A DNA stretch of 64,000 nucleotides from an uncultured delta proteobacterium. GTDB lineage: Bacteria; Desulfobacterota; Binatia; Bin18. A model generated the notes under the pieces. It was not told the origin of the DNA. It worked only from the letters and a program-made list of their open reading frames with translations, and made no database searches. Of the stretch, positions 1-64,000 are shown in pieces (position 1 is the stretch's first letter; every line of letters begins with the position of its first letter). The stretch lies in the NCBI GenBank assembly GCA_963733195.1, contig CAVTCR010000062.1, positions 224,001 through 288,000 on the forward strand, read 5' to 3'. The position numbers and the translations under genes were made by a program.

Positions 1-2
1 GC

Positions 3-1469
3 CAGTCAATCTCTGATTACGCCTTCTCTTTTCGCATTGGCGATCAGGGGGAGCCGACGCTTGAATGGCTCACCGACAGTTTTACCCAAGTCACGGGGTA
101 TCCAGTCTTCGAAGTGGTGGGCAAGCCTAATCCACTGTCGCATTACGTCCATCCTGAGGATCTCGGTCGGCTCCTGCGCACCATCAAGAACTTGCAACCG
201 GGAAAATCCATCACCTACGAATTCCGCATCATCCGTAAGGATGGCGCGATGTGCTGGCTGCAGTCGCGTGTCCAGGCAATTAGCGACGAGACCGGCAAGC
301 TAGTACGCCTCTATGGAGCCGCCCGCGACATCACCGAGCGCAAGCTGGCTGATACTGCCCTGCGTGAGAGCGAACAGCGGTATCGCGCCGTCGTGGAAAC
401 GCAAACTGAGCTGATCTGTCGTTTCCTGCCTGATACGACGCTGACCTTTGTGAATGAAGCCTATTGTCGCTACTTTGGCAAGTCGCGCAAGGAGTTGCTC
501 GGCACCAGCTTCTTAGCTTTGATTCCTGAGCATGCGCAGCCTGCGGCCAAAGCGCATATCGACTCTCTTGTTGCTCACCCGCGTCTCGTGGTCAATGAAC
601 ATGAGGTGATCGCTGCCGGAGGAGACCTTCGTTGGCAACGGTGGACGGATCAGAGCATTGTTGACGAAACTGGTCAACTGATAGAGTTTCAATCAACTGG
701 GCTGGATATCACTGAACGAAAGCGCACCGAAGAGGCACTGCGCCAGCTACAGGCGGAACTCGCCCACGTCAGTCAAGTTCTAACGGTGGGGGAGATGGCG
801 GCCTCGATCGCTCACGAGGTCAACCAGCCGCTCGGCGCGATCGTCGGCAATGCCGATATTTGCCTGCGGTTACTCGCAAACAAGACGCCCGATCTGGATC
901 AGGCGCGCGACGCCCTATCTGACATCATCAAGGACGGGCACCGGGCAAGCGACGTGATCGCCCGCATTCGCGCACTCGTCAAGAAAGGAGTCCTGCAAAA
1001 GACGAGCTTCGACCTCAACGAGGTCATCCGCGAAGCCACTGTGCTTGTCGGCCATGAAATACAGAGAAATCATATCAGACTGCGGACCAACTTTGCCGCC
1101 GACCTCCCGCCTACACTCGGTGACCGCGTTCAATTAGGACAGGTGATGCAGAACCTAATCATGAACGGGATCGAGGCTATGAGTCAGATCAAGGAACGAT
1201 CCCGGGAACTCGTCATCAGGTCTGAGAGAGACGGTGAGAGCGGGGTGCTGGTCGCGGTACAGGACTGTGGCGTCGGGATCGACCCGCAGGAGGCGAAGCG
1301 GATGTTCACAGCCTTCTACACAACCAAGCCAGGAGGGATGGGCATGGGGTTGGCGATTTGCCGCTCGATCGTCGAGGCGCACGGTGGTCGGCTGTGGGTC
1401 GGGCCAAACGTCGGGCCGGGGTCAACCTTCCAGTTCACTCTCCCGTCCGGTTGTGAGGAAGAGAGATGA
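3..1469 (+). CDS. PAS-domain sensor histidine kinase (5'-truncated by window edge)
   Basis: Frame is open from nt 3 (QSISDYAFSFRIG...) into ORF 114..1469; two PAS/PAC repeats, H-box SIAHEVNQP, N-box NLIMNGIEA, G-boxes DCGVG and GMGMGL. Confidence 0.9.
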   Translation, partial: QSISDYAFSFRIGDQGEPTLEWLTDSFTQVTGYPVFEVVGKPNPLSHYVHPEDLGRLLRTIKNLQPGKSITYEFRIIRKDGAMCWLQSRVQAISDETGKLVRLYGAARDITERKLADTALRESEQRYRAVVETQTELICRFLPDTTLTFVNEAYCRYFGKSRKELLGTSFLALIPEHAQPAAKAHIDSLVAHPRLVVNEHEVIAAGGDLRWQRWTDQSIVDETGQLIEFQSTGLDITERKRTEEALRQLQAELAHVSQVLTVGEMAASIAHEVNQPLGAIVGNADICLRLLANKTPDLDQARDALSDIIKDGHRASDVIARIRALVKKGVLQKTSFDLNEVIREATVLVGHEIQRNHIRLRTNFAADLPPTLGDRVQLGQVMQNLIMNGIEAMSQIKERSRELVIRSERDGESGVLVAVQDCGVGIDPQEAKRMFTAFYTTKPGGMGMGLAICRSIVEAHGGRLWVGPNVGPGSTFQFTLPSGCEEER

Positions 1470-2128
1470 GTGAAGAGTCGCCCGTCGTTTTCATCGTCGA
1501 GGATGATCCGTCGTTTTGCACGTTCCTGAAGCGCCTGGTCAACCTTTTGGGCATAGAGTCAAAAGCTTTTGCGTCGGCGGAAGAATTTTTGCACAATGCT
1601 CCCCTGGATACCCACGGATGTTTGGTCCTCGATATCCAGATGCCTGGTATGAATGGCCTTGAGTTACAGCGTGAACTTGCCCACGCGGGCATTCTGTTGC
1701 CAGTCATATTCATCACTGGTCATGGTGATATTCCAATGTCGGTGCAAGCGATGAGGGCGGGGGCTGTCCATTTTCTGTCCAAGCCACTGCGGAACCAGGA
1801 GTTGCTAGACGCGATTCGGGAGGCGATCAAACTGGACCGGGAGGCAAGACGACAGCAGATGGAACTGACAATCCTGCGTGGGCAGTATGATTTGCTCTCC
1901 GCCCGTGAACGTGAAGTGTTTGCGTTAGTCGTCGCTGGGCTGCTCAACAAGCAGGTCGCCGAGAAATTAGGCACCAGCGAACGAACAGTGAAGGCCCACC
2001 GCAGTCAAATCATGAGAAAGATGCAGGCCCAGTCACTGGTAGATTTGGTTCGTATGGCTGATAAATTAGGCCTCGAGCCGCCAAAAGCTGAAGATCCTTA
2101 TAGGGTTAGTATCGCCAAAGATCAATAG
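1466..2128 (+). CDS. FixJ/NodW/TodT-type response regulator (REC + LuxR HTH)
   Basis: VEDD, LDIQMPGMNG, FITGHGD, LSAREREV...GLLNKQVA; ATGA overlap with the kinase. Confidence 0.92.
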   Translation: MSEESPVVFIVEDDPSFCTFLKRLVNLLGIESKAFASAEEFLHNAPLDTHGCLVLDIQMPGMNGLELQRELAHAGILLPVIFITGHGDIPMSVQAMRAGAVHFLSKPLRNQELLDAIREAIKLDREARRQQMELTILRGQYDLLSAREREVFALVVAGLLNKQVAEKLGTSERTVKAHRSQIMRKMQAQSLVDLVRMADKLGLEPPKAEDPYRVSIAKDQ

Positions 2129-2168
2129 CTTGGCTAAATCAGACCTGCACGCAAAAGTACCCGCCCAA

Positions 2169-2205
2169 TTGCCCCAAAGGGCAAATCGACTGCACCAAAG
2201 GACAG
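2169..2205. promoter_or_regulatory. Pair of imperfect palindromes, candidate response-regulator boxes
   Basis: TTGCCCCAAAGGGCAA (2169-2184) and CTGCACCAAAGGACAG (2190-2205), starts 21 bp apart, between the regulator and the next gene. Confidence 0.35.
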
Positions 2206-2403
2206 CTTTATCCCCTTCCTGCTCCGATATATGCTCTGCCACGGAAAAGTTACCTGCGAGTTTCGCTCACACTTTGCGATAGAACACGGAGAATAGTCAC
2301 TTTTAGTGATTTTCACTCTATGTGGTCTTCCTTAGGGGCTCTTCGCCTATTCCAGTGCAAACTCCTGTAATGATACCCCAAACTGTGTTGTTAAGGAGTT
2401 CAA

Positions 2404-4410
2404 ATGGTTCAAGCCAAGAAGACGTTAACTCAGACATCAGCCGAGTCAGCTCTGTGCTTTGGTCCGTTCCGTTTGGAGATGAGCAAGCGGCTGTGGCGCG
2501 GAGACCGCCTCGTGGAGGTACGCCCGCGACCTCTGGCCGTGCTGCGCTACTTGGCCGAGCGGCGGGGCCGGTTGGTAACCGCAGAGGAGTTGCTCAGGCA
2601 GCTGTGGCCCGGCATCTACGTGACCAGGACCGTGTTGCGGGTCTGTGTGCATGAGCTGCGGCAAGCCTTGCAGGATAACCCTGAGACTCCTGAGTTTATC
2701 GAGACCGTGGGTCGCCAGGGGTATCGATTCATTGCTCCCATCTCCACCCCCACCAATGCCCCTCTCGTTATCAGGAATCAGTGGTTAGTTGTCAGTTCAG
2801 ACAAAGAAAAAACGCAGCTCCCACAACTGGCAACTGATAACTCGTCCTCAGTAACTAACAACTGGCAACTGACCACTCACTTGGTCGGACGCCAGAAGGA
2901 ACTCGCTCGTCTGCGCGATGCATTCGAGCGGGCGCAGCGGGGGGAGCGACAGAGTGTGTTTCTCTCTGGCGAGGCAGGGATTGGCAAGACTGCTCTGGTA
3001 GATCACTTGCTCACCCAGATGTCAGCAAGTGGCCCTGTGTGGATCGGCCGCGGGCAGTGCCTCGAACACCATTGCCTGGGGGAAGCCTATTTACCGTTGT
3101 TGGAAGCGTTGGGACAATTGTGCCAGGATCCGAAAGGAGAGCCAGTGCGGGCGGCACTCAGCCGCTATGCACCGCTGTGGCTGGCGCAGATGCCGGGGCT
3201 GCTGAAGACTGGCGAGCGAGAAGCAGTACAGCGACAGCTACAAAACAGTGGACACGAACGGATGTTGCGGGAGTTTGTCGAGGCTGTCGAGGCAATGGCG
3301 GCTGAGACAATGGTGGTACTGGTGTTCGAGGACCTACAGTGGAGTGACTCGGCGACGCTTGATGCGTTAACATACCTGGCCCGGCGGTGGAGCCCTATCC
3401 GGTTGTACCTTATCGGCACCTATCGGCCGGCGGAAGCGGTAGTGAGTGGGCATCCGTTGCCGCAGATGCTGCAGGAGTTGTACGGGCGGCGGCAATGCGA
3501 GGAACTGGCGTTGGAGCTTTTCACCGAAGCAGAGGTGGAAGAGTATCTCAGGCGGCGCTTAGGCCAGAGCTTCCCCGTCAGCACCGTAAGCGAGCTGGTC
3601 TACCGTTATACTGACGGGAACGCGCTGTTCATGGTGAACTTTGTGGACTACCTGTTGGAACAGGGGCTGCTGGTCAACACTGGTAGTCAGGTGGAGTTAC
3701 GAGTAGAGGGGGCAGTACTTAAGGAACTGATGCCAAGGACGCTGCAGCAGCTGGTTCTGCGGCAAATCGAAAGGCTAAACATCGAGGAGCAATATTTGCT
3801 CGGGGTCGCCAGCGTTGGTGGCAGGACCTTCACGGCGGCAGAGGTGGCGGCAGTAATAGGGCGTAGACTGGAAGAGGTGGAAGGGGTGTATGATCGTTTA
3901 GCGGCTACAGAGCAGTTGATCCAGGCAGAGGAAGCGAAGGAGTGGCCGGACGGAACGCTCACGACGCGGTATCGATTTCGGCACGCGTTATATCAGCAGG
4001 TGCTGTATGAGCAGTTGGGCCAAGCGCGGCGTGTACGCCTCCACCGCCACATCGGTGAATGGAAAGAGAGAAAATACAGAGACCAGGCCGCGGAGATTGC
4101 GGGGGAGTTGGCTAGACATTTTACCGAAGGGCGGGACTATCGCCGGGCGGTGAAGTATCACTACCAGGTAGGAAAAACTGCGCTGCGTCACAGTGCATAC
4201 CGCGAAGCGATCGACCACTGCAAAGAGGGGCTTGGCCTGCTAGAGCGGGTACCCGATACCTCCAAGTACCAGTGGCAAGAAGTGGCCCTACGGAAGACCC
4301 TGAATACCGCATTAATAGCGACTCAAAGCTTTGGGGCGGAGGAGTTGGTGCAGAATCTCTTCGATCCTCTCCATGAGAGAAAGTTTTCCACCAGTAAGGT
4401 ATTGCACTAG
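2404..4410 (+). CDS. Winged-helix (Trans_reg_C) + AAA ATPase regulator, C-terminal TPR region probably truncated
   Basis: N-terminal OmpR-type wHTH (FGPFRL...IETVGRQGYRFI), Walker A GEAGIGKT, Walker B FEDLQWSD, GNALF, YRFRHAL. Confidence 0.85.
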   Translation: MVQAKKTLTQTSAESALCFGPFRLEMSKRLWRGDRLVEVRPRPLAVLRYLAERRGRLVTAEELLRQLWPGIYVTRTVLRVCVHELRQALQDNPETPEFIETVGRQGYRFIAPISTPTNAPLVIRNQWLVVSSDKEKTQLPQLATDNSSSVTNNWQLTTHLVGRQKELARLRDAFERAQRGERQSVFLSGEAGIGKTALVDHLLTQMSASGPVWIGRGQCLEHHCLGEAYLPLLEALGQLCQDPKGEPVRAALSRYAPLWLAQMPGLLKTGEREAVQRQLQNSGHERMLREFVEAVEAMAAETMVVLVFEDLQWSDSATLDALTYLARRWSPIRLYLIGTYRPAEAVVSGHPLPQMLQELYGRRQCEELALELFTEAEVEEYLRRRLGQSFPVSTVSELVYRYTDGNALFMVNFVDYLLEQGLLVNTGSQVELRVEGAVLKELMPRTLQQLVLRQIERLNIEEQYLLGVASVGGRTFTAAEVAAVIGRRLEEVEGVYDRLAATEQLIQAEEAKEWPDGTLTTRYRFRHALYQQVLYEQLGQARRVRLHRHIGEWKERKYRDQAAEIAGELARHFTEGRDYRRAVKYHYQVGKTALRHSAYREAIDHCKEGLGLLERVPDTSKYQWQEVALRKTLNTALIATQSFGAEELVQNLFDPLHERKFSTSKVLH

Positions 4411-4455
4411 CAAATGGTGAAACAAAAAGTCGCAAGGGAGGAACCTTCATGAGGC

Positions 4456-4497
4456 AGGCTACAAGAACGCAGGCGTGCACCTGCGTTCTTGTAGCCT
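4456..4497. repeat. Perfect 18-bp inverted repeat hairpin (possible terminator)
   Basis: AGGCTACAAGAACGCAGG-cgtgca-CCTGCGTTCTTGTAGCCT downstream of the regulator; no U-tract. Confidence 0.7.
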
Positions 4498-4548
4498 TGG
4501 GGTGCGTGTCCGACATTTGAATGCGTATTGGATAACGTAACGCACCGG

Positions 4549-4599
4549 AGCGCGGGAACGAGCGGAACTGACACGTTGACCAAGGAAAAAGATCGCAAA
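4549..4599 (+). repeat. 51-bp diverged direct repeat, copy 1 (copy 2 at 7147-7197)
   Basis: 41/51 identical by manual ungapped alignment; core ACTGACACGTT(G/A)AC. Confidence 0.75.
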
Positions 4600-4880
4600 A
4601 GGTTGGTTAAGTTCTCAAGTCGATCGACGCGCAGACAGCGATTTTCCCGTAGTCTGCCAGCAGGTGTAGCCTGACCTACGGGTTCAAGAGTCGGGAAAAA
4701 GAGAAAATGGATAAATGAGGAAACGGCTACAGGTATTGTTCTCTTCCTTTTCGCTTCTTACCCTTCCCACCGTTTCTCTCTTTCTCTCCCTGTCCATAGG
4801 ACGGGCCTGTGCTCGCCGTCGTTAGTTACTCGTAGCAGCGGAAAGGTTACTGAGCAGTTCGCGACAGAAAGGAGAAAAGT

Positions 4881-6804
4881 ATGTCGAAGGATAACGGCTT
4901 TACAAATGCATTGGAGCGGGTCAAGGTCGCGCTTGCGGCAATGGGTTCTGGGAATCCCCAGCCGTATATCGACTGCTGGGCGCAGTCTGACGATACCACG
5001 CTCTTCGGGGCCTGGGGCACGCTGTGAACACGATGGGGGAGTGGCGGAGACAGAGAGTTGGAGGGCTAGGAGGATGGCGGAGGGAACAGAAGAGCGCCTG
5101 TAGATGCGTATGCGCGGGAAGCCACAGCGCTTGCATTGGCAGATGCGACGTTGACGCTGTGGGCGTATGTGATGCAGCCGACGTTTAGCGCAGGTGTTTG
5201 CGGAGTATCGAGGGTCGGAGTTTTGAGGAGACGCTGACCTTTGCGCGATTTGTGGATTTGATTGGGGACGCGCTGGTGGAACATAAGGGGAGTGGGAGGC
5301 AGAGTTTTACGCGGGCGCAGGAGCAGGGGACGTTGGAGACATCGAGTGAAGCGGTGTACGGGAAGTTGCGGCGGGTGCCGTTAAGTTGAGTTGGGTCTTA
5401 CCGAAGGGACGGCGCGGTTGCGGGCGTTACTGCCGCCGCACATCGGCCGTCGGAGTTGCCGCAGTATCGCGACTAACGGTCGTGGTGGGCGATGGCAAGA
5501 CGCTCAAGCGCGTGGCAAGCGCTTACTGCCGCGCGGGGCGCGGCAGGCAAGGTGTATGGGGGAAGTTACTCGTGGCGTTTCTCCAGTCAGGGCGTCGCGT
5601 GGCGCTGGCGCGATCCGGATGGGGAGCGCAATGAGTGTCGGTTAGTGCCCAGGTGGTGGAGCAAACGCGCACGTGGTGAGCGGCCCCCGGTTGTGGGTGT
5701 TAGATCGGCAGTTTTGTGATCTCGTGCAAACGGCCGCTGTAGCGAGGACGGGGATCACTTTCTGATACGCTATCATACGAAGGTACGCTTCTGTCCCGCT
5801 CCCACCCAGACGGCGGTAGTCACGCAGGATGCCCAGGGGCGGCGCGTGTGGAAGACTGGGGCTGGTTAGGAGCGGAGACCAATCCGCAGCCGGCGTTCGT
5901 GCGCCGCCTCACCTTAACGCGGCCTGGGGAAGAGCCCATCATCTGGTGACGGATCTGCTGAACGCGGTACGCTACCCGCAGCGATCTGCTCACCGTGTAC
6001 CTAGCCCGCTGGGGGATTGAGCGAGTCTTTCAACAGATCACCGAGGTCTTCGCCCTGCGCCGGTTGATTGGCAGTGCGCCGCAAGCCACGGTGTTTCAAG
6101 CCGCGTTCTGCCTCTTGCTCTACAATATGGTCCAGGCGCTGCGCGGCTACATCGCGCTGGCCCAACCCGAGCCGTGTCTGGCCGAAGCCGTGTCGGCGGA
6201 ACAGCTCTTTTATGACGTGCAGCGAGAGCTGACCGCCGTCAGCGTTCTTGTTCCACCGCTGATGGTGGTCACCGCCTATACCGAGGAGTTGTCACAGGAA
6301 GAACTCTGTCAGCGTCTGCACGGTTTGTTAGATTCGGTCTGGACCCCGCGCTGGCGCAAAGCCGTGAATACCAAGCCCCGGCCCAAAGTCGCCAAAGCGA
6401 AACGGTCTGGCGCCCATAGTCGATGCACCGCTTGTTACATGCAGCTCGTCAGGAACATCGCGTGGAGGCTGCGGTTGCCTAAGCAAAGGTGTTCACAGCT
6501 AGTGGGCTCTGGGGTCCCCATTGAGAAGGGCTATCGGCAGCTCACGGAGACCTTCCGTTGGGTCGGCAGTCGCTTCAAGGGTGGGCCGTTGGTTCCAGAG
6601 AACACCGTCGTGTTTTCCAGCGGCGACCTCGCCTATACGGTTGGCTTTGAGCGGGGCGAGGTCGTTGTGGATGGTGGCGCGAAGCATCCGATGACCATCC
6701 GCGTGACCCATGTCTACCGACGGTTTGGCGATGAGTGGCGGCTGGTACATCGCCACGCGGACTTTCCCCCGGAGGACCAGAGGAGTATGGCTGATGCCGC
6801 CTGA
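4881..6804 (+). pseudogene. SnoaL/NTF2-like (YybH-type) protein interrupted by IS
   Basis: RBS AGGAG, then MSKDNGFTNALERVKVALAAMGSGNPQPYIDCWAQSDDTTLFGAWG up to 5017; resumes after 6505 as PIEKGY...SGDLAYTVGFERG...RVTHVYRR..EWRLVHRHAD. Confidence 0.8.
5018..6504 (+). mobile_element. IS4-family-like insertion sequence with frameshifted DDE transposase
   Basis: Terminal IRs CAC--GCTGTGAACAC (5018-5031) and GTGTTCACAGCTAGTG (6489-6504); approximate target duplication GGCCTGGGG / GGCTCTGGGG; fragments VVVGDGKTLK and YLARWGIERVF (Y-x2-R-x3-E signature). Confidence 0.85.
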
Positions 6805-6879
6805 AGAATTCGAAGAGGTTCTTCGCTTCCGGTTCCCCTGGCACTTGAGTGACGATCACGTGGCGATGGTCTGCCAAGC

Positions 6880-7123
6880 GGAAGTGATCGCCACTCCGTA
6901 GACCCTGGCCGCCAATCCTGATCTTGCCTATCCGCAGACACGCGGCGCCCGCCCACCAGATTTGGCAGAGCGGGCCCAGTACTTTGCCGCAGTGGGTGCC
7001 CTGGCAGTGGAAGATGTCGAGGTACAAAGACTGATGGCTGAAGTGTTTAGTCTTGCCAAGCCGTTGTCAGTCTTGCGGGAAGAGCTACTGCAGAGTCGGG
7101 TGCTTGAGCAAATGAGAAAATAA
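6880..7123 (+). pseudogene. C-terminal remnant of an FAD-dependent oxidoreductase/monooxygenase-like gene
   Basis: Reads DLAYPQTRGARPPDLAERAQYFAAVGALAVEDVEVQRLMAEVFSLAKPLSVLREE...MRK*; no start codon or N-terminal domain; family assigned from memory. Confidence 0.4.
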
Positions 7124-7146
7124 ACAGTGCTGTAGAACAAAAACAC

Positions 7147-7197
7147 AGCGTAGGAGCGAACGGGACTGACACGTTAACAAAGAAGAAAGATCACAAA
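7147..7197 (+). repeat. 51-bp diverged direct repeat, copy 2
   Basis: Aligns with 4549-4599; lies where the minus-strand antitoxin-like ORF appears cut. Confidence 0.75.
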
Positions 7198-7408
7198 GAA
7201 ATCTAGACTTTCCTCTATCTCCCCGGCATTGAAACGGCGCTCGAATTCGTCAGAGGTCAACTCATACTGAGACTCGAAGGTCTGCAGCCGTTGAGCAGTC
7301 CTTTGCAAACTCAGTTCCAGCATCCGTAGTTCAGAACGCAGAGCCGATTCGATCAACGGCTTGAGCACGATTTGCGCGTTAGTTGTGATAGTGATCTGTT
7401 GAGCTATA
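7174..7408 (-). pseudogene. Small antitoxin-like hypothetical protein, probably truncated
   Basis: AQQITITT...LKPLIESALRSELRMLELSLQRTAQRLQTFESQYELTSDEFERRFNAGEIEESLDF; putative start reads ATA; 3' end runs into the repeat. Confidence 0.45.
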
Positions 7409-7521
7409 GGTGTCTTGCTCCAACGCTTGTACGGCGCTCACGATAGTAAGGCTTTCCCGAAGCGGAAGACGTTTGACAAGCGAGGGGAATCGGCAGGATA
7501 ATCCGCGGCTAGAGAGGGGGA

Positions 7522-9522
7522 GTGATGGCTGGCCAGACGCCTTCAGTCGGGATGTCGCGCAAGCTGGCGGCGATCTTCAGCACCGATGTCGCGGGTTACA
7601 GCCGCCTCATGGGCGACGATGAAGAAGCCACTATCCGTACCCTTACCGCCTACCGTGAAGTCATCTCCTCTTTGATCCAGCACCACCGTGGCCGGGTAGT
7701 CGATGCGCCCGGCGATAATCTGCTGGCCGAGTTCGCCAGTGTGGTTGATGCGGTGCGCTGCGCGGTGGAGATTCAGCAGGAACTCAAAGCCAAGAATGCC
7801 GAGCTGCCTGAACATCGTCAAATGCGGTTTCGTGTCGGCATCAACCTGGGCGATGTGATTGTCGAGGGCGAGCGATTGTACGGCGATGGGGTCAACATCG
7901 CCGCCCGGCTGGAGAGTCTCGCTGAGCCGGGCGGGATTTGCATTTCGGGCACCGTGCATGACCACGTCAAGAACAAACTGGCACTGAGCTATGAGGACCT
8001 GGGTGAGCAAGTAGTGAAGAATATCGCCGACCCGGTGCGGGTGTACCGAGTATCGGAAGCGATCCCCTCTCCCCTCGTGGGAGAGTGGCCAGGGTGGGGG
8101 GACTGTCAGGAAAGCAGAGAGTGCAAAGTTCCAGGTTCACGGTTCAAAGTCAGAAGTTGAGCGTAGGGCGGGCTTTGCCCGCCAAAAATGGACGATAGTG
8201 GCTGTGACTGGCTTGCTGCTCATCGCGGCAACTATTGGGGCCGTTCGCTATTGGTTTTCTCCGATCCCTAACCCCCAACCCCCAACCCCTAGCACCCAAT
8301 CCGCACTGAGGAGGCGCTTCGCTGCTGCCCGACAAACCCTCCATTGTCGTGCTGCCCTTCGTCAACATGAGTAAAGACCCCGAGCAAGAGTATTTCAGCG
8401 ACGGTTTCACCGAAGATCTGATGACTGACCTCTCCAAGATCTCCAGCCTCTTTGTCATCTCCCGCAACTCGGCTTTCACCTACAAGGGCAAAGCGGTGAA
8501 GGTGAAAGAGATCAGCAATGAGCTGGGGGTGCGGTATGTGCTGGAAGGCAGTGTAGCAGAAGGCCGGCCAGCAGGTACGAATCAACGCCCAGTTGATCGA
8601 TTCCACGACAGGAAATCATCTGTGGGCGGAGCGTTATGATCGAGCACTGAAAGACATCTTCGCTCTGCAAGATGAGATCATACAGAAGATTGTGTTCGCG
8701 CTGAAAGTGAAACTAACAGCGGAGGAACAAGAACGGTTTTAGGCGCGCTCCCTACGGACAACCTGGAAGCCTATGATTTTTTCTTGCGCGGACTGGAGTA
8801 CTTATCTCCGCACTACAGGAAAGACACGAATGCCCAGGCGCGGCAGATGTTTGAGAAGGCTGTTGAGTTGGACCCCAAGTATGCAGGGGCGTACATGAGC
8901 CTGGGTGCGACTTACTGGTTAGAGTGGGTCTTGCAGTGGAGTTCGGACCCCCAGAACTTAGAGCGGGCCTTTGAACTGATACAAAGAGCGATAGCCCTGG
9001 ATGACTCCTTGTCCGGACCCCATGTGTTATTAGGTGATCTCTATCTGGCGAAAAAGCAGTATGAGCCAGGCCATTGCCGAGTTGGAGCGAGCTATCGTTC
9101 TCGACCCCAATAATGCTTTTGGTTATGCGGACCTGGGGAATATTTTGACTTTTGCCGGGAGGCCGGAGGAAGCCATCGGGTTGACGGAGAAGGCAATACG
9201 CCTTGATCCTCATTATCCGCCCATTTGGATATGGATGTTAGGCCACGCCTACCGCTTGGCAGGACGATATGAAGAAGCAATTGCCGCCCAGAAAAGAGCC
9301 ATCGTACGTAACCCCGATATACCGGTTCAGTCGGCCCACCTTGAACTGGCTGTCATTTATAGTGAGTTAGGCCGGGAGGAAGAGGCTCAAGCTGAAGCGG
9401 TGGAAGTTCTCAAAATAAATCCCCATTTTTCTCTTGAGGTTGCAAGGCAGATCTGGCCTTACAAGGATCCAGCAGTATTAGAGCGCATGCTTGCCGCCCT
9501 GCGTAAGGCTGGGCTCAAATAA
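7522..9522 (+). CDS. Class III adenylate/guanylate cyclase + TolB-like + TPR protein (several frameshifts)
   Basis: RKLAAIFSTDVAGYS, GDGVNIAARLE; PDKPSIVVLPFVNMS..EQEYFSDG; TPR repeats; ends LAALRKAGLK; split over ORFs 7522, 8349, 8784, 9034. Confidence 0.88.
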
Positions 9523-9830
9523 TGGAGAGTGGAGAATTGAAAATTGAGAATGGGGAAACAAGCTGGAGGCTGAGGGAAGAGGGGATGAAAAATGATGAGT
9601 GAGAGACGAGGAGTGAAAGCAGAGCGAAGTACTCTCATTTTTGGGCGGAGGTTGATTCGTCGTCTACGACTCCTCGCAATGATAGTATCACCTTGGCTGC
9701 CAATCTCTTCACTTCGTCCAGGAGTGTGTCTCGCCCGAAGATTCATCATGGACACGACGGAAAGCAACCTCTCTTTCCAGGTTTCTTCTTTTACTCATCA
9801 TTCATCATTCTGCGTTCCTCATTCTCTTCG

Positions 9831-10629
9831 TTACTTTCCCTTAAACACCGGCTTGCGTTTCTCCCGCCAGGCGCGGTGGGCTTCGTGGCTGTCTTCGGTC
9901 TGTCCGAGCAACATGAAGCGATAGATATCGGTCTGTGCCGCGTCCTTGAGCGAGGCGATATCTAACCCTTTGTTGAGCGACTCTTTCGCCATCTTCACTG
10001 CTAGTGGCGGTAATGCCGCCAAGCGTTTGGCGTAGTTGTATGCCAAGTGGCATCAGTTCAGGCAGTGGAACGACTTTGTTGACCAAGCCAACACGATAGG
10101 CTTCTGCTGCATTGATACGTTCACCGAGTAGTACCATCTCCATGGCTTTGCCACGACCGACATAACGCGCGAGACGCACTGCGCCACCGTAGGCTGGAAT
10201 GATCCCTAGCGGAACTTGCGGTAGTCCTAATTCAGCATTTTCCGAGGCTAACAGGATGTCACCACATAAGGTGATCAGACAGCCAATGCCGACGGCAAAG
10301 CCGTTAATCGCTACCACGACCGGTTTGGGATAATCGGCAACCGCATTAAACACCGCAAAGCCACGCGGACTCACCGTCGCCAGATGTTCACCAGCAGAGT
10401 TTACACGGTGGGTCTTCGGATTGCCCAAGTCCGCACCGGCAGAAAAGGCTTGCGTACCTGTGCCGGTTAGCACTGTCACCAACACTTCTGGATCGTCTTC
10501 CATCACTTTGAACACATCGACCACATCTTCCGACATCTGTGTAGTCCAGGCATTACGCTTCTCTGGTCGATTGAGTGTGACAGTGGCGATGTTCTCCGCT
10601 TTTGCATAGATAAGTGTTTCGTATGACAT
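9831..10629 (-). CDS. Enoyl-CoA hydratase/isomerase (crotonase) family, frameshift near 10045
   Basis: TLNRPEKRNA, AFSAGADL, PKPVVVAING; C-terminus AWREKRKPVFKGK in ORF 9831..10046. Confidence 0.88.
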
Positions 10630-10707
10630 GAGGCCTCCGTATTGCGTGTTGCGTAATGCGTAAAAATTAACCACCACCCTCCCCCTTACGTTTTACGTTT
10701 CACGTGC

Positions 10708-12064
10708 TTATTCCTTTCCATTCCCGTGTACTTCAAACACCATATGCCCTACAGCTTCCTGAGCTGCAATACGTTCGACAACTTCAGGCGCAAGTTCAAT
10801 CCGTCGATGTTCAGGAAACTTGTCACGATACAGTAGGGGGCGCAGATAGAATTGGTCAGGATAGTCGACTTGCGCGCGACTTTTGTAGGAACTTAAGAAC
10901 CAGCTGCGCCGGAGAAATTCGGGATTGAAATAGGACTCCCAGTGATCTTCGAGCCAGTTGACCTTGCGATGATAGTCGTGAAACCCTGCGGTCATCACGT
11001 CAATATCTGCCGCCCAGTAGAGAACAACAAGTGGTGTGTATCCTCGTCGTCCATCTTCGGGATACTCACTTCGCTCCAATCGTTCCGCAACCATTCGTAG
11101 TTTGCCCTCGCGATCGTATTGCTCAATGCGCAGTGGGCAGAACATCTTCTTATCGATCCAGTAGATGAGTTTGCTGCAATAATAATCAGGCAACCAGTCT
11201 GGTCGGGGTAGCGATTCCACCACGTAACATTCCACGCCGCCATCGGAAGTGTACGCAGGGTAACTATCTCCCATCACTTTCAGTGCTTTGGCTTCTTGCT
11301 CATAAATCGAACCATCTTGGCGAGTGATCGGCACCACCGCGCGGGTGTTAGGAAAGCGCACGGTAGAGTACAACACATCAGTGCCAAGAATCTTCCAAGA
11401 AAACTCCCACGGGTCGCGCCCTTGTAAATCATCAAACGACTGGGCGTTATACGGGAAGCGATCGGTGCGGCGCGGTTGGGGTTGGCGACGAATACGACGC
11501 AGTCCTGGTCGATACAAGTAGCGGTCTTGCTTCTTGGTGAAGGAATGGTCAGTACGATACTCAAACCAGAGCTGCTGATCGCCGTCCGATTCCGGTGGGC
11601 TAGTGAATTGTGAGAACGCACGCATGTACTGCGTTCCCGGCGGCATACGCAGCAGACTTGCCACTCCGTCTTGAGGAAAATAGAGAATTGCCGTGTTGTT
11701 CTTCAGCGTGGTGAGGATGTACCCGTCTGCGGTTATACTTTGCACAACACTGAGCCAGATGTGCGAGAAGCGTGGACGCAGGGTGTCAAGTTCAAACGCA
11801 AGATAGCCTAACTCTTCAGCGGTATACGGCGGTACGAAAAGGATACGGCTCAGCCGGCAGATACGGAATCTGCGAATCACGCGGAGTTTCAACTCGCAAA
11901 TCGATAGTCGCGCGTTCGTCCGCTGAAAGTTCGTCGAGTGTTTTCCATGTTTTGCTTACGCCTTGGGCAGCAACAGGTAGCGCTCTGTGTAACCCTACAC
12001 TGACAAACAGGCTGACCACTACTACCCAAGAGAATCGTGCTTGGTATGATACGTGTCTATGCAT
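10708..12064 (-). CDS. DUF1329-like (outer-membrane lipoprotein-sorting-like) secreted protein, frameshift near 11835
   Basis: Signal-like N-terminus; PPYTAEELGY; YLYRPGLRRIRR; YYCSKLIYWIDK; EQYDREGKL. Confidence 0.65.
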
Positions 12065-12460
12065 GCAAAACTCAGAGAAGCAATTTCATTATTCAATCAA
12101 CGTGAGTACTTCAATTGTCACGAACTCCTCGAAGACATCTGGCGTGATGCTGAAGGAGACGACCGCCATTTCTACGAAGGATTGATCCGCTTGGCAACGG
12201 GCATGCATTTGCGCGTCAACCGTCGCATCCCGCAGGGAGCAGTAAATCTACTGAAGCAAGGCTTGATGCGTCTGGAAAATTATCGTCCGACATATAATGG
12301 CGTCGATATCGCACGCTTATACACTGATATCGAATCCCACCTCGAAGAAGTCAAAGCCTCGAAGAATCCCCAAGCAGGGTTTTTTGAGCGTTGGCGGGCA
12401 CCACGGATTCATCTTCGTCAGTTAAAAGCACTATGCTTCTGGCGGGCGCAGCCCGGCTGA
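12059..12460 (+). CDS. DUF309 domain protein
   Basis: LFNQREYFNCHELLEDIW...FYEGLI...H motif. Confidence 0.85.
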   Translation: MHAKLREAISLFNQREYFNCHELLEDIWRDAEGDDRHFYEGLIRLATGMHLRVNRRIPQGAVNLLKQGLMRLENYRPTYNGVDIARLYTDIESHLEEVKASKNPQAGFFERWRAPRIHLRQLKALCFWRAQPG

Positions 12461-12614
12461 GAACTAGGGGAAATGGGGAAAGAGTCTAGGAGTCTGAGCG
12501 TCTAGGAGTCGAAACAAGGTCTTCTCCTTTTCCCCGTTTCCCTTTTCGCCGTTTGCCCTCTTGAAACCGTAGCACACGTCGTGTGCACTAACGCACGGTC
12601 TCGCTTCCTCACTC

Positions 12615-13232
12615 TTAGTATGTTTTCAATTTCTTCGACCGTATCACGCGACTATGCGGAATCCGTAGCGAGCCGCGTTTACGGGCGCCATAAATTGCCC
12701 CGATGGCACTTCCACAGCGTGGAGTGGCTTCCCACGATAACTTATCGCCGATGGGAACAGAGTGACTCCCGGAGAATTGTGCGTCTTCACCTTTGTTGAT
12801 CCCGTTCGGAGCCGCCGCCAGCTCAATCCTACCACTGACCCTGCCAAGCTCATTGATCACCGCAACTTCTACCGTAGGAGCATTACACAGCCCACGTCCG
12901 CCATTCCGCATCGTCCCAGAAATCCAAAAATTGCCACTCGGATACTCAACCCAGGCTTTTGGCTGCCTGAGGCTTGGCGAAGGCAAGGCAGTACGTTGCG
13001 CTCGTGCTCCCCGTCGTGGTGAAGAGTTGCCGGGTTCTTCAGTGACGGATGTTTCCGACTGTCCTTCCGGGAGCGAGAATGGCGCAGTTCCTTTCTGGAA
13101 CGGTGTGGCTCCAGGAGCCGGCTTATCACCGTAGTGGATCACCCCTTTCTCGTCTTCCCATTTGTAGATGTCTTGTGCGTGAGCAGCCGGCAATGGGACA
13201 GTCAAGCACACTATCACCAGAAGTGTTCTCAC
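12615..13232 (-). CDS. DUF4124 domain secreted protein
   Basis: Signal peptide, then IYKWEDEKGVIHYGDKP; C-terminal beta domain. Confidence 0.75.
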   Translation of the reverse strand: MRTLLVIVCLTVPLPAAHAQDIYKWEDEKGVIHYGDKPAPGATPFQKGTAPFSLPEGQSETSVTEEPGNSSPRRGARAQRTALPSPSLRQPKAWVEYPSGNFWISGTMRNGGRGLCNAPTVEVAVINELGRVSGRIELAAAPNGINKGEDAQFSGSHSVPIGDKLSWEATPRCGSAIGAIYGARKRGSLRIPHSRVIRSKKLKTY

Positions 13233-13411
13233 GCTTTGCTCCTTTCGGGTAGACTCATCCTTTTCGTTATAAAGGGGGACAACACCTCACCGCAAGAGTC
13301 ACGGTCCCATTGCGCCCCGCCAGGTTTTCTTATAGGCCAAAGGCTTACCTCTAGCACCTGGGCACTCAGCCTGAGGTGCTGGGACACGCAAGATGAGGAG
13401 TCCTAACGCTC

Positions 13412-14482
13412 ATGGCTATGACAATTCCAGTCACCCGTACGACAAGTCCGAAGGCGAAGCCGCGCGATGAAGAACTTGGGTTTGGTCGATATTTCACCGA
13501 CCACATGTTCTTGATGGATGCTACTGCCGACCAAGGCTGGCATAATCCGCGGGTTGTGCCGTACGGGCCATTAACGCTAGAACCCTCAGCCGCAGTGTTG
13601 CATTACAGTCAGGAAATTTTTGAAGGCTTGAAAGCCTATCGTTCACCACGTGGGACGACGTTGCTCTTCCGGCCCGACAAAAATGCCGCGCGCTTGAACC
13701 ACTCGTGCGAACGCATGTGCATGCCGAAGATGGATACGGAATTGTTCCTCTCAGCCATCAAGAGTGTGGTCTCGACTGACCGTGATTGGGTACCACGAGC
13801 ACCAGGCACGTCGCTCTACATTCGTCCGGCGATGATCGCTACCGAACCCTTCCTCGGGGTTCGCCCATCGCAGAGCTATCTCTTCTTTATCATCCTCTCG
13901 CCAGTAGGTGCGTATTATGCTGAAGGCTTCAATCCAGTAAAGATTTTGGTTGAAGATCACTACGTCCGCGCGGTGAGAGGCGGAACCGGAGACGCGAAGA
14001 CTGGCGGAAACTATGCTGCTAGCCTCGCAGCGGCAGAAGAGGCGCATCACAAAGGCTACACCCAGGTTTTGTGGCTCGACGGTGTTGAGCGGAAATACAT
14101 TGAAGAAGTCGGCTCGATGAATATCGCTTTTGTTATTGATAACGAACTCGTCACCCCGTCGCTCAACGGCTCAACGCTCGCAGGCATCACTCGGGACACG
14201 GTGTTACAACTAGCGCGGGATTGGGGCATTCGTGTTGCCGAGCGACAGATCAGCATCAGCGAAGTGTTCACCGCCGCAAAGAACAGACGATTGAGTGAAG
14301 TCTTCGGTATGGGCACAGCAGCAGTAATCTCACCTGTCAGTGAGTTAGCCTACAAAGAAGAAAAACTCACGATTGGCAACGGCAAGGTCGGGCCATTGGC
14401 ACAACGTCTCTTCGATGACATCTCCGCCATCCAACGCGGTCTCAAGCCCGACCCACATGGGTGGGTGGTAGAGGTAGATTAA
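13412..14482 (+). CDS. ilvE: Branched-chain amino acid aminotransferase
   Basis: FGRYFTDHM, LHYSQEIFEGLKAY, AKTGGNY (PLP Lys), EEVGSMN, LAGITRD, GTAAVISPV. Confidence 0.95.
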   Translation: MAMTIPVTRTTSPKAKPRDEELGFGRYFTDHMFLMDATADQGWHNPRVVPYGPLTLEPSAAVLHYSQEIFEGLKAYRSPRGTTLLFRPDKNAARLNHSCERMCMPKMDTELFLSAIKSVVSTDRDWVPRAPGTSLYIRPAMIATEPFLGVRPSQSYLFFIILSPVGAYYAEGFNPVKILVEDHYVRAVRGGTGDAKTGGNYAASLAAAEEAHHKGYTQVLWLDGVERKYIEEVGSMNIAFVIDNELVTPSLNGSTLAGITRDTVLQLARDWGIRVAERQISISEVFTAAKNRRLSEVFGMGTAAVISPVSELAYKEEKLTIGNGKVGPLAQRLFDDISAIQRGLKPDPHGWVVEVD

Positions 14483-14488
14483 GGTGGA

Positions 14489-15799
14489 TTACCGCCCACT
14501 CTGCAGGAGAAAGTTCGTCGAATAGGCATCCGGTGCTGCTTCAGCTACCGCCTCGTTGAAATACCACTCGTTCTCACGGTCGATTGCTTTTTTCTTGCTG
14601 GTTGGAGCCTCACCGATCGTGGCTTGGTTTTGGATCATATCTACTAACACCCAGTTTGGTACGAAGTGTTGCTCTTCTTCGTAGTTGTATTTTCCATCCC
14701 TGAGTGGTTTCGCTGGGTACCCTTCATACGGCTTCTTGGTATAAAAAATACTCGCCACATGCGATTTCCACAGCGCATCTTCTTGGTTGTACATTTCGTG
14801 AATCAGCGGCGAGAAGAAATCTTTGTCGATATAGAGAATCCGTTTGCTGTAGGCATAACTACGCGGATACGCAGTCGGCGTTCCTTCGATCACCCACACC
14901 TGCCGTTTCTCCCATGACACACAAGGAAACGCAGCCAGGATTCCGTGTTTGCCATCGCGTGGCGCACACCACTGCGAGGGGTCGCCATACTTACCACTAT
15001 GGGCAATAGCAAGGACTTCCTTTTCGGCGAGCACGCGGAAATCCCAATGGGCAATGCTACCGTTAAAGCCGTACATCGCATCGACATCAAAGTCCGAACC
15101 ACCTAACGCCGCACTGCGATCAGAAAAACTGATACGTCGCACCTTGCGCATTTCTGGAGCGTAAATGTAGGTGTCCTCTGGCCGATCGCGCGGGATGTAG
15201 TGAAAGAATAACACTGCCAAGCCTTTCAGGTCAGTCGGCATCCAGATAGGGCCAAACAGATTGGAGTGGCGCGTTGGCGGATTATGCGGGATCACTGGCT
15301 GTGGCTCTGTGTATAAACGGCCAACCCACATCAGCCGCCGCCAGGCCATTTCATAAGTTCGCTCGCTCGATCCGCTACTGTCCACAACGTCCGCGACAAA
15401 GGTCGTTCCAGCATTGTCGATCACCGCCGGACTGTGTTCGTGATTCCACATGACTTTGAAACCTGCGAGCGGATCATTGGCATCAATCGCCGGAAACGGA
15501 GCACCGGCAACGTAGTTCATGATGTCGCGTCCGTCTTCAGAAATCTTGACTTGCGCCGCATATTTCTCGGTCGCTTCTTTATATGCTTCGGGCCATTTGA
15601 CCTTGCGAGTCTCGATCACTTGGATCGTCATGCCACGGTCAACCATCCAGCGGATCGATGGTGTGAGGAATTCTTCGGCTTGGACAGCGTTCTCTTTGGT
15701 GATGATGTCACCAGGTTTGATGTCGGCGTGTGCAGAATAAAGAAAACAGATAGTGAAAATGGCAACGAGAAATGCGCAATATGCAGATGAGTGAGTCAT
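14489..15799 (-). CDS. DUF1329 domain protein
   Basis: ADIKPGDIITKEN, YKEATEKY, GAPFPAID..DPLAGFKVMWN, YIYAPEMRKVRR, YSKRILYIDK. Confidence 0.8.
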   Translation of the reverse strand: MTHSSAYCAFLVAIFTICFLYSAHADIKPGDIITKENAVQAEEFLTPSIRWMVDRGMTIQVIETRKVKWPEAYKEATEKYAAQVKISEDGRDIMNYVAGAPFPAIDANDPLAGFKVMWNHEHSPAVIDNAGTTFVADVVDSSGSSERTYEMAWRRLMWVGRLYTEPQPVIPHNPPTRHSNLFGPIWMPTDLKGLAVLFFHYIPRDRPEDTYIYAPEMRKVRRISFSDRSAALGGSDFDVDAMYGFNGSIAHWDFRVLAEKEVLAIAHSGKYGDPSQWCAPRDGKHGILAAFPCVSWEKRQVWVIEGTPTAYPRSYAYSKRILYIDKDFFSPLIHEMYNQEDALWKSHVASIFYTKKPYEGYPAKPLRDGKYNYEEEQHFVPNWVLVDMIQNQATIGEAPTSKKKAIDRENEWYFNEAVAEAAPDAYSTNFLLQSGR

Positions 15800-15913
15800 G
15801 GGATTTTCTTGAGTATGGTTGCGATTGCAAGCGAAAAGGGCGCACTGCCGTGCACTGGTCACGACTTAAGGGTACATGCCGCTTTTTGGGCTATGCCAAA
15901 GCGGATGAGGGTT

Positions 15914-16038
15914 CCTTCTCCCTTCCGGGAGAAGGTCAGGGATGAGGAGAAGAGATAAAATGCCCCTTCTGTTTCGATCCCCTCACCCTAGCCTCCTCCG
16001 ACTACGCGAAGGACAAGCTCTCCCACCGTGGAGAAGGA
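15914..16038. repeat. REP-like palindromic element (CCCTCTCCC..GGGAGAGG class)
   Basis: CCTTCTCCCttccGGGAGAAGG...CCCCTCACCCTAGCC...CTCTCCCaccgTGGAGAAGG, intergenic; related copy at 8083-8101. Confidence 0.6.
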
Positions 16039-16109
16039 ATTGCGACACAAGCGACGGCTTAAGTTGGGACCGGTGACAGCTGTGCGCCCCTACAATAAAG
16101 CAAGGATTC

Positions 16110-16589
16110 CTATCCGCCGTAATTCAGGTTCAGCTCTTTCAAGGTAAGGGCATCGCTCTGTTTCTTGAGCCCTGCCTCGACAACCTCACCAACCACAACT
16201 GTGTGATCACCATATTCGTGAAACCCGACAACTTTGCACTCAACCCACGCAGGGGCATCACTGAGGATCGGGCAACCCGTGTTGGCTCCGGTTTCAAAAG
16301 CAAACCCCCCAAGTTTTCCACCTTCAGGTTCGACATGCTTGAAGAACGCAAAGGCTTGGTCTTTCTGGCCAGTCCCTAAGAAACTCAGAGTAAACACTTT
16401 CCCGTTCTTCACCATTCCATGCGCGCCAGAATCACCCTTGACCCCCACAACCACAAGAGGTGGCTTAAAAGAAACTTGAGTTGTCCAGTTGACCGTGGCG
16501 AGCGTGATTTTGTCGCCTTCCTTCGCACCCAGTACTTGTAGTCCGTACGGAATCATCCGTAACGCGGTCTTTCTTGCTGCTTCATCCAT
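16110..16589 (-). CDS. Flavin reductase-like (RutF/DIM6) protein
   Basis: ALRMIPYGL, TVNWTTQVSFKPP, GDHTVVVGEV. Confidence 0.88.
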   Translation of the reverse strand: MDEAARKTALRMIPYGLQVLGAKEGDKITLATVNWTTQVSFKPPLVVVGVKGDSGAHGMVKNGKVFTLSFLGTGQKDQAFAFFKHVEPEGGKLGGFAFETGANTGCPILSDAPAWVECKVVGFHEYGDHTVVVGEVVEAGLKKQSDALTLKELNLNYGG

Positions 16590-16735
16590 GGTGGGTCCTC
16601 CTTACTTTTATCGCGAGAATGGGCAGACGATAGCCGCCTGCCTTCCCCTCTGTCAATCATGGAGCCAACCTTGCCCCTGAAGAAGGAATTTGCTTAGATT
16701 CGCCTTCATTCATTGGACTGAGGAGGATCTTCTTC

Positions 16736-17041
16736 ATGGGTAATTTTGTCAAAGTGGCCCAGGCAAGTGAAATTCCCGCTGGTCAAGTCAAATGTGTAGA
16801 AGTTGGCGACAAGCGGATCGCGATCTTCAACCTCGATGGAACGTATCATGCAGTAGATGAGGTCTGTCCCCATCAAGCCGGGCCACTAAGCGAAGGAGAG
16901 ATCGAGGGCACGGTCGTCACCTGCCCGTGGCATGGGTGGGAGTTTGATATCACTACGGGTGTGAATCGTGACGATCCAGACACGGTACTAGAAAAGTTTG
17001 CCGTAAAAGTTGAGGGAAATGATATTCTGGTTGAGGTGTGA
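16736..17041 (+). CDS. Rieske [2Fe-2S] ferredoxin
   Basis: CPHQAGPL...CPWHGWEFD; RBS GAGGAGG. Confidence 0.92.
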   Translation: MGNFVKVAQASEIPAGQVKCVEVGDKRIAIFNLDGTYHAVDEVCPHQAGPLSEGEIEGTVVTCPWHGWEFDITTGVNRDDPDTVLEKFAVKVEGNDILVEV

Positions 17042-17211
17042 GGATAGGAAACATGATGCGTAAAACGTGGTGCGTGATGCGTAAAATGTAAGCCGTAACA
17101 TGTGGACACAACACGTACCACGCAACACGTCATAACATAGTGCGTGTTACATGGCCTCACTTTCTATATCTGCGCTTTCTTCAGTCACCAAGCTCTGTTA
17201 ACGTCTTTTCC

Positions 17212-18285
17212 ATGAAAACTCCCTTGTCCTCTTGGCATCGCGCTCACGGAGCGACTTTCGTGAATGACCGTGGCATTGAACTGCCGGAGCGATTCACCGA
17301 TCCAGTCGAAGAGTATCAAGCTGTTCGGGAAAAAGCCGGTTTAATCGACCTGTCGTTTCGCGTTCAAGTTCGCATGACTGGTGAGGATCGGATTTCATTC
17401 CTCCAAGGTATGATCTCGAATGATGTCAAAGCGTTACAGCCCGGCACCGGCTGCGCGGCAACGTTGCTAACCGAACAAGGTCGCATCGTTGCTGATCTTC
17501 GCGTGTATGCCTTGGACAATGCGCTCCTTCTCGATGTCGATGCACGAGTCAGAGAGAAAATGATAGAGGCACTCTCACGTTTTATCATTGCTGACGATGT
17601 CGAGATGGAGGACCTGAGTGAACAGCAAGTGACGTTTGCTGTACAGGGACCGACGGCAGCTCAGATCCTTGCTACTGCCGGACTGTCGCTTTCGTTAGAT
17701 AAGCCGTTTCAACACCAGGAGGTAAAACTGGCGGGTATTACCGCTCGGGTTATCCGAGTGAGTGACACTGGCGAGGAAGGATACGAAGTCCTCGCCCCAG
17801 TTGAATATGCAGAACAATGCTGGACAGCACTGCTGCACGCAGGTGAACCCTTGGGGCTTCGTCCGGTCGGTCTCGCCGCACTGCAAATGCTTCGGGTTGA
17901 AGCAGGCATTCCGTGGTACGGCCTGGATATGGATGAAGGACGGATTGTCCTGGAGGTCGGCTTAGAACATGCTATCAGTTTTAAGAAAGGCTGTTACTTA
18001 GGACAAGAAGTCGTCGAACGGGCAACAGCGCGTGGCCATGTCAATCGTAAACTGAGTGGACTGCTGCTTCATGGAAATACACTTCCAGAAAATGGCACAA
18101 AACTCTTCCACGGTACTCAAGAAGTTGGCTGGGTAACAAGTGCCGTTCAGTCGCCACGTTTCGGGCATCCGATTGCGCTCGGATATGTGCGACGCGAGCA
18201 TCTCACGCCTGGTACTCAACTACGGATTGACAGCCACGGAACGCCCATGATAGCGGAAGTGGCAACGCTACCGTTTTCTCGGTGA
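17212..18285 (+). CDS. ygfZ: YgfZ/GcvT-family folate-binding protein
   Basis: GcvT fold with the YgfZ signature KGCYLGQE. Confidence 0.8.
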   Translation: MKTPLSSWHRAHGATFVNDRGIELPERFTDPVEEYQAVREKAGLIDLSFRVQVRMTGEDRISFLQGMISNDVKALQPGTGCAATLLTEQGRIVADLRVYALDNALLLDVDARVREKMIEALSRFIIADDVEMEDLSEQQVTFAVQGPTAAQILATAGLSLSLDKPFQHQEVKLAGITARVIRVSDTGEEGYEVLAPVEYAEQCWTALLHAGEPLGLRPVGLAALQMLRVEAGIPWYGLDMDEGRIVLEVGLEHAISFKKGCYLGQEVVERATARGHVNRKLSGLLLHGNTLPENGTKLFHGTQEVGWVTSAVQSPRFGHPIALGYVRREHLTPGTQLRIDSHGTPMIAEVATLPFSR

Positions 18286-18311
18286 TTCCGAGTCTCGTTC
18301 AGGAGGGAGTT

Positions 18312-18461
18312 ATGGCTCAGCTTGGTAAACGTTATTTTTGTGAAACCTGCGGCACGGAAGTGCTCTGCAACAAACCTAGTACTGGTAACGATGGTAACCT
18401 CAATTGCTGTGACAAGGACATGCAGTTGAAAGAGGCAAAGCCGTTGCCGTCATCGGACTAA
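18312..18461 (+). CDS. 49-aa desulforedoxin-like Cys-rich protein with C-terminal KPLPSSD (not in ORF track)
   Basis: RBS AGGAGG; MAQLGKRYFCETCGTEVLCNKPSTGNDGNLNCCDKDMQLKEAKPLPSSD; CxxC...CC. Confidence 0.85.
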   Translation: MAQLGKRYFCETCGTEVLCNKPSTGNDGNLNCCDKDMQLKEAKPLPSSD

Positions 18462-18533
18462 GGGCACTCATTTTCGGCTTTTAGCTTGTAGGGGCGCAGC
18501 ATGCTGCGCCCCTACTATTTTCGGCTCTTTCCT

Positions 18534-20066
18534 ATGCCCACCGCCGATCTGCTCCTTCATGGAGGACGAATCCTCACACTTTCTTTGACTAGACCAACTG
18601 CCGAAGCGATTGCCATCGCCGATGGCAAAATTCTCGCCATTGGCAAAGAACGTGATCTACGTGTACTCACTTCTCCTCGCACGCAAAAGATTTCTTGCGC
18701 TGGACGCACGGTTATTCCAGGGTTTATTGATCCGCATTTGCATCTTTTCTCCTGGGCCAGCCGCTTGTGCGGCGTTGACGTCAGCACTGCTCGTTCGTTT
18801 GGAGAAATTCAAACACTACTCACACACCGCCTTTCTTCCCTTGCTTCAGGAACCTGGCTCCGTGGCTATGGCTACGACGAGTTCTTTTTATATGAGAAGC
18901 GTCACCCTACTCGCTTCGATCTCGACGCCGTTTCCATTACACATCCCATTATCCTCCGTCATCGTACTGGCCATGCTGCGATTTTGAATAGTATGGCGTT
19001 ACAGCAAGCAGGAATCGATCGATCGTTCACACCACCCGCAGGCGGCATTGTGGAACACGACCCAGCTACACGTGAGCCGACAGGTGTGGTCTATGAGCTA
19101 GAGAAATTTCTCCGCACAGTTATTCCGCCACTACCTGATGACGAATTTATGACCGCAGTACAGCAAGCGAGTAACGAATTACTCCGTCACGGCGTAACCT
19201 CATTTCACGATGCCAGTGCGGGGAACACGCTGGAAGATTTCGCGTTGTTTCAGCGATTGCGGGACGACGGGATTCTCCAGTCTCGCGCTACGGTCATGAT
19301 CGGTAGCGATTCCTTGCCTCAGCTTATAGAGGCCGGATTGGTACCTTTCAGTGAAGATGAACATCTTCGTTTAGGTAGTGTGAAGATCATGTTGCACGAA
19401 GGTAGCGGAGAGGTATACCCACCACTTGAGGAATTGAACGAAATGGTGTGGCAGGCTCACCAGCACGGTTTCCAAGTGGCATTACATGCAGTCGAAGAAG
19501 GACCGATTTGCGCTGCACTTGAAGCCATCGGGATCGCGTTACAACGTCAGCCACGCACAGATCATCGCCATCGCATTGAGCATTGCACGCTCTGTCCGCC
19601 GCCGTTTATTGAGAAGCTGATTGAAACCGGGATCGCCGTTGTTACGCAGCCCGGGTTTCTTCATTTTTACGGCGAAAAATACCGAGCTGGAATCCCTCCA
19701 GAACAACAGGAGTGGTTGTATCGGACAAAAAGCTTGCTCGCTTCAGGAATTCCGGTCGCTGGCAGTTCTGATTGTCCGATTGCTCCGCTAGCGCCTCTAA
19801 TAAGCTTGCAAACTGCAATGACAAGAAAGACGAGAGAGGGAATGCCTCTCAACCCTCAGGAACAGCTTCCCCTGAACGATGCTTTGACATTATTTACCAG
19901 TGCCGGTGCTTGGCTTAGTTTTGAAGAAGGACAAAAAGGAAAGATTATGCCCGGTATGCTGGCCGACCTCGCCGTGCTTGATGGTGACTTGCGCACGACA
20001 CCAACAGAGGAGATTGGTAAGCTCAAGGTGGTTATGACGATGGTTGGGGGAAAGATTAGTGACTGA
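18534..20066 (+). CDS. Amidohydrolase_3 (YtcJ/NfdA-like) metal-dependent hydrolase
   Basis: PGFIDPHLH, GHAAILNS, ALHAVEE, RHRIEH, GSSDCP, GKIMPGMLADLAVL. Confidence 0.9.
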   Translation: MPTADLLLHGGRILTLSLTRPTAEAIAIADGKILAIGKERDLRVLTSPRTQKISCAGRTVIPGFIDPHLHLFSWASRLCGVDVSTARSFGEIQTLLTHRLSSLASGTWLRGYGYDEFFLYEKRHPTRFDLDAVSITHPIILRHRTGHAAILNSMALQQAGIDRSFTPPAGGIVEHDPATREPTGVVYELEKFLRTVIPPLPDDEFMTAVQQASNELLRHGVTSFHDASAGNTLEDFALFQRLRDDGILQSRATVMIGSDSLPQLIEAGLVPFSEDEHLRLGSVKIMLHEGSGEVYPPLEELNEMVWQAHQHGFQVALHAVEEGPICAALEAIGIALQRQPRTDHRHRIEHCTLCPPPFIEKLIETGIAVVTQPGFLHFYGEKYRAGIPPEQQEWLYRTKSLLASGIPVAGSSDCPIAPLAPLISLQTAMTRKTREGMPLNPQEQLPLNDALTLFTSAGAWLSFEEGQKGKIMPGMLADLAVLDGDLRTTPTEEIGKLKVVMTMVGGKISD

Positions 20067-20228
20067 GCGATGAGTAACGAAGATCTGCACGTAAGGATGT
20101 CACATGATGAAGTGAAAGACGTGTCTAGGTTTGCCTTTCACTCGATTCATCTGTTATGTGCATCCTACTGCACTACTTCTGAATTTCCTATCTACGTTTT
20201 ACGTATCACACTTTACGTTTCACGCCTT

Positions 20229-20939
20229 ATGTCTTTCTCAGCCGTTCTCTACGAAAAAGAAGGTCCGTTGGCGATTGTCGCGCTCAATCGGCCCAAGATG
20301 CTCAATGCCTATAACGTCGAGATGCGTGATGATCTCTATGAGATTCTCTGCGCTGTGCGAGATGATCCCGAGGTCCGGGTCATGATTCTGCGTGGGGAAG
20401 GTTCGGCTTTTTCTACTGGCGGGGACGTCTCAGAGTTTGGCTCGGCTCCATCACCAACCAAAGCCCGAGAGATTCGCTGGCGACGTAATGTATGGGGAAC
20501 GTTATTGAGTCTGCCTCAACCAACCATCGCCGCAGTGCATGGGTTTACGGTTGGTGGCGGTATGGAAATGGCCCTGCTCTGCGATATCACTATTGCCGCA
20601 GATGACACAATTTTCTTCTTACCAGAGACTGGACTGGGAATGATTCCAGGGGTTGGTGGTACACAAACTGCGCCACGTGCTATTGGTCTGGGACGCGCAC
20701 TGGACATGGTTTTGACCGGCAGAAGAGTCAACGCCGAAGAGGCGAGGAACATTGGTCTGGCGAACCGCGTTGTCCCGCGGGAGACCCTCTTGACGGCAGC
20801 TAAAACTCTAGCGTACACACTTGCCAAATGTGATCCCAGGGTTCTTACCCTGGCGAAGCAAGCAATTCGTCAAGGAGCAGATCTTCCTCTGGCTGAGGGA
20901 CTTCAGTTAGAGAAGCGTCTGTTCGCGATGATTGCTTGA
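20229..20939 (+). CDS. Enoyl-CoA hydratase/isomerase family
   Basis: LNRPKMLNA, FSTGGD, GGGMEMAL, PETGLGMIPG (both catalytic Glu present). Confidence 0.9.
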   Translation: MSFSAVLYEKEGPLAIVALNRPKMLNAYNVEMRDDLYEILCAVRDDPEVRVMILRGEGSAFSTGGDVSEFGSAPSPTKAREIRWRRNVWGTLLSLPQPTIAAVHGFTVGGGMEMALLCDITIAADDTIFFLPETGLGMIPGVGGTQTAPRAIGLGRALDMVLTGRRVNAEEARNIGLANRVVPRETLLTAAKTLAYTLAKCDPRVLTLAKQAIRQGADLPLAEGLQLEKRLFAMIA

Positions 20940-21010
20940 TAGACAGATTATGGCTTCTTGCTAAAAGCTAATAGTGAACGGCGAAATGACAACGTAATAA
21001 AGGAGCGGCA

Positions 21011-22570
21011 ATGAACACTGCGAATTTTTTGAGCATTCCTGGCATGATGTTTCCGGATCAGGAACTCATCGTCTTTGAAGGAACCCGCCTGACCTATGCC
21101 TCAGTGCTGGAGCGCGTGCGGCGACTGGCAACGAGCCTGCAAAAGCTCGGGGTGAAACCAGGCGACCGCGTGGCGGCGCTACAGACCAACTCAAACCAAT
21201 TTATTGAGACCTATTATGCCACTGCAACTCTGGGCGCGACCTTCGTGCCGCTCAATTATCGCGCTAAACAGCCGGAAATTGAGTACATGGTCACCGCGGC
21301 TGATGTAAAGGTCCTCTTTGTCGGCTCACGGTATGTAGACCAAATTAAACAACTCCAGCCCAAATTCACCAGCGTGACGCATTATGTGGCGATGGAAGGA
21401 TCGTCACCCGGAATGTTGGATTTTGAGAGACTTGGTTGCAGAAAGGTTCACCGGACATCGACGATGCTGAGGTGGACGAGAGTGACGTAACGATTCTCAT
21501 GTACACCAGTGGTACAACCTCGTTGCCCAAAGGTGTGATGCTTACCTACGGCGACTTCACCAACTACGTCGTCGGCACGGTCGAGATGGCCGATGGCACC
21601 GACCGTGGGACTTCGCTCTTGTGCGCCCCGCTCTATCACATCGCTGGCACGGCCAACATCATGACCGCGATCTGGGCAGGCCGTAAGATCGTCGTCCTAA
21701 AACAGTTTGAACCTAGGGAATGGCTGGAAGCTGTCCACAAAGAGAAGATCACTCACGCCTTCGTCGTGCCAACGATGATGAAGCAACTCATCGATCACCC
21801 CGAGTTCTCGAAGTTTGATATGTCGAGCTTGCAAAATCTGTCCTATGGTGGCGCACCGATGCCGTTCCCGGTAATCCGCAAAGCCATTGAGGTCTTCCCA
21901 AAAGGAACAGGTTTCGTCAACGCATTCGGACAAACCGAAACGACTTCAACCCTGACCGTCCTTGGCCCAGCCGATCATCGCCTCGACGGCCCCCAGGCTG
22001 AAGTCGAGCGTAATCTCAAACGTCTAACTTCGGTTGGCTTACCCCTTCCTGATGTCGAAGTACAAGTGCTCGACGACGATAATAAACCCCTTCCTGCCAA
22101 TGAAATCGGTGAAGTCGTTATTCGTACCCCGCGCGTCATGAAAGGCTATGCTGGCCAGGAAAGCGCGACAGCCGCCCTGCTGGATGCTGACGGCTGGCTG
22201 CATACGCGTGACATGGGTTATCTCGATGAAGATGGCTATGTCTATCTCGTTGGTCGCAAAGACGACATCATCATCCGTGGTGGTGAGAACATTGCACCGG
22301 CAGAAATCGAAGCGGTGCTTGCACGCGCATCCGTCAGTTGATGAAGCCGCAGTGATCGGTGTCCCTGATGTTGACTGGGGACAAAAGATCGCTGCGTTTG
22401 TCGCTTTACGTCCCGGAAAAACGGCGTCGAATGATGAACTTGCGGATTTCTGCCGTCAACGACTGGCGAGTTTTAAGAAGCCTGAGATCATTCGCTTTGT
22501 TGACGCGCTACCGAAGAACCCATTGGGCAAAATCCTGAAGAAGGAACTGAAAGCTCAGTTTACCGAATAG
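21011..22570 (+). CDS. AMP-dependent acyl-CoA ligase (two frameshifts)
   Basis: YTSGTTSLPKG, FGQTE, GWLHTRDMG, RKDDIIIRGGENI, LPKNPLGK; ORFs 21011, 21436, 22148. Confidence 0.9.
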
Positions 22571-22613
22571 CAACCGTAGGGGCGCCGCCTACCGTGCCCC
22601 TATAGACATTTTG

Positions 22614-23390
22614 ATGCCCGCCCTTACCTACGAAAAACGCGGCAACGTTGCTTGGATTCAGCTCTGCCGTCCTGAAGCTGGGAATAAACTTACTCCCACG
22701 ATGGCAGAAGAGCTGACTACTTGCTGCCAAACCGTCGAAGAGGACGATGAGCTAGTACTTGCTGTGCTCACTGGCAGCGGAAGTGCTTTTTGTCTCGGCC
22801 TTGAATATCCTGCGGATAAAACAGGAACCGCAGCAGCCCAAGTCATTCAAGCACAATTTGGTGAGCTGCGGTGTGTTGAAGCGATCGCAGCGATCACCAA
22901 ACCGACACTGGCGGCACTCAACGGTGACGCGCTTGGTATCGGCTTAGAACTGGCCCTTGCCTGTGATTTGCGACTTGCTATCGAAGGTTTCCATTTTGGC
23001 TTTCCGCAAGTCACGCAAGGATTAATGCCGTTCGGCGGCGGTACGCAACGTTTGCCCCGGTTGGTCGGTCAGGCCAAAGCGCTTGAGTTAATTCTCACTG
23101 GCGAAAGCATTGACTCGACAGAAGCACAACGGATCGGGCTCATAACCTCTGTTGTTCCGGCTGCCACTTTCACAACCCGTGTTGATGAGGTAGTACAAAA
23201 TCTGCTAGAGAAAGGTCCCATTGCGCTCCGTCTGGGGAAAGAAGCTGTACACAAAGCGATGGATCTGACCCTTGATCAGGGGCTACGTTTAGAAGAGGAT
23301 CTGTACGCACTGTTGCAAACGACCCAGGACCGCGCTGAGGGAATACAGGCGTTTCTCAGCAAGAAAAAACCAACGTTCACAGGACAATAA
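22614..23390 (+). CDS. Enoyl-CoA hydratase/isomerase family
   Basis: KPTLAALNG, GIGLELALACD, GGGTQRLPRLVG, DRAEGIQAF..KKKPTF; second catalytic Glu position is Gln (FPQV). Confidence 0.88.
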   Translation: MPALTYEKRGNVAWIQLCRPEAGNKLTPTMAEELTTCCQTVEEDDELVLAVLTGSGSAFCLGLEYPADKTGTAAAQVIQAQFGELRCVEAIAAITKPTLAALNGDALGIGLELALACDLRLAIEGFHFGFPQVTQGLMPFGGGTQRLPRLVGQAKALELILTGESIDSTEAQRIGLITSVVPAATFTTRVDEVVQNLLEKGPIALRLGKEAVHKAMDLTLDQGLRLEEDLYALLQTTQDRAEGIQAFLSKKKPTFTGQ

Positions 23391-23413
23391 TCGCTCTTAC
23401 AGGAGGAAATCGC

Positions 23414-23530
23414 ATGGCAAACCAGATCGGCAAAATGTATCTCTGCGAGAAATGCAACTCGCAGGTTATCGTCACCAAAGGCGGTAACGGTACCTTAAAG
23501 TGTTGCGGCGGTGAGATGAAGAAGAAGTAA
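23414..23530 (+). CDS. 38-aa desulforedoxin-like protein (not in ORF track)
   Basis: RBS AGGAGG; MANQIGKMYLCEKCNSQVIVTKGGNGTLKCCGGEMKKK; CxxC-x15-CC as in desulforedoxin. Confidence 0.85.
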   Translation: MANQIGKMYLCEKCNSQVIVTKGGNGTLKCCGGEMKKK

Positions 23531-23571
23531 TCCTCGACTGTTCGCATTAGCTATCAGCCTTCAGACAGTAG

Positions 23572-23594
23572 GGTGGGCATTGCCCACCTTTTCT
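23572..23594 (+). terminator. GTAG-type REP hairpin with T-tract, likely terminator of the cassette
   Basis: GGTGGGCAtTGCCCACC followed by TTTTCT. Confidence 0.55.
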
Positions 23595-23674
23595 GTTTCT
23601 GGCTTGCAGCACCTTTGCACCACAGCTATATTGTGGACTAATAAGGTCCAAGAAAACCAACGAGGATATCGCGC

Positions 23675-23971
23675 ATGCCTGCCCCGATCACTGCCGAAGA
23701 GATTCACTCATTAATTACCCAAGCCATCCCTGATTCGCAGGTGCAGGTGCGTGACACAACCGGCGGCGGTGACCATTACGAAGCACTTGTTGTTTCTTCC
23801 TCGTTTTCTGGCAAGAACAAGGTCAATCGTCACCGTATGGTGTATGGTGCGTTACAAGACGCGATGGTACAGCGTATTCACGCGCTTGCGTTAACCACAC
23901 TGACACCTGAAGAGTTACAACAAGAGCAATCAGCAAGTGTCGTCAACATTCAACCCCGCAAATCCCGCTAA
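23675..23971 (+). CDS. bolA: BolA/IbaG family protein
   Basis: GDHYEALVVS..F.GK..V.RHRMVY.AL...IHALAL. Confidence 0.92.
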   Translation: MPAPITAEEIHSLITQAIPDSQVQVRDTTGGGDHYEALVVSSSFSGKNKVNRHRMVYGALQDAMVQRIHALALTTLTPEELQQEQSASVVNIQPRKSR

Positions 23972-23984
23972 GGAGGAGTCGCCA

Positions 23985-24305
23985 ATGGCAGAAGACGTTC
24001 TCAAAAAGATTGATGAGCAAGTGAAACAGAACAAGATCATGCTGTATATGAAAGGAACACCTGACTTCCCCATGTGCGGATTTTCTGCAGCAACGGTTCA
24101 GGTACTGGATTCGTATAAGGTCCAATATGCCAGCCTGAACGTGCTCGAAGATCCTGCTATTCGTGACGGAATCAAACGCTACGCGAACTGGCCGACGATT
24201 CCGCAGTTGTACATTAATGGTGAGTTTGTTGGTGGCTGCGACATCATCCGCGAAATGCACGCGAAGGGCGAGCTCGAGCCGTTGATTCGTGCGGCGCAGA
24301 GTTAA
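23985..24305 (+). CDS. grxD: Monothiol glutaredoxin Grx4
   Basis: MKGTP..PMCGFS, WPTIPQLYINGEFVGGCDI. Confidence 0.95.
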   Translation: MAEDVLKKIDEQVKQNKIMLYMKGTPDFPMCGFSAATVQVLDSYKVQYASLNVLEDPAIRDGIKRYANWPTIPQLYINGEFVGGCDIIREMHAKGELEPLIRAAQS

Positions 24306-24461
24306 GAGCCATAACACCGTAGCGTGCGCTCTGTGCACGAAGAACTTTCTTTTTTCGTCATGCCTGTGTAGATGGGCATCCAACCTTTCTAGGGGCAGGT
24401 CAGAGTACCTGCCCACCCTTTCCCCTTCCCTCCCACCCGCAAATTGACTACAGTTTGGACT

Positions 24462-25054
24462 ATGAGCACCCAAACCGCTTTTGTCTCGACCGAGACCTTC
24501 ACGCAGAAAGAATTCAAACGCTGGCTTGATGAGCGGCCAAAGTCAGACATCAACCACTACGAGTTACTGCGAGAGAGAATTGTCATGAGTCCACCGGCTG
24601 GCTGGCCACATGGGTCTGTAGAAACCAATATCTCATACACCACTCGGAACTTCACCCGTATCCACGTGGTCTCGGCATCGTGCTTGGCTCCAGTGCAGGA
24701 TACGACTTGCCTTCTGGTGACACTGTCGAACCGGACATTTCCTTCATTTCCGCCGCACGGCTTGCTGCCGGACCAGAACCACAACTAGGGAAATTCCTTC
24801 GCATCGTTCCCAATCTGGTTGTCGAGATTCTCTCGCCCGCAACTGCGCAGAAAGATCGGACGGAAAAAAAAGCAATTTACGAAGAAAACGGCGTGGAAGA
24901 GTATTGGATTGTCGATACCAAGCGCCGAGAGATTACGATGTACAACCTCTCGGGTAAGCGCTTCGGTCGTGGAAAAGTGTACACCGCACGCGATACGGTG
25001 CGCTCGCGAGTATTAGCTGGATTCACGCTTTTAGTGAAGGAAGTGTTCGCATAA
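24462..25054 (+). CDS. Uma2-family endonuclease (frameshifted)
   Basis: YELL..IVMSPP...H; EPDISF, PNLVVEILSP, EKKAIYEENGVEEYWIVD. Confidence 0.85.
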
Positions 25055-25092
25055 TTTGTGAAACATGGCTCGCCACCAATGGCCGCAGCAGT

Positions 25093-26115
25093 CTACCGTG
25101 ACACCGCTACACCCCACGGCAGAGTGCCAGCAGGGATGGTAGTCAGAACCGTGTCCGTTTCTGTGCTAATTACCGCAACGGTATTGGCCCGACCAACAGT
25201 AACGTAGAGTTTCTTTGCATCAGGTGTTAGCGCTACCCACCAGGCACGTTCACCTTCGAGCGGAATCGTCTTGGTGACGGTATTGGTCGCCGTATCAAAC
25301 ACCCGCACTTCTTTTGAGCGTCCATGCGCAACGTAGGCTTTTTTCCCATCCGGCATCACGGCAATCCCCACCGGACGTTCACCCATCTGAATTTTGGCAA
25401 CTTCAGTGTTGGTTTCGGTATCAACAACATGCACTGCCGAGGAACGTTCGCTGCTCACATACAATCGCTTGCCATCGGGTGAGACGGCCACGCCACGTGG
25501 GTTCTCACCGACTTTGATTGACGTGACAACGGTATTGGTTGCCGTATCGATAACATTCACATCATGTGAAGTTTCATTTGGAACATACGCCCGTTTCCCA
25601 TCGGGTGAAAGAATCACTGTCTCTGGCTCAATACCAGTAGTGATTCTTTTGAGAATCTTTTTGTTCTTGATATTGATCACCAGCAATTCACCACCGTTCT
25701 CATTCACCACATAAAGCCGCTTTCCATCTGCGGTGATATCGATGCCTTCAGGATCAATGCCGGCTTTAATCTTGGTCACCACTTTGTTGGTCGTGGCATC
25801 GATCACCGAGACATCATTGGAATTTCCATTCGAGACGTAGACACGTTTATTATCTGGAGAAACGACAATTCCACGTGGACGTTTTCCAACCTTCACCGAT
25901 GTCACCACTTGATCGGTGGCTGCGTCGATCACCGTTACATCGTCAGATTTTTCGTTGGTAACATAGACGAAGGGAGCAGCGAGGACAGATGAAGAAAAGG
26001 CAAAAGGCAGGAAAAAAGTAGCTAATAGCCAGTAGCCAGTAGCCAGCATGAAAACGGAGTAGTCAGTAGTCAGTAGCCAGTAGCCAGCATGTTCTCGATT
26101 ACTCCCTTGCGCCAT
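25093..26115 (-). CDS. YVTN beta-propeller protein (PQQ-catabolism associated type)
   Basis: Repeats of YV.N..S.DV.VID..T..VV..I.VG..P.G....PDG; RBS AGGAG before ATG 26115; start uncertain (alternative 26049). Confidence 0.85.
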   Translation of the reverse strand: MAQGSNREHAGYWLLTTDYSVFMLATGYWLLATFFLPFAFSSSVLAAPFVYVTNEKSDDVTVIDAATDQVVTSVKVGKRPRGIVVSPDNKRVYVSNGNSNDVSVIDATTNKVVTKIKAGIDPEGIDITADGKRLYVVNENGGELLVINIKNKKILKRITTGIEPETVILSPDGKRAYVPNETSHDVNVIDTATNTVVTSIKVGENPRGVAVSPDGKRLYVSSERSSAVHVVDTETNTEVAKIQMGERPVGIAVMPDGKKAYVAHGRSKEVRVFDTATNTVTKTIPLEGERAWWVALTPDAKKLYVTVGRANTVAVISTETDTVLTTIPAGTLPWGVAVSR

Positions 26116-26171
26116 TTGTCTTTTTCTCCTGTCTCTACTGACTACTGAATGCTGACTACTGACTACTTGAT

Positions 26172-26576
26172 TTAGTGCGCCGGAGCGGGCGCCGCACCTC
26201 CGTCTTTGCATTTTGATGCAGAACGCATGTAGGTAATGATCTTCCACAGCATGTCATCCGGCAGGCGGCCTTTAAAGCCGATCATTTCGGTTTTCGGCAC
26301 TCCAACAGACAATGTCTTGAAAACCGCAGCGTCGTCGCTGCCATGTTTCCATTCGCAATCAAACAAGCTGGGACAGCGGCTGCCCGGTCGTGAGGTGGTT
26401 TCGGTGGCATGACAGTAACCGGCACACACGCCTTCAAACATCCCTTTGCCTTCGGCGATTGCCTTCGCATCGCCCGCAAACGGATTCTTGGTCGGAGGAG
26501 TTTGGGCATCAATGGGGGTACTAAGCGTGAGTAAGGCGAACAGGGCGGCACCAACAAGAAGCAACGTTCTCTGCAT
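26172..26576 (-). CDS. Small c-type cytochrome with CX3CH motif
   Basis: Signal peptide; NPFAGD...EGKGMF..CAGYCH...CPSLFDCEWKHG...GVPKTEMIGF...WKIITY. Confidence 0.8.
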   Translation of the reverse strand: MQRTLLLVGAALFALLTLSTPIDAQTPPTKNPFAGDAKAIAEGKGMFEGVCAGYCHATETTSRPGSRCPSLFDCEWKHGSDDAAVFKTLSVGVPKTEMIGFKGRLPDDMLWKIITYMRSASKCKDGGAAPAPAH

Positions 26577-26614
26577 TAGCTGAATATCTCCTGTTTGTTG
26601 TAAACACAGGTGGC

Positions 26615-27475
26615 TTATTTTAGTTTCTGCATCTCAGCGAGGCTGTATGTCGCCGCAAACGGTTTCCGAAACGGAATGCCATACCGCTCCATGAGCGTTT
26701 TCAACGTTCCGTCGGCAGTAAGCTTCGCCAGTGCGGCATCAATCTGGGTACGGAGTTCAGTGTCAGTTTTTCGTGTTGCGACGTGCTCGTTCCAGCAGAT
26801 CGCCGCTGGAGGTTCGTAGCCTGCCGCGAACGTCAATTTCGCTTCCGGGTGATTCCGTAGATGCCAACCAGCTAACGGCCCCCACAGTAAGGCAAGGGAA
26901 GCTTCACCTTTAGTGACTCCTTCTAAAGCAGAGGGCACGGAGAAAAACGTTCGCATCTTCGCCTTGCGCGCATTCAAGGCAAAATTCGCGATCGTTTGCG
27001 CTTGAATGGCAACAAGCGTGTCACCCAACGTATTCAGGTTGTTCTGCGACATTCCCTCGCGCCCGATCAGCTCAAACGCTGCACCATAGTATGGTGCACC
27101 GAGCGCTGCTTTCGGAGCATCTTTGATCGAATCCTCTCCTGGCATGCTAAAGATTGCATCACATTCATTTCTTCCCAGCTTGCGAGTGGGAAAGTCACTT
27201 TCTTCAATTTCCTGAATCTGCGTATAGTTCTTCGTCCACACCGGAACAAACGAGCGATTGAGTACTCCCGCAACTGCCTTCGCAGTATCGAAGTCGAAGC
27301 CGTTGCTTTCTTTCACAGAGGACAGAGGCAGATTGTCTTCGAGGAGACAGACACGAAGTTCGGGTAATGATTCAGCCAGAGCAACGTAAGGTAGACAGAG
27401 ATAGAAATAGAAGAGAAAAGTGCGCAAGGGCGTAGCAATTTTCCAGTGGAAGTGGTGAGTAGAAATGCCGTTCAT
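26615..27475 (-). CDS. XoxJ/MxaJ-like periplasmic substrate-binding protein
   Basis: LRVC...NLPLS...GFD..TAK, CD, APYY, ALLWGPLAGW, LR..ID.AL, YGIP; position between dehydrogenase and cytochrome. Confidence 0.75.
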   Translation of the reverse strand: MNGISTHHFHWKIATPLRTFLFYFYLCLPYVALAESLPELRVCLLEDNLPLSSVKESNGFDFDTAKAVAGVLNRSFVPVWTKNYTQIQEIEESDFPTRKLGRNECDAIFSMPGEDSIKDAPKAALGAPYYGAAFELIGREGMSQNNLNTLGDTLVAIQAQTIANFALNARKAKMRTFFSVPSALEGVTKGEASLALLWGPLAGWHLRNHPEAKLTFAAGYEPPAAICWNEHVATRKTDTELRTQIDAALAKLTADGTLKTLMERYGIPFRKPFAATYSLAEMQKLK

Positions 27476-27545
27476 GCTCTGCGAAACTCCGCCCTGCTTG
27501 TCGACGCTCGGCGGCGAACGGGAGTCACCAGCAGGCAGTTGACAT

Positions 27546-27587
27546 ACCGTTCGCCCGGAGCGTAGTGAGACGAAGTCGAAGGGTGAA
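27546..27587. repeat. REP-like element, CCTGAGC..GTCGAAGGG class
   Basis: CCGTTCGCCCGGAGCGTAG..GAAGTCGAAGGG; related copies near 37936, 43994-44092, 57030-57125, 62600-62682. Confidence 0.6.
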
Positions 27588-27638
27588 TGAGGGACAATAG
27601 CCATCAATTTCTTTCAGTCCAATTCGCATCGTGATGTA

Positions 27639-29351
27639 TTATCGCGGCAAGGCGTAGACGATGACCGCGCTGCCTTTGGTTCCCAGTGGATTCTCGCCGA
27701 CGATAGTCACGGCCAAGCCACCACCACCACTCGGCACGGCCACATACTGCCGTCCACCGACTTTATACGAGGTAGGCTGTCCGCGCACTGGTGAGCCGGT
27801 TTGCGACTTCCACAGGAGTTGTCCAGTCGTATCATTGAAAGCCATCGCATACCCTGTCTGATTACCAGTAAATACCAGCCCACCAGCGGTCGTTAAGGTT
27901 CCACCAACCAAGGGGTAATCATCCTTATAGCGCCACTTGATCGCCCCAGTAGCAGGATCAATCGCCGAGAGATGGCCATACGAAGACTGATCATCCGCTT
28001 GCGTCGCTCCCGGTCCGCCCCCCCAGAACGGGATGCCTTGAATGAAAGTGGACACAGCCTTTTCCATCTTGCCGCAACTTTCAACCACTGGCACGTACAT
28101 GAGCTTTGTTTGTGGACTGTACGCAGCAGTCCATGCTCCATTCTGCCCACCAACGTTTCCTGGGCAGATATATTCCTTATTGCCGCCTTGTACCGGAAGA
28201 TACTTCGGATCGACAATCGGGCGGCCCTTTTCATCAAGTCCTTTGGCCCAGTTGAGTTGCTCAACGTATTGTGACCCGTGGAGATATTTTCCGGAGTTCC
28301 GGTCGAGAACATAGACAAAACCGTTACGATTGGGCTGTGCAAGGGCCGGTACCATTGCCCCACTCCGGTTCACATCAACAAGAAACATACCCGTGTTTCC
28401 GTCGTAATCCCACTCGTCGTGTGGGGTAAACTGAAAGTACCACTTTACCTCACCGTTATCAGGATTCATCGCTAAGACAGAGTTGGTGTAGAGGTTATCG
28501 CCAGCACGAGTATCACCGTTCCAGTCTGGAGATGGATTGCCGGTCGCCCAATAGAGGATGTCGGTTTTGGGGTCATAGGAGCCGGTTACCCAAGCAGGGC
28601 CGCCACCGGTCTTCCATGAATCTCCCGCCCAGGTTTCTACACCCTTTTCACCTTCGCCAGGAATGGTGTAGCGACGCCAAGTGCGTTTGCCGGTTTCTGC
28701 GTCATACGCATCAATCCAACTGCGCACACCGTACTCACCACCAGCGATACCGATGATGACATTGTTCTTGACCACAAGCGGAGCCGCAGTTGAGCTGTAG
28801 CCGACTTTGTAGTCGTCCATTTCTGTGTTCCAGATCACTTTGCCGGTCTTACGATCCAGTGCGACCATACGAGCATCAAGCGTCGCAACAAACACTTTGT
28901 CACCAGACAGTGCTACGCCGCGATTCGTAGGCCCACAGCAAATGCGCAGATCCTCTGGCATTTGGTGAACATATTTCCAGATCGGCTCACCGGTGGCAGC
29001 GTCTAGCGCATACACGTGATTATAGGCAGCGACGATGTACATAATGCCATCGGCGACGATAGGCGCAGTTTCTAGCTGCCCTGGAATACCGGTCTGGAAA
29101 ATCCAGGCAACTTGCAGGTTTTTGACGTTCTTGGTGTTGACGTCTTTGAGTGGGCTGAAGCGCCAGTTCTGGTAATTCCCACCGTACATCAGCCAGGATG
29201 ACGGATCGTCAGTTCCGTTGAGTAAACGTGCAGCCGTAACAGGCTTCAAGTTCCAATCTTTTTTCCCATTCTGGGCCTGCACTGCCAACGGACAGAGCAC
29301 CATGAGTGAAACGAGACTTCCGGCTAATTGCCGCAGCCAGGACTGTTGCAT
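27639..29351 (-). CDS. PQQ-dependent alcohol dehydrogenase (methanol/ethanol family), lanthanide-type motif
   Basis: Signal peptide; vicinal CCG, GGEYG, GNPSP, TPHDEWDYDG, Trp-docking repeats. Confidence 0.9.
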   Translation of the reverse strand: MQQSWLRQLAGSLVSLMVLCPLAVQAQNGKKDWNLKPVTAARLLNGTDDPSSWLMYGGNYQNWRFSPLKDVNTKNVKNLQVAWIFQTGIPGQLETAPIVADGIMYIVAAYNHVYALDAATGEPIWKYVHQMPEDLRICCGPTNRGVALSGDKVFVATLDARMVALDRKTGKVIWNTEMDDYKVGYSSTAAPLVVKNNVIIGIAGGEYGVRSWIDAYDAETGKRTWRRYTIPGEGEKGVETWAGDSWKTGGGPAWVTGSYDPKTDILYWATGNPSPDWNGDTRAGDNLYTNSVLAMNPDNGEVKWYFQFTPHDEWDYDGNTGMFLVDVNRSGAMVPALAQPNRNGFVYVLDRNSGKYLHGSQYVEQLNWAKGLDEKGRPIVDPKYLPVQGGNKEYICPGNVGGQNGAWTAAYSPQTKLMYVPVVESCGKMEKAVSTFIQGIPFWGGGPGATQADDQSSYGHLSAIDPATGAIKWRYKDDYPLVGGTLTTAGGLVFTGNQTGYAMAFNDTTGQLLWKSQTGSPVRGQPTSYKVGGRQYVAVPSGGGGLAVTIVGENPLGTKGSAVIVYALPR

Positions 29352-29536
29352 GGACGCGATCCTCCTTTGTTCGGTTAAATCCTGACCGAACGCGGTCGAA
29401 AAGTACTGCCTTTTATGGAATGGGTCAAGGGAAGCGAAAGGATGAAAGGGTGAAGCGGCGAAAGGGTGAAACGGTGAAAATTTTCGTTTTCGTCTTCCTT
29501 TTCCCCATTTCCCCTTTTACCCGTTTCCCCTGTGTT

Positions 29537-31245
29537 CTACTGCGGCAGAGCAAACACAATCAGCGCACTGCCCTTGCTTGCTAATGGCGGCTCGCCGGCA
29601 ATGGTGGCAACAATGCCGCCACCACCCGAGGGCATGGCGATGTATTGGCGACCACCAATCTTATACGTCGCTGGCTGACCACGCACCGAGGCTCCAGTCT
29701 GGAACTGCCACAGGACTTTGCCGGTTGCATCGTCAAACGCTTTGACGTGCCCTTCTTGATTGCCAGTAAATACCAGTCCGCCCCCAGTCGCCAGGGTTCC
29801 ACCCAACAACGGATATTTTTCCTTATGTCGCCATTTCACTGCGCCAGTTGTCGCATCAATCGCGGAGAAGTGTCCATAAGAGGTACCGTCATCACCTTGG
29901 CTGCCATTCCAGCCACCACCCCAAAACGGAATCCCTTGAATGAACATTGCCGACGCTTTTTTCATCTGCATACAGCTTTCGATTACTGGCACATACATGA
30001 ACTTCGTCATCGGACTATATGCAGCAGTGTAGGAACTATTCTTACCACCCGGTGCTCCGGGGCAGATCCATTCTTTTCCTTCTTCCTGTGGGACGAACTT
30101 TGGGTCGACGATAGGTCGACCATTCTCGTCGAGCCCCTTGGCCCAATTAAGCTGGTCCACATATTGTGAACCGTGAAGGAATTTTCCTGACGTACGATCC
30201 AGAACATAGAGAAAGCCATTCCGGTTGGGCTGAGCCAGCGCTTTCACGTTGCGACCGTTACGCATCACGTTGACAAGAAACAGATCAGTGTTCCCGTCGT
30301 AATCCCACACATCATGTGGAGTGAACTGGAAGTGCCATTTCACTGCACCAGTATCGGGATTCATCGCTAAGACGGAGTCGGTATACAAATTGTCACCCTT
30401 ACGAGCGTCGCCGTTCCAGTCTGGGGCTGTATTTCCCGCCGCCCAGAATAGCACATCTTGTTCGGGGTCATACGAGCCCGGTAATCCAGGTGGGGCCGCC
30501 ACCATACTTCCAGGAATCGCCTTCCCACGTTTCGACGCCTTTTCTCTCCCTCTCCTGGAGTTGTATACGTACGCCACTTGCGCTCTCCTGTTTTAACGTC
30601 ATAGGCATCAATGTACCCACGGATTCCGTACTCGCCGCCAGCAATGCCCACAACCACTTTGTCTTTCACCACCAACGGAGCAACGGTCGAGCTAAAGCCG
30701 TTGGCATATTTATCGATCTCGACATTCCATACCACTTTGCCGGTTCGGCGATCGAGCGCGACCAATCGCGCATCGAGTGTTGCCATGAAGACCTTGTCGT
30801 CAGCAATGGCAAACCCGCGGTTGGTTGGCCCGCAACACACGCGCATGTCATCTGGCAGCGGATGATCGTATTTCCAAATTGGTTCGCCAGTGACCGCATC
30901 GAGCGCGAAAGCGTGATTGTACGAAGCAGTGAGGTAGAGAATGCCATCAGCAACAACTGGTGACGCTTCGAGTTGTCCGGGAATACCAGTTTGAAACACC
31001 CAAGCGACGGAAAGCTTCTTCACATTCTTTTTGTTAATGTCTTTGAGTGCACTATATCGCCAACTGTGATAGTCCCCGCCGTACATTAGCCATGCTGATG
31101 GGTCTTCTGTTCCTTTCAGCAAGCGTTCTTGGGTGACCGGTTTGAGATCGTAGGTCTTCTCTTCTCCAGCCTGTGTTCCCCCAGGTAGCAATAAGAGCAG
31201 ACCGACAAGGCTTTTTACGAGTTTCTCTCGCCAATGACCAACCAT
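29537..31245 (-). CDS. PQQ-dependent alcohol dehydrogenase paralog (frameshifts near 30480-30545)
   Basis: CCGPTNRG, GGEYG, GNTAP, TPHDVWDYDG; ORFs 30367..31272 and 29537..30577. Confidence 0.88.
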
Positions 31246-31504
31246 AGCGCTTCCCTCCTTAACATGGGCCATGTTCCTCTGTAGGTGGCGGCAAATTACT
31301 GAGTTTTGCTGGGCCGATCAAGAGAAGGCAGCAGACTCTAGACCTGGCACACCAAATGGGGCAATAAGGAGGAAAGAGTCTAGGAGTCTAAGAGTTGGGG
31401 AGTCGAGAAAAAAGAGACGGAGAAAGGACAAGCGCTTATTTTTTTATCCTTTTCGCCGTTTCCCCTTTTCGCCATTTCGCCCAGTAAACAAGGAGGGTTA
31501 CGTC

Positions 31505-32320
31505 ATGTTACAAGTGTATTCCATGCCCGTCGGTTGGCTTGAGTTCGATAGCAAACTATTTTTTCCTAATCGTCCACTCGGTACGATGATGACCATTCCG
31601 GTGCCGAGCTACCTCATCACCCATCCCAAGGGCAACGTCGTCTTCGATACAGGCGTGCATTGCCAGGTCATGCAAGATCCAGTTGCGCGCTTGGGTGAAG
31701 CGATGGCAAAAAGCTTCGTGTCACGCACCAAACCAGGTGAAGAAATTGTTGCCCAGCTTGCACAGTTCAAACTCACCCCGAACGACATCAAATATGTGAT
31801 TAATTCACATTTTCATTTTGATCACTGTGGTGGTAACGAATTCTTCCCTCAGTCCACGATCCTCGTACAAAAAAACGAGTTGGAGACCGCCCACGATCCC
31901 AAGCTATGCAAGAAAGCGTTTTTTGATCCCAAAGATTGGGACCACAAGTTGAACTATCAGACGGTGGACGGCGAATACGATATCTTCGGCGATGGCACGT
32001 TAGTGATTATTCCTACTCACGGCCACACGCCGGGGCATCAGTCACTCCGTGTTCGTGTTACCGGACGTGGCGAGTTCGTCGTGACGGGCGATGCCTGTTA
32101 CACCAAGACCAATATGGATGAGAATCTATTACCGTCGGTCGCATACGACGAAAAGGAAATGTATCAGTCACTTGCGACACTGCGCGACCTGCGAGACAAA
32201 AAGGGCGCGACTATTCTCTACGGCCACGACCCTGACCAGTGGAAGGAAGTGCCGCACGCACCACGCTCCCCTCGCCTAACCACTCCAGGGGAAAAGGGCA
32301 AAGGGGTAAAGGGAGAATGA
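31505..32320 (+). CDS. Metallo-beta-lactamase fold N-acyl-homoserine-lactonase family protein
   Basis: SYLITHP.G.VVFDTG, SHFHFDHCG, THGHTPGHQS, TGDACY, GHD; 3' end possibly frameshifted. Confidence 0.88.
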   Translation: MLQVYSMPVGWLEFDSKLFFPNRPLGTMMTIPVPSYLITHPKGNVVFDTGVHCQVMQDPVARLGEAMAKSFVSRTKPGEEIVAQLAQFKLTPNDIKYVINSHFHFDHCGGNEFFPQSTILVQKNELETAHDPKLCKKAFFDPKDWDHKLNYQTVDGEYDIFGDGTLVIIPTHGHTPGHQSLRVRVTGRGEFVVTGDACYTKTNMDENLLPSVAYDEKEMYQSLATLRDLRDKKGATILYGHDPDQWKEVPHAPRSPRLTTPGEKGKGVKGE

Positions 32321-32376
32321 AAAAACACCAAATTCCTCCCCTTTTCGCCATTTCCCCTTTTTCCCTTTTCGCCCTC

Positions 32377-32739
32377 TTAGAGCGGTTTCTGGTCGTTCGT
32401 TTGCCATCCCTTCCACACATCCGGGCAATACCCCACAGTTGCTTCTTTGCCGTTACGAACGATTGGAGTACGAAACAGCAACGGATCATCAAGCAAAAGG
32501 GTTTCGATCTTCGCGGCATTGAAAGAGGCGTACGCAAGACCTTTCTCAACGAAGTGGGTGCTCGATCGGTCAATCAGTTGGTCAAGCGGCACCCGTATGG
32601 CGACCGAGTGCAATTCACCTTTTGAGAGCCCTTTTTCTTTCAGATCAACAAATTGGAAGCGAATGCCGCGCTCTTTGAAGAAGCGTTGGGCTTTACGCGT
32701 GTCGGCGCACTTTTGTAGGCCAAAGATCTGGATATTCAT
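32377..32739 (-). CDS. ArsC/Spx family protein
   Basis: MNIQIFG..KCADTRKAQRFFKERGI, PLLFRTPIVRNG. Confidence 0.85.
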   Translation of the reverse strand: MNIQIFGLQKCADTRKAQRFFKERGIRFQFVDLKEKGLSKGELHSVAIRVPLDQLIDRSSTHFVEKGLAYASFNAAKIETLLLDDPLLFRTPIVRNGKEATVGYCPDVWKGWQTNDQKPL

Positions 32740-32811
32740 GCCGTGCTCTCCGTTCGTCAGCATGAAAGAGGAGCCGTGAGGAGTCAAGTTCATTGTTTAC
32801 ACCGCGGCATT

Positions 32812-33738
32812 TCACCGCAATGCCATCGGAAGCCAAATCCGAAACGTTGAACCTCGACCAACTTCACTTTCTACCGTGATTGTCCCTCGTAGCAACTCCA
32901 AAAAGTTCTTGACAATATAGAGACCCAATCCTGCCCCACCTTTGCTTCTGGTCAGTGCAGTACCAATTTTATGGAATGGCATAAAAATGAAGGGGACCTC
33001 CTCTCTTTCCATACCGATACCAGTATCCACGACACAAACTTCAACCCCGTCCCTTCCTCGCCACCCCTGGAGCATCACTTGCCCATGGTCAGTAAATTTA
33101 CTCGCATTACTGAGCAAATTTCTCACAATGACTCTGAATTTATCAACATCAGTATAGAATACCGCCTCTGCGTCCTGCACATCGTAGATGAACTCAAGCG
33201 ACGACGCCTCACGCAAATCTCTCGTTTCTTTCCACACATCTTCAAGAACTTCACCGAATCGGACTTTCGTTACTGTGGCGCATGAGCGGCCTATCTGGAG
33301 ATGACTGGCATCAAGGAGCGTCTCGATGAGAACGAGAAGATTACCAGCGTTTTTCTTGACCCGCTTGAGAACGGTGGATTGTTGCTCTGTCAGCTCGCCA
33401 AACTCGCCGTCTTTCAGAAGATCAGTGTATCCCATAACAACACTGAGAGGCGTACGGAGTTCATGACTCACCGTCGCAAGAAACTCCTCTCGCGCCCGTA
33501 GTGTCGCCTCAGTAATGTCCTTCGCCTTGCGCAGTTCGTGCTCTGCACGCTGGCGCGCAGCAACTTCATCGCGGAGCGTGCCTTTGGTACGATCCAGTTC
33601 CGCAAGAACCCTTTGCAGTTCTTCTAGATCAGGCCGCCCTTGCGGGGGAAAAACACACCCTCGCTCATTTAGCTGCTGAGCGTTCGAGATTTGTCTGGTA
33701 TGATCATCGACGTCTGGCTGGTGTTTTGCGTTTTCCAT
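32812..33738 (-). CDS. Orphan histidine kinase (HisKA + HATPase) with no obvious sensor domain
   Basis: FLATVSHELRTPL, NLLSNASKFT, DTGIG, GAGLGL. Confidence 0.85.
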   Translation of the reverse strand: MENAKHQPDVDDHTRQISNAQQLNERGCVFPPQGRPDLEELQRVLAELDRTKGTLRDEVAARQRAEHELRKAKDITEATLRAREEFLATVSHELRTPLSVVMGYTDLLKDGEFGELTEQQSTVLKRVKKNAGNLLVLIETLLDASHLQIGRSCATVTKVRFGEVLEDVWKETRDLREASSLEFIYDVQDAEAVFYTDVDKFRVIVRNLLSNASKFTDHGQVMLQGWRGRDGVEVCVVDTGIGMEREEVPFIFMPFHKIGTALTRSKGGAGLGLYIVKNFLELLRGTITVESEVGRGSTFRIWLPMALR

Positions 33739-34102
33739 CCCCACCTTTTCCTTTCCACCACACAGTAAACACCCCATTCACGGCGCATAAATACACCAAA
33801 AGTTATGAACTTACAACATTAAATTTACGTACCAAACTGGATGAAAGGCGTAAAAAACCCCTACCCTCAACCCTTTTTCTCGCAAGAAACCCTATACGTC
33901 ATACGACGAGACTTTTTCACTGGGAATCTCGGAATTGATTTCGCCCTTGATTCCTTGGACCGTTTCGTCGTAAAGAATCGCATGCTTCAACAAAAACAGA
34001 GCAGGACGACAGGAAAGGTGGAAAAGCAAACTACAGGTCAGGTTTGCTTCTTAATCTTTTGTGGTGCGGAACCGCATTAGCTCTAAGAATAAGGAGTTTG
34101 TG

Positions 34103-36702
34103 ATGGCTGATACACAAACACATGGCGCGCTGGCCGTTGAGGAACAAGCATACAAATTGGCGACAAATGTTCGCCCTGATCGTTACCAACTCCGCCTTGC
34201 TCCGGATTTGACTGCATTCACGTTTGTGGGAGAAGAAACGGTCACGATCACGGTGTTAGAGCCAACGGCTGATATCTGCCTCAACGCTGCAGAGCTGCAG
34301 GTCCATTCAGCCGTAATCGTCACTCAGCATGGAGAGAAAATCACCGGCACGGTCACGCTCGATGAGATCAACGAACGCGCAGTGTTGACGTTTCCCCAGC
34401 AGCTTGTGTCTGGTTCTTACCAACTGCAACTGACGTTTTCCGGCATACTCAACGACAAGTTGCACGGCTTTTATCGCAGCACGTACAAAGATGCCCAAGG
34501 TCACGATAAAATCCTCGCCTCCACACAGTTTGAGGCGACCGACGCTCGACGGGCATTTCCGTGTTGGGATGAACCGGCATGGAAAGCCGTATTCCAAACG
34601 ACATTCATTATCCCCGAACATCTCACGGCGATTTCCAACACTGCGGTCGTTCGTGAAACGATCCTTTCCGGTACTGGCACGAAAGAAGTGGTCTTTGCCG
34701 ACAGCATCAAAATGTCTACGTATCTTGTTGCCTTCATTGTCGGTGAGTTCGAAGGTACTGATCCCGTGTATGTCGGTCAGACACCACTGCGCGTGTGGGC
34801 CGTTCCCGGGAAACGCCATTTGGCGCCGTTCGGCCAAGAAGTTGGCGCAGCATCGTTACGATTTTTCAGTGAATACTACCAATGCCCCTACCCTGGCGAC
34901 AAACTTGACCTCATCGCCATTCCTGACTTCGCTTTCGGTGCCATGGAAAATCTCGGTGCGATCACCTATCGTGAAACAGCGTTACTCATTGATACCAACT
35001 CAGCTGCTCGCCGCGAACTCGAAGCGAGTTGCGAATGTCGTCTCCCATGAAAATGCGCATATGTGGTTCGGTGACCTGGTCACTATGCGTTGGTGGAATG
35101 GACTGTGGTTGAATGAAGCGTTTGCCACCTTTATGGCGACACTCGCGGTAGATCATATACAAACCCGAATGGCAGCGGTGGACCAGCTTCGCAGTGTCGC
35201 GCGCCAGCGCTATGCAAGTGGATGGTCTCCACAGCACCCGTCCCATCGAATTCCCCGTCCATCGACCTGAAGAGGCGCAGGCATGTTCGATGTGCTCACC
35301 TATCAAAAGGGTGCTGCCGTGCTACGGATGCTCGAACAGTATCTGGGTGCGGACGCCTTTCGTGCAGGCATCAGCTTATATTTAAAGAAACATGAGTTCG
35401 CCAATACCGAGACCACAGACCTGTGGGATGCCATCGAAGAAGCTTCACGACAGCCAGCCCGCGCGTTGATGGACTCGTGGGTGTTCCAGCCCGGCTATCC
35501 ACTGTTACACGTACAGATCGAAGGAAATGCGAAGTGCTCATTTCGCAGCAACCCTTTCGCTATGTGCAAGACGGCGATGGCCCGCAGCAGCTCTGGCATG
35601 TGCCGATCTTTTTACGCGCCCGAACAGCACAGGGGGTTCATGAACAAACGGCCCTGATGACCGGTAAAGAAATGCGCATTCACACTCTCATCACAACCTG
35701 AGTGGGTAGTGATTAATTCAGGCGGGCATGGGTTTTATCGGGTGCAATACTCTCCAGATCTCCATAAGCGTCTCACTAACAACCTGTATGAGACTCTCTC
35801 TGCCGTCGAACGCTTCAATCTCATCAACGATACGTGGGCAGCGGCGCAAGCAGGTCTGACACCCATGACCACCTATCTTGATTTGCTTTCACTCTTCCGT
35901 GATGAGACCGATCCCAACGTATGGAGTGTCATTATCGCGTCGGGGCAATACCTCTATCACATGCTGGATGCCCATCAGCGGCCAGCCTTACAGCGATTTC
36001 TTCGTCATTTGCTTACGCCGATTGTGCAGAAACTTGGGCTGGAGCCCGCAGGCAGGAGAAAACGAATTGCTCGGCCAGTTGCGCGGGGAACTCTTGAGTG
36101 CACTCGGAACACTGGGGGCTGATCCCACAATCCAGGCTGAAGCACGTGCGCGCTATGCCCAATATCAACACAATCCCGCAGCCGTAGATCGCAACGTTGT
36201 TCCTGCCTTAGTGTCGATTGTTGCGAGCTGTGGTGACCTCGCTGAATACGAGGAATTCACAACTCACTTCAAAACGGCAAAGACTCCGCAAGAAGAGACG
36301 CGATATTTGTTTGCGCTCGCAGCATTCCGCTCCGAAGCGTTATTCGAGCGTACCCTGCAGCTCACCATCAATGGCGAAGTCCGTACGCAAAATGCCCCGT
36401 ATTTGATGCGCTCGTTGCTGCTCAACACCGAACAGCGCGAACGCGCCTGGACTTTTCTGAAGACGCACTGGGACGAGATGTGCCGCCAATACCCAGACAA
36501 CTCGATCGTTCGTATGTGTGAAGGTATTCTCTCTCTGGTCACACCAGCGCTGGAAGCAGAAGTTATCGACTTCTTTGCTTCACATCCGGTCAAACAGGCG
36601 GCAAAGACCCTGCAACAACATCTCGAAAAACTTCGCATCGCTGTTGCCTGTAAACAGCGCGAAGCAACGAACATCGAGGCGTATTTGCAGCGGGCGTCGT
36701 AA
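34103..36702 (+). CDS. M1 family (puromycin-sensitive/PepN-like) aminopeptidase with ERAP1-C domain (several frameshifts)
   Basis: [32 protein letters not shown]...[18 protein letters not shown]. Confidence 0.9.
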
Positions 36703-36768
36703 GCAGCGGCCGAAGTCAGATGGGCACCCAGAATGTTAGACAGGGGTAGAGATATTGCTTCAGTATTC

Positions 36769-36966
36769 TTATGCTGCCTCTCGCGAAGGCACGCGTCGCA
36801 AATACTCGACAATCTCCGCATTGACACGCTCAATTTCTGCCAGGTAACTGCTGGCCATCGCTTCATAGGCTTCCGGGGTGTACGTACTCCGTGCGGCAGC
36901 TAGGATGCGCTCGAAGCGCAGGACATACTCTTGCGCTGCCTGAAGTTCAACATCATTTTTAATCAT
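36769..36966 (-). CDS. Small hypothetical (antitoxin-like) protein
   Basis: MIKNDVELQ...[16 protein letters not shown]; overlaps the upstream fragment. Confidence 0.5.
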
Positions 36967-37130
36967 GCTCCATTACCTCTACGATGCCGCGTCGCTGAAG
37001 ATCACGGCGTGTCTGCCAGCCAACAATTAAATCTTCCATGTCGGCAAAGCTCGTTCCAGCGTTAACCCAAAAGATACTCGCACCAAACTCGCTTTGCGCG
37101 GCACCGTGTCGAAACAGTCCCTGCGTCTCA
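36959..37130 (-). pseudogene. C-terminal remnant of a putative nucleotidyltransferase-like toxin partner
   Basis: FRHGAAQSEFGASIFW...WQTRRD..RRGIVEV; family (DUF6932-like) from memory only. Confidence 0.3.
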
Positions 37131-37281
37131 GGCGGTGCACTCTCCCTGACTCGGTACTCATGGCGGCGATTATGGGGTGTCCGTCTCTTGTTTGTCAAAC
37201 TCTCCTTTCGATGAGTGTCTCGTTGCGTCGGAGTGAGGCGAAGACTACAATCCTGCTGGTTCATGACAAAAAGGGGTCCTT

Positions 37282-37650
37282 ATGGAAACGCTCTCGCTGA
37301 GAGTGAATACAACTCCCCGACGACATCTACAGGAGATCAAAACCGTAGAATCCATCATCCTGCGTCACGGCGTCCCAGAAGATTATCTTGTATGGATCCT
37401 TGGCGAGAGGCGACTATCGAGCTGACTCTGATATCGATATCTGTTGTGAGGGGATCCCTCCTGACCACTACTTTCGCGCCTTGGCTGAGTGTTTGCTGGC
37501 ATCACAGCGGCGAGTCAGTGCCTGCTCGACTTGCCAGCATTCAAGGGTACTTCAGAGAAAGACTCTTGCGCGAAGGAAAAATCCTATATGAACGTGGACG
37601 AACTACGGAAGGAGATCGAAGGGCTGAGAAGGATTGGGCTCAGCAGTAAT
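37282..37650 (+). pseudogene. MNT nucleotidyltransferase (frameshifted) followed by a truncated partner ORF
   Basis: IILYGSLARGDYRADSDIDI; ends EGKILYE, overlapping ATG 37588 (MNVDELRKEI...). Confidence 0.7.
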
Positions 37651-38084
37651 GTAGCTACCGAAGACGATGAATCTCTGCAAGCAACCCGTGCTCTGCGCCA
37701 GTTTATAGATGTGTGCCAGCCGTGGAGAGATTATGCAGCGGGATGTTGCGAAGTGTCAACGGAAGAAGCCCCGGCTCCGGCTTCCGTTCCGCCCTGTGAC
37801 TCATTTGAGGGTAGTGGTTCAGTTTTCCTTTTTAGGTTACGTAGAAACGCACAATCCGTGTCTCGAGGAGCCCTGCGACGAAGAATATCTCTCGGGCTAG
37901 AGCGCGGAGGGGAGAGATTCTTCACTCCGCAGAGTTTATCCTGAGCCTGTCGAAGAGCTCCAGTTCAGAATGACATGCCGTAGCGTTGTCGGCCAAACTG
38001 AACCACTACCCATTTGAGCCGCGCCTTGCTGGCTCTTGTTCCTCTTGGTATCGTACGGAGTGTGTTTCGGAGTGAGAGCATTTT

Positions 38085-38398
38085 ATGCATGAACTAACTT
38101 TGCTACTACCCGATGAATTGTACATCCAACTCCAAGCCCGAGCTGCGCACAAGGGGTACGTTGGAAGGATTCATTATGGATCAGTTAACAGCGGAGACCG
38201 TGAATGCAGAGCACAAAAAGGCAAGACCAGCAGGTACTTGAGGAAGCGCTGGCTTCGACCGGATTGCTGCAAACGATCAGCCCTGACTTGATCGCTGCGT
38301 ATAGTGCTGATCCTACCACGCCACGTCAGAGTCCCGTGCACGTTCAGGGTAAGCCCCTCAGTGCCGTCATTGTCGAACAACGAGAGCGAACGGAGTGA
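38085..38398 (+). CDS. Putative antitoxin (frameshifted)
   Basis: MHELTLLLPDELY..LQARA...QGKPLSAVIVEQR; overlaps the PIN gene start. Confidence 0.6.
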
Positions 38399-38814
38399 CG
38401 ATATACTTTCTGGACAGCAGCGCTTTGGTCAAACGCTATGCGGTCGAAATAGGAACGACGTGGGTCAGTCAGCTCTGTGATCCCGCCAACCGTCATACCC
38501 TTTTGATTGCCAGTGTGACCCTCGTCGAGGTCGCAGCCGCTTTTGCTACTAAGCAACGCTCCCAAGAAGTAACAACAGAAGCCTATAGCCAGGGTCTGCA
38601 AGATTTCATCCGAGATGCAGCAGGGCAGTATCGCGTGCTCGGTGTAGATCAGCGGGTCATTGCGCTGGGTGTAACTCTCACGACGAGGCAAAAACTCCGC
38701 GGCTACGACGCCGTGCAACTTGCGGTGGCGTTGACCGTAAACGCTGCCCTTGTTGGTCAGCAGCTCACTCCGCTTACTTTTGCTGTCCGATCGCGACCTA
38801 CTCACTGCCGCTAG
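38395..38814 (+). CDS. VapC/PIN-domain toxin (3' end frameshifted)
   Basis: YFLDSSALVKRY, TLVEVAAA, LRGYDAVQLA. Confidence 0.85.
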   Translation: MTIYFLDSSALVKRYAVEIGTTWVSQLCDPANRHTLLIASVTLVEVAAAFATKQRSQEVTTEAYSQGLQDFIRDAAGQYRVLGVDQRVIALGVTLTTRQKLRGYDAVQLAVALTVNAALVGQQLTPLTFAVRSRPTHCR

Positions 38815-38925
38815 CAACGGGGGTCGCCCCACCATTAAATCCCAATTCTTACCATGATACAAGCTAATTCTTCCTCAGTCCTCAATCTTCATCGTACTAT
38901 TCTGCATTTCTAGCATTCTATCTTA

Positions 38926-40838
38926 TTATTTCAGCCCCGCCTTGCGCTGGGCTGCATGCCCAGCGCTCTGTGATCTCTGGGTCTTTGAAGGGAAAACCCT
39001 CTGCTTCCATCTCTCTAATGAGAAATTGGGGATGATTCGCAGAATTTCTGCTCCTTCGGCCTTGGCCTCCTCTTCCCGTCCTGACTCACTGTAGATAAAC
39101 GCTAAGCCCCAGTGAGCAGGCCAAAAATCTGGGTTCCGCGCCAGGATTTTCTTGAAAATCGTCAATGGCTTCCTCATACTGCCCTGCAGAAACGTAGGCT
39201 GAACCTAATGCGTTCAAGTTGGTCAACTGCTGAGGGGCCAGACGCACGGCCTTCGTCGCTGCAGAAATAGCTTCCTGCGGCTTCCCGCTACTGCTGAGAA
39301 CGAATGCCAGCCCCTCATAGCCAGTAGCAAAGTTAGGATCAAGCGTAATGGCCCGCTCCATCTCAGTTTGGGCTTGGTCATGCTGCTTTTGCATCACATA
39401 GACCCAACCCAGCACGAAGTGGGCGAAAGGCAAGGACTCATCCAAGGCTACCGCCTTCTGCGCCAGTTCAGAAGCCCGCTCTAAGGTCTGCTCCTGTCCT
39501 CCATACGAGAACCACTCCCACAAATAGGTCTGGCTCAGGCGGGCGTATGCTGCGGCATACTGCGGGTCCAGCTCAAGGGCGCTTTCACACATTTGCCGGA
39601 GCTGCGCGTTGGCCTCTTTTGTGCCAGGAAACCCGAACTCCAAGCTGCGCAAGAAATAGTCATAGGCCTCCAAGCTGTTGGTTGGGACGCGCTTAAACCG
39701 TTCTTGTTCCTCCGGCGTCAATTTCACTTTCAGTGCGAACACGATCTTCTGCCGGATCTCATCTTGCAGGGCGAAGATGTCTGCAAGCGGTCGGTCGTAG
39801 CGCTCGGACCAGAGATGACCTCCTGTGATAGCATCGATTAACTGTGTCGTGACCCGCACTTGGTCGCCTGCCTTGCGCACGCTGCCTTCCAAAACGTAAT
39901 GCACCCCTAACTCTTTACTCACCTCCTGGACCTTCACCGCTTTGCCTTTGTAGGTGAAGGCCGAGTTGCGGGCGATGACGAACAAACTCGAAATCCTCGA
40001 CAGATCAGTCGTAATGTCTTCAGTGATCCCATCACTGAAATACTCTTGCTAGGGATCGTTGCTCATGTTGATAAAGGGCAGAACGACAATGGAGGGCTTG
40101 TCGGGCAGAGGCAAGGATGGGTGCTAGGGGCTAGGGGTGGGTGTTAGGGGAGGAAGAAGGAAGATAGCGAACACCCACAGCTGTCCCTGCTACAAGCAGC
40201 AGTCCCACCGCTATTGCTCGGTGGGCAGAGCCCACCCTACGAGAAAACTTCAGGCGTTGGACTTGGAGCGTCCGGCGTAAGCCTGTAGGTGCCTCGGGCA
40301 ACAAAGCATAGACCTGGAAGCGTTCGGCGATGTTCTTCAGCTTGGGTTTGCCCATGGAGACCACTGTGCCAAGGTCTACTTTTTTGGCCACGTCACGATA
40401 GACAATGTCCGAGATACAAATCGTATCCGGCTCGGCCAAGGCTTGTAGCCGCGAGGCGATGTTGACCCCATCGCCAAACACATCGCCGTCTTTCTGCACG
40501 ATGTCACCGAGATGAATACCAATCCGCACGTGAATCTGTTCAGCTTTTTCTTTCTCAGCATTATAAGAGCGTAACTGGCTCTGAATCTGCTGCGCACACT
40601 GCACGGCGTGGACGACGGAGGGAAAGTCGACCAAGAAGGCATCCCCGACGGTTTTGATGACATGGCCATGATGGGCACTCACGGCTTGTTGAATGAGTCT
40701 GATTATGCACATCCAACAACCGCAGCATGCGGGCCTCGTCGCGCCCATCTGGCGGCTAAAGCCGACGATGTCGGTGAACATGATCGCCGCTAGTCGCCGT
40801 TGCTCGACGTGCGTCGCACTACCTGTAGCATCCTGCAT
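38926..40838 (-). pseudogene. Second adenylate cyclase-TolB-TPR gene (frameshifts and one in-frame TAG)
   Basis: RRLAAIMFTDIVGFS, GDGVNIASRL, MSNDP*QEYFSDG (TAG near 40050), TPRs, ends RKAGLK. Confidence 0.82.
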
Positions 40839-40937
40839 AAACGAGGATTATTCTGCCGATGCTGGCTTACTGTCAACTGACGATGGGCTTGTAGTCCACC
40901 GCAACAAAGATAAAGGGCGAATTGTAAGGAGGAGGTA

Positions 40938-42272
40938 ATGGACCTCAACAACATTCTCCAGCTGATTCCCGATTATCAAGACTTCCTCACCCTCGACGAA
41001 CTGCATGAAAGCTCGCGACGGCTGGTCGACGAATTCCCTGGACTTGCAAAACTGCAGGTGATTGGTGAATCTACAGAAGGGCGATCAATCGAACTGCTTA
41101 CCATTGGTCATGGGAAACGTACTGCACTGTTTCTTGGTGCGCCTCATCCCAATGAACCCATCGGTGTTCTGACGCTAGAATTCCTAAGCCGTTTACTGTG
41201 TGAACAGTCGGATCTGCGAGAGCAATTAGATTGTACCTTTCTGATCGTTAAGGCATCTGATCCTGATGGTCTCGCCCTGAACGAAGGCTGGTTCAAAGGT
41301 GCCTTTTCGCCGCTTAAGTATGCGCTGAATTACTACCGCCCTCCCCAAGATGAGCAGGTAGAGTGGGGATTTCCTATTCATTATAAGACGCTGCATTTCA
41401 CTACACCGCCAGCAGAGACACAGGTAGTGATGCAGCTCATGCAGCAATATCGACCAGAGTTTCTCTATAGTCTCCATAACGCCAGCTTTTGCGGCGTGTA
41501 CTTTTATCTCTCGCGCCATCTGCCAGCGTTATTCCCCCAACTTCACCAACTCGTGGCGGATCACAGGTTGCCGTTGCATCAAGGCGAGCCCGAAGTACCG
41601 TATATTCAAGCGTGGGACCGCGCAATCTATCCATTATTTGGTGCACAGGAAGGATATGATTTCCTCGCTAAGAACCTCGGAGAAGATCCAGCGCCATATT
41701 TCTCAACCGGAACTAGTTCCGATGACTATCTCAAAACATTAGTTCCCCATGCACTCTCGCTTATCTGTGAGCTACCATATTACACCGATCCCATTCTTGA
41801 AGACGAAAGCCTTGCCAGCGTGTCGCGGCGCGAGGCTATGGAAGAAGGGTTACGGCGTACTGAAACGACGGTGCGGATTCTTGAGACTCATTTCGGCGCT
41901 CTACGCGAACGACTACCGCAGAACCGTTTGTTCCGTTCAGTGGCTGAATATCTGCGCAGGACGCCCAAACGGCTCATCGCCCAACGCAATGCATTAACTG
42001 CTCCCACGTATCAGCAAGAGGCAACACAAGCCCAGGCTTTCGACGCACGTGTCTGTCGCAGTTTTCATTGTCTCCTCTATTTAGGAGAACTGTATCGCTT
42101 AGCTACTGCTCTTGGTGAAAGAGACAGAGCCACAGCCATGCGCACTCATATTGAAGAGCGGATGGCACAGATTGGGACTGAAGGGGCGCTGCAGATACTA
42201 CCGCTGCAAAAGCTAGTAGCGATTCAAACGGGGAGTGGGTTGCTCGCGCTTACGGCACTTACTGGCGATTGA
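40938..42272 (+). CDS. M14 zinc carboxypeptidase family protein
   Basis: IGESTEGR, GAPHPNEP (HxxE), DPDG, YSLHN; RBS AGGAGG. Confidence 0.82.
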   Translation: MDLNNILQLIPDYQDFLTLDELHESSRRLVDEFPGLAKLQVIGESTEGRSIELLTIGHGKRTALFLGAPHPNEPIGVLTLEFLSRLLCEQSDLREQLDCTFLIVKASDPDGLALNEGWFKGAFSPLKYALNYYRPPQDEQVEWGFPIHYKTLHFTTPPAETQVVMQLMQQYRPEFLYSLHNASFCGVYFYLSRHLPALFPQLHQLVADHRLPLHQGEPEVPYIQAWDRAIYPLFGAQEGYDFLAKNLGEDPAPYFSTGTSSDDYLKTLVPHALSLICELPYYTDPILEDESLASVSRREAMEEGLRRTETTVRILETHFGALRERLPQNRLFRSVAEYLRRTPKRLIAQRNALTAPTYQQEATQAQAFDARVCRSFHCLLYLGELYRLATALGERDRATAMRTHIEERMAQIGTEGALQILPLQKLVAIQTGSGLLALTALTGD

Positions 42273-42862
42273 AAAGCGTGAAGAGCCGCTGACCAATGAG
42301 GCCGATCAAAGGAGGCAGCAGCAGGCTCGGGATCGCACGTGCTGCTGCAAACGGCCAGCCCAGGAACGGCACCTCCCACGAAAACAAGCGGGTCGGGGAC
42401 AGCAGAGATTTAGCAGTAATAAACGTCACCAATGGACCAACACCCACGCCTTGATTGAACAGTGATGCGGCAATGGGAAACACTACGTAAGGACCACCAG
42501 GCATAGCCAATCCAATGAGCCAGCCAATCAGAGATTCCTTTGGTACCGGACTGTTCGCCCATCCATTTGACGAGAAACTCGCGCGGCACCAGCACATCAA
42601 AAAACCCCGCCAGCAGAAATCCTAGTAGCAGCGGCAACCACACATCTTGTAAGAGTGTCCACGATGTCTGCAACCCCCGTAGTGGCAGGTCTGGACCTTT
42701 CATATACGCCAGGATGACCAACAATAGGGTCAAACCACCCATAACGAAGACGGAGGAGTCCACGCCCTTCTTCCCCTTTTGCCGACCACGTGCATTTGCT
42801 GCAGCCGCCGGCTTTTCTGTCGCTTTCGAGTTAGCTGCTCCGGATTCCATAGGGGTACTCAT
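42259..42862 (-). CDS. Small permease (DUF318/ArsP-like), frameshifted
   Basis: Hydrophobic; PLLLGFLLAG, W.GEQSG, PGGPYVVFPIAA, GPLVTFIT; ATGA overlap with the pqqE stop. Confidence 0.75.
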
Positions 42863-43965
42863 AAACGACTCAATAACCGCTCACTATTTTTCTGGTCGCG
42901 GTACACGAGCGGAGCCTCACCGCCTTGCTCGGCTGCAGCGACTGCGTCAACGACGACATCATGATGAGGCGACAGGTGACAGACGGGATCAGTAGCTGCA
43001 GGATCTCCGGTCAATAAAAAGGCCTGACAGCGACAACCGCCAAAATCTGTCGTTTTCTTTGGACAACTTCTACACGGCTCTTGCATCCAGGCGTCGCCGC
43101 GAAAGGCGTTGAGCGCCGGAGACTCACGCCATATCGTAGTTAATGATTGCTGTTGCACACTATCAAAGTGCAGATTCGGAATAGTGTGCGCCGCGTGGCA
43201 TGGCAAAACCTCACCAGTGGGAGTGATAAGCATGTAGGTCCGGGCCCAGCCACCCATACAAGGTTTGGGTTCTGGGGTGAGATAGTCGACTTGCACAAAG
43301 ACGATTTCCATGGTGCCGCGATACCGCTCGCGCGCTTCGCGGGCAATGCGGGCTGCTTCATCGCGCTGTGCCTGTGTTGGTAACAAGGCGTTACGATTTT
43401 CCAGCGCCCACGAATAGTATTGACTATTCGCCAGCTCTAACCGCTGGGCACCAAGCTCTGCCCCAAGAGCGATCAACTCCGGAACATGGCTGATGTTATA
43501 ACGATGGACCACTACATTCAGTGTCAGCGGAAATCCGAGCTTCTTAATCTGACGCGCAATTTCGAGCTTTTTATCGTACGAACGAATCCCGGCGATGAGT
43601 TCAGCCGTGTCCCGATTGGTATCCTGAATACTCAACTGCACGTGATCGAGTCCGCAGTCACGAAACTCTTGCAAGTCATCTTCGCTCAGCAACGTACCAC
43701 CAGTAATCAGATTAGTGTACAAATCACATTGTCGCGCATGTCGTATCAGGGCAGGTAGGTCTTTGCGGACTGTCGGTTCACCCCCTGAGAGATGGAGTTG
43801 GACAACACCCAATTCAGCCGCTTCGGAAAATACTCGACACCACTGCTCAGTACTCATTTCGCCTTTTCTGAGCTGTAGGTCGATTGGGTTCGAGCAATAG
43901 GGACAGCGCAATGGACAGCGATACGTGAACTCAGCTACGAGGGTGTAGGGACGAGGAGCAGCCAT
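42859..43965 (-). CDS. pqqE: PQQ biosynthesis radical SAM/SPASM protein
   Basis: AEFTYRCPLRCPYCSNP, PKPCMGGW, LPCHAA, CRSC..DFGGCRCQA. Confidence 0.96.
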   Translation of the reverse strand: MAAPRPYTLVAEFTYRCPLRCPYCSNPIDLQLRKGEMSTEQWCRVFSEAAELGVVQLHLSGGEPTVRKDLPALIRHARQCDLYTNLITGGTLLSEDDLQEFRDCGLDHVQLSIQDTNRDTAELIAGIRSYDKKLEIARQIKKLGFPLTLNVVVHRYNISHVPELIALGAELGAQRLELANSQYYSWALENRNALLPTQAQRDEAARIAREARERYRGTMEIVFVQVDYLTPEPKPCMGGWARTYMLITPTGEVLPCHAAHTIPNLHFDSVQQQSLTTIWRESPALNAFRGDAWMQEPCRSCPKKTTDFGGCRCQAFLLTGDPAATDPVCHLSPHHDVVVDAVAAAEQGGEAPLVYRDQKNSERLLSRL

Positions 43966-43993
43966 AGAGGTTTCCTAAATCATTTGTTCCGGT

Positions 43994-44092
43994 TACCGTT
44001 CATGCTTCGACTCCACCCTGCGGGTTACGCTCAGCACGAACGGATAGAAAAACCGCTCGTCCTGAGCGTAGCGGAGCGAAGTCGAAGGGCGC
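43994..44092. repeat. Composite REP-like palindrome between pqqD and pqqE
   Basis: CCGTTCATGCTTCGACT...GCTCAGCACGAACGG + CCGCTCGTCCTGAGCGTAGC..GAAGTCGAAGGGC. Confidence 0.65.
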
Positions 44093-44131
44093 ACACTGCG
44101 TGACACATCTCGTTTAGGTTCCCTATATACT

Positions 44132-44412
44132 TTACGACTCCAACAATCCACGTGTTTGTAAGCGTGAAGTAATATTGAAACTTCTTGGGCAATCACGTTT
44201 CGATCCACCCCAGTAAACTGTTCAACGAGTGCATCGACAATCTGCTCGACCAAGCGCTCGCCATCGCACAGTTTGAGAATCGCTGCCGCGCTGTCATTTA
44301 ACACCAGCGCAGCTTCAGGAAATACCAACATATGCTTCTTTTCGACTGCGTCCCAGCGTAAGCGGGCTTTCGAGGCGAGCCGTGGGCGAAAATCAGGTGG
44401 TAGTTCAGCCAT
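44132..44412 (-). CDS. pqqD: PQQ peptide chaperone (RRE), 1-nt frameshift near the end
   Basis: RPRL...RLRWDAVEKKHMLVFPEAALVLNDSAAAILKLCDG; corrected end RLQTRGLLES*. Confidence 0.9.
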
Positions 44413-44423
44413 CGAGCAGATGC

Positions 44424-45164
44424 TCACTTTCCCCACAAAGGTGGCGGCAATCCTGGAGTGACATAGGCGAAATGGACCGCATCGAGCAGACTCCACAGAA
44501 TATGGCACTTCGTCGTTAATACACGAACGACACGCTCTTGTAGATCACGAGTTGTGCAGTTGGTCACAACGTACTCAAGACCGTACTCGACATCACGTGG
44601 AGCCTGAATGAGACGCGAACGGAAATACTCAAGTCCGCGTTTCTCCACCCACGGATAATGCTCCTCAAAGGCTGGTAATCGTCGTGACATCAGTGTTGGG
44701 GCAAAGAGTTCGGTGAGCGATGAGCCTACTGCCTCAACCAAAGAATGGGTCTGCACCAGTGTCAAATAGGCATCTACGGCAAACCGTACAGCTGGTAGCA
44801 CGAAACGGAGACTTTCCATGTCTTCTCGACGCAAACCAGCAGCCTCACCCAACACCAGCCATTTGTGAATGCCGCCGGCTTCTTGGCCAGGAGTACCATC
44901 GTGGTCAATAATACGCTGGATCCATGCTCGCCGTTCAGCTGGAGTAGTCATCTTCGCCATGATCACCGAATCTTTCTTAGGAATCATGACTTGATAATAA
45001 AAGCGATTCTCAATCCACGCTTGCAGTTGGCGTTTGGTGAGTTTGCCTTCATGCATTAACACATGGAACGGGTGCTTATCGTGATACCCTTCTTCACCCA
45101 CAGCGCGCAGCCGCTGCACAAACTCGTCGCGGGATAAAAGTGGTTGGTTCGCAGTTGTACTCAT
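44424..45164 (-). CDS. pqqC: Pyrroloquinoline-quinone synthase
   Basis: [49 protein letters not shown]. Confidence 0.96.
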
Positions 45165-45199
45165 GTACGCGTCTCAGTCTCTAACGTTCACTAACTACT

Positions 45200-46124
45200 T
45201 CAGACATCGAATTCCATACCATCAAATGCCACCTCCCAACCAGCCTCAGCAACAATGCGCCGTTCGGGCGCATCCTCGAGGAGGAGCGGATTAGTGTTAT
45301 TCATATGCGTATAAATTTTTCGCATCCGTTGCAACATCGCCAGTTGCACCAAACTGCCCGATGGTCCACTGATTGGCACATGCCCCATTGAGAGAGAGGT
45401 CTTCTGCGAGAGCCCCAAGCGCACTAACTCATCGTCCGACCAACAAGTCCCATCGAAAAAAAAGCAATCACAATTTTCCAACATCGTCCTGACGACACTA
45501 TCAATGTGTTTTACGGCAGGTAGATAGACCAGCGTCCGTCCACTCACATCATCAATCACCTTGTAAGCAATGGTGGCCTCATCTGACTCCGGGACCAAGT
45601 CCAGTCAGATATGCTGGAGGTTTTCCTGGTACAAGTACCGCCTCAAAGGAGAGGCCACTGCGCTTCCCGTCGATACCTACGAGTTCTTGTCGCACAGCTG
45701 GGCGGACTATTTCCCAGCGGCTTGTTGTTGGCGCGCGGAACAAACCGCGAAAGACGGCATTCGTCTCTAACACCCACTGTTGTACCTGCGCAGTTGAATA
45801 GATACACAAGGGTTGTGATTCTCGCAGGGAGAGGAGGCCGGTAATATGATCAATTTCACCGTTGGTGAGTAGGATCGCTTGGATCGGCGTGTCCCTTGGC
45901 ACTACTCGCGGCGATAAACATGGTGAAGCGTTGATTTGCTGGCGGATGTCAGGGCTGGCATTGAGAAGGTACCAGCGCTGTCCGTCTGCACTAAGGGCCA
46001 GCGAAGATTGCGTTCGGGCTTGAGCGCGTAAGGTGCCTGAACGAAACCCCCGGCAATTGACACAATTGCAGTTCCACTGCGGGAAGCCACCACCTGCTGC
46101 TGATCCCAGCACTCTCACCTGCAC
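45200..46124 (-). CDS. pqqB: PQQ biosynthesis protein B (frameshift near 45590)
   Basis: [44 protein letters not shown]. Confidence 0.95.
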
Positions 46125-46246
46125 GTGGCGCTCTCCTTAATGACTCAAGAATTTGCAAATCCCGTTAGGACATGGGAAAACAAAAAGACGGAGCTTCTCC
46201 TTGTTGTTCAGAAGAAGCCCGTCTGTAGAAGCCTGAAGAAAGTCAC

Positions 46247-46323
46247 TTATTCTGCAACAAAAATATATGAGCTGACTTCTGCGTCCATCCGCACTTCGAC
46301 AAATCGGGAGTGGTCCATGCCAT
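46247..46323 (-). CDS. pqqA: PQQ precursor peptide (needs one T restored in a homopolymer)
   Basis: RBS AAGGAGG; with one T added at GATTTGTC it reads MAWTTPDFVEVRMDAEVSSYIFVAE*, ExxxY motif; directly upstream of pqqB. Confidence 0.85.
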
Positions 46324-46627
46324 GTGCGAATCACCTCCTTATCATAGCAGTCTCTACAAACTATATCGTCAGAAATGGTTTGTCTATAACAAACGGGACA
46401 TTGCCCTATTGTCAACCATATGCCAGAGATAATGTTGCTCACTCTTAATCGTCAGCAACATCTCAACGATCTGGGGTCAGCAGAATTGTTGCTGGGGTAC
46501 TAAAACCATGAAAATCGGCTTGTAATCCGCTATGACATCTGAAGCACGACCTCCGATGGGCAGGCTAAGTCTAACGTGGGCAAGTGAAGTAGACGAATGG
46601 TCTGTGTTTTGGCTTAGTTTCTGTAGT

Positions 46628-47290
46628 ATGTCAACCTCACTTCATTCCTCGACTGACGCCGCTTACCCACCTGCACTCCACCTCCATCTGGGTAGTGATG
46701 CTCCAGCGACACTGACTACCCGAGGTAATCTCAACATTTTGCATGATCACCGGCACCGCCCCCTGTTCGCGCTCTTTTGCTCAATCCAGTGTCCACCGGC
46801 ACTGATTCTACAAACCTACGAGCTTGCTCATGCGTTACGTGATGCTGGGGTCACAGTCATCAGCGGTTTTCACTCACCGATGGAGAAGGAATGTCTTTCG
46901 ATTCTTCTCCAAGGAACACAACCGGTGATTCTTTGCCCAGCTCGCAGCCTCGAAGGGATCAGCATCTCTACTGAAAAGAAAACCGCACTAGAGCAAGGAC
47001 GATTACTGTTCCTAACACCGTTCACAGCCAAAGAACGTCGTCCGACCACTAATCGCGCACAAGAGCGCAATGCACTCGTTGCCGCACTTGCCGACATCGT
47101 CTTCGTTGCCCATGCTGCACCTGGCGGAAAAACCGAGAAGTTTTGCAAGGACATACTCGCCTGGAAAAAACCTGTGCTTACACTTGATAGTCACGAGAAC
47201 ACCCATCTGTTTTCGCTGGGCATTAACATCGTGCGGCCTGAACAGATTGGCAAGCGAGGTGAACTTTTCGTTGTGGATGAGGAGGAATAG
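46628..47290 (+). CDS. Short DprA/Smf (SLOG) domain protein
   Basis: ALFCS..CP, VISGFHSPMEKECL, ILCPARS, RNALVAALAD.VFVAHAAPGGKT. Confidence 0.75.
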   Translation: MSTSLHSSTDAAYPPALHLHLGSDAPATLTTRGNLNILHDHRHRPLFALFCSIQCPPALILQTYELAHALRDAGVTVISGFHSPMEKECLSILLQGTQPVILCPARSLEGISISTEKKTALEQGRLLFLTPFTAKERRPTTNRAQERNALVAALADIVFVAHAAPGGKTEKFCKDILAWKKPVLTLDSHENTHLFSLGINIVRPEQIGKRGELFVVDEEE

Positions 47291-47336
47291 AGATCACCCT
47301 AGTATTCTGGACTTGTGACGAGCACTCGTGGCGGCT

Positions 47337-47395
47337 CGTCATTCCGGGCAAGGCCGCGACTCGGAATCCAGGCACAGAAAACTGGATTCCCGCTC
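47337..47395. repeat. REP-like element, GTCATTCC..GGAATCC class (second copy 48306-48405)
   Basis: GTCATTCCGGGC...CGGAATCCAGG...CTGGATTCCCGC. Confidence 0.6.
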
Positions 47396-47490
47396 CCGGT
47401 AGAACCTGGGATGTCCAGTAGACTTGATACTGCGCGAAGTGACGGCTCCAGCTCATGTAGGGCGGGCTGTGCCCGCCACTTGATACAGCG

Positions 47491-48204
47491 TCAGAACTGC
47501 TCCACCGACGGACGAATATCGAACTCATGCACCCAGGTATCACGTGGTTGGGCGACTGCTTGCGCAACAACGCGAGCAATCGAGCGTGAATCGAGCATTC
47601 CCGCTTTGACTTCGCGCTCTTGACCAAGCGGGATATCGTCAATCCCGCCATCGATCACCACGTGAAAAACGTGAATGCCTTTTGCACCAAATTCGCGTGC
47701 ATTACACTGCGCCAGCGCCCGGAGGGCAAACTTTCCCGTGGCAAAGGCTGAGGACTTACCATATCCTTTCACGGAACTCGTTGCCCCAATATAGGCAACG
47801 GTCCCGCCCCCGTTCGCTAGCATGTCGGGGATCGCTTCTTTCGCGCACAAGAACGGCCCATACACACCACCACGTAGATTGTTCATGAAATCGCCAGCCG
47901 TGATGTCCAAGAACGAGCCACGTTTCGCTCCGCCACCAGCATTACACACCAGCAAATTCACCGGACCAAGTTCTTTGCGTACACGCGCAAACGTTTGTTT
48001 CACTTGTGCTTCATCAGTAATATCAGTCGGCCAGAACATACAACGCTCCGCAAGTTTTCCTAACCCGGTGCGAATTTGTTCAAGCGAATTGGCATTGCGG
48101 GCCAGCGCAACAACGCGATACCCCTCCTGCGCAAATGTTTCGACAAAGCGAGCCCCGATTCCTGGACCGACACCAGCGACAACTGCAACCCGATCACTAG
48201 CCAT
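47491..48204 (-). CDS. SDR family NAD(P)-dependent oxidoreductase
   Basis: VAGVGPGIG, CNAG, GATSS..G...SAFATGKFALR (F at the catalytic Y position), HVVIDGGI. Confidence 0.88.
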   Translation of the reverse strand: MASDRVAVVAGVGPGIGARFVETFAQEGYRVVALARNANSLEQIRTGLGKLAERCMFWPTDITDEAQVKQTFARVRKELGPVNLLVCNAGGGAKRGSFLDITAGDFMNNLRGGVYGPFLCAKEAIPDMLANGGGTVAYIGATSSVKGYGKSSAFATGKFALRALAQCNAREFGAKGIHVFHVVIDGGIDDIPLGQEREVKAGMLDSRSIARVVAQAVAQPRDTWVHEFDIRPSVEQF

Positions 48205-48511
48205 AGTGTTCGTTCCTCCCGAAGATAATGATGCGAGACTGTACTCCAATCACTACGTAGAGACCACTAGCTCACCATGATGAAGACGGGGAGTAAATGG
48301 TGGGCACGTCATTCCGGGCGAGCAACGCGAGACCCGGAATCCAGGAGGCATAACCGGGGGCAAGTGCTCAATGCTCCTGGATGCCAGCCTTCGCTGGCAT
48401 GACGGACCTGAACCCCTCAAAATCAGCGTGGCTGACTACCACCCTTCTCTTCCAGCAGCAAAACTCTACATTTGACCAGGGAATATTTGCCACAAAAAAT
48501 GGAAAGAACTC

Positions 48512-48957
48512 ATGAAGTTTTCTGAAGTAGTGGCGCAATCGCTCGCGTGGCTTTAGCGTGAGGGGCGGATATCGTATCGAGCACTCAGATTAGAGTTTGA
48601 CCTCACCGATGATACGCTTGAAGCCCTGAAGGAAGAACTGATTGAGGTCAAAGAACTGGCGATTGATAAAGACGGCAAAATGCTAGTGTGGCGGAGCAAC
48701 AGCAGTCTAGAGTCCAGAGTCTAGAGTCAAAGAAGCAGAGGAATGCTTTCTGAAAGCCATCGAAATCGCTCAACGCCAGCAAGCCAAATCACTCAGAACT
48801 GCGCGCGACGGTAAGCCTCGCGCGGTTGTGGCAGAGTCAAGGCAAGCAACTCGCAGCACGCAACACGCTGTCCGCCATCTACAACTGGTTCACCGAAGGC
48901 TTTGACACGAAAGACTTGCAAGAGGCGAAGACGCTGATCGAGGAATTGAGTCATTGA
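48512..48957 (+). pseudogene. Internally deleted relic of a large adenylate cyclase/AAA/TPR-type gene
   Basis: N-terminus MKFSEVV..WL*REGRISYRALRLEFDL..LKEELI..LVW joined via AGTCTAGAGTCCAGAGTCTAGAGTC to C-terminus EAEECF..ELRA..LARLW..WFTEGFDTKDLQEAK. Confidence 0.75.
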
Positions 48958-48993
48958 AACATTGAGCCATTGAAGGATTGAACCGGTGAATGA

Positions 48994-49293
48994 TCAGGGT
49001 GTTGAGCGCACCAATGACCCGTCTGGTCCTTCGGAGGCTAGCCGTTCCGCAATCCACATTGCAGCAAGATGAGTAGGCCCAATCTGTTTCTGACGCGCCA
49101 GACGTTTCAGTAGATTGAGGGTCTTCTCATCTAAGGCCACGGTTAACGCTCTCAGCGGCGGTCGTCGCAACCGCACCTTGACCGGTTGCCCTTCAGTAAA
49201 GAGGCGAGCAAAATCTTTGTCAGCAAGCTGATCCCACTCTTCCGCCTCCTCCTTTAACGCCTGTCGTTGTCGGGTAGTCAATTTCCGCGCCAT
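48994..49293 (-). CDS. Putative antitoxin (BrnA/CopG-like)
   Basis: EEAEEWD...LTVALDEKTLNLLKRLARQKQIGPTHLAAMWIAERL; overlaps the toxin. Confidence 0.7.
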   Translation of the reverse strand: MARKLTTRQRQALKEEAEEWDQLADKDFARLFTEGQPVKVRLRRPPLRALTVALDEKTLNLLKRLARQKQIGPTHLAAMWIAERLASEGPDGSLVRSTP

Positions 49294-49583
49294 CGTCGGT
49301 ACCTCCGTTGCGTCTGTGGCTCCATATCCAACGCTGTTACCGCACGCCATACTCCCCTCCGTGGGTAAGGAGCAATTACAGCGACAAGGCATCTGCCTGC
49401 GCAGGTCTGTCCAAATACCGTCCATCGAGTCTCTCTGATTCCACGACGGCGGCCACGCACGACCCAAGAAGGATAACAATCCTCATAGACAACTTCTTCA
49501 ACTTCCTCAGGAGAGACTCCATGCCGCACGATATGCTCAATATTATCCTCATCCCATTCCGCTTCGAGCGCCTGAAACCGCAC
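49278..49583 (-). CDS. BrnT-like toxin
   Basis: EWDEDNIEHIVRHGVSPEEVEEV, GQT..GRCLVAV, RAVTALDM. Confidence 0.75.
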   Translation of the reverse strand: MRFQALEAEWDEDNIEHIVRHGVSPEEVEEVVYEDCYPSWVVRGRRRGIRETRWTVFGQTCAGRCLVAVIAPYPRRGVWRAVTALDMEPQTQRRYRRWRGN

Positions 49584-49683
49584 GCCCGCAGGGTATCATA
49601 GGGGATTCTACGGAGAAAGTTCCTTACTATTTTCCACAATCTCTTTCTTTCAGCCATTGCCAAACCGCACCCCCAGGGCGTAT

Positions 49684-50592
49684 ATGTCACGCGAGAAAGG
49701 GCTGGTTGTGACAACTGGAGAACGACGACAACGTATTCTTGATGAAGTTGAAGCAGCAAGTTGGGTGCAAGATGGAATGACCATCGCGGTGGGCTCACCG
49801 GCACCGATGGCTTTGCTGCGACAAATTATTCGCCGTGGTGTGAAAAACCTAACGGTTGTCGACAGTGGCGTAACCCTTGATCTGTTAATTGCTGCAGGAT
49901 GTGTACGCAAAGTCGTCAGCTATTATGCGGGTGGCGGGTTTGGTGTCCCGGTGGCTCCAGCGTTTCGTCGTGCGGTTGAACGTGGCGAGATCGAGGTATG
50001 GGAATGCGAAGAAGGCATTCTCACAACTGGTTTGCAAGCAGCGGCTCAGGCATTACCGTTTTTACCTTGGCGCGGCGGCGTTGGAACGTCACTTCCTGAC
50101 GTCAACAAAGAACTCAAAGTGATACAAGACCCGATTCGCGGCGAGACACTCATCGCAGTGCCCCCAATCAAGCCTGACGTTGCCCTGCTCCATGCGGCCA
50201 CTGCTGACGCCTATGGTAATGTTCAGCATTGTGGCGGTCCGGGATGGCTTGATTTGTTTCTCTATCGAGCAGCGGACCGTACAATCGTGCAAGTCGAAAA
50301 GATCATTCCCAACGAAGAAATCCGGGCAAATCCGTGGGCAACAACTATCGGTGGTGCAGATGCGATCGTCCGCGCACCCTACGGCGCCCATCCCTTCTAT
50401 AGTCGAGGATATTACGTGCAGGACAACGCACATCTGCGGCAATATCTCGAGGCCTCAGCCGCGGCAGCACAGGAGAACCGACCCGAGTCGCTCACACAGT
50501 ATCTCAACCATTACTGTCGTGAGCCAGCGACCCTTGGGGATTATCTTGAACGGGTTGGCATTAAGCGGTTATTAGAGTTGTATGAATACTAA
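49684..50592 (+). CDS. CoA-transferase subunit A (GctA/IpdA-like)
   Basis: DGMTIAVG, PMALLRQIIR, LQAAAQALPFLP.RG, PDVALLHA..AD.YGN. Confidence 0.85.
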   Translation: MSREKGLVVTTGERRQRILDEVEAASWVQDGMTIAVGSPAPMALLRQIIRRGVKNLTVVDSGVTLDLLIAAGCVRKVVSYYAGGGFGVPVAPAFRRAVERGEIEVWECEEGILTTGLQAAAQALPFLPWRGGVGTSLPDVNKELKVIQDPIRGETLIAVPPIKPDVALLHAATADAYGNVQHCGGPGWLDLFLYRAADRTIVQVEKIIPNEEIRANPWATTIGGADAIVRAPYGAHPFYSRGYYVQDNAHLRQYLEASAAAAQENRPESLTQYLNHYCREPATLGDYLERVGIKRLLELYEY

Positions 50593-50685
50593 GACATGGC
50601 AAAAGAGAACGTGCGTTGAACGAAAAAACGCATCACTCGTTACGTATTGCGTATTAAGCTATGTTTTGAGTGAGAAGCGGAATTC

Positions 50686-51480
50686 ATGCCAAGCAACGAT
50701 TACACTCCCTTTGAACTGATGGCAATTTTTTTAGCGCGAGAACTGAAAGATGGCGATGTTCTCCGCGTTGGCGTTGCCATGCCGGTTGTCGAAGCGGCTG
50801 TTCGTCTTGCCCATCTCACTCATGGGCCGAACATGGAGTTAATCTTTCTCGGTGCACGCATGAATGTCGCTCATCTTGATACGATACCGCTGCCAGCCTT
50901 TGGCTGGGATCGTCGCGTCGTACGCTGGGCTGAGTCGTATAGTGATGCCGGCCATCGGTTCGATCGGATCAAGGATTGGGACCGCCATGTCTTTTTTATT
51001 GGAGGCGTGCAAGTTGACCCCTATGGCAATACCAATCTCATTGGTGTGGGGTCTGATTATCAACGTCTCCGTTTTCGTGGCCCCGGTTCTGTCGGTACGC
51101 CGACGTTAAGTACGCACGTCGGACGCTACTACATCGTTTTGAACTCACATACGTCCCGCATCTTCGTTGAACAGTGCGACTTTATTAGTGCATTCGGCTG
51201 GGGTTCTGGCGGTGCAGATGCGCGTAAAAAGCTCGGCCTTCCAGGTGGCGGACCGCGCTATTGTGTCACTCCGTTGTGTATCTTCGATTTTGCCGAGGAC
51301 AGCAAACGCATGCGGCTGCATTCAGTCCATCAAGGAGTAACTACAAGTGATATACAGACGCAAACCGGCTTCGCGCTCAATGTCCCTGCGTCTATCCCGG
51401 TCACTGACCCCCCTACGTCAGAAGAGCTACAGGCACTACGTACCCGCGTCGATCGGGCGGGATTTCTGCGCCGGTCGTGA
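50686..51480 (+). CDS. CoA-transferase subunit B (GctB/IpdB-like)
   Basis: LARELKDG, FFIGGVQVDPYGNTN, GPGSVG, VTPLCIFDF, TGF, PT.EEL..LR..D. Confidence 0.85.
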   Translation: MPSNDYTPFELMAIFLARELKDGDVLRVGVAMPVVEAAVRLAHLTHGPNMELIFLGARMNVAHLDTIPLPAFGWDRRVVRWAESYSDAGHRFDRIKDWDRHVFFIGGVQVDPYGNTNLIGVGSDYQRLRFRGPGSVGTPTLSTHVGRYYIVLNSHTSRIFVEQCDFISAFGWGSGGADARKKLGLPGGGPRYCVTPLCIFDFAEDSKRMRLHSVHQGVTTSDIQTQTGFALNVPASIPVTDPPTSEELQALRTRVDRAGFLRRS

Positions 51481-51550
51481 CCTCTTCACCATGCCCTTCT
51501 CCTGTTGACGGGAGGAGAAACTTATAGTGTCATGAGGAGGGGGAAATGCA

Positions 51551-51823
51551 ATGGCGAAACAAAAGATTGTCGACATGGAAAAGAAGCGTGATAAGGCGCG
51601 ACGTTACTCCGGGTATCGTTGTACCCTCAGTGACGGACGACATGTGGACTCATGGGTAACAAATGACGATCTTGATATTGAATTCCACGGCATTGATCTG
51701 AAAACTGCCTGCAAGCTCGCTGTTGAACGCGCGTCGGAAGCAGATCTGAACAAAGGGGAATTACTCGTCCCTCGTGCCCTGCTTGTCGAAGTCGAGACTC
51801 GTGAACACTCAGGGGGGCGCTAG
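51551..51823 (+). CDS. Hypothetical protein
   Basis: Strong RBS GAGGAGG, 90-aa ORF, no recognised motif. Confidence 0.55.
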   Translation: MAKQKIVDMEKKRDKARRYSGYRCTLSDGRHVDSWVTNDDLDIEFHGIDLKTACKLAVERASEADLNKGELLVPRALLVEVETREHSGGR

Positions 51824-51889
51824 TTCTATACCAGTCCTACCTTCCACAGAACGCCGGCCATTCCTCTGTACCTATCGCCTGTACGCCAA

Positions 51890-52220
51890 GGGAAAGATGG
51901 ATGGGCGGTTCATCGACATGATTAACCCGATGGATGTACGCGAATCCGTCCAGCTTGAGGCGAGTGATTTCGAGTATCGGCGCATCCCGACGTGGATGGC
52001 GAATGCCACTTACTTTCCTGGGGAGCGAATCCACTGCAGTTCCTCTACATCCCGAATTTCGAGCAAGAATCGCCTACCCATCGTAGGCTCCCGTAGGTTC
52101 TCTCGCTTCATTACTGGCCGGCTGATCTACACAAGTTACGACGGCGGCGGGCGCAATACGTCCTACGGACAATACGATAAATGGGATAATATCGGGTGGG
52201 AACTCAGCTATGAATTCTAG
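51890..52220 (+). pseudogene. Internally deleted DUF1302-like outer-membrane protein relic
   Basis: GKMDGRFIDMINPMD...DFEYRRIPTWM fused to a beta-barrel-type C-terminus YDKWDNIGWELSYEF*. Confidence 0.55.
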
Positions 52221-54586
52221 ATGCGGTTCTCTCTTCTTGCACAGCCGCTACGCCTGCGATGGCAAAGCGAGGCTTCCAGAGCGAAACCATTGAGGGAATA
52301 AAAATCAACGCGCCGACAACATGAAGAAACAGAATCAAGGCAAGAAGAAGTGCCATTTCGGCTTGGAATTTCATCGGAAAGAAGAGCCAAAAGATTACAC
52401 TGGCAGTGAGCGTCGTCCCGGTAAACAGAATCGCTCGCCCGGTTGTCATGAGCGCTTCTTCAATCGCCAGGTCTACATCGGCAAAATGTTCATACTCTTC
52501 GGTAATCCGTGAGAGCACGTAATAACCATAGTCGATGCCAATACCGATACCGATCGCGGCAATCGGTAATGAATTGATGTTCATATCGATACTAGTCCAG
52601 TACATGATCGCTTCAGTCAGTGGTTGGGCAACAATCGAGGGAATCATCACAATGAGTGCCCCAGCCAGTGACCAGTAGGTGAGGAAACTTAAGATGAAGA
52701 CGATTAGCAGAACGAGAATCAGGTTGACGCGATAGGACCATTCCACCTCATCGTTGATAGCCGCCAAGATACCGAACAACCCACCGGCGAGGCGAAAATC
52801 GACCTTCTCAACTGGATTGGCAGCGATATATTCCTTTGCCCTGCGTAACGCGCCTGTCACCGTGTCATACGAGTAATCTTTGAAATAGACTGTGATCGTG
52901 GCATTCTGCAACTCTTTATCAACAAGGCGTTCTAATGCCGGCGCACCAGCAGAAAGGAGAAAGTAAGCAAACATATTACCGACATCTTTGGTATTGGACG
53001 GGAGAATCGCCCACTTCGGCACTCCTTCTTCAAACATTTGGTACATCTGGCGAATGACATCCGCCCCACTCATGCTTCCTCCCGCCAATCGATTGTTGTG
53101 CTCCATATAGCGTTGGAATTTTTCTAACGCGGTTAAGGATTCAGGTTGCCGAAACACGCCAGGTTCGCTTCCTTCGGCAAAGATCGTAAGTGCCGAAACT
53201 CCAACGAAGCCTTTTTTTACGACCAGATCATAAGCCGTATTATAGGGATGGTGTGGATAAAAAAGCGCCCTGCCAATAGACACGTCACCGATTTTGAGTT
53301 GATGGGCATAGTACACGCCGACAATCAAGGCAACGGCAAAACCCACTATGGTTGCATAGCGGGCATCGCCGCGACTGACTTTCACCAGCAGGCGATTAAT
53401 CGAGTTATAGAGTTTATCCGACAGGCGCTTACCTGCCATAGGATCACGATGTGGAGGATTGAGAAACGATAGGATGATGGGATGTAACGTAACCACACTC
53501 ACTGAAATCGTGAAGATCCAAAAACTCGACACAACCGCAAGTTTCTGAACGAGCGGAATCCGCGCCACTGCGAGGCTCAGAATCGCGAGACCGTCAGCAG
53601 CAATCGACACCAACGCCGGTGAGAAGAGACCCAGGTATGATTGCAGAATAGCGGCATCTTTGTCGCCCAGGCGGAAATATTCTTCGTGATAGCGTTCCAT
53701 AGATTGCACTGAATGTGACAGTGCTCGCGCGGTAATCAACAAAAACACCACCACCATCAACAGATCGATGGTAAATCCCAACATGCCGGCGAACCCTAAC
53801 GCCCATACCGTACTCAGTACCCCAGAGAACAACGGAATAAGGACGCCTTGCACAGTTCGGAAGTAGAACCACAGCAGCAGCATGATCGACAGAACCGTGA
53901 GGCCGATGATGTAGAAGATCCACGCCTTGTAGTTGAACACCCAGCAAAACAGCATGGGAAAGCCGGTCATGTGGATGGTGTGTTTTGCATCCGTCTCTTG
54001 ATCCCGAATCTGAAATAAGCGCTCTTTCATGCGGCCAAAGTCGAGACCAGATTCCCAGAACCCTGCCGTAATCAACGCGACTTTGTCATCCCGCGACACG
54101 AAGAAATCGAAAATTCCGTCATTGGTATAGACAGACTTCTTGATTCGGATCGCGTCCGCGGCCTCCTTCGGCGGACCAGGGAAATAGATCGGTAAAGCAC
54201 GAATCCCTGACCCGGAGATTTGAATACTGCGCACTTTGGGATGAGCAATAGACAACACTTGCCACGGGTTCACTCCCGGAGTTTCAAGGAGCGCACGGGT
54301 AATACGATCAATCTTGTTGAGGGTATCAACCGTGAAAATGTCGCCGTCTTTCACCTCCACTGCCACCACTAAAACATTAGCCGAGCCGAACATGCGCGCG
54401 TGCTTTCTGTGCCAACTGCGTATAAGGATGATTCGGCGGGATAATGTCGCGGAAGTTCATCTGAATCCGCGTTTGGAACAAATAGTGTCCTAAGATCAGC
54501 GTGATCAGGGTAGATACCGCAATGACCGGCCAGCGATAACGCAACAAGAAGCGCACATAGGCTTCCATCCAACGGCGGGGGAGCAT
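52204..54586 (-). CDS. MMPL/RND family transporter (frameshift near 54395)
   Basis: Two periplasmic loops and many TMs; FGSAN, IGIGIDYGYY, TTGRAILFTG. Confidence 0.88.
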
Positions 54587-54934
54587 GATTACGAATGACT
54601 CCTTTTTTCCGTCACAGCCGATGACCATCGTGTCCACGACGAAGGACCATCGCTGCAACCGAGGCAAGCTATGCTGGCCCACTTCCTACGTCAAGAGTTT
54701 TCTCTGTTTTATCAGCACCCACTCGCTGTGATTATCGCCTTGCTCAAAGGTTTCCTCCTCGTCTCTATCTCCTGTCCCTATCGCAGCTCTTGGCTCCTCT
54801 TTACTCTTGTCGCGGAAGCGTTTACTTTCCCGGCGTTGTTGCGGAGGCGTAGCGGCGTCAAAGTACCACAAGATGCCCGCCGAACACTGCGGACTAAATC
54901 AACACGACACGTCAACGGAAGGGACTCTCCCATT

Positions 54935-56989
54935 ATGGATTTCCTAGCCAATATCTCACCATTCTTAGGGTTTGGAGGACTCGCGGTAGCGTGGGTCATT
55001 TATAAAGAGGTATGCAACCGCCCAGACGGTAACGAGCGCATGCGGGAGATTGCCGGATATATTTATGAAGGGGCCATGGCCTTCTTGAGACGTGAGTACC
55101 GAATCCTCGGCTATTTCGTTGTTGATCGTCTTTGTCTTGCTCACTCATCAGCATCAGTTGGCGGACCGCTATCGCGTTTGTCAGTGGCGCGCTCTGTTCG
55201 GTCCTCGCCGGCCTCTTCGGTATGCAGGCAGCCACGAAAGCTAACGTCCGCACCTCTCAAGCAGCAAAGGATCAAGGTGAAGGTGAAGCACTGCTGACTG
55301 CTTTCGACGGTGGTGCCGTGATGGGCCTCTCAGTCGCAAGTCTAGGACTGATCGGGGTGGGATTCTTCTTATGGCTGTACCACACTCCAGAAACTGCGCA
55401 GTACATCAACGGCTTCGCCATGGGTGCGAGCTCCATCGCCTTGTTCGCTCGCGTGGGTGGTGGCATTTACACCAAAGCGGCTGATGTTGGCAGTGACTTG
55501 GTCGGAAAAGTGGAAGCCGGCATTCCTGAAGATGACCCGCGCAACCCTGGAGTCATCGCGGATAACGTTGGCGACAATGTCGGTGACGTTGCCGGCATGG
55601 GAGCTGATTTATTTGAATCCTATGTTGGTGCGATTATCGCAGCGATTGCGATTGGCGCAACTTTGTCGCTCAGCGTAATGACAAATCTCGCCCAGGACGG
55701 GATCAGCAATGATCACATTCGCATGTCGCTGATGACATTACCACTCGACCTTTCAGCAATTGGGCTCGTCGCCTCGATCATTGGTATCTATTCAATGCGG
55801 GTACTCAAAGAACGTTGGTCCTTCTGCGGCGTTGCGCTACTCAACATATATTTCTGCTGGCGTCTTTATTGTTCTTGCCTTCATTCTTGTCTGGGCTTTA
55901 GGGATCGCGCACTCGGTATTCTGGGCTGTTACATCCGGCTGTCTCGTTGGTCTCGCCATTGGTCGTATCACCGATTATTACACGTCATCGACTCCAGTCG
56001 TACGAGTTGCCGAGGCGAGCAAGACGGGGGCAGCAACCAATATCATCAGTGGCTTCGCTGTCGGCCTTGAAAGTTGCGCGCTGCCTGTCCTGGCAATTTG
56101 CTTGGCTATTTTTATTTCTGATTGGACGGCAGGCCTCTATGGCATCGGCATTGCCGGTATTGGCATGCTGGCAACGGTTGGTATCACGATGACAGTTGAT
56201 GCCTACGGACCGATTGCCGACAACGCCGGTGGTATTTCCGAGATGGCCGGACTGGGACCGGAAGTGCGAAAAATCACCGATGGTTTGGACGCCCTCGGCA
56301 ACACAACAGCAGCAATCGGTAAAGGGTTTGCGATTGGCTCTGCCGCCCTGACAGCGCTGGCACTGTTTTCCGCTTTTACTCAGGCAGTTGATCAGAATCG
56401 TGCCGCCGCCAGCCTTCCTCCTCTGCAAATCGTCGTCACGAATCCGACAGTTGTCATTGGCCTATTCATTGGCGGGATTCTTCCTTTCTTCATTGGCGCA
56501 TTGACCATGACTGCCGTCGGACGGGCCGCCAGCCAGATGGTCGATGAAATTCGTCGGCAGTTCCGCGAGATTCCCGGGCTGTTAGAAGGACGCGAAGGGG
56601 CACGACCTGATACGGCTCGCTGTGTCGACATCTCAACTGCGGCAGCATTAAAAGAGATGATCCTTCCAGGCGTAACCGCAGTTATTGCCCCAGTGATCGT
56701 TGGTGTCATCATGGGCGCAGAGGCCCTCGGTGGCATGTTAGCTGGAGCGACGGTGGCTGGTGTGTTGCTCGCGATATTGATGTCAAACGCCGGTGGCGTA
56801 TGGGACAACGCCAAAAAGGCGATCGAAAAAGGCGAAATTCCAGGCGAGAAGAAAGGCTCGGACGCACACAAAGCCGCAGTGGTCGGCGACACTGTGGGGG
56901 ACCCATTCAAAGACACTTCCGGCCCCTCGATGAACATCCTCATCAAATTGATGTCGGTAGTCGCGTTGGTCATCGCTCCGTTGCTGTAG
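54935..56989 (+). CDS. hppA: Membrane pyrophosphatase, K+-dependent type (frameshifted)
   Basis: [62 protein letters not shown]. Confidence 0.95.
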
Positions 56990-57418
56990 GATCAAAAATC
57001 TAACGACTTCCCAACTTCACAGGGAAGCCCTGTCATTGCGAGGAGCCCTTCGACTGGGCTCAGGGCAGGCTCCGGCGACGAAGCAATCTCTTTTGCTGCG
57101 AAAGATTGCTTCGCTCCGCTCGCCAGATGAACGCCACTCTCTGATTGGCTCGGAAATCAGGAAATTATTCTATCTGACGTCGCAAGAGGGTAGGCAATGC
57201 TTCCCTTTTTTGCACTTCTGTCGCCCACAGAACTCGGTAAAGCCTGCATATCGGGTAGTTGCCCCTGCCAGTATCGCTGAAGGTGGGAAGTATTTACCCA
57301 TGCTCACAGCAGAGCGATGTTGGAAAAAATGCCGAAGACGGTTAATGTTCAATGATAGGGAAGGAACAGGCGCACCGGATGTGCCGATCACCGAATGTGG
57401 AATTCTCACTGGGGAAAC

Positions 57419-60400
57419 ATGATGCGACTGAACCAACGAATCACAAAACCAAAAGCCATTGGCACGATAATCCTCCTGCTCACCAGCGTTGCTCTTCTCG
57501 GTAGTTACCAACGCGGAACCGCCGAGAGCGGCACTAGCAGCTTCAGCATCTTTCCTCTCCAGTTAGATACACGCTCCATACGAAGCGCTGTACTGCAAAG
57601 CACGCCGCCTGACCCACAAACACAAGCTCTTGCTGACCGCCTTCGCGAACGACTGAGTGCGAGGCAAGCTGCCCAACAGCGCAAGGCCACACTTGCGGTT
57701 ATGTCAGCTGAGCAAGCACGCACGTTCGCCACTTTGGAGAAGCAAACCCAGACTGCCGTGGAGATTCGGCTCCGTCCAACCACCGGCACCCCAATGCAGA
57801 TCACTAGTCCAATGTTGCAACCGAGCATCGCCGACGGTGTCCCAGGTCCCGATCGTGATGAAAAAACAGCCCGCACGTTTTTACGCACCTACTACAACCT
57901 CTTACGGCTTGATCACCCTGATCAAGAATTAACCTTGACTCACCATAATGTAGATCACTTACAACGGGGTCACCTCCGCTTCTCGCAGCAGTATCGTACT
58001 CTTCCAGTATGGCCGGCTGAGGTCATCGTTCACCTCAACCCCAAGGGCCAGGTTGATGTGGTCGACGGAGCGTTCATACCGACTCCACGTAAACTCGTAA
58101 CCGATCCAGTTATTAGCGCCCAAGCCGCTTCTACTCGGGCACGGACACTCGTACCAGGTGGTGCAACCGCCACCGTCAGCGATCCAGAACTTATTGTCTA
58201 CGCGCCAGTAGAAATGGCACCGCATCTCGCGTGGAAAATGGAAGTAGAGGTCTCGCCCACAGCTCGATGGTTGGTCATCCTTGATGCCATCAATGGAGCA
58301 ACACTCACCGCCTACAACCAGGTGATGGACGCGAACGTCACTGGTTCAGGGATCGATCTCTTTGGCGCGACACGCCCGTTAAACGTTTTTTCCGAGGACA
58401 GCACGTTCTACATGATCGACACCAGCAAGCGCATGTTCGATCCAACCTCGGACCCACCAGAGCTGAGCGAAACTCGCGGCGCTATCACCATATTGGATGC
58501 AGCTAATCGTGACCCGGATTCCCAAGGGAGGATCTCGGTGTCGCAGGTGACCTCGAATAGTGCGACATCTGGTTGGATACCAGACGCTGTAAGTGCCTCT
58601 TTAGCCCTCTCACAGACCTACGATTATTACCTCGAACGACATGGACGCGATTCACTCGACGGGCAAGGTGGGACGATGCTCGCCATTGTTCGTCTCGGAA
58701 CCAATTTCAATAATGCCGCATGGAATGGACAGATGATGTTGTTCGGCGATGTCCAACCCTTTGCCGGTTCACTTGACATCGTTGCCCACGAACTCACTCA
58801 CGGTGTGACGCAATTTTCTGCGAATCTCGTCTATCTCAATCAATCTGGCGCGCTGAACGAAGCGTTCTCTGACATCTTTGGTGAAGCGACGGAGGCACGT
58901 ACCAACGGCAGTGGACCAGATTGGCTCGTCGGCGCTCAACTGGGAGCGCCGTTACGCAACTTGGCGAATCCATCAGCGATTGAAATTTGTCCTGGCTGCG
59001 GCCCCTATCCGAAGAGTACAAGCGAGTTCATCAACACTGCGCAGGATAATGGTGGTGTCCATATCAACAGCACGATTATTGGCCATGCGTTTTATCTTTT
59101 AGCCCAGGGACCGAGTGGAGCGATCGGAATTCGTGACGCCGAACGTATTTTCTATCGAGCGCTGACAACACACCTAGTGAGAAACTCGCAGTTTATTGAT
59201 GCGCGGCTCGCCTGTATTCAATCCGCAACCGAGCTGTTTGGGGCAAACTCTCCACAAACCGCCGCAACCATTGCCGTCTTTGATCAGGTGGGAATCACCG
59301 ACGCCCCGCCATCACCTGAGCCGCCGACGCTGCCGGCAGTAAGCGGTCCGGATGCCACCTTATTTCTACGTCGTGAGCAAGGACAACTGTTTCTAGAACG
59401 CCGTGAAGAAGGACGCGGGGATAGTGCGCTGGGAGTCCGATTATCCGCCAATGCGGTCAAAAGCGCACGTCCTGCCGTCTCTGGCGATGGCAGTTTTGCC
59501 GTTTTCGTCAATGCGTCCAACGATATCTGTTTTATCGATACTGATGGCTCCGCCAGTGAAGACTGTCTTGGCTTTCCCGGGCAAATTAGCTCTGTGGCTA
59601 TTTCACGCGACGGGTCACGTTTTGGTGTGGTTCTTCTTGCTGGTGGGCAACCAGACAACCGTATTTCGGTTCTTGATGTACTATCCGGACAGGCTACAAT
59701 CTACATTCTTGCTTCTCCGGCTATTGACGGAACCTCGGCGAATACGGTCAGATTCGCCGATAGCATGGATTTTACTGCCGACAATCGTGTGCTCATTTAT
59801 GACGCGTTTAACGAAGTCTCACTAGCCGATGGCTCGCGGTTTGGCGCCTGGAGTATCTACTCGCTCGACCTGGCAACCAACACCACACATACAGTTGTCC
59901 CGCCAACAGCAGGCATCGACATTAGCTTTCCTCGCTTGAGTCGTACGAGCGACAACTTCTTGACCTTCGATGTCCGCGATCAGGCAGCCGGTCGATCAAC
60001 AATCTCCGCCTGCAAACTCAGCACGGGTGTCTGTACAGAGGTCGCAACCATAAACGGAGATTTTGGCGTCCCGTCGTACACCGGAGATGACAGTGCGATC
60101 ATTTACTCACAACTCGACACCTCAACGCCGACCGGTGTCTCGCTGATGCGACAGCCGTTAGCCAGCGATCGTCAAACGCCCGTTGGTGCCTCAACGTTGT
60201 GGCTGAGTAACGCCGACTTCAACGTTATTTATCGTCGCGGGCTGACGCCAGCCAGCGGCTGGAGTGTACGTTAGAAAATCCCGCACCAGGTTCCATACAA
60301 AGCGGCATCGGCTTGATCTCGGGGTGGGTATGTAATGCGAACCGCGATCGATATCGACGTCGACGGTCGCGCCACGTTTCAAGCGGCATATGGCACAGGC

Positions 60401-61127
60401 CGTGACGATACCCAGCCTGATTGTGGTGACACGAACAACGGGTTTGGACTGTTAGTTCAACTGGAACCTGCTAGGCCACGGCCCACATCGTGTGCGGGTG
60501 TTGGCTGACGATGTAGAGATAAAAAACTCCACGTTTACCGTCGCCACGTTAGGTCTTGGCGAATTTCCTCGCAACTTATCTGGAGCGTTTACATTACAGA
60601 ATTTTCCTCAGAACGGCGGAACAACCCGCGTGCAATGGCAAGAAGGAACGCAAAACTTTGTCATCACTAATGCGAGCGGCAATAGTCCGGGTGGAGGGAG
60701 CAACAATCCCGGCACGCAGTTAGAAAATCCCGCACCAGGATCGTTCCAGAGTGGCCTTGGCCTTATTTCCGGGTGGGTATGTAACGCCAATCGGATCGAT
60801 ATTGATGTCGATGGTCGTGCAACACTGCAAGCAGCATACAGAACAGGCCGCGCTGATACACAGGGAACATGTGGTGACACCAACAACGGCTACGGCTTGT
60901 TAGTCAACTGGAACCTGCTGGGAGACGGCCCCCATAGCGTGCGGGTGCTGGCCGATGGTGTTGAAGTAGGACGTTCTACCTTTACCGTTGCAACCCTTGG
61001 CCTCGGAGAATTTCCCCGTGGCTTGGGCGGGACGTTTACACTATCAGGCTTCCCACAAGCTGGCAGGTCAACACAAATTCAGTGGCAAGAGAGTATACAG
61101 AATTTTGCGATTATCGCAGTTCAATAA
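57419..61127 (+). CDS. M4 (thermolysin-like) metallopeptidase with propeller-like region and two C-terminal repeats (frameshifts after 60240)
   Basis: Signal peptide, FTP/PepSY propeptide, NNAAWNG, AHELTHG, SGALNEAFSD, DNGGVHINS. Confidence 0.9.
60271..61127 (+). repeat. Two tandem ~135-aa coding repeats
   Basis: LENPAPGS.QSG.GLISGWVCNA.RIDIDVDGRAT.QAAY.TGR.DT..CGDTNNG at 60271 and 60720. Confidence 0.85.
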
Positions 61128-61153
61128 ATACTATCCGGAGTGGCACCTGAATA

Positions 61154-62533
61154 TCAGCCAAAGAGTCGTAAAAATATAGTCAAAATCCCCAAGAACGACA
61201 GAAACCCGCACAGATCAGTACAGGCAGTGACAAAGACATTTGACGCAACTGCCGGATCGATACCAAGCCAGCGCAGCGTAAACGGAATCACACTACCAAT
61301 AAAGGCTGCGACCACAAGGTTGACGAGTAACGCCAGCATGAGGACAAAGCCGAGCAACGGTTGGCCCTTCCACAAATAGGCAATAAATCCTGCCGCGACT
61401 CCAAGGATCAGGCCATTCCCCAGTGCGACCAACAGTTCCTTTAACAATACTCGCTTGGCGTGACTTAGATTGACCTCACCGAGCGCTAGGCCACGAACAA
61501 TCACTGTCAGTGTTTGTATGCCAGCATTACCTCCCTGCGCAGCAACCATGGTCATGAACGCAGCAGCAATCGCTACAGACTGAATCGTTCCTTCAAAAAA
61601 GGAAATGACACTCGCACTCAATGTCGTCGTCAACAGATTGAGTCCAAGCCACGGCAGACGTCGTTGGATCGATTGCCGGGGAGAGTCAAATACCGTGTCT
61701 TCTCCGCTGAGGCCCGCAAATTTGTAGATATCTTCAGTCGCTTCTTCTTCAAGTACGTCCACCACATCATCAATCGTAATGCGACCAAGAAGGATTCCTT
61801 GCGCGTCTACAACCGGAAGCGACAATAAATCATAGCGTTTGAAGAGCTGGGCAACCTGTTCTTGATCGAGATCAACTCGGGCGGAAATCACCTGCTGATC
61901 CATCGCTTTCTCTACCGGTTCGTCCGGCTGAGCAAGGATCAGCTTTCGTAGGGGGAGGACGCCAACCAAACGCCTCGTTCCATCAACGACAAACACGTTA
62001 TGAATATCGGGAACATCCTCAATATGACTGCGAATCATCTCGATCGCTTGCGTGACGGTTGTCCCTTCCGGAACTTCAACATGCTCGATCTGCATGATCC
62101 CGCCGGCGGTGTCAGCAGGATAACGTAGGAGCTGCGACATCTCGGCCGATAACTCTTGCGGAACCTGATCAAGGACAGCACGAGCTTGTTCTTCAGGCAA
62201 TGAAGCAAGGAGGTCGGCAGCATCATCAGAATCAAGTCGTTCAACGATCTCGCCGAGTGCAGCATTTGAGAGTTCTTGGCTTAATTCTTCCTGCGTCAGC
62301 GGAGAGGCAAAGCTGAAGACCTCAGAGGCCAGGTCCGGCGTAAGCGAGGTAAATATTTTCTGCTTGAGTTCCGGTTCCTCCAAGGCATCGAGCAGCTCGG
62401 CAATGTCTGCCGGATGGAGCGCCGCGACCCCGGTGCGCACGAGTTCATCCTGCCCAAGCTCAGCTTGGATCACTAGTGTTTCGAGCAGTGTTTCGCGTTC
62501 CCGTGGACTCGCTGGGGTTACTTGTGGGTTCAT
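61154..62533 (-). CDS. mgtE: Magnesium transporter
   Basis: LHPADIAE, DDAAD, YP.DTAGGIM, CBS pair, RLPWL, GGNAGIQ, DPAVAS..FVT..TD. Confidence 0.95.
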   Translation of the reverse strand: MNPQVTPASPRERETLLETLVIQAELGQDELVRTGVAALHPADIAELLDALEEPELKQKIFTSLTPDLASEVFSFASPLTQEELSQELSNAALGEIVERLDSDDAADLLASLPEEQARAVLDQVPQELSAEMSQLLRYPADTAGGIMQIEHVEVPEGTTVTQAIEMIRSHIEDVPDIHNVFVVDGTRRLVGVLPLRKLILAQPDEPVEKAMDQQVISARVDLDQEQVAQLFKRYDLLSLPVVDAQGILLGRITIDDVVDVLEEEATEDIYKFAGLSGEDTVFDSPRQSIQRRLPWLGLNLLTTTLSASVISFFEGTIQSVAIAAAFMTMVAAQGGNAGIQTLTVIVRGLALGEVNLSHAKRVLLKELLVALGNGLILGVAAGFIAYLWKGQPLLGFVLMLALLVNLVVAAFIGSVIPFTLRWLGIDPAVASNVFVTACTDLCGFLSFLGILTIFLRLFG

Positions 62534-62720
62534 ATAGGTTTCCTGATTCAGTTGTGGATTACGCCGTTCATGATTCGACTTCATCCTGCAGGTAGATTCT
62601 GTCCCGAGCTTGTCGAAGGGCTCAGCACGAACGGGCTGCTAACATCGCTCGTCCTGAGCGTAGCGTAGCGAAGTCGAAGGGCAAACAAAGGGTATGTACT
62701 ACCTATCTAAAATAGGATCG

Positions 62721-64000
62721 CTATAGCGCGTCTGCTTCCGGCTCATCTTCATCGACTGGAACAAGCTGCTCTTCTATAGAGACTGGGAGCCCCTTTGGCG
62801 CCTGCACGAGGGCAAGGCGGTGGCGATCTTTCGGACCGGTTCCTTCACTCACATCAACCACGACAAGACTCGCCTCATTGCGTGCCGCAATCTCATCCCA
62901 CTTCGATTTCCGCATGAGCAAGAAATAGGCAACATCAGGCTTCAGTAAGTTGGCGTCATACTGTGGAATGCGTCGTTTCGAGTAGTAGAGAGCACCATTG
63001 TCAAAGGTCTGAAAAAAGAAGAGAGGGTGCGAGCCCTATCTGTGTCACTACACGTTCCATAAACGGACGATACGTACGCGTGGTCGCCACGGTCGGTTGG
63101 AAAACGGCATTGACCAAGAGCACGGCACTGATTGTAAATGTTGCTAATCCGGTAAAAACCCATCCCCAGTAGCGGTGTTGAATCCCAATGATCAAAAGGC
63201 TAACTGATACGCTCGTCACTACACTCCACAACAGGAAGGCGTTGGGATGGGTAGACACAATTCCCGTAAACATGGGGAGGTTGCTCTGGTCTCGGGGATG
63301 CAGCAGCGGACGAATAACCGCAAGGGAATCGTACCCAAGCGCTTGGAAACCAATCGCCACAATCGTCACTCCCGCCAGTAGCAGACAGAGATACCCACTT
63401 CCTTGGATGAGACGGAAGAACAGAGCTGAGACAACCGTACTCCCATGCCGCAGTTCCTGCCACCACGCCCCAAGGAGCAATGCGACAGCAGGATACAGGG
63501 GGAGGATGTACACTGAGCGTTTACTTTTTGCTACAGAGTAGAAAAGGAAAACCGTCGCAATCCACACAATCAGGTAGAGATATTCTTTCTCTGCCCAGGC
63601 CCGCCGTTGATGATAGAGATACACGACAAGCGGCGGAAAGAAAAAACTCCATGGAACCATGCCAAGAAAGAGGTTGGGAAGAAAATAATAAAATGCATGC
63701 TCATGCCCTGCGTCACTGGTGAAGAAACGTAGAATGTTTTCTTTCATGATCTGTTTCATGAAAAAATCGTATCCACCTTGCCACAGTGCCAATCCATACC
63801 ACGATCCAGCAATTAGCAAGACCAGCAGACCACCCGCGACAACATGCAGTTGTCGCAAAAACACGAGCTGCTTGCGTAGAGCGAGGAAGATCACAACGGT
63901 CAGTCCTGGCAAAACTGCGCCGACCGGCCCTTTCGCTAACGTCGCGAGTCCAAGGAGCACATAGAAAAGGAAAGCCTCGCCTCGCCGAACTGTTCCTCGT
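62721..64000 (-). CDS. ArnT/GT39-like membrane glycosyltransferase (partial, frameshift near 63005)
   Basis: LATLAKGPVG, WY, H..AFYYF, PW, SK..VYILP.YPA.ALL. Confidence 0.85.

Follow-up and report, generated by a model that had tools for sequence, protein, structure and literature searches.

A gene cassette in the window (the whole 64,000-nucleotide stretch of DNA analyzed here) may encode an undescribed carrier system, in which a homolog of acyl-CoA ligases turns the C-terminal aspartate of a small protein into a protein–CoA thioester. The aspartate would then represent a gene-encoded succinyl or masked beta-alanyl unit, giving a carrier arm or a tethered pathway via a crotonase pair, a CoA-transferase, and an amidohydrolase. 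We give this overall reading an even chance of being correct. We know of no ANL enzyme whose acid substrate is the C-terminus of a folded protein, and of no protein–CoA thioester product; full-text searches of open-licence PubMed Central and bioRxiv listed no title or abstract pointing to either of these or to the mini-protein family. If true, the proposal would add a new kind of carrier protein, widespread and unstudied, and, in bacteria of soil, sediment, and the sea, many genes labeled “long-chain fatty-acid CoA ligase”, enoyl-CoA hydratase, or amidohydrolase would be wrongly annotated members of a single four-to-five-component system, whose core is a mini-protein below the size reach of many gene callers. 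The ligase would also be potentially useful for C-terminal protein labeling.

Organization of the cassette

All genes of the cassette lie on the + strand. Where the initial annotation had placed them, we find a tailed mini-gene encoding 49 aa (18312..18461) and a short, tail-less one encoding 38 aa (23414..23530), with AGGAGG ribosome-binding sites (18301..18306 and 23401..23406, respectively) 5-7 bases upstream. Their products are indeed homologous (16/38 identical, E 7e-10), and in a Pfam scan, the short copy matches PF06397 above the cut-off of 23 bits (29.1 bits) and the tailed copy below it (16.2 bits). Between the two, the scan gives the order Amidohydro_3, ECH_1, AMP-binding, ECH_1: an amidohydrolase (18534..20066) with its metal-ligand residues present, whose ortholog tracks the mini-protein; the crotonase ECH1 (20229..20939), with both catalytic Glu kept, clade-specific Arg36, Phe73, and Arg86, and a short C-terminus; an ANL-family acyl-AMP/CoA ligase of a mini-protein-linked clade (21011..22570); and the crotonase ECH2 (22611..23390), in which Gln replaces the second Glu and the oxyanion motif is altered. 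Three one-base insertions (near 21426-21429, 21440, and 22317) split the ligase gene over three reading frames; they are absent from the run X1 contigs (a single contig for each, at depth 3-4) and so are probably assembly errors.

The cassette had been described as a co-oriented run opened by the tailed gene and closed by a terminator. The run does close with an intrinsic-terminator-like hairpin (23570-23590) and a T-rich tail (23570..23600), but the tailed gene is not strictly its first member, since a Rieske ferredoxin gene and a YgfZ/GcvT-like gene upstream already belong to the + strand run and mark its start. Directly 3' of the tailed gene is a 12-bp hairpin (18488..18515, + strand), one of a family of repeated palindromes that has 36 matches in the source genome (G000); whether or not it acts as a terminator, it lies within the run. 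The genes flanking the cassette include those for Rieske, BolA, and glutaredoxin proteins. Near-identical short contigs from the RNA run X16, for which DNA carry-over is possible, fall on the amidohydrolase, ECH1, and the ligase, with none listed on the mini-genes.

The tailed gene is present in 17/18 genomes of the same family, and in most of them the short gene lies at a distance of about 5 kb, so the arrangement is not chance. Within G000 (93% complete), a whole-genome search gave no mini-proteins with the motif beyond the two in the window, and superoxide reductase (PF01880) was not found, in agreement with its reported absence; as a control, the PF01880 search was positive in 3/14 genomes.

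A family of paired and fused mini-proteins

Judged from sequence, the 49- and 38-aa genes are two halves of one mini-protein family, which is often fused, the tail-less protein being the equivalent of the N-terminal domain in such fusions. The two-domain fusions next to acyl-CoA ligases that the initial annotation had mentioned do occur. The family spans Actinomycetota, Pseudomonadota, Chloroflexota, Myxococcota, and Binatia-like and syntrophic lineages, with GKRY and an Asp-ended tail conserved; the protein is mostly single-copy per genome, in lineages with large expansions of acyl-CoA enzymes. The window tail is of the P-L-P-S/A-S-D type. Terminal Asp is found in 27/28 close homologs and in 110 of 150 profile hits, with Glu in 5; many of the 40 hits without terminal Asp look tail-less or read-through, and the tails of one fused sister group end in other residues. 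Of the terminal Ser-Asp, the Asp stands as invariant and the pair does not (SSD, SAD, ASD, STD, and KTD occur). Among 8000 candidates scored, 6 appeared to be fused to larger proteins; each of these was seen on a single contig and is probably a product of read-through or frameshift.

Both window proteins have the desulforedoxin three-strand knuckle fold with CxxC...CC and keep all four DX-type Cys, the tailed one having Cys19 in addition. Across the family, the tailed domain has none of the four metal Cys at 85/119 loci and all four at 25/119; members lacking them still have the fold, tail, and ligase, and the metal site is, to judge from these alignments, dispensable. The best structural match of the tailed window protein is 1cfw (Z 4.3, rmsd 1.5 Å, 34 aligned), and that of a Cys-poor fused form is desulforedoxin (Z 3.4, rmsd 1.4 Å, 36 aligned), these Z values being low, as expected at ~36 residues. 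The two-domain body is predicted to fold with a pLDDT of 93.5. Foldseek matched nothing to the fused model at E 0.001 or better, and the ESM Atlas gave only hypothetical or PF06397 clusters, plus one automatic “PAAR motif” label. Two candidate attachment sites were rejected: Cys19 as a general thioester acceptor (Cys in just 92/119 loci, and outside the named contacts of the complex model described below) and a fixed Ser for phosphopantetheine-type attachment (neither Ser is invariant).

Linkage to a ligase clade

The linkage of the mini-protein with the ligase, crotonases, and amidohydrolase persists across phyla in gene-neighborhood analysis. A clade ligase adjoins the mini-gene or sits in the cassette at 50/79 loci, and in our tree, all linked ligases fall in a single clade (92/92, support 1.0). 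Among 80 genomes of Acidimicrobiia, 12 have both ligase and mini-protein and 68 have neither, and in Dehalococcoidia, the tailed gene is present in 50/51 ligase-positive genomes, counts that are not independent, as the genomes are related. A clade ligase was not found in 3/29 other genomes (G153, G162, and G173, possibly incomplete), and in four Dehalococcoidia with the tailed gene (G267, G275, G286, and G307, maybe incomplete), neither the clade ligase nor the transferase clade described below was found. In one genome (G264), six clade ligases score above 400 bits; a separate mini-gene pair accompanies most of them, and their neighbors vary. The divergence of ligase and mini-protein is matched (Mantel r 0.66 over 43 pairs, 0/999 permutations), a correlation that kinship inflates. 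A phmmer search with the ligase of locus L072 at E 1e-55 returned zero matches.

The partner ligase has the ANL P-loop, active-site His, YGxTE, hinge, terminal Lys, and CoA-site Arg. Clade ligases keep the hinge motif and Arg81, which we take to be the counterpart of CBL Arg87 on the basis of motif mapping. CBL Arg87 binds the CoA phosphate (PMC6122825).

Predicted docking of the tail in the acyl pocket

We modeled the L072 ligase with its fused mini-protein, a pair from another phylum that is homologous to the window proteins, together with ATP and Mg. The complex scored 0.80 against 0.00 for the best of three controls; the score mark, reached by 116/157 solved and 2/215 mismatched pairs, is a rough guide for a model with its own alignments and ligand. 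Runs share at least 95% of contacts, and the partner pLDDT is at least 90. The interface includes tail residues 89-96 of the mini-protein and, on the ligase, residues 196, 197, 199, 200, 203, 235, 261, 263, 285, 287, 289, 297, and 298. The tail-less domain also contributes to it, in line with the partner role suggested for the tail-less copy. The model output consists of contact lists, without a distance between the Asp carboxylate and ATP, and His194, Gly265, and Tyr290 are missing from the named contacts. Residues 196-203 lie just past His194, presumably the equivalent of PheA Phe234 and CBL His207, and the contacts presumably map onto PheA pocket positions, both assignments being made by motif. 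Phe234/His207 is an active-site position (PMC6122825) and PheA 239, 278, and 299 are pocket positions (PMC3098103).

At nine of these pocket positions, the 92 clade ligases carry small residues that hardly vary (mean volume 104, sd 5), compared with a mean of 123 (sd 16) in 15 other ligases. Excluding positions fixed by the search pattern, mini-protein conservation is 0.73 at the interface and 0.54 elsewhere; in the ligase, the corresponding values of 0.70 and 0.64 show only a slight excess. The mini-protein tail is thus predicted, from the model, to line or thread the acyl-binding pocket of its partner ligase. Since the tail is predicted to slot into the pocket that binds the acid, the mini-protein itself may be what the ligase activates; it could also be a plug instead of a substrate.

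CoA-transferases, crotonases, and the amidohydrolase

A distinct clade of ScoA/ScoB family I CoA-transferases (support 1.0 and 0.996; TIGR02428/TIGR02429 above cut-off) directly adjoins the mini-gene pair at four loci (L052, L207, L209, and L036). Its B subunit keeps the catalytic Glu, and the Asn after it is replaced by Ile. The clade is present in five genomes in which the clade ligase was not found (G175, G269, G299, G333, and G336). This swap is not strictly exclusive, as G070 has both and an unrelated ScoAB occupies the equivalent slot in G278.

After the activator, ECH1 is the most constant enzyme partner, present in 43/47 carrier-positive and 0/33 carrier-negative genomes. The support at its clade root is low (0.54, with 0.78 and 0.97 for subclades), so shared residues and a score gap are what argue for a single clade. 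ECH2 is the probable structural partner of ECH1. An ortholog of the amidohydrolase is found in 31/47 carrier-positive genomes (not found in 16/47) and in 0/33 carrier-negative ones; as the tree has no outgroups, orthology is assigned here by a gap in the profile scores, a narrow one at around 320-340 bits. The closest solved amidohydrolases (3icj, 3igh) are uncharacterized and the closest solved crotonases are generic, so the cargo cannot be read off from them. A Sir2 deacylase adjoins ECH1 at four loci (L253, L254, L256, and L260).

The amidohydrolase is itself adjoined by a condensed family III CoA-transferase with a catalytic Asp at 23 fused-type loci; other family III enzymes, from many clades, flank many split-type loci. 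The idea that the tail Asp serves family III enzymes as an in-trans catalytic Asp found no support, the linked enzymes being the usual mix of Asp-bearing and Asp-less forms.

A proposed mechanism and its alternatives

We suggest that the mini-protein pair forms a pseudo-dimer of desulforedoxin folds that would act as a protein carrier, with its C-terminal Asp as the acid activated by the ligase. As modeled, the body would dock at the mouth of the acyl tunnel via G-K-R and L-x-x-K of the tailed domain, with a small contribution from residues of the tail-less domain, while the tail would thread the acyl pocket. The ligase would then adenylate a carboxylate of the terminal Asp, most likely the side-chain one, and transfer it to CoA; the resulting aspartyl-CoA, tethered to the protein, would in effect be an analog of succinyl-CoA; in some anaerobes, the dedicated family I CoA-transferase may make the same thioester. 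We consider these two steps, from docking to thioester, somewhat more probable than not. Beyond them, the thioester might be the charged state of a carrier cycle, with cargo loaded onto the Asp from the thioester, the ECH2/ECH1 pair working on the tethered species, the dedicated family III CoA-transferase joining in fused-type clusters, and the amidohydrolase cutting an amide to free the product and reset the carrier. Taken on its own, this cycle is possible but doubtful.

An unlikely alternative, though one that the complex model accommodates directly, as binding is what it supports, is that the mini-protein is a non-covalent subunit or regulator of the ligase (an MbtH-like activator or pseudo-substrate inhibitor), whose tail shapes or plugs the pocket of an enzyme that activates a small acid. 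Gene adjacency and matched divergence would suit any obligate partner, as would the separate mini-gene pairs for most of the six ligases of G264. However, genomes that yielded no such ligase still have the mini-genes, ECH1, and the amidohydrolase, with the mini-genes next to an unrelated CoA-transferase, which argues against a mere ligase subunit, and small residues line the pocket in all phyla alike, as though it were made for the peptide.

The family III enzymes suggest another possibility, in which the protein–CoA thioester is a private CoA donor for CoA-transferases and small acids are then processed carrier-free by the crotonases and amidohydrolase. The dedicated enzyme at fused-type loci, the others at split-type loci, and the 63 family III domains of G000 are in its favor. 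We nevertheless regard it as distinctly improbable: family III is absent from the window cassette, no dedicated ortholog was found in G000 (where the top score was 174 bits, full-length members reaching 350-490), the neighboring enzymes otherwise come from many clades, and there is no clear gain over free succinyl-CoA.

The initial annotation had drawn on a LysW-type scheme. The gene linkage and the conserved tail on which it relied have held up. A ligase that couples the terminal Asp directly to an amine without CoA, as for a LysW-type amine carrier or Pup-type tag, with removal by the amidohydrolase, nevertheless fits worse than a CoA thioester: the CoA-site residues are retained in the ligase, and the apparent substitute in some genomes is a family I CoA-transferase, which cannot form an amide from a free acid. 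An invariant acidic C-terminus, flexible tail, metal-knuckle body, ATP-dependent ligase, and amidohydrolase would all suit such a scheme, as would the Sir2 deacylase next to ECH1; a Sir2 gene adjoining an acyl-CoA ligase is, however, a common arrangement. The mini-proteins are also not strongly acidic, unlike AmCP (PMC11726168), and overall we find this scheme very improbable.

There is scarcely any likelihood that the protein is a single-use precursor, its terminal Asp modified and cut off by the amidohydrolase to yield a small cofactor or metabolite (cf. mycofactocin and PQQ): one copy per genome in lineages rich in acyl-CoA enzymes would fit, and all cassette enzymes could act on one residue, but no residue other than the last is fixed, which would leave Asp as the sole source of the product, and a stable folded two-domain body is retained. 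That the proteins are ordinary desulforedoxins, electron or metal carriers for a redox step or oxygen defense, has a negligible chance of being right, since the four Cys of the window proteins, the 1cfw match, and the flanking genes noted above are set against the many Cys-less members that keep fold, tail, and ligase, the superoxide reductase not found in G000, and a cassette in which 0/4 enzymes are redox enzymes.

Comparison with known systems

Desulforedoxin is a dimer, which matches the paired or fused architecture of the mini-proteins, and desulforedoxin (PDB 1cfw/1dxg) and the desulfoferrodoxin N-terminal domain (PF06397) share their fold and CxxC...CC pattern. The mini-proteins differ in their unequal halves, the conserved Asp-ended tail, and the loss of Cys in most members, and are linked to acyl-CoA enzymes, not superoxide reductase; the family-wide four Cys and the superoxide reductase partner in the genome that mark the desulforedoxin electron carriers were thus not seen.

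MbtH-like proteins are likewise small and encoded beside an ANL-fold adenylating enzyme that they bind. They bind a surface away from the active site, whereas the modeled contact of the mini-protein extends into the acyl pocket, and neither mini-protein has an MbtH match (Pfam scan, E up to 1). Malonate decarboxylase and citrate lyase combine a small carrier bearing a CoA-derived group with a charging ligase or transferase, with a crotonase-fold heterodimer in malonate decarboxylase. There, the CoA-derived group is attached to Ser and its thiol bears the acyl group, whereas here there is no invariant Ser and the mini-protein would be the acyl part.

The C-terminus of LysW is the Glu of an EDWGE-type motif, loaded by the ATP-grasp enzyme LysX and released by an M20 peptidase. 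In contrast, the mini-protein ends in Asp, and its partners are an ANL ligase or CoA-transferase and an Amidohydro_3 enzyme, with CoA chemistry. The pI values of the window mini-proteins (5.1, with 7 acidic and 6 basic residues, and 9.3) also differ from the 3.98 given for an AmCP (PMC11726168). No ATP-grasp (LysX/RimK) family was found among the annotated neighbor families, the cassette ligase being AMP-binding.

Pup/PafA/Dop and the ThiS/MoaD/ubiquitin-E1 systems activate a protein's own C-terminal carboxylate with ATP, a feature shared with the reaction proposed here. Those modifiers end in Gly-Gly or Gly-Gly-Glu/Gln and use an E1 or PafA enzyme, whereas the tail alignments show no Gly-Gly motif, the body is a folded desulforedoxin pair, the activator is an acyl-CoA ligase homolog, and the proposed acceptor is CoA. 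The proposed carrier would operate like LysW or Pup, yet belongs to neither.

Mini-gene pair and its cassette

The initial annotation placed two homologous mini-ORFs around a run of acyl-CoA enzymes, and both are borne out, the tailed 49-aa protein at 18312-18461 and the tail-less 38-aa protein at 23414-23530, each preceded by an AGGAGG site; they share 42% identity and are both related to PF06397. Between them lie genes for an Amidohydro_3 protein (18534-20066), the crotonase ECH1 (20229-20939), an AMP-binding ligase (21011-22570, in three reading frames) and the crotonase ECH2 (22611-23390), which is followed by a terminator-like hairpin. Aligned to a homologue that is 89% identical (L126), the ligase gene shows three single extra bases, and since the bases at 21429, 21440 and 22317 are missing from contigs of sequencing run X1, we treat the gene as presumably intact in nature. 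Other genes of the window also look frame-broken (a crotonase at 9841-10677, a Uma2 protein at 24444-25054 and a second PQQ dehydrogenase at 29537-31272), consistent with indel errors in the assembly. The gap between the amidohydrolase and ECH1 genes holds short low-complexity repeats (20113-20200) with many indels among related contigs, and the source genome (G000) has 36 matches to a GC-rich palindrome resembling one at 18488. Genes for a Rieske ferredoxin, a YgfZ/GcvT-like protein, BolA and glutaredoxin stand on either side of the cassette (16736-18285 and 23675-24305). YgfZ lies upstream in eight loci of related lineages only and therefore probably reflects local synteny.

The Asp-terminated tail is shared by 27 of 28 close homologues. 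When 1.84 billion representative proteins were searched with a profile, 1009 matched at E 0.001 or better, and 110 of the best 150 end in Asp. Many of these 150 are fusions of about 100 aa that join a tail-less to a tailed domain, so each of the two genes of the window encodes one half of a single unit. A further kind of fusion, about 105-118 aa long (P0091, P0096, P0100, P0101, P0104, P0111, P0113, P0119, P0137, P0142, P0152, P0163, P0164 and P0170), puts an unrelated N-terminal segment ahead of a tailed domain that retains its Asp tail. Fused two-domain sisters that keep their Cys residues and end in Phe, Glu or Gly also exist (P0046, P0099, P0105, P0109, P0121, P0123, P0136, P0172 and P0174); their partners would tell whether the ligase pocket varies with the tail.

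A DNA pattern search with G-K-R-Y, one Lys, one Pro and the Asp-stop fixed returned at least 120 loci, which by record title span Actinomycetota, Alpha-, Beta- and Gammaproteobacteria, Dehalococcoidia, Myxococcota, Binatia-like and syntrophic lineages. Among the 119 family members listed, 25 have all four desulforedoxin Cys in the tailed domain and 85 have none of them; the extra Cys (Cys19 in the window) occurs in 92, the Leu preceding it in all 119, and the two positions ahead of the terminal Asp are variable. A Cys-poor fused member is nonetheless predicted with a pLDDT of 93.5, and its best structural match, like that of the window's tailed protein, is desulforedoxin. Since the fold outlasts the loss of Cys, the conserved function resides in the tail and the surface motif rather than at the metal site. 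Two loci have a tail variant with three Lys followed by Pro-Ser-Ser-Asp (L036:4187-4327 and L037:3341-3481), and in L036 the short gene is duplicated, with its copies around an inserted ScoAB pair. Stand-alone tail-less desulforedoxins at L043:7044-7175 and L045:6797-6919, with rubrerythrin- and Fur-like neighbours as judged by eye, are probably of the ordinary redox type and outside the Asp-tailed family.

A ligase clade linked to the mini-proteins

In 80 loci retrieved with flanks, 79 of them family members, a ligase is directly adjacent on the same strand in 45 and within the cassette in 5; the remaining 29 have none in the fetched DNA, and for 25 of these it was located elsewhere in the genome. 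Six plasmid loci, examined out of 19 records, all have the mini-gene beside an adenylate-forming enzyme, while their remaining neighbours differ. Linked ligases, 92 in all, group in a single clade (support 1.0) separate from 15 other ANL enzymes, eight of them from G000, a clade that is partly similarity-defined because a floor of 38% identity to the window ligase was set in choosing the first 63. In genome samples picked independently of the mini-protein feature, ligase and tailed gene occur together in 12 of 80 Acidimicrobiia and neither in 68, and among 80 Dehalococcoidia both occur in 50, the tailed gene alone in 10, the ligase alone in 1 and neither in 19. The ligase was recovered in pieces for two of the 10 genomes scored as tailed gene only. 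One Dehalococcoidia genome (G264, loci L213-L219) has seven tailed genes and six ligases of the clade that score over 400 bits, spread over acyl-CoA clusters of varied make-up, which makes it a test case for partner specificity.

Predicted placement of the tail in the ligase pocket

An adjacent fused mini-protein and ligase from another phylum (L072, Sphingobium scionense DSM 19371) were modelled with ATP and Mg, using a 43-row alignment per protein; a like pair is encoded at L084 of Novosphingobium tardum. The complex scored 0.80 against 0.00 for the best control. Of 157 solved complexes 116 attain the score mark, as do 2 of 215 mismatched pairs, although these figures apply only roughly here. 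Contact agreement between runs was at least 95% and partner pLDDT at least 90. We know of no comparable solved complex, and the only sequence relatives of the mini-protein found in the PDB were desulforedoxin domains. In the model, ligase residues 1-13 and 172-179 dock against mini-protein residues 54-57, 68 and 70-71, with residues 3-4, 17 and 19 of the tail-less domain sharing in the docking. Tail residues 89-96 enter the interface, where Pro93, Ala94 and Ser95 touch ligase residues 263 and 287; further ligase contacts are 196-203, 233-235, 289 and 297-298.

By motif alignment, the contacted ligase residues are ANL acyl-pocket positions, with PheA 236, 322, 330 and 331 among the corresponding numbers. 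PheA 239, 278 and 299 are pocket positions (PMC3098103), and ligase His194 corresponds by motif to PheA Phe234 and CBL His207 (PMC6122825). The contacted pocket positions are small and near-constant across the clade ligases, in keeping with a peptide ligand and pointing to one substrate across phyla. From the docked tail we infer adenylation of the terminal Asp, a step beyond the one modelled directly. The same docking could be read as that of a non-covalent ligase subunit or pocket plug, which we consider unlikely.

Crotonase, amidohydrolase and transferase partners

Enzyme profiles were run on 80 of the 160 sampled genomes, selected according to whether they carry the mini-protein (47 do, 33 do not). 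ECH1 exceeds 210 bits in 43 of the 47 positive genomes and the amidohydrolase exceeds 330 bits in 31, and neither does so in any of the 33 negative ones. These counts, like those for the ligase, cover part of the candidates in large genomes, include many incomplete genomes and come partly from relatives that are not independent. Both catalytic Glu persist in ECH1, which also carries Arg residues specific to its clade. ECH2 accompanies the type with two mini-genes; in the fused type ECH1 is longer, with an N-terminal extension that shows a weak resemblance (hhalign probability 33-57%) to the C-terminal helices of crotonases. A Sir2 deacylase immediately follows ECH1 at L253:7810-8688, L254:7298-8092, L256:8379-9158 and L260:6360-7163; in the last two of these loci the clade ligase lies on its other side.

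In 23 fused-type loci the amidohydrolase has beside it a member of a condensed family III CoA-transferase clade. This enzyme lies upstream of the amidohydrolase at L122:8541-9833 and in the 22 others, with the catalytic Asp kept and additional N-terminal sequence ahead of the region that Pfam matches (residues 192-381). No orthologue was found in G000, a genome with 63 family III CoA-transferase domains. A mini-protein that relays CoA to transferases would give such neighbours a role, and this we think improbable.

A CoA-transferase in the ligase slot

At L052, L207 and L209 the slot normally taken by the ligase, just upstream of the two mini-genes, is occupied by a family I CoA-transferase with two subunits. 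These transferases and those of genomes G299, G336 and G070 form one separate clade and retain the catalytic Glu. Searches for a clade ligase found none in five incomplete genomes (G175, G269, G299, G333 and G336), all of which have ECH1. This incompleteness weighs against strict replacement, as does the presence of both ligase and transferase in G070 and of an unrelated ScoAB in the ligase slot of G278. Succinate is a common substrate of family I CoA-transferases, and N-acyl-Asp is a succinate analogue. As the sole product common to a CoA ligase and a CoA-transferase is an acyl-CoA, a protein-CoA thioester is favoured over a direct amide, and a direct amide carrier or protein tag seems quite improbable.

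We lean, with some hesitation, towards the mini-protein pair as a carrier whose terminal Asp would be turned into aspartyl-CoA. A subsequent cycle of loading, modification and release through ECH2/ECH1 and the amidohydrolase is a tentative extension that we hold to be doubtful. That the mini-protein is instead a single-use precursor is very improbable.

Comparison with known systems

The system is real and widespread, and apparently undescribed: NCBIfam has no entry that matches the fused protein at the threshold applied, and of the 25 best models for the ligase none passed its cut-off; no published description of the family was found in the titles and abstract openings of the open-licence PubMed Central and bioRxiv literature. 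As a candidate explanation, the covalent-carrier reading is well motivated. Desulforedoxin has the same fold, but the ligands of that electron carrier are not conserved and its partner is not shared, nor was a superoxide-reductase domain found in G000; an electron carrier is scarcely credible. In its mode of action the system would resemble LysW/AmCP and Pup, in which, too, the acidic C-terminus of a protein is put to use, although the mini-protein system departs from them in the defining terminal motif, the loading enzyme and acidity.
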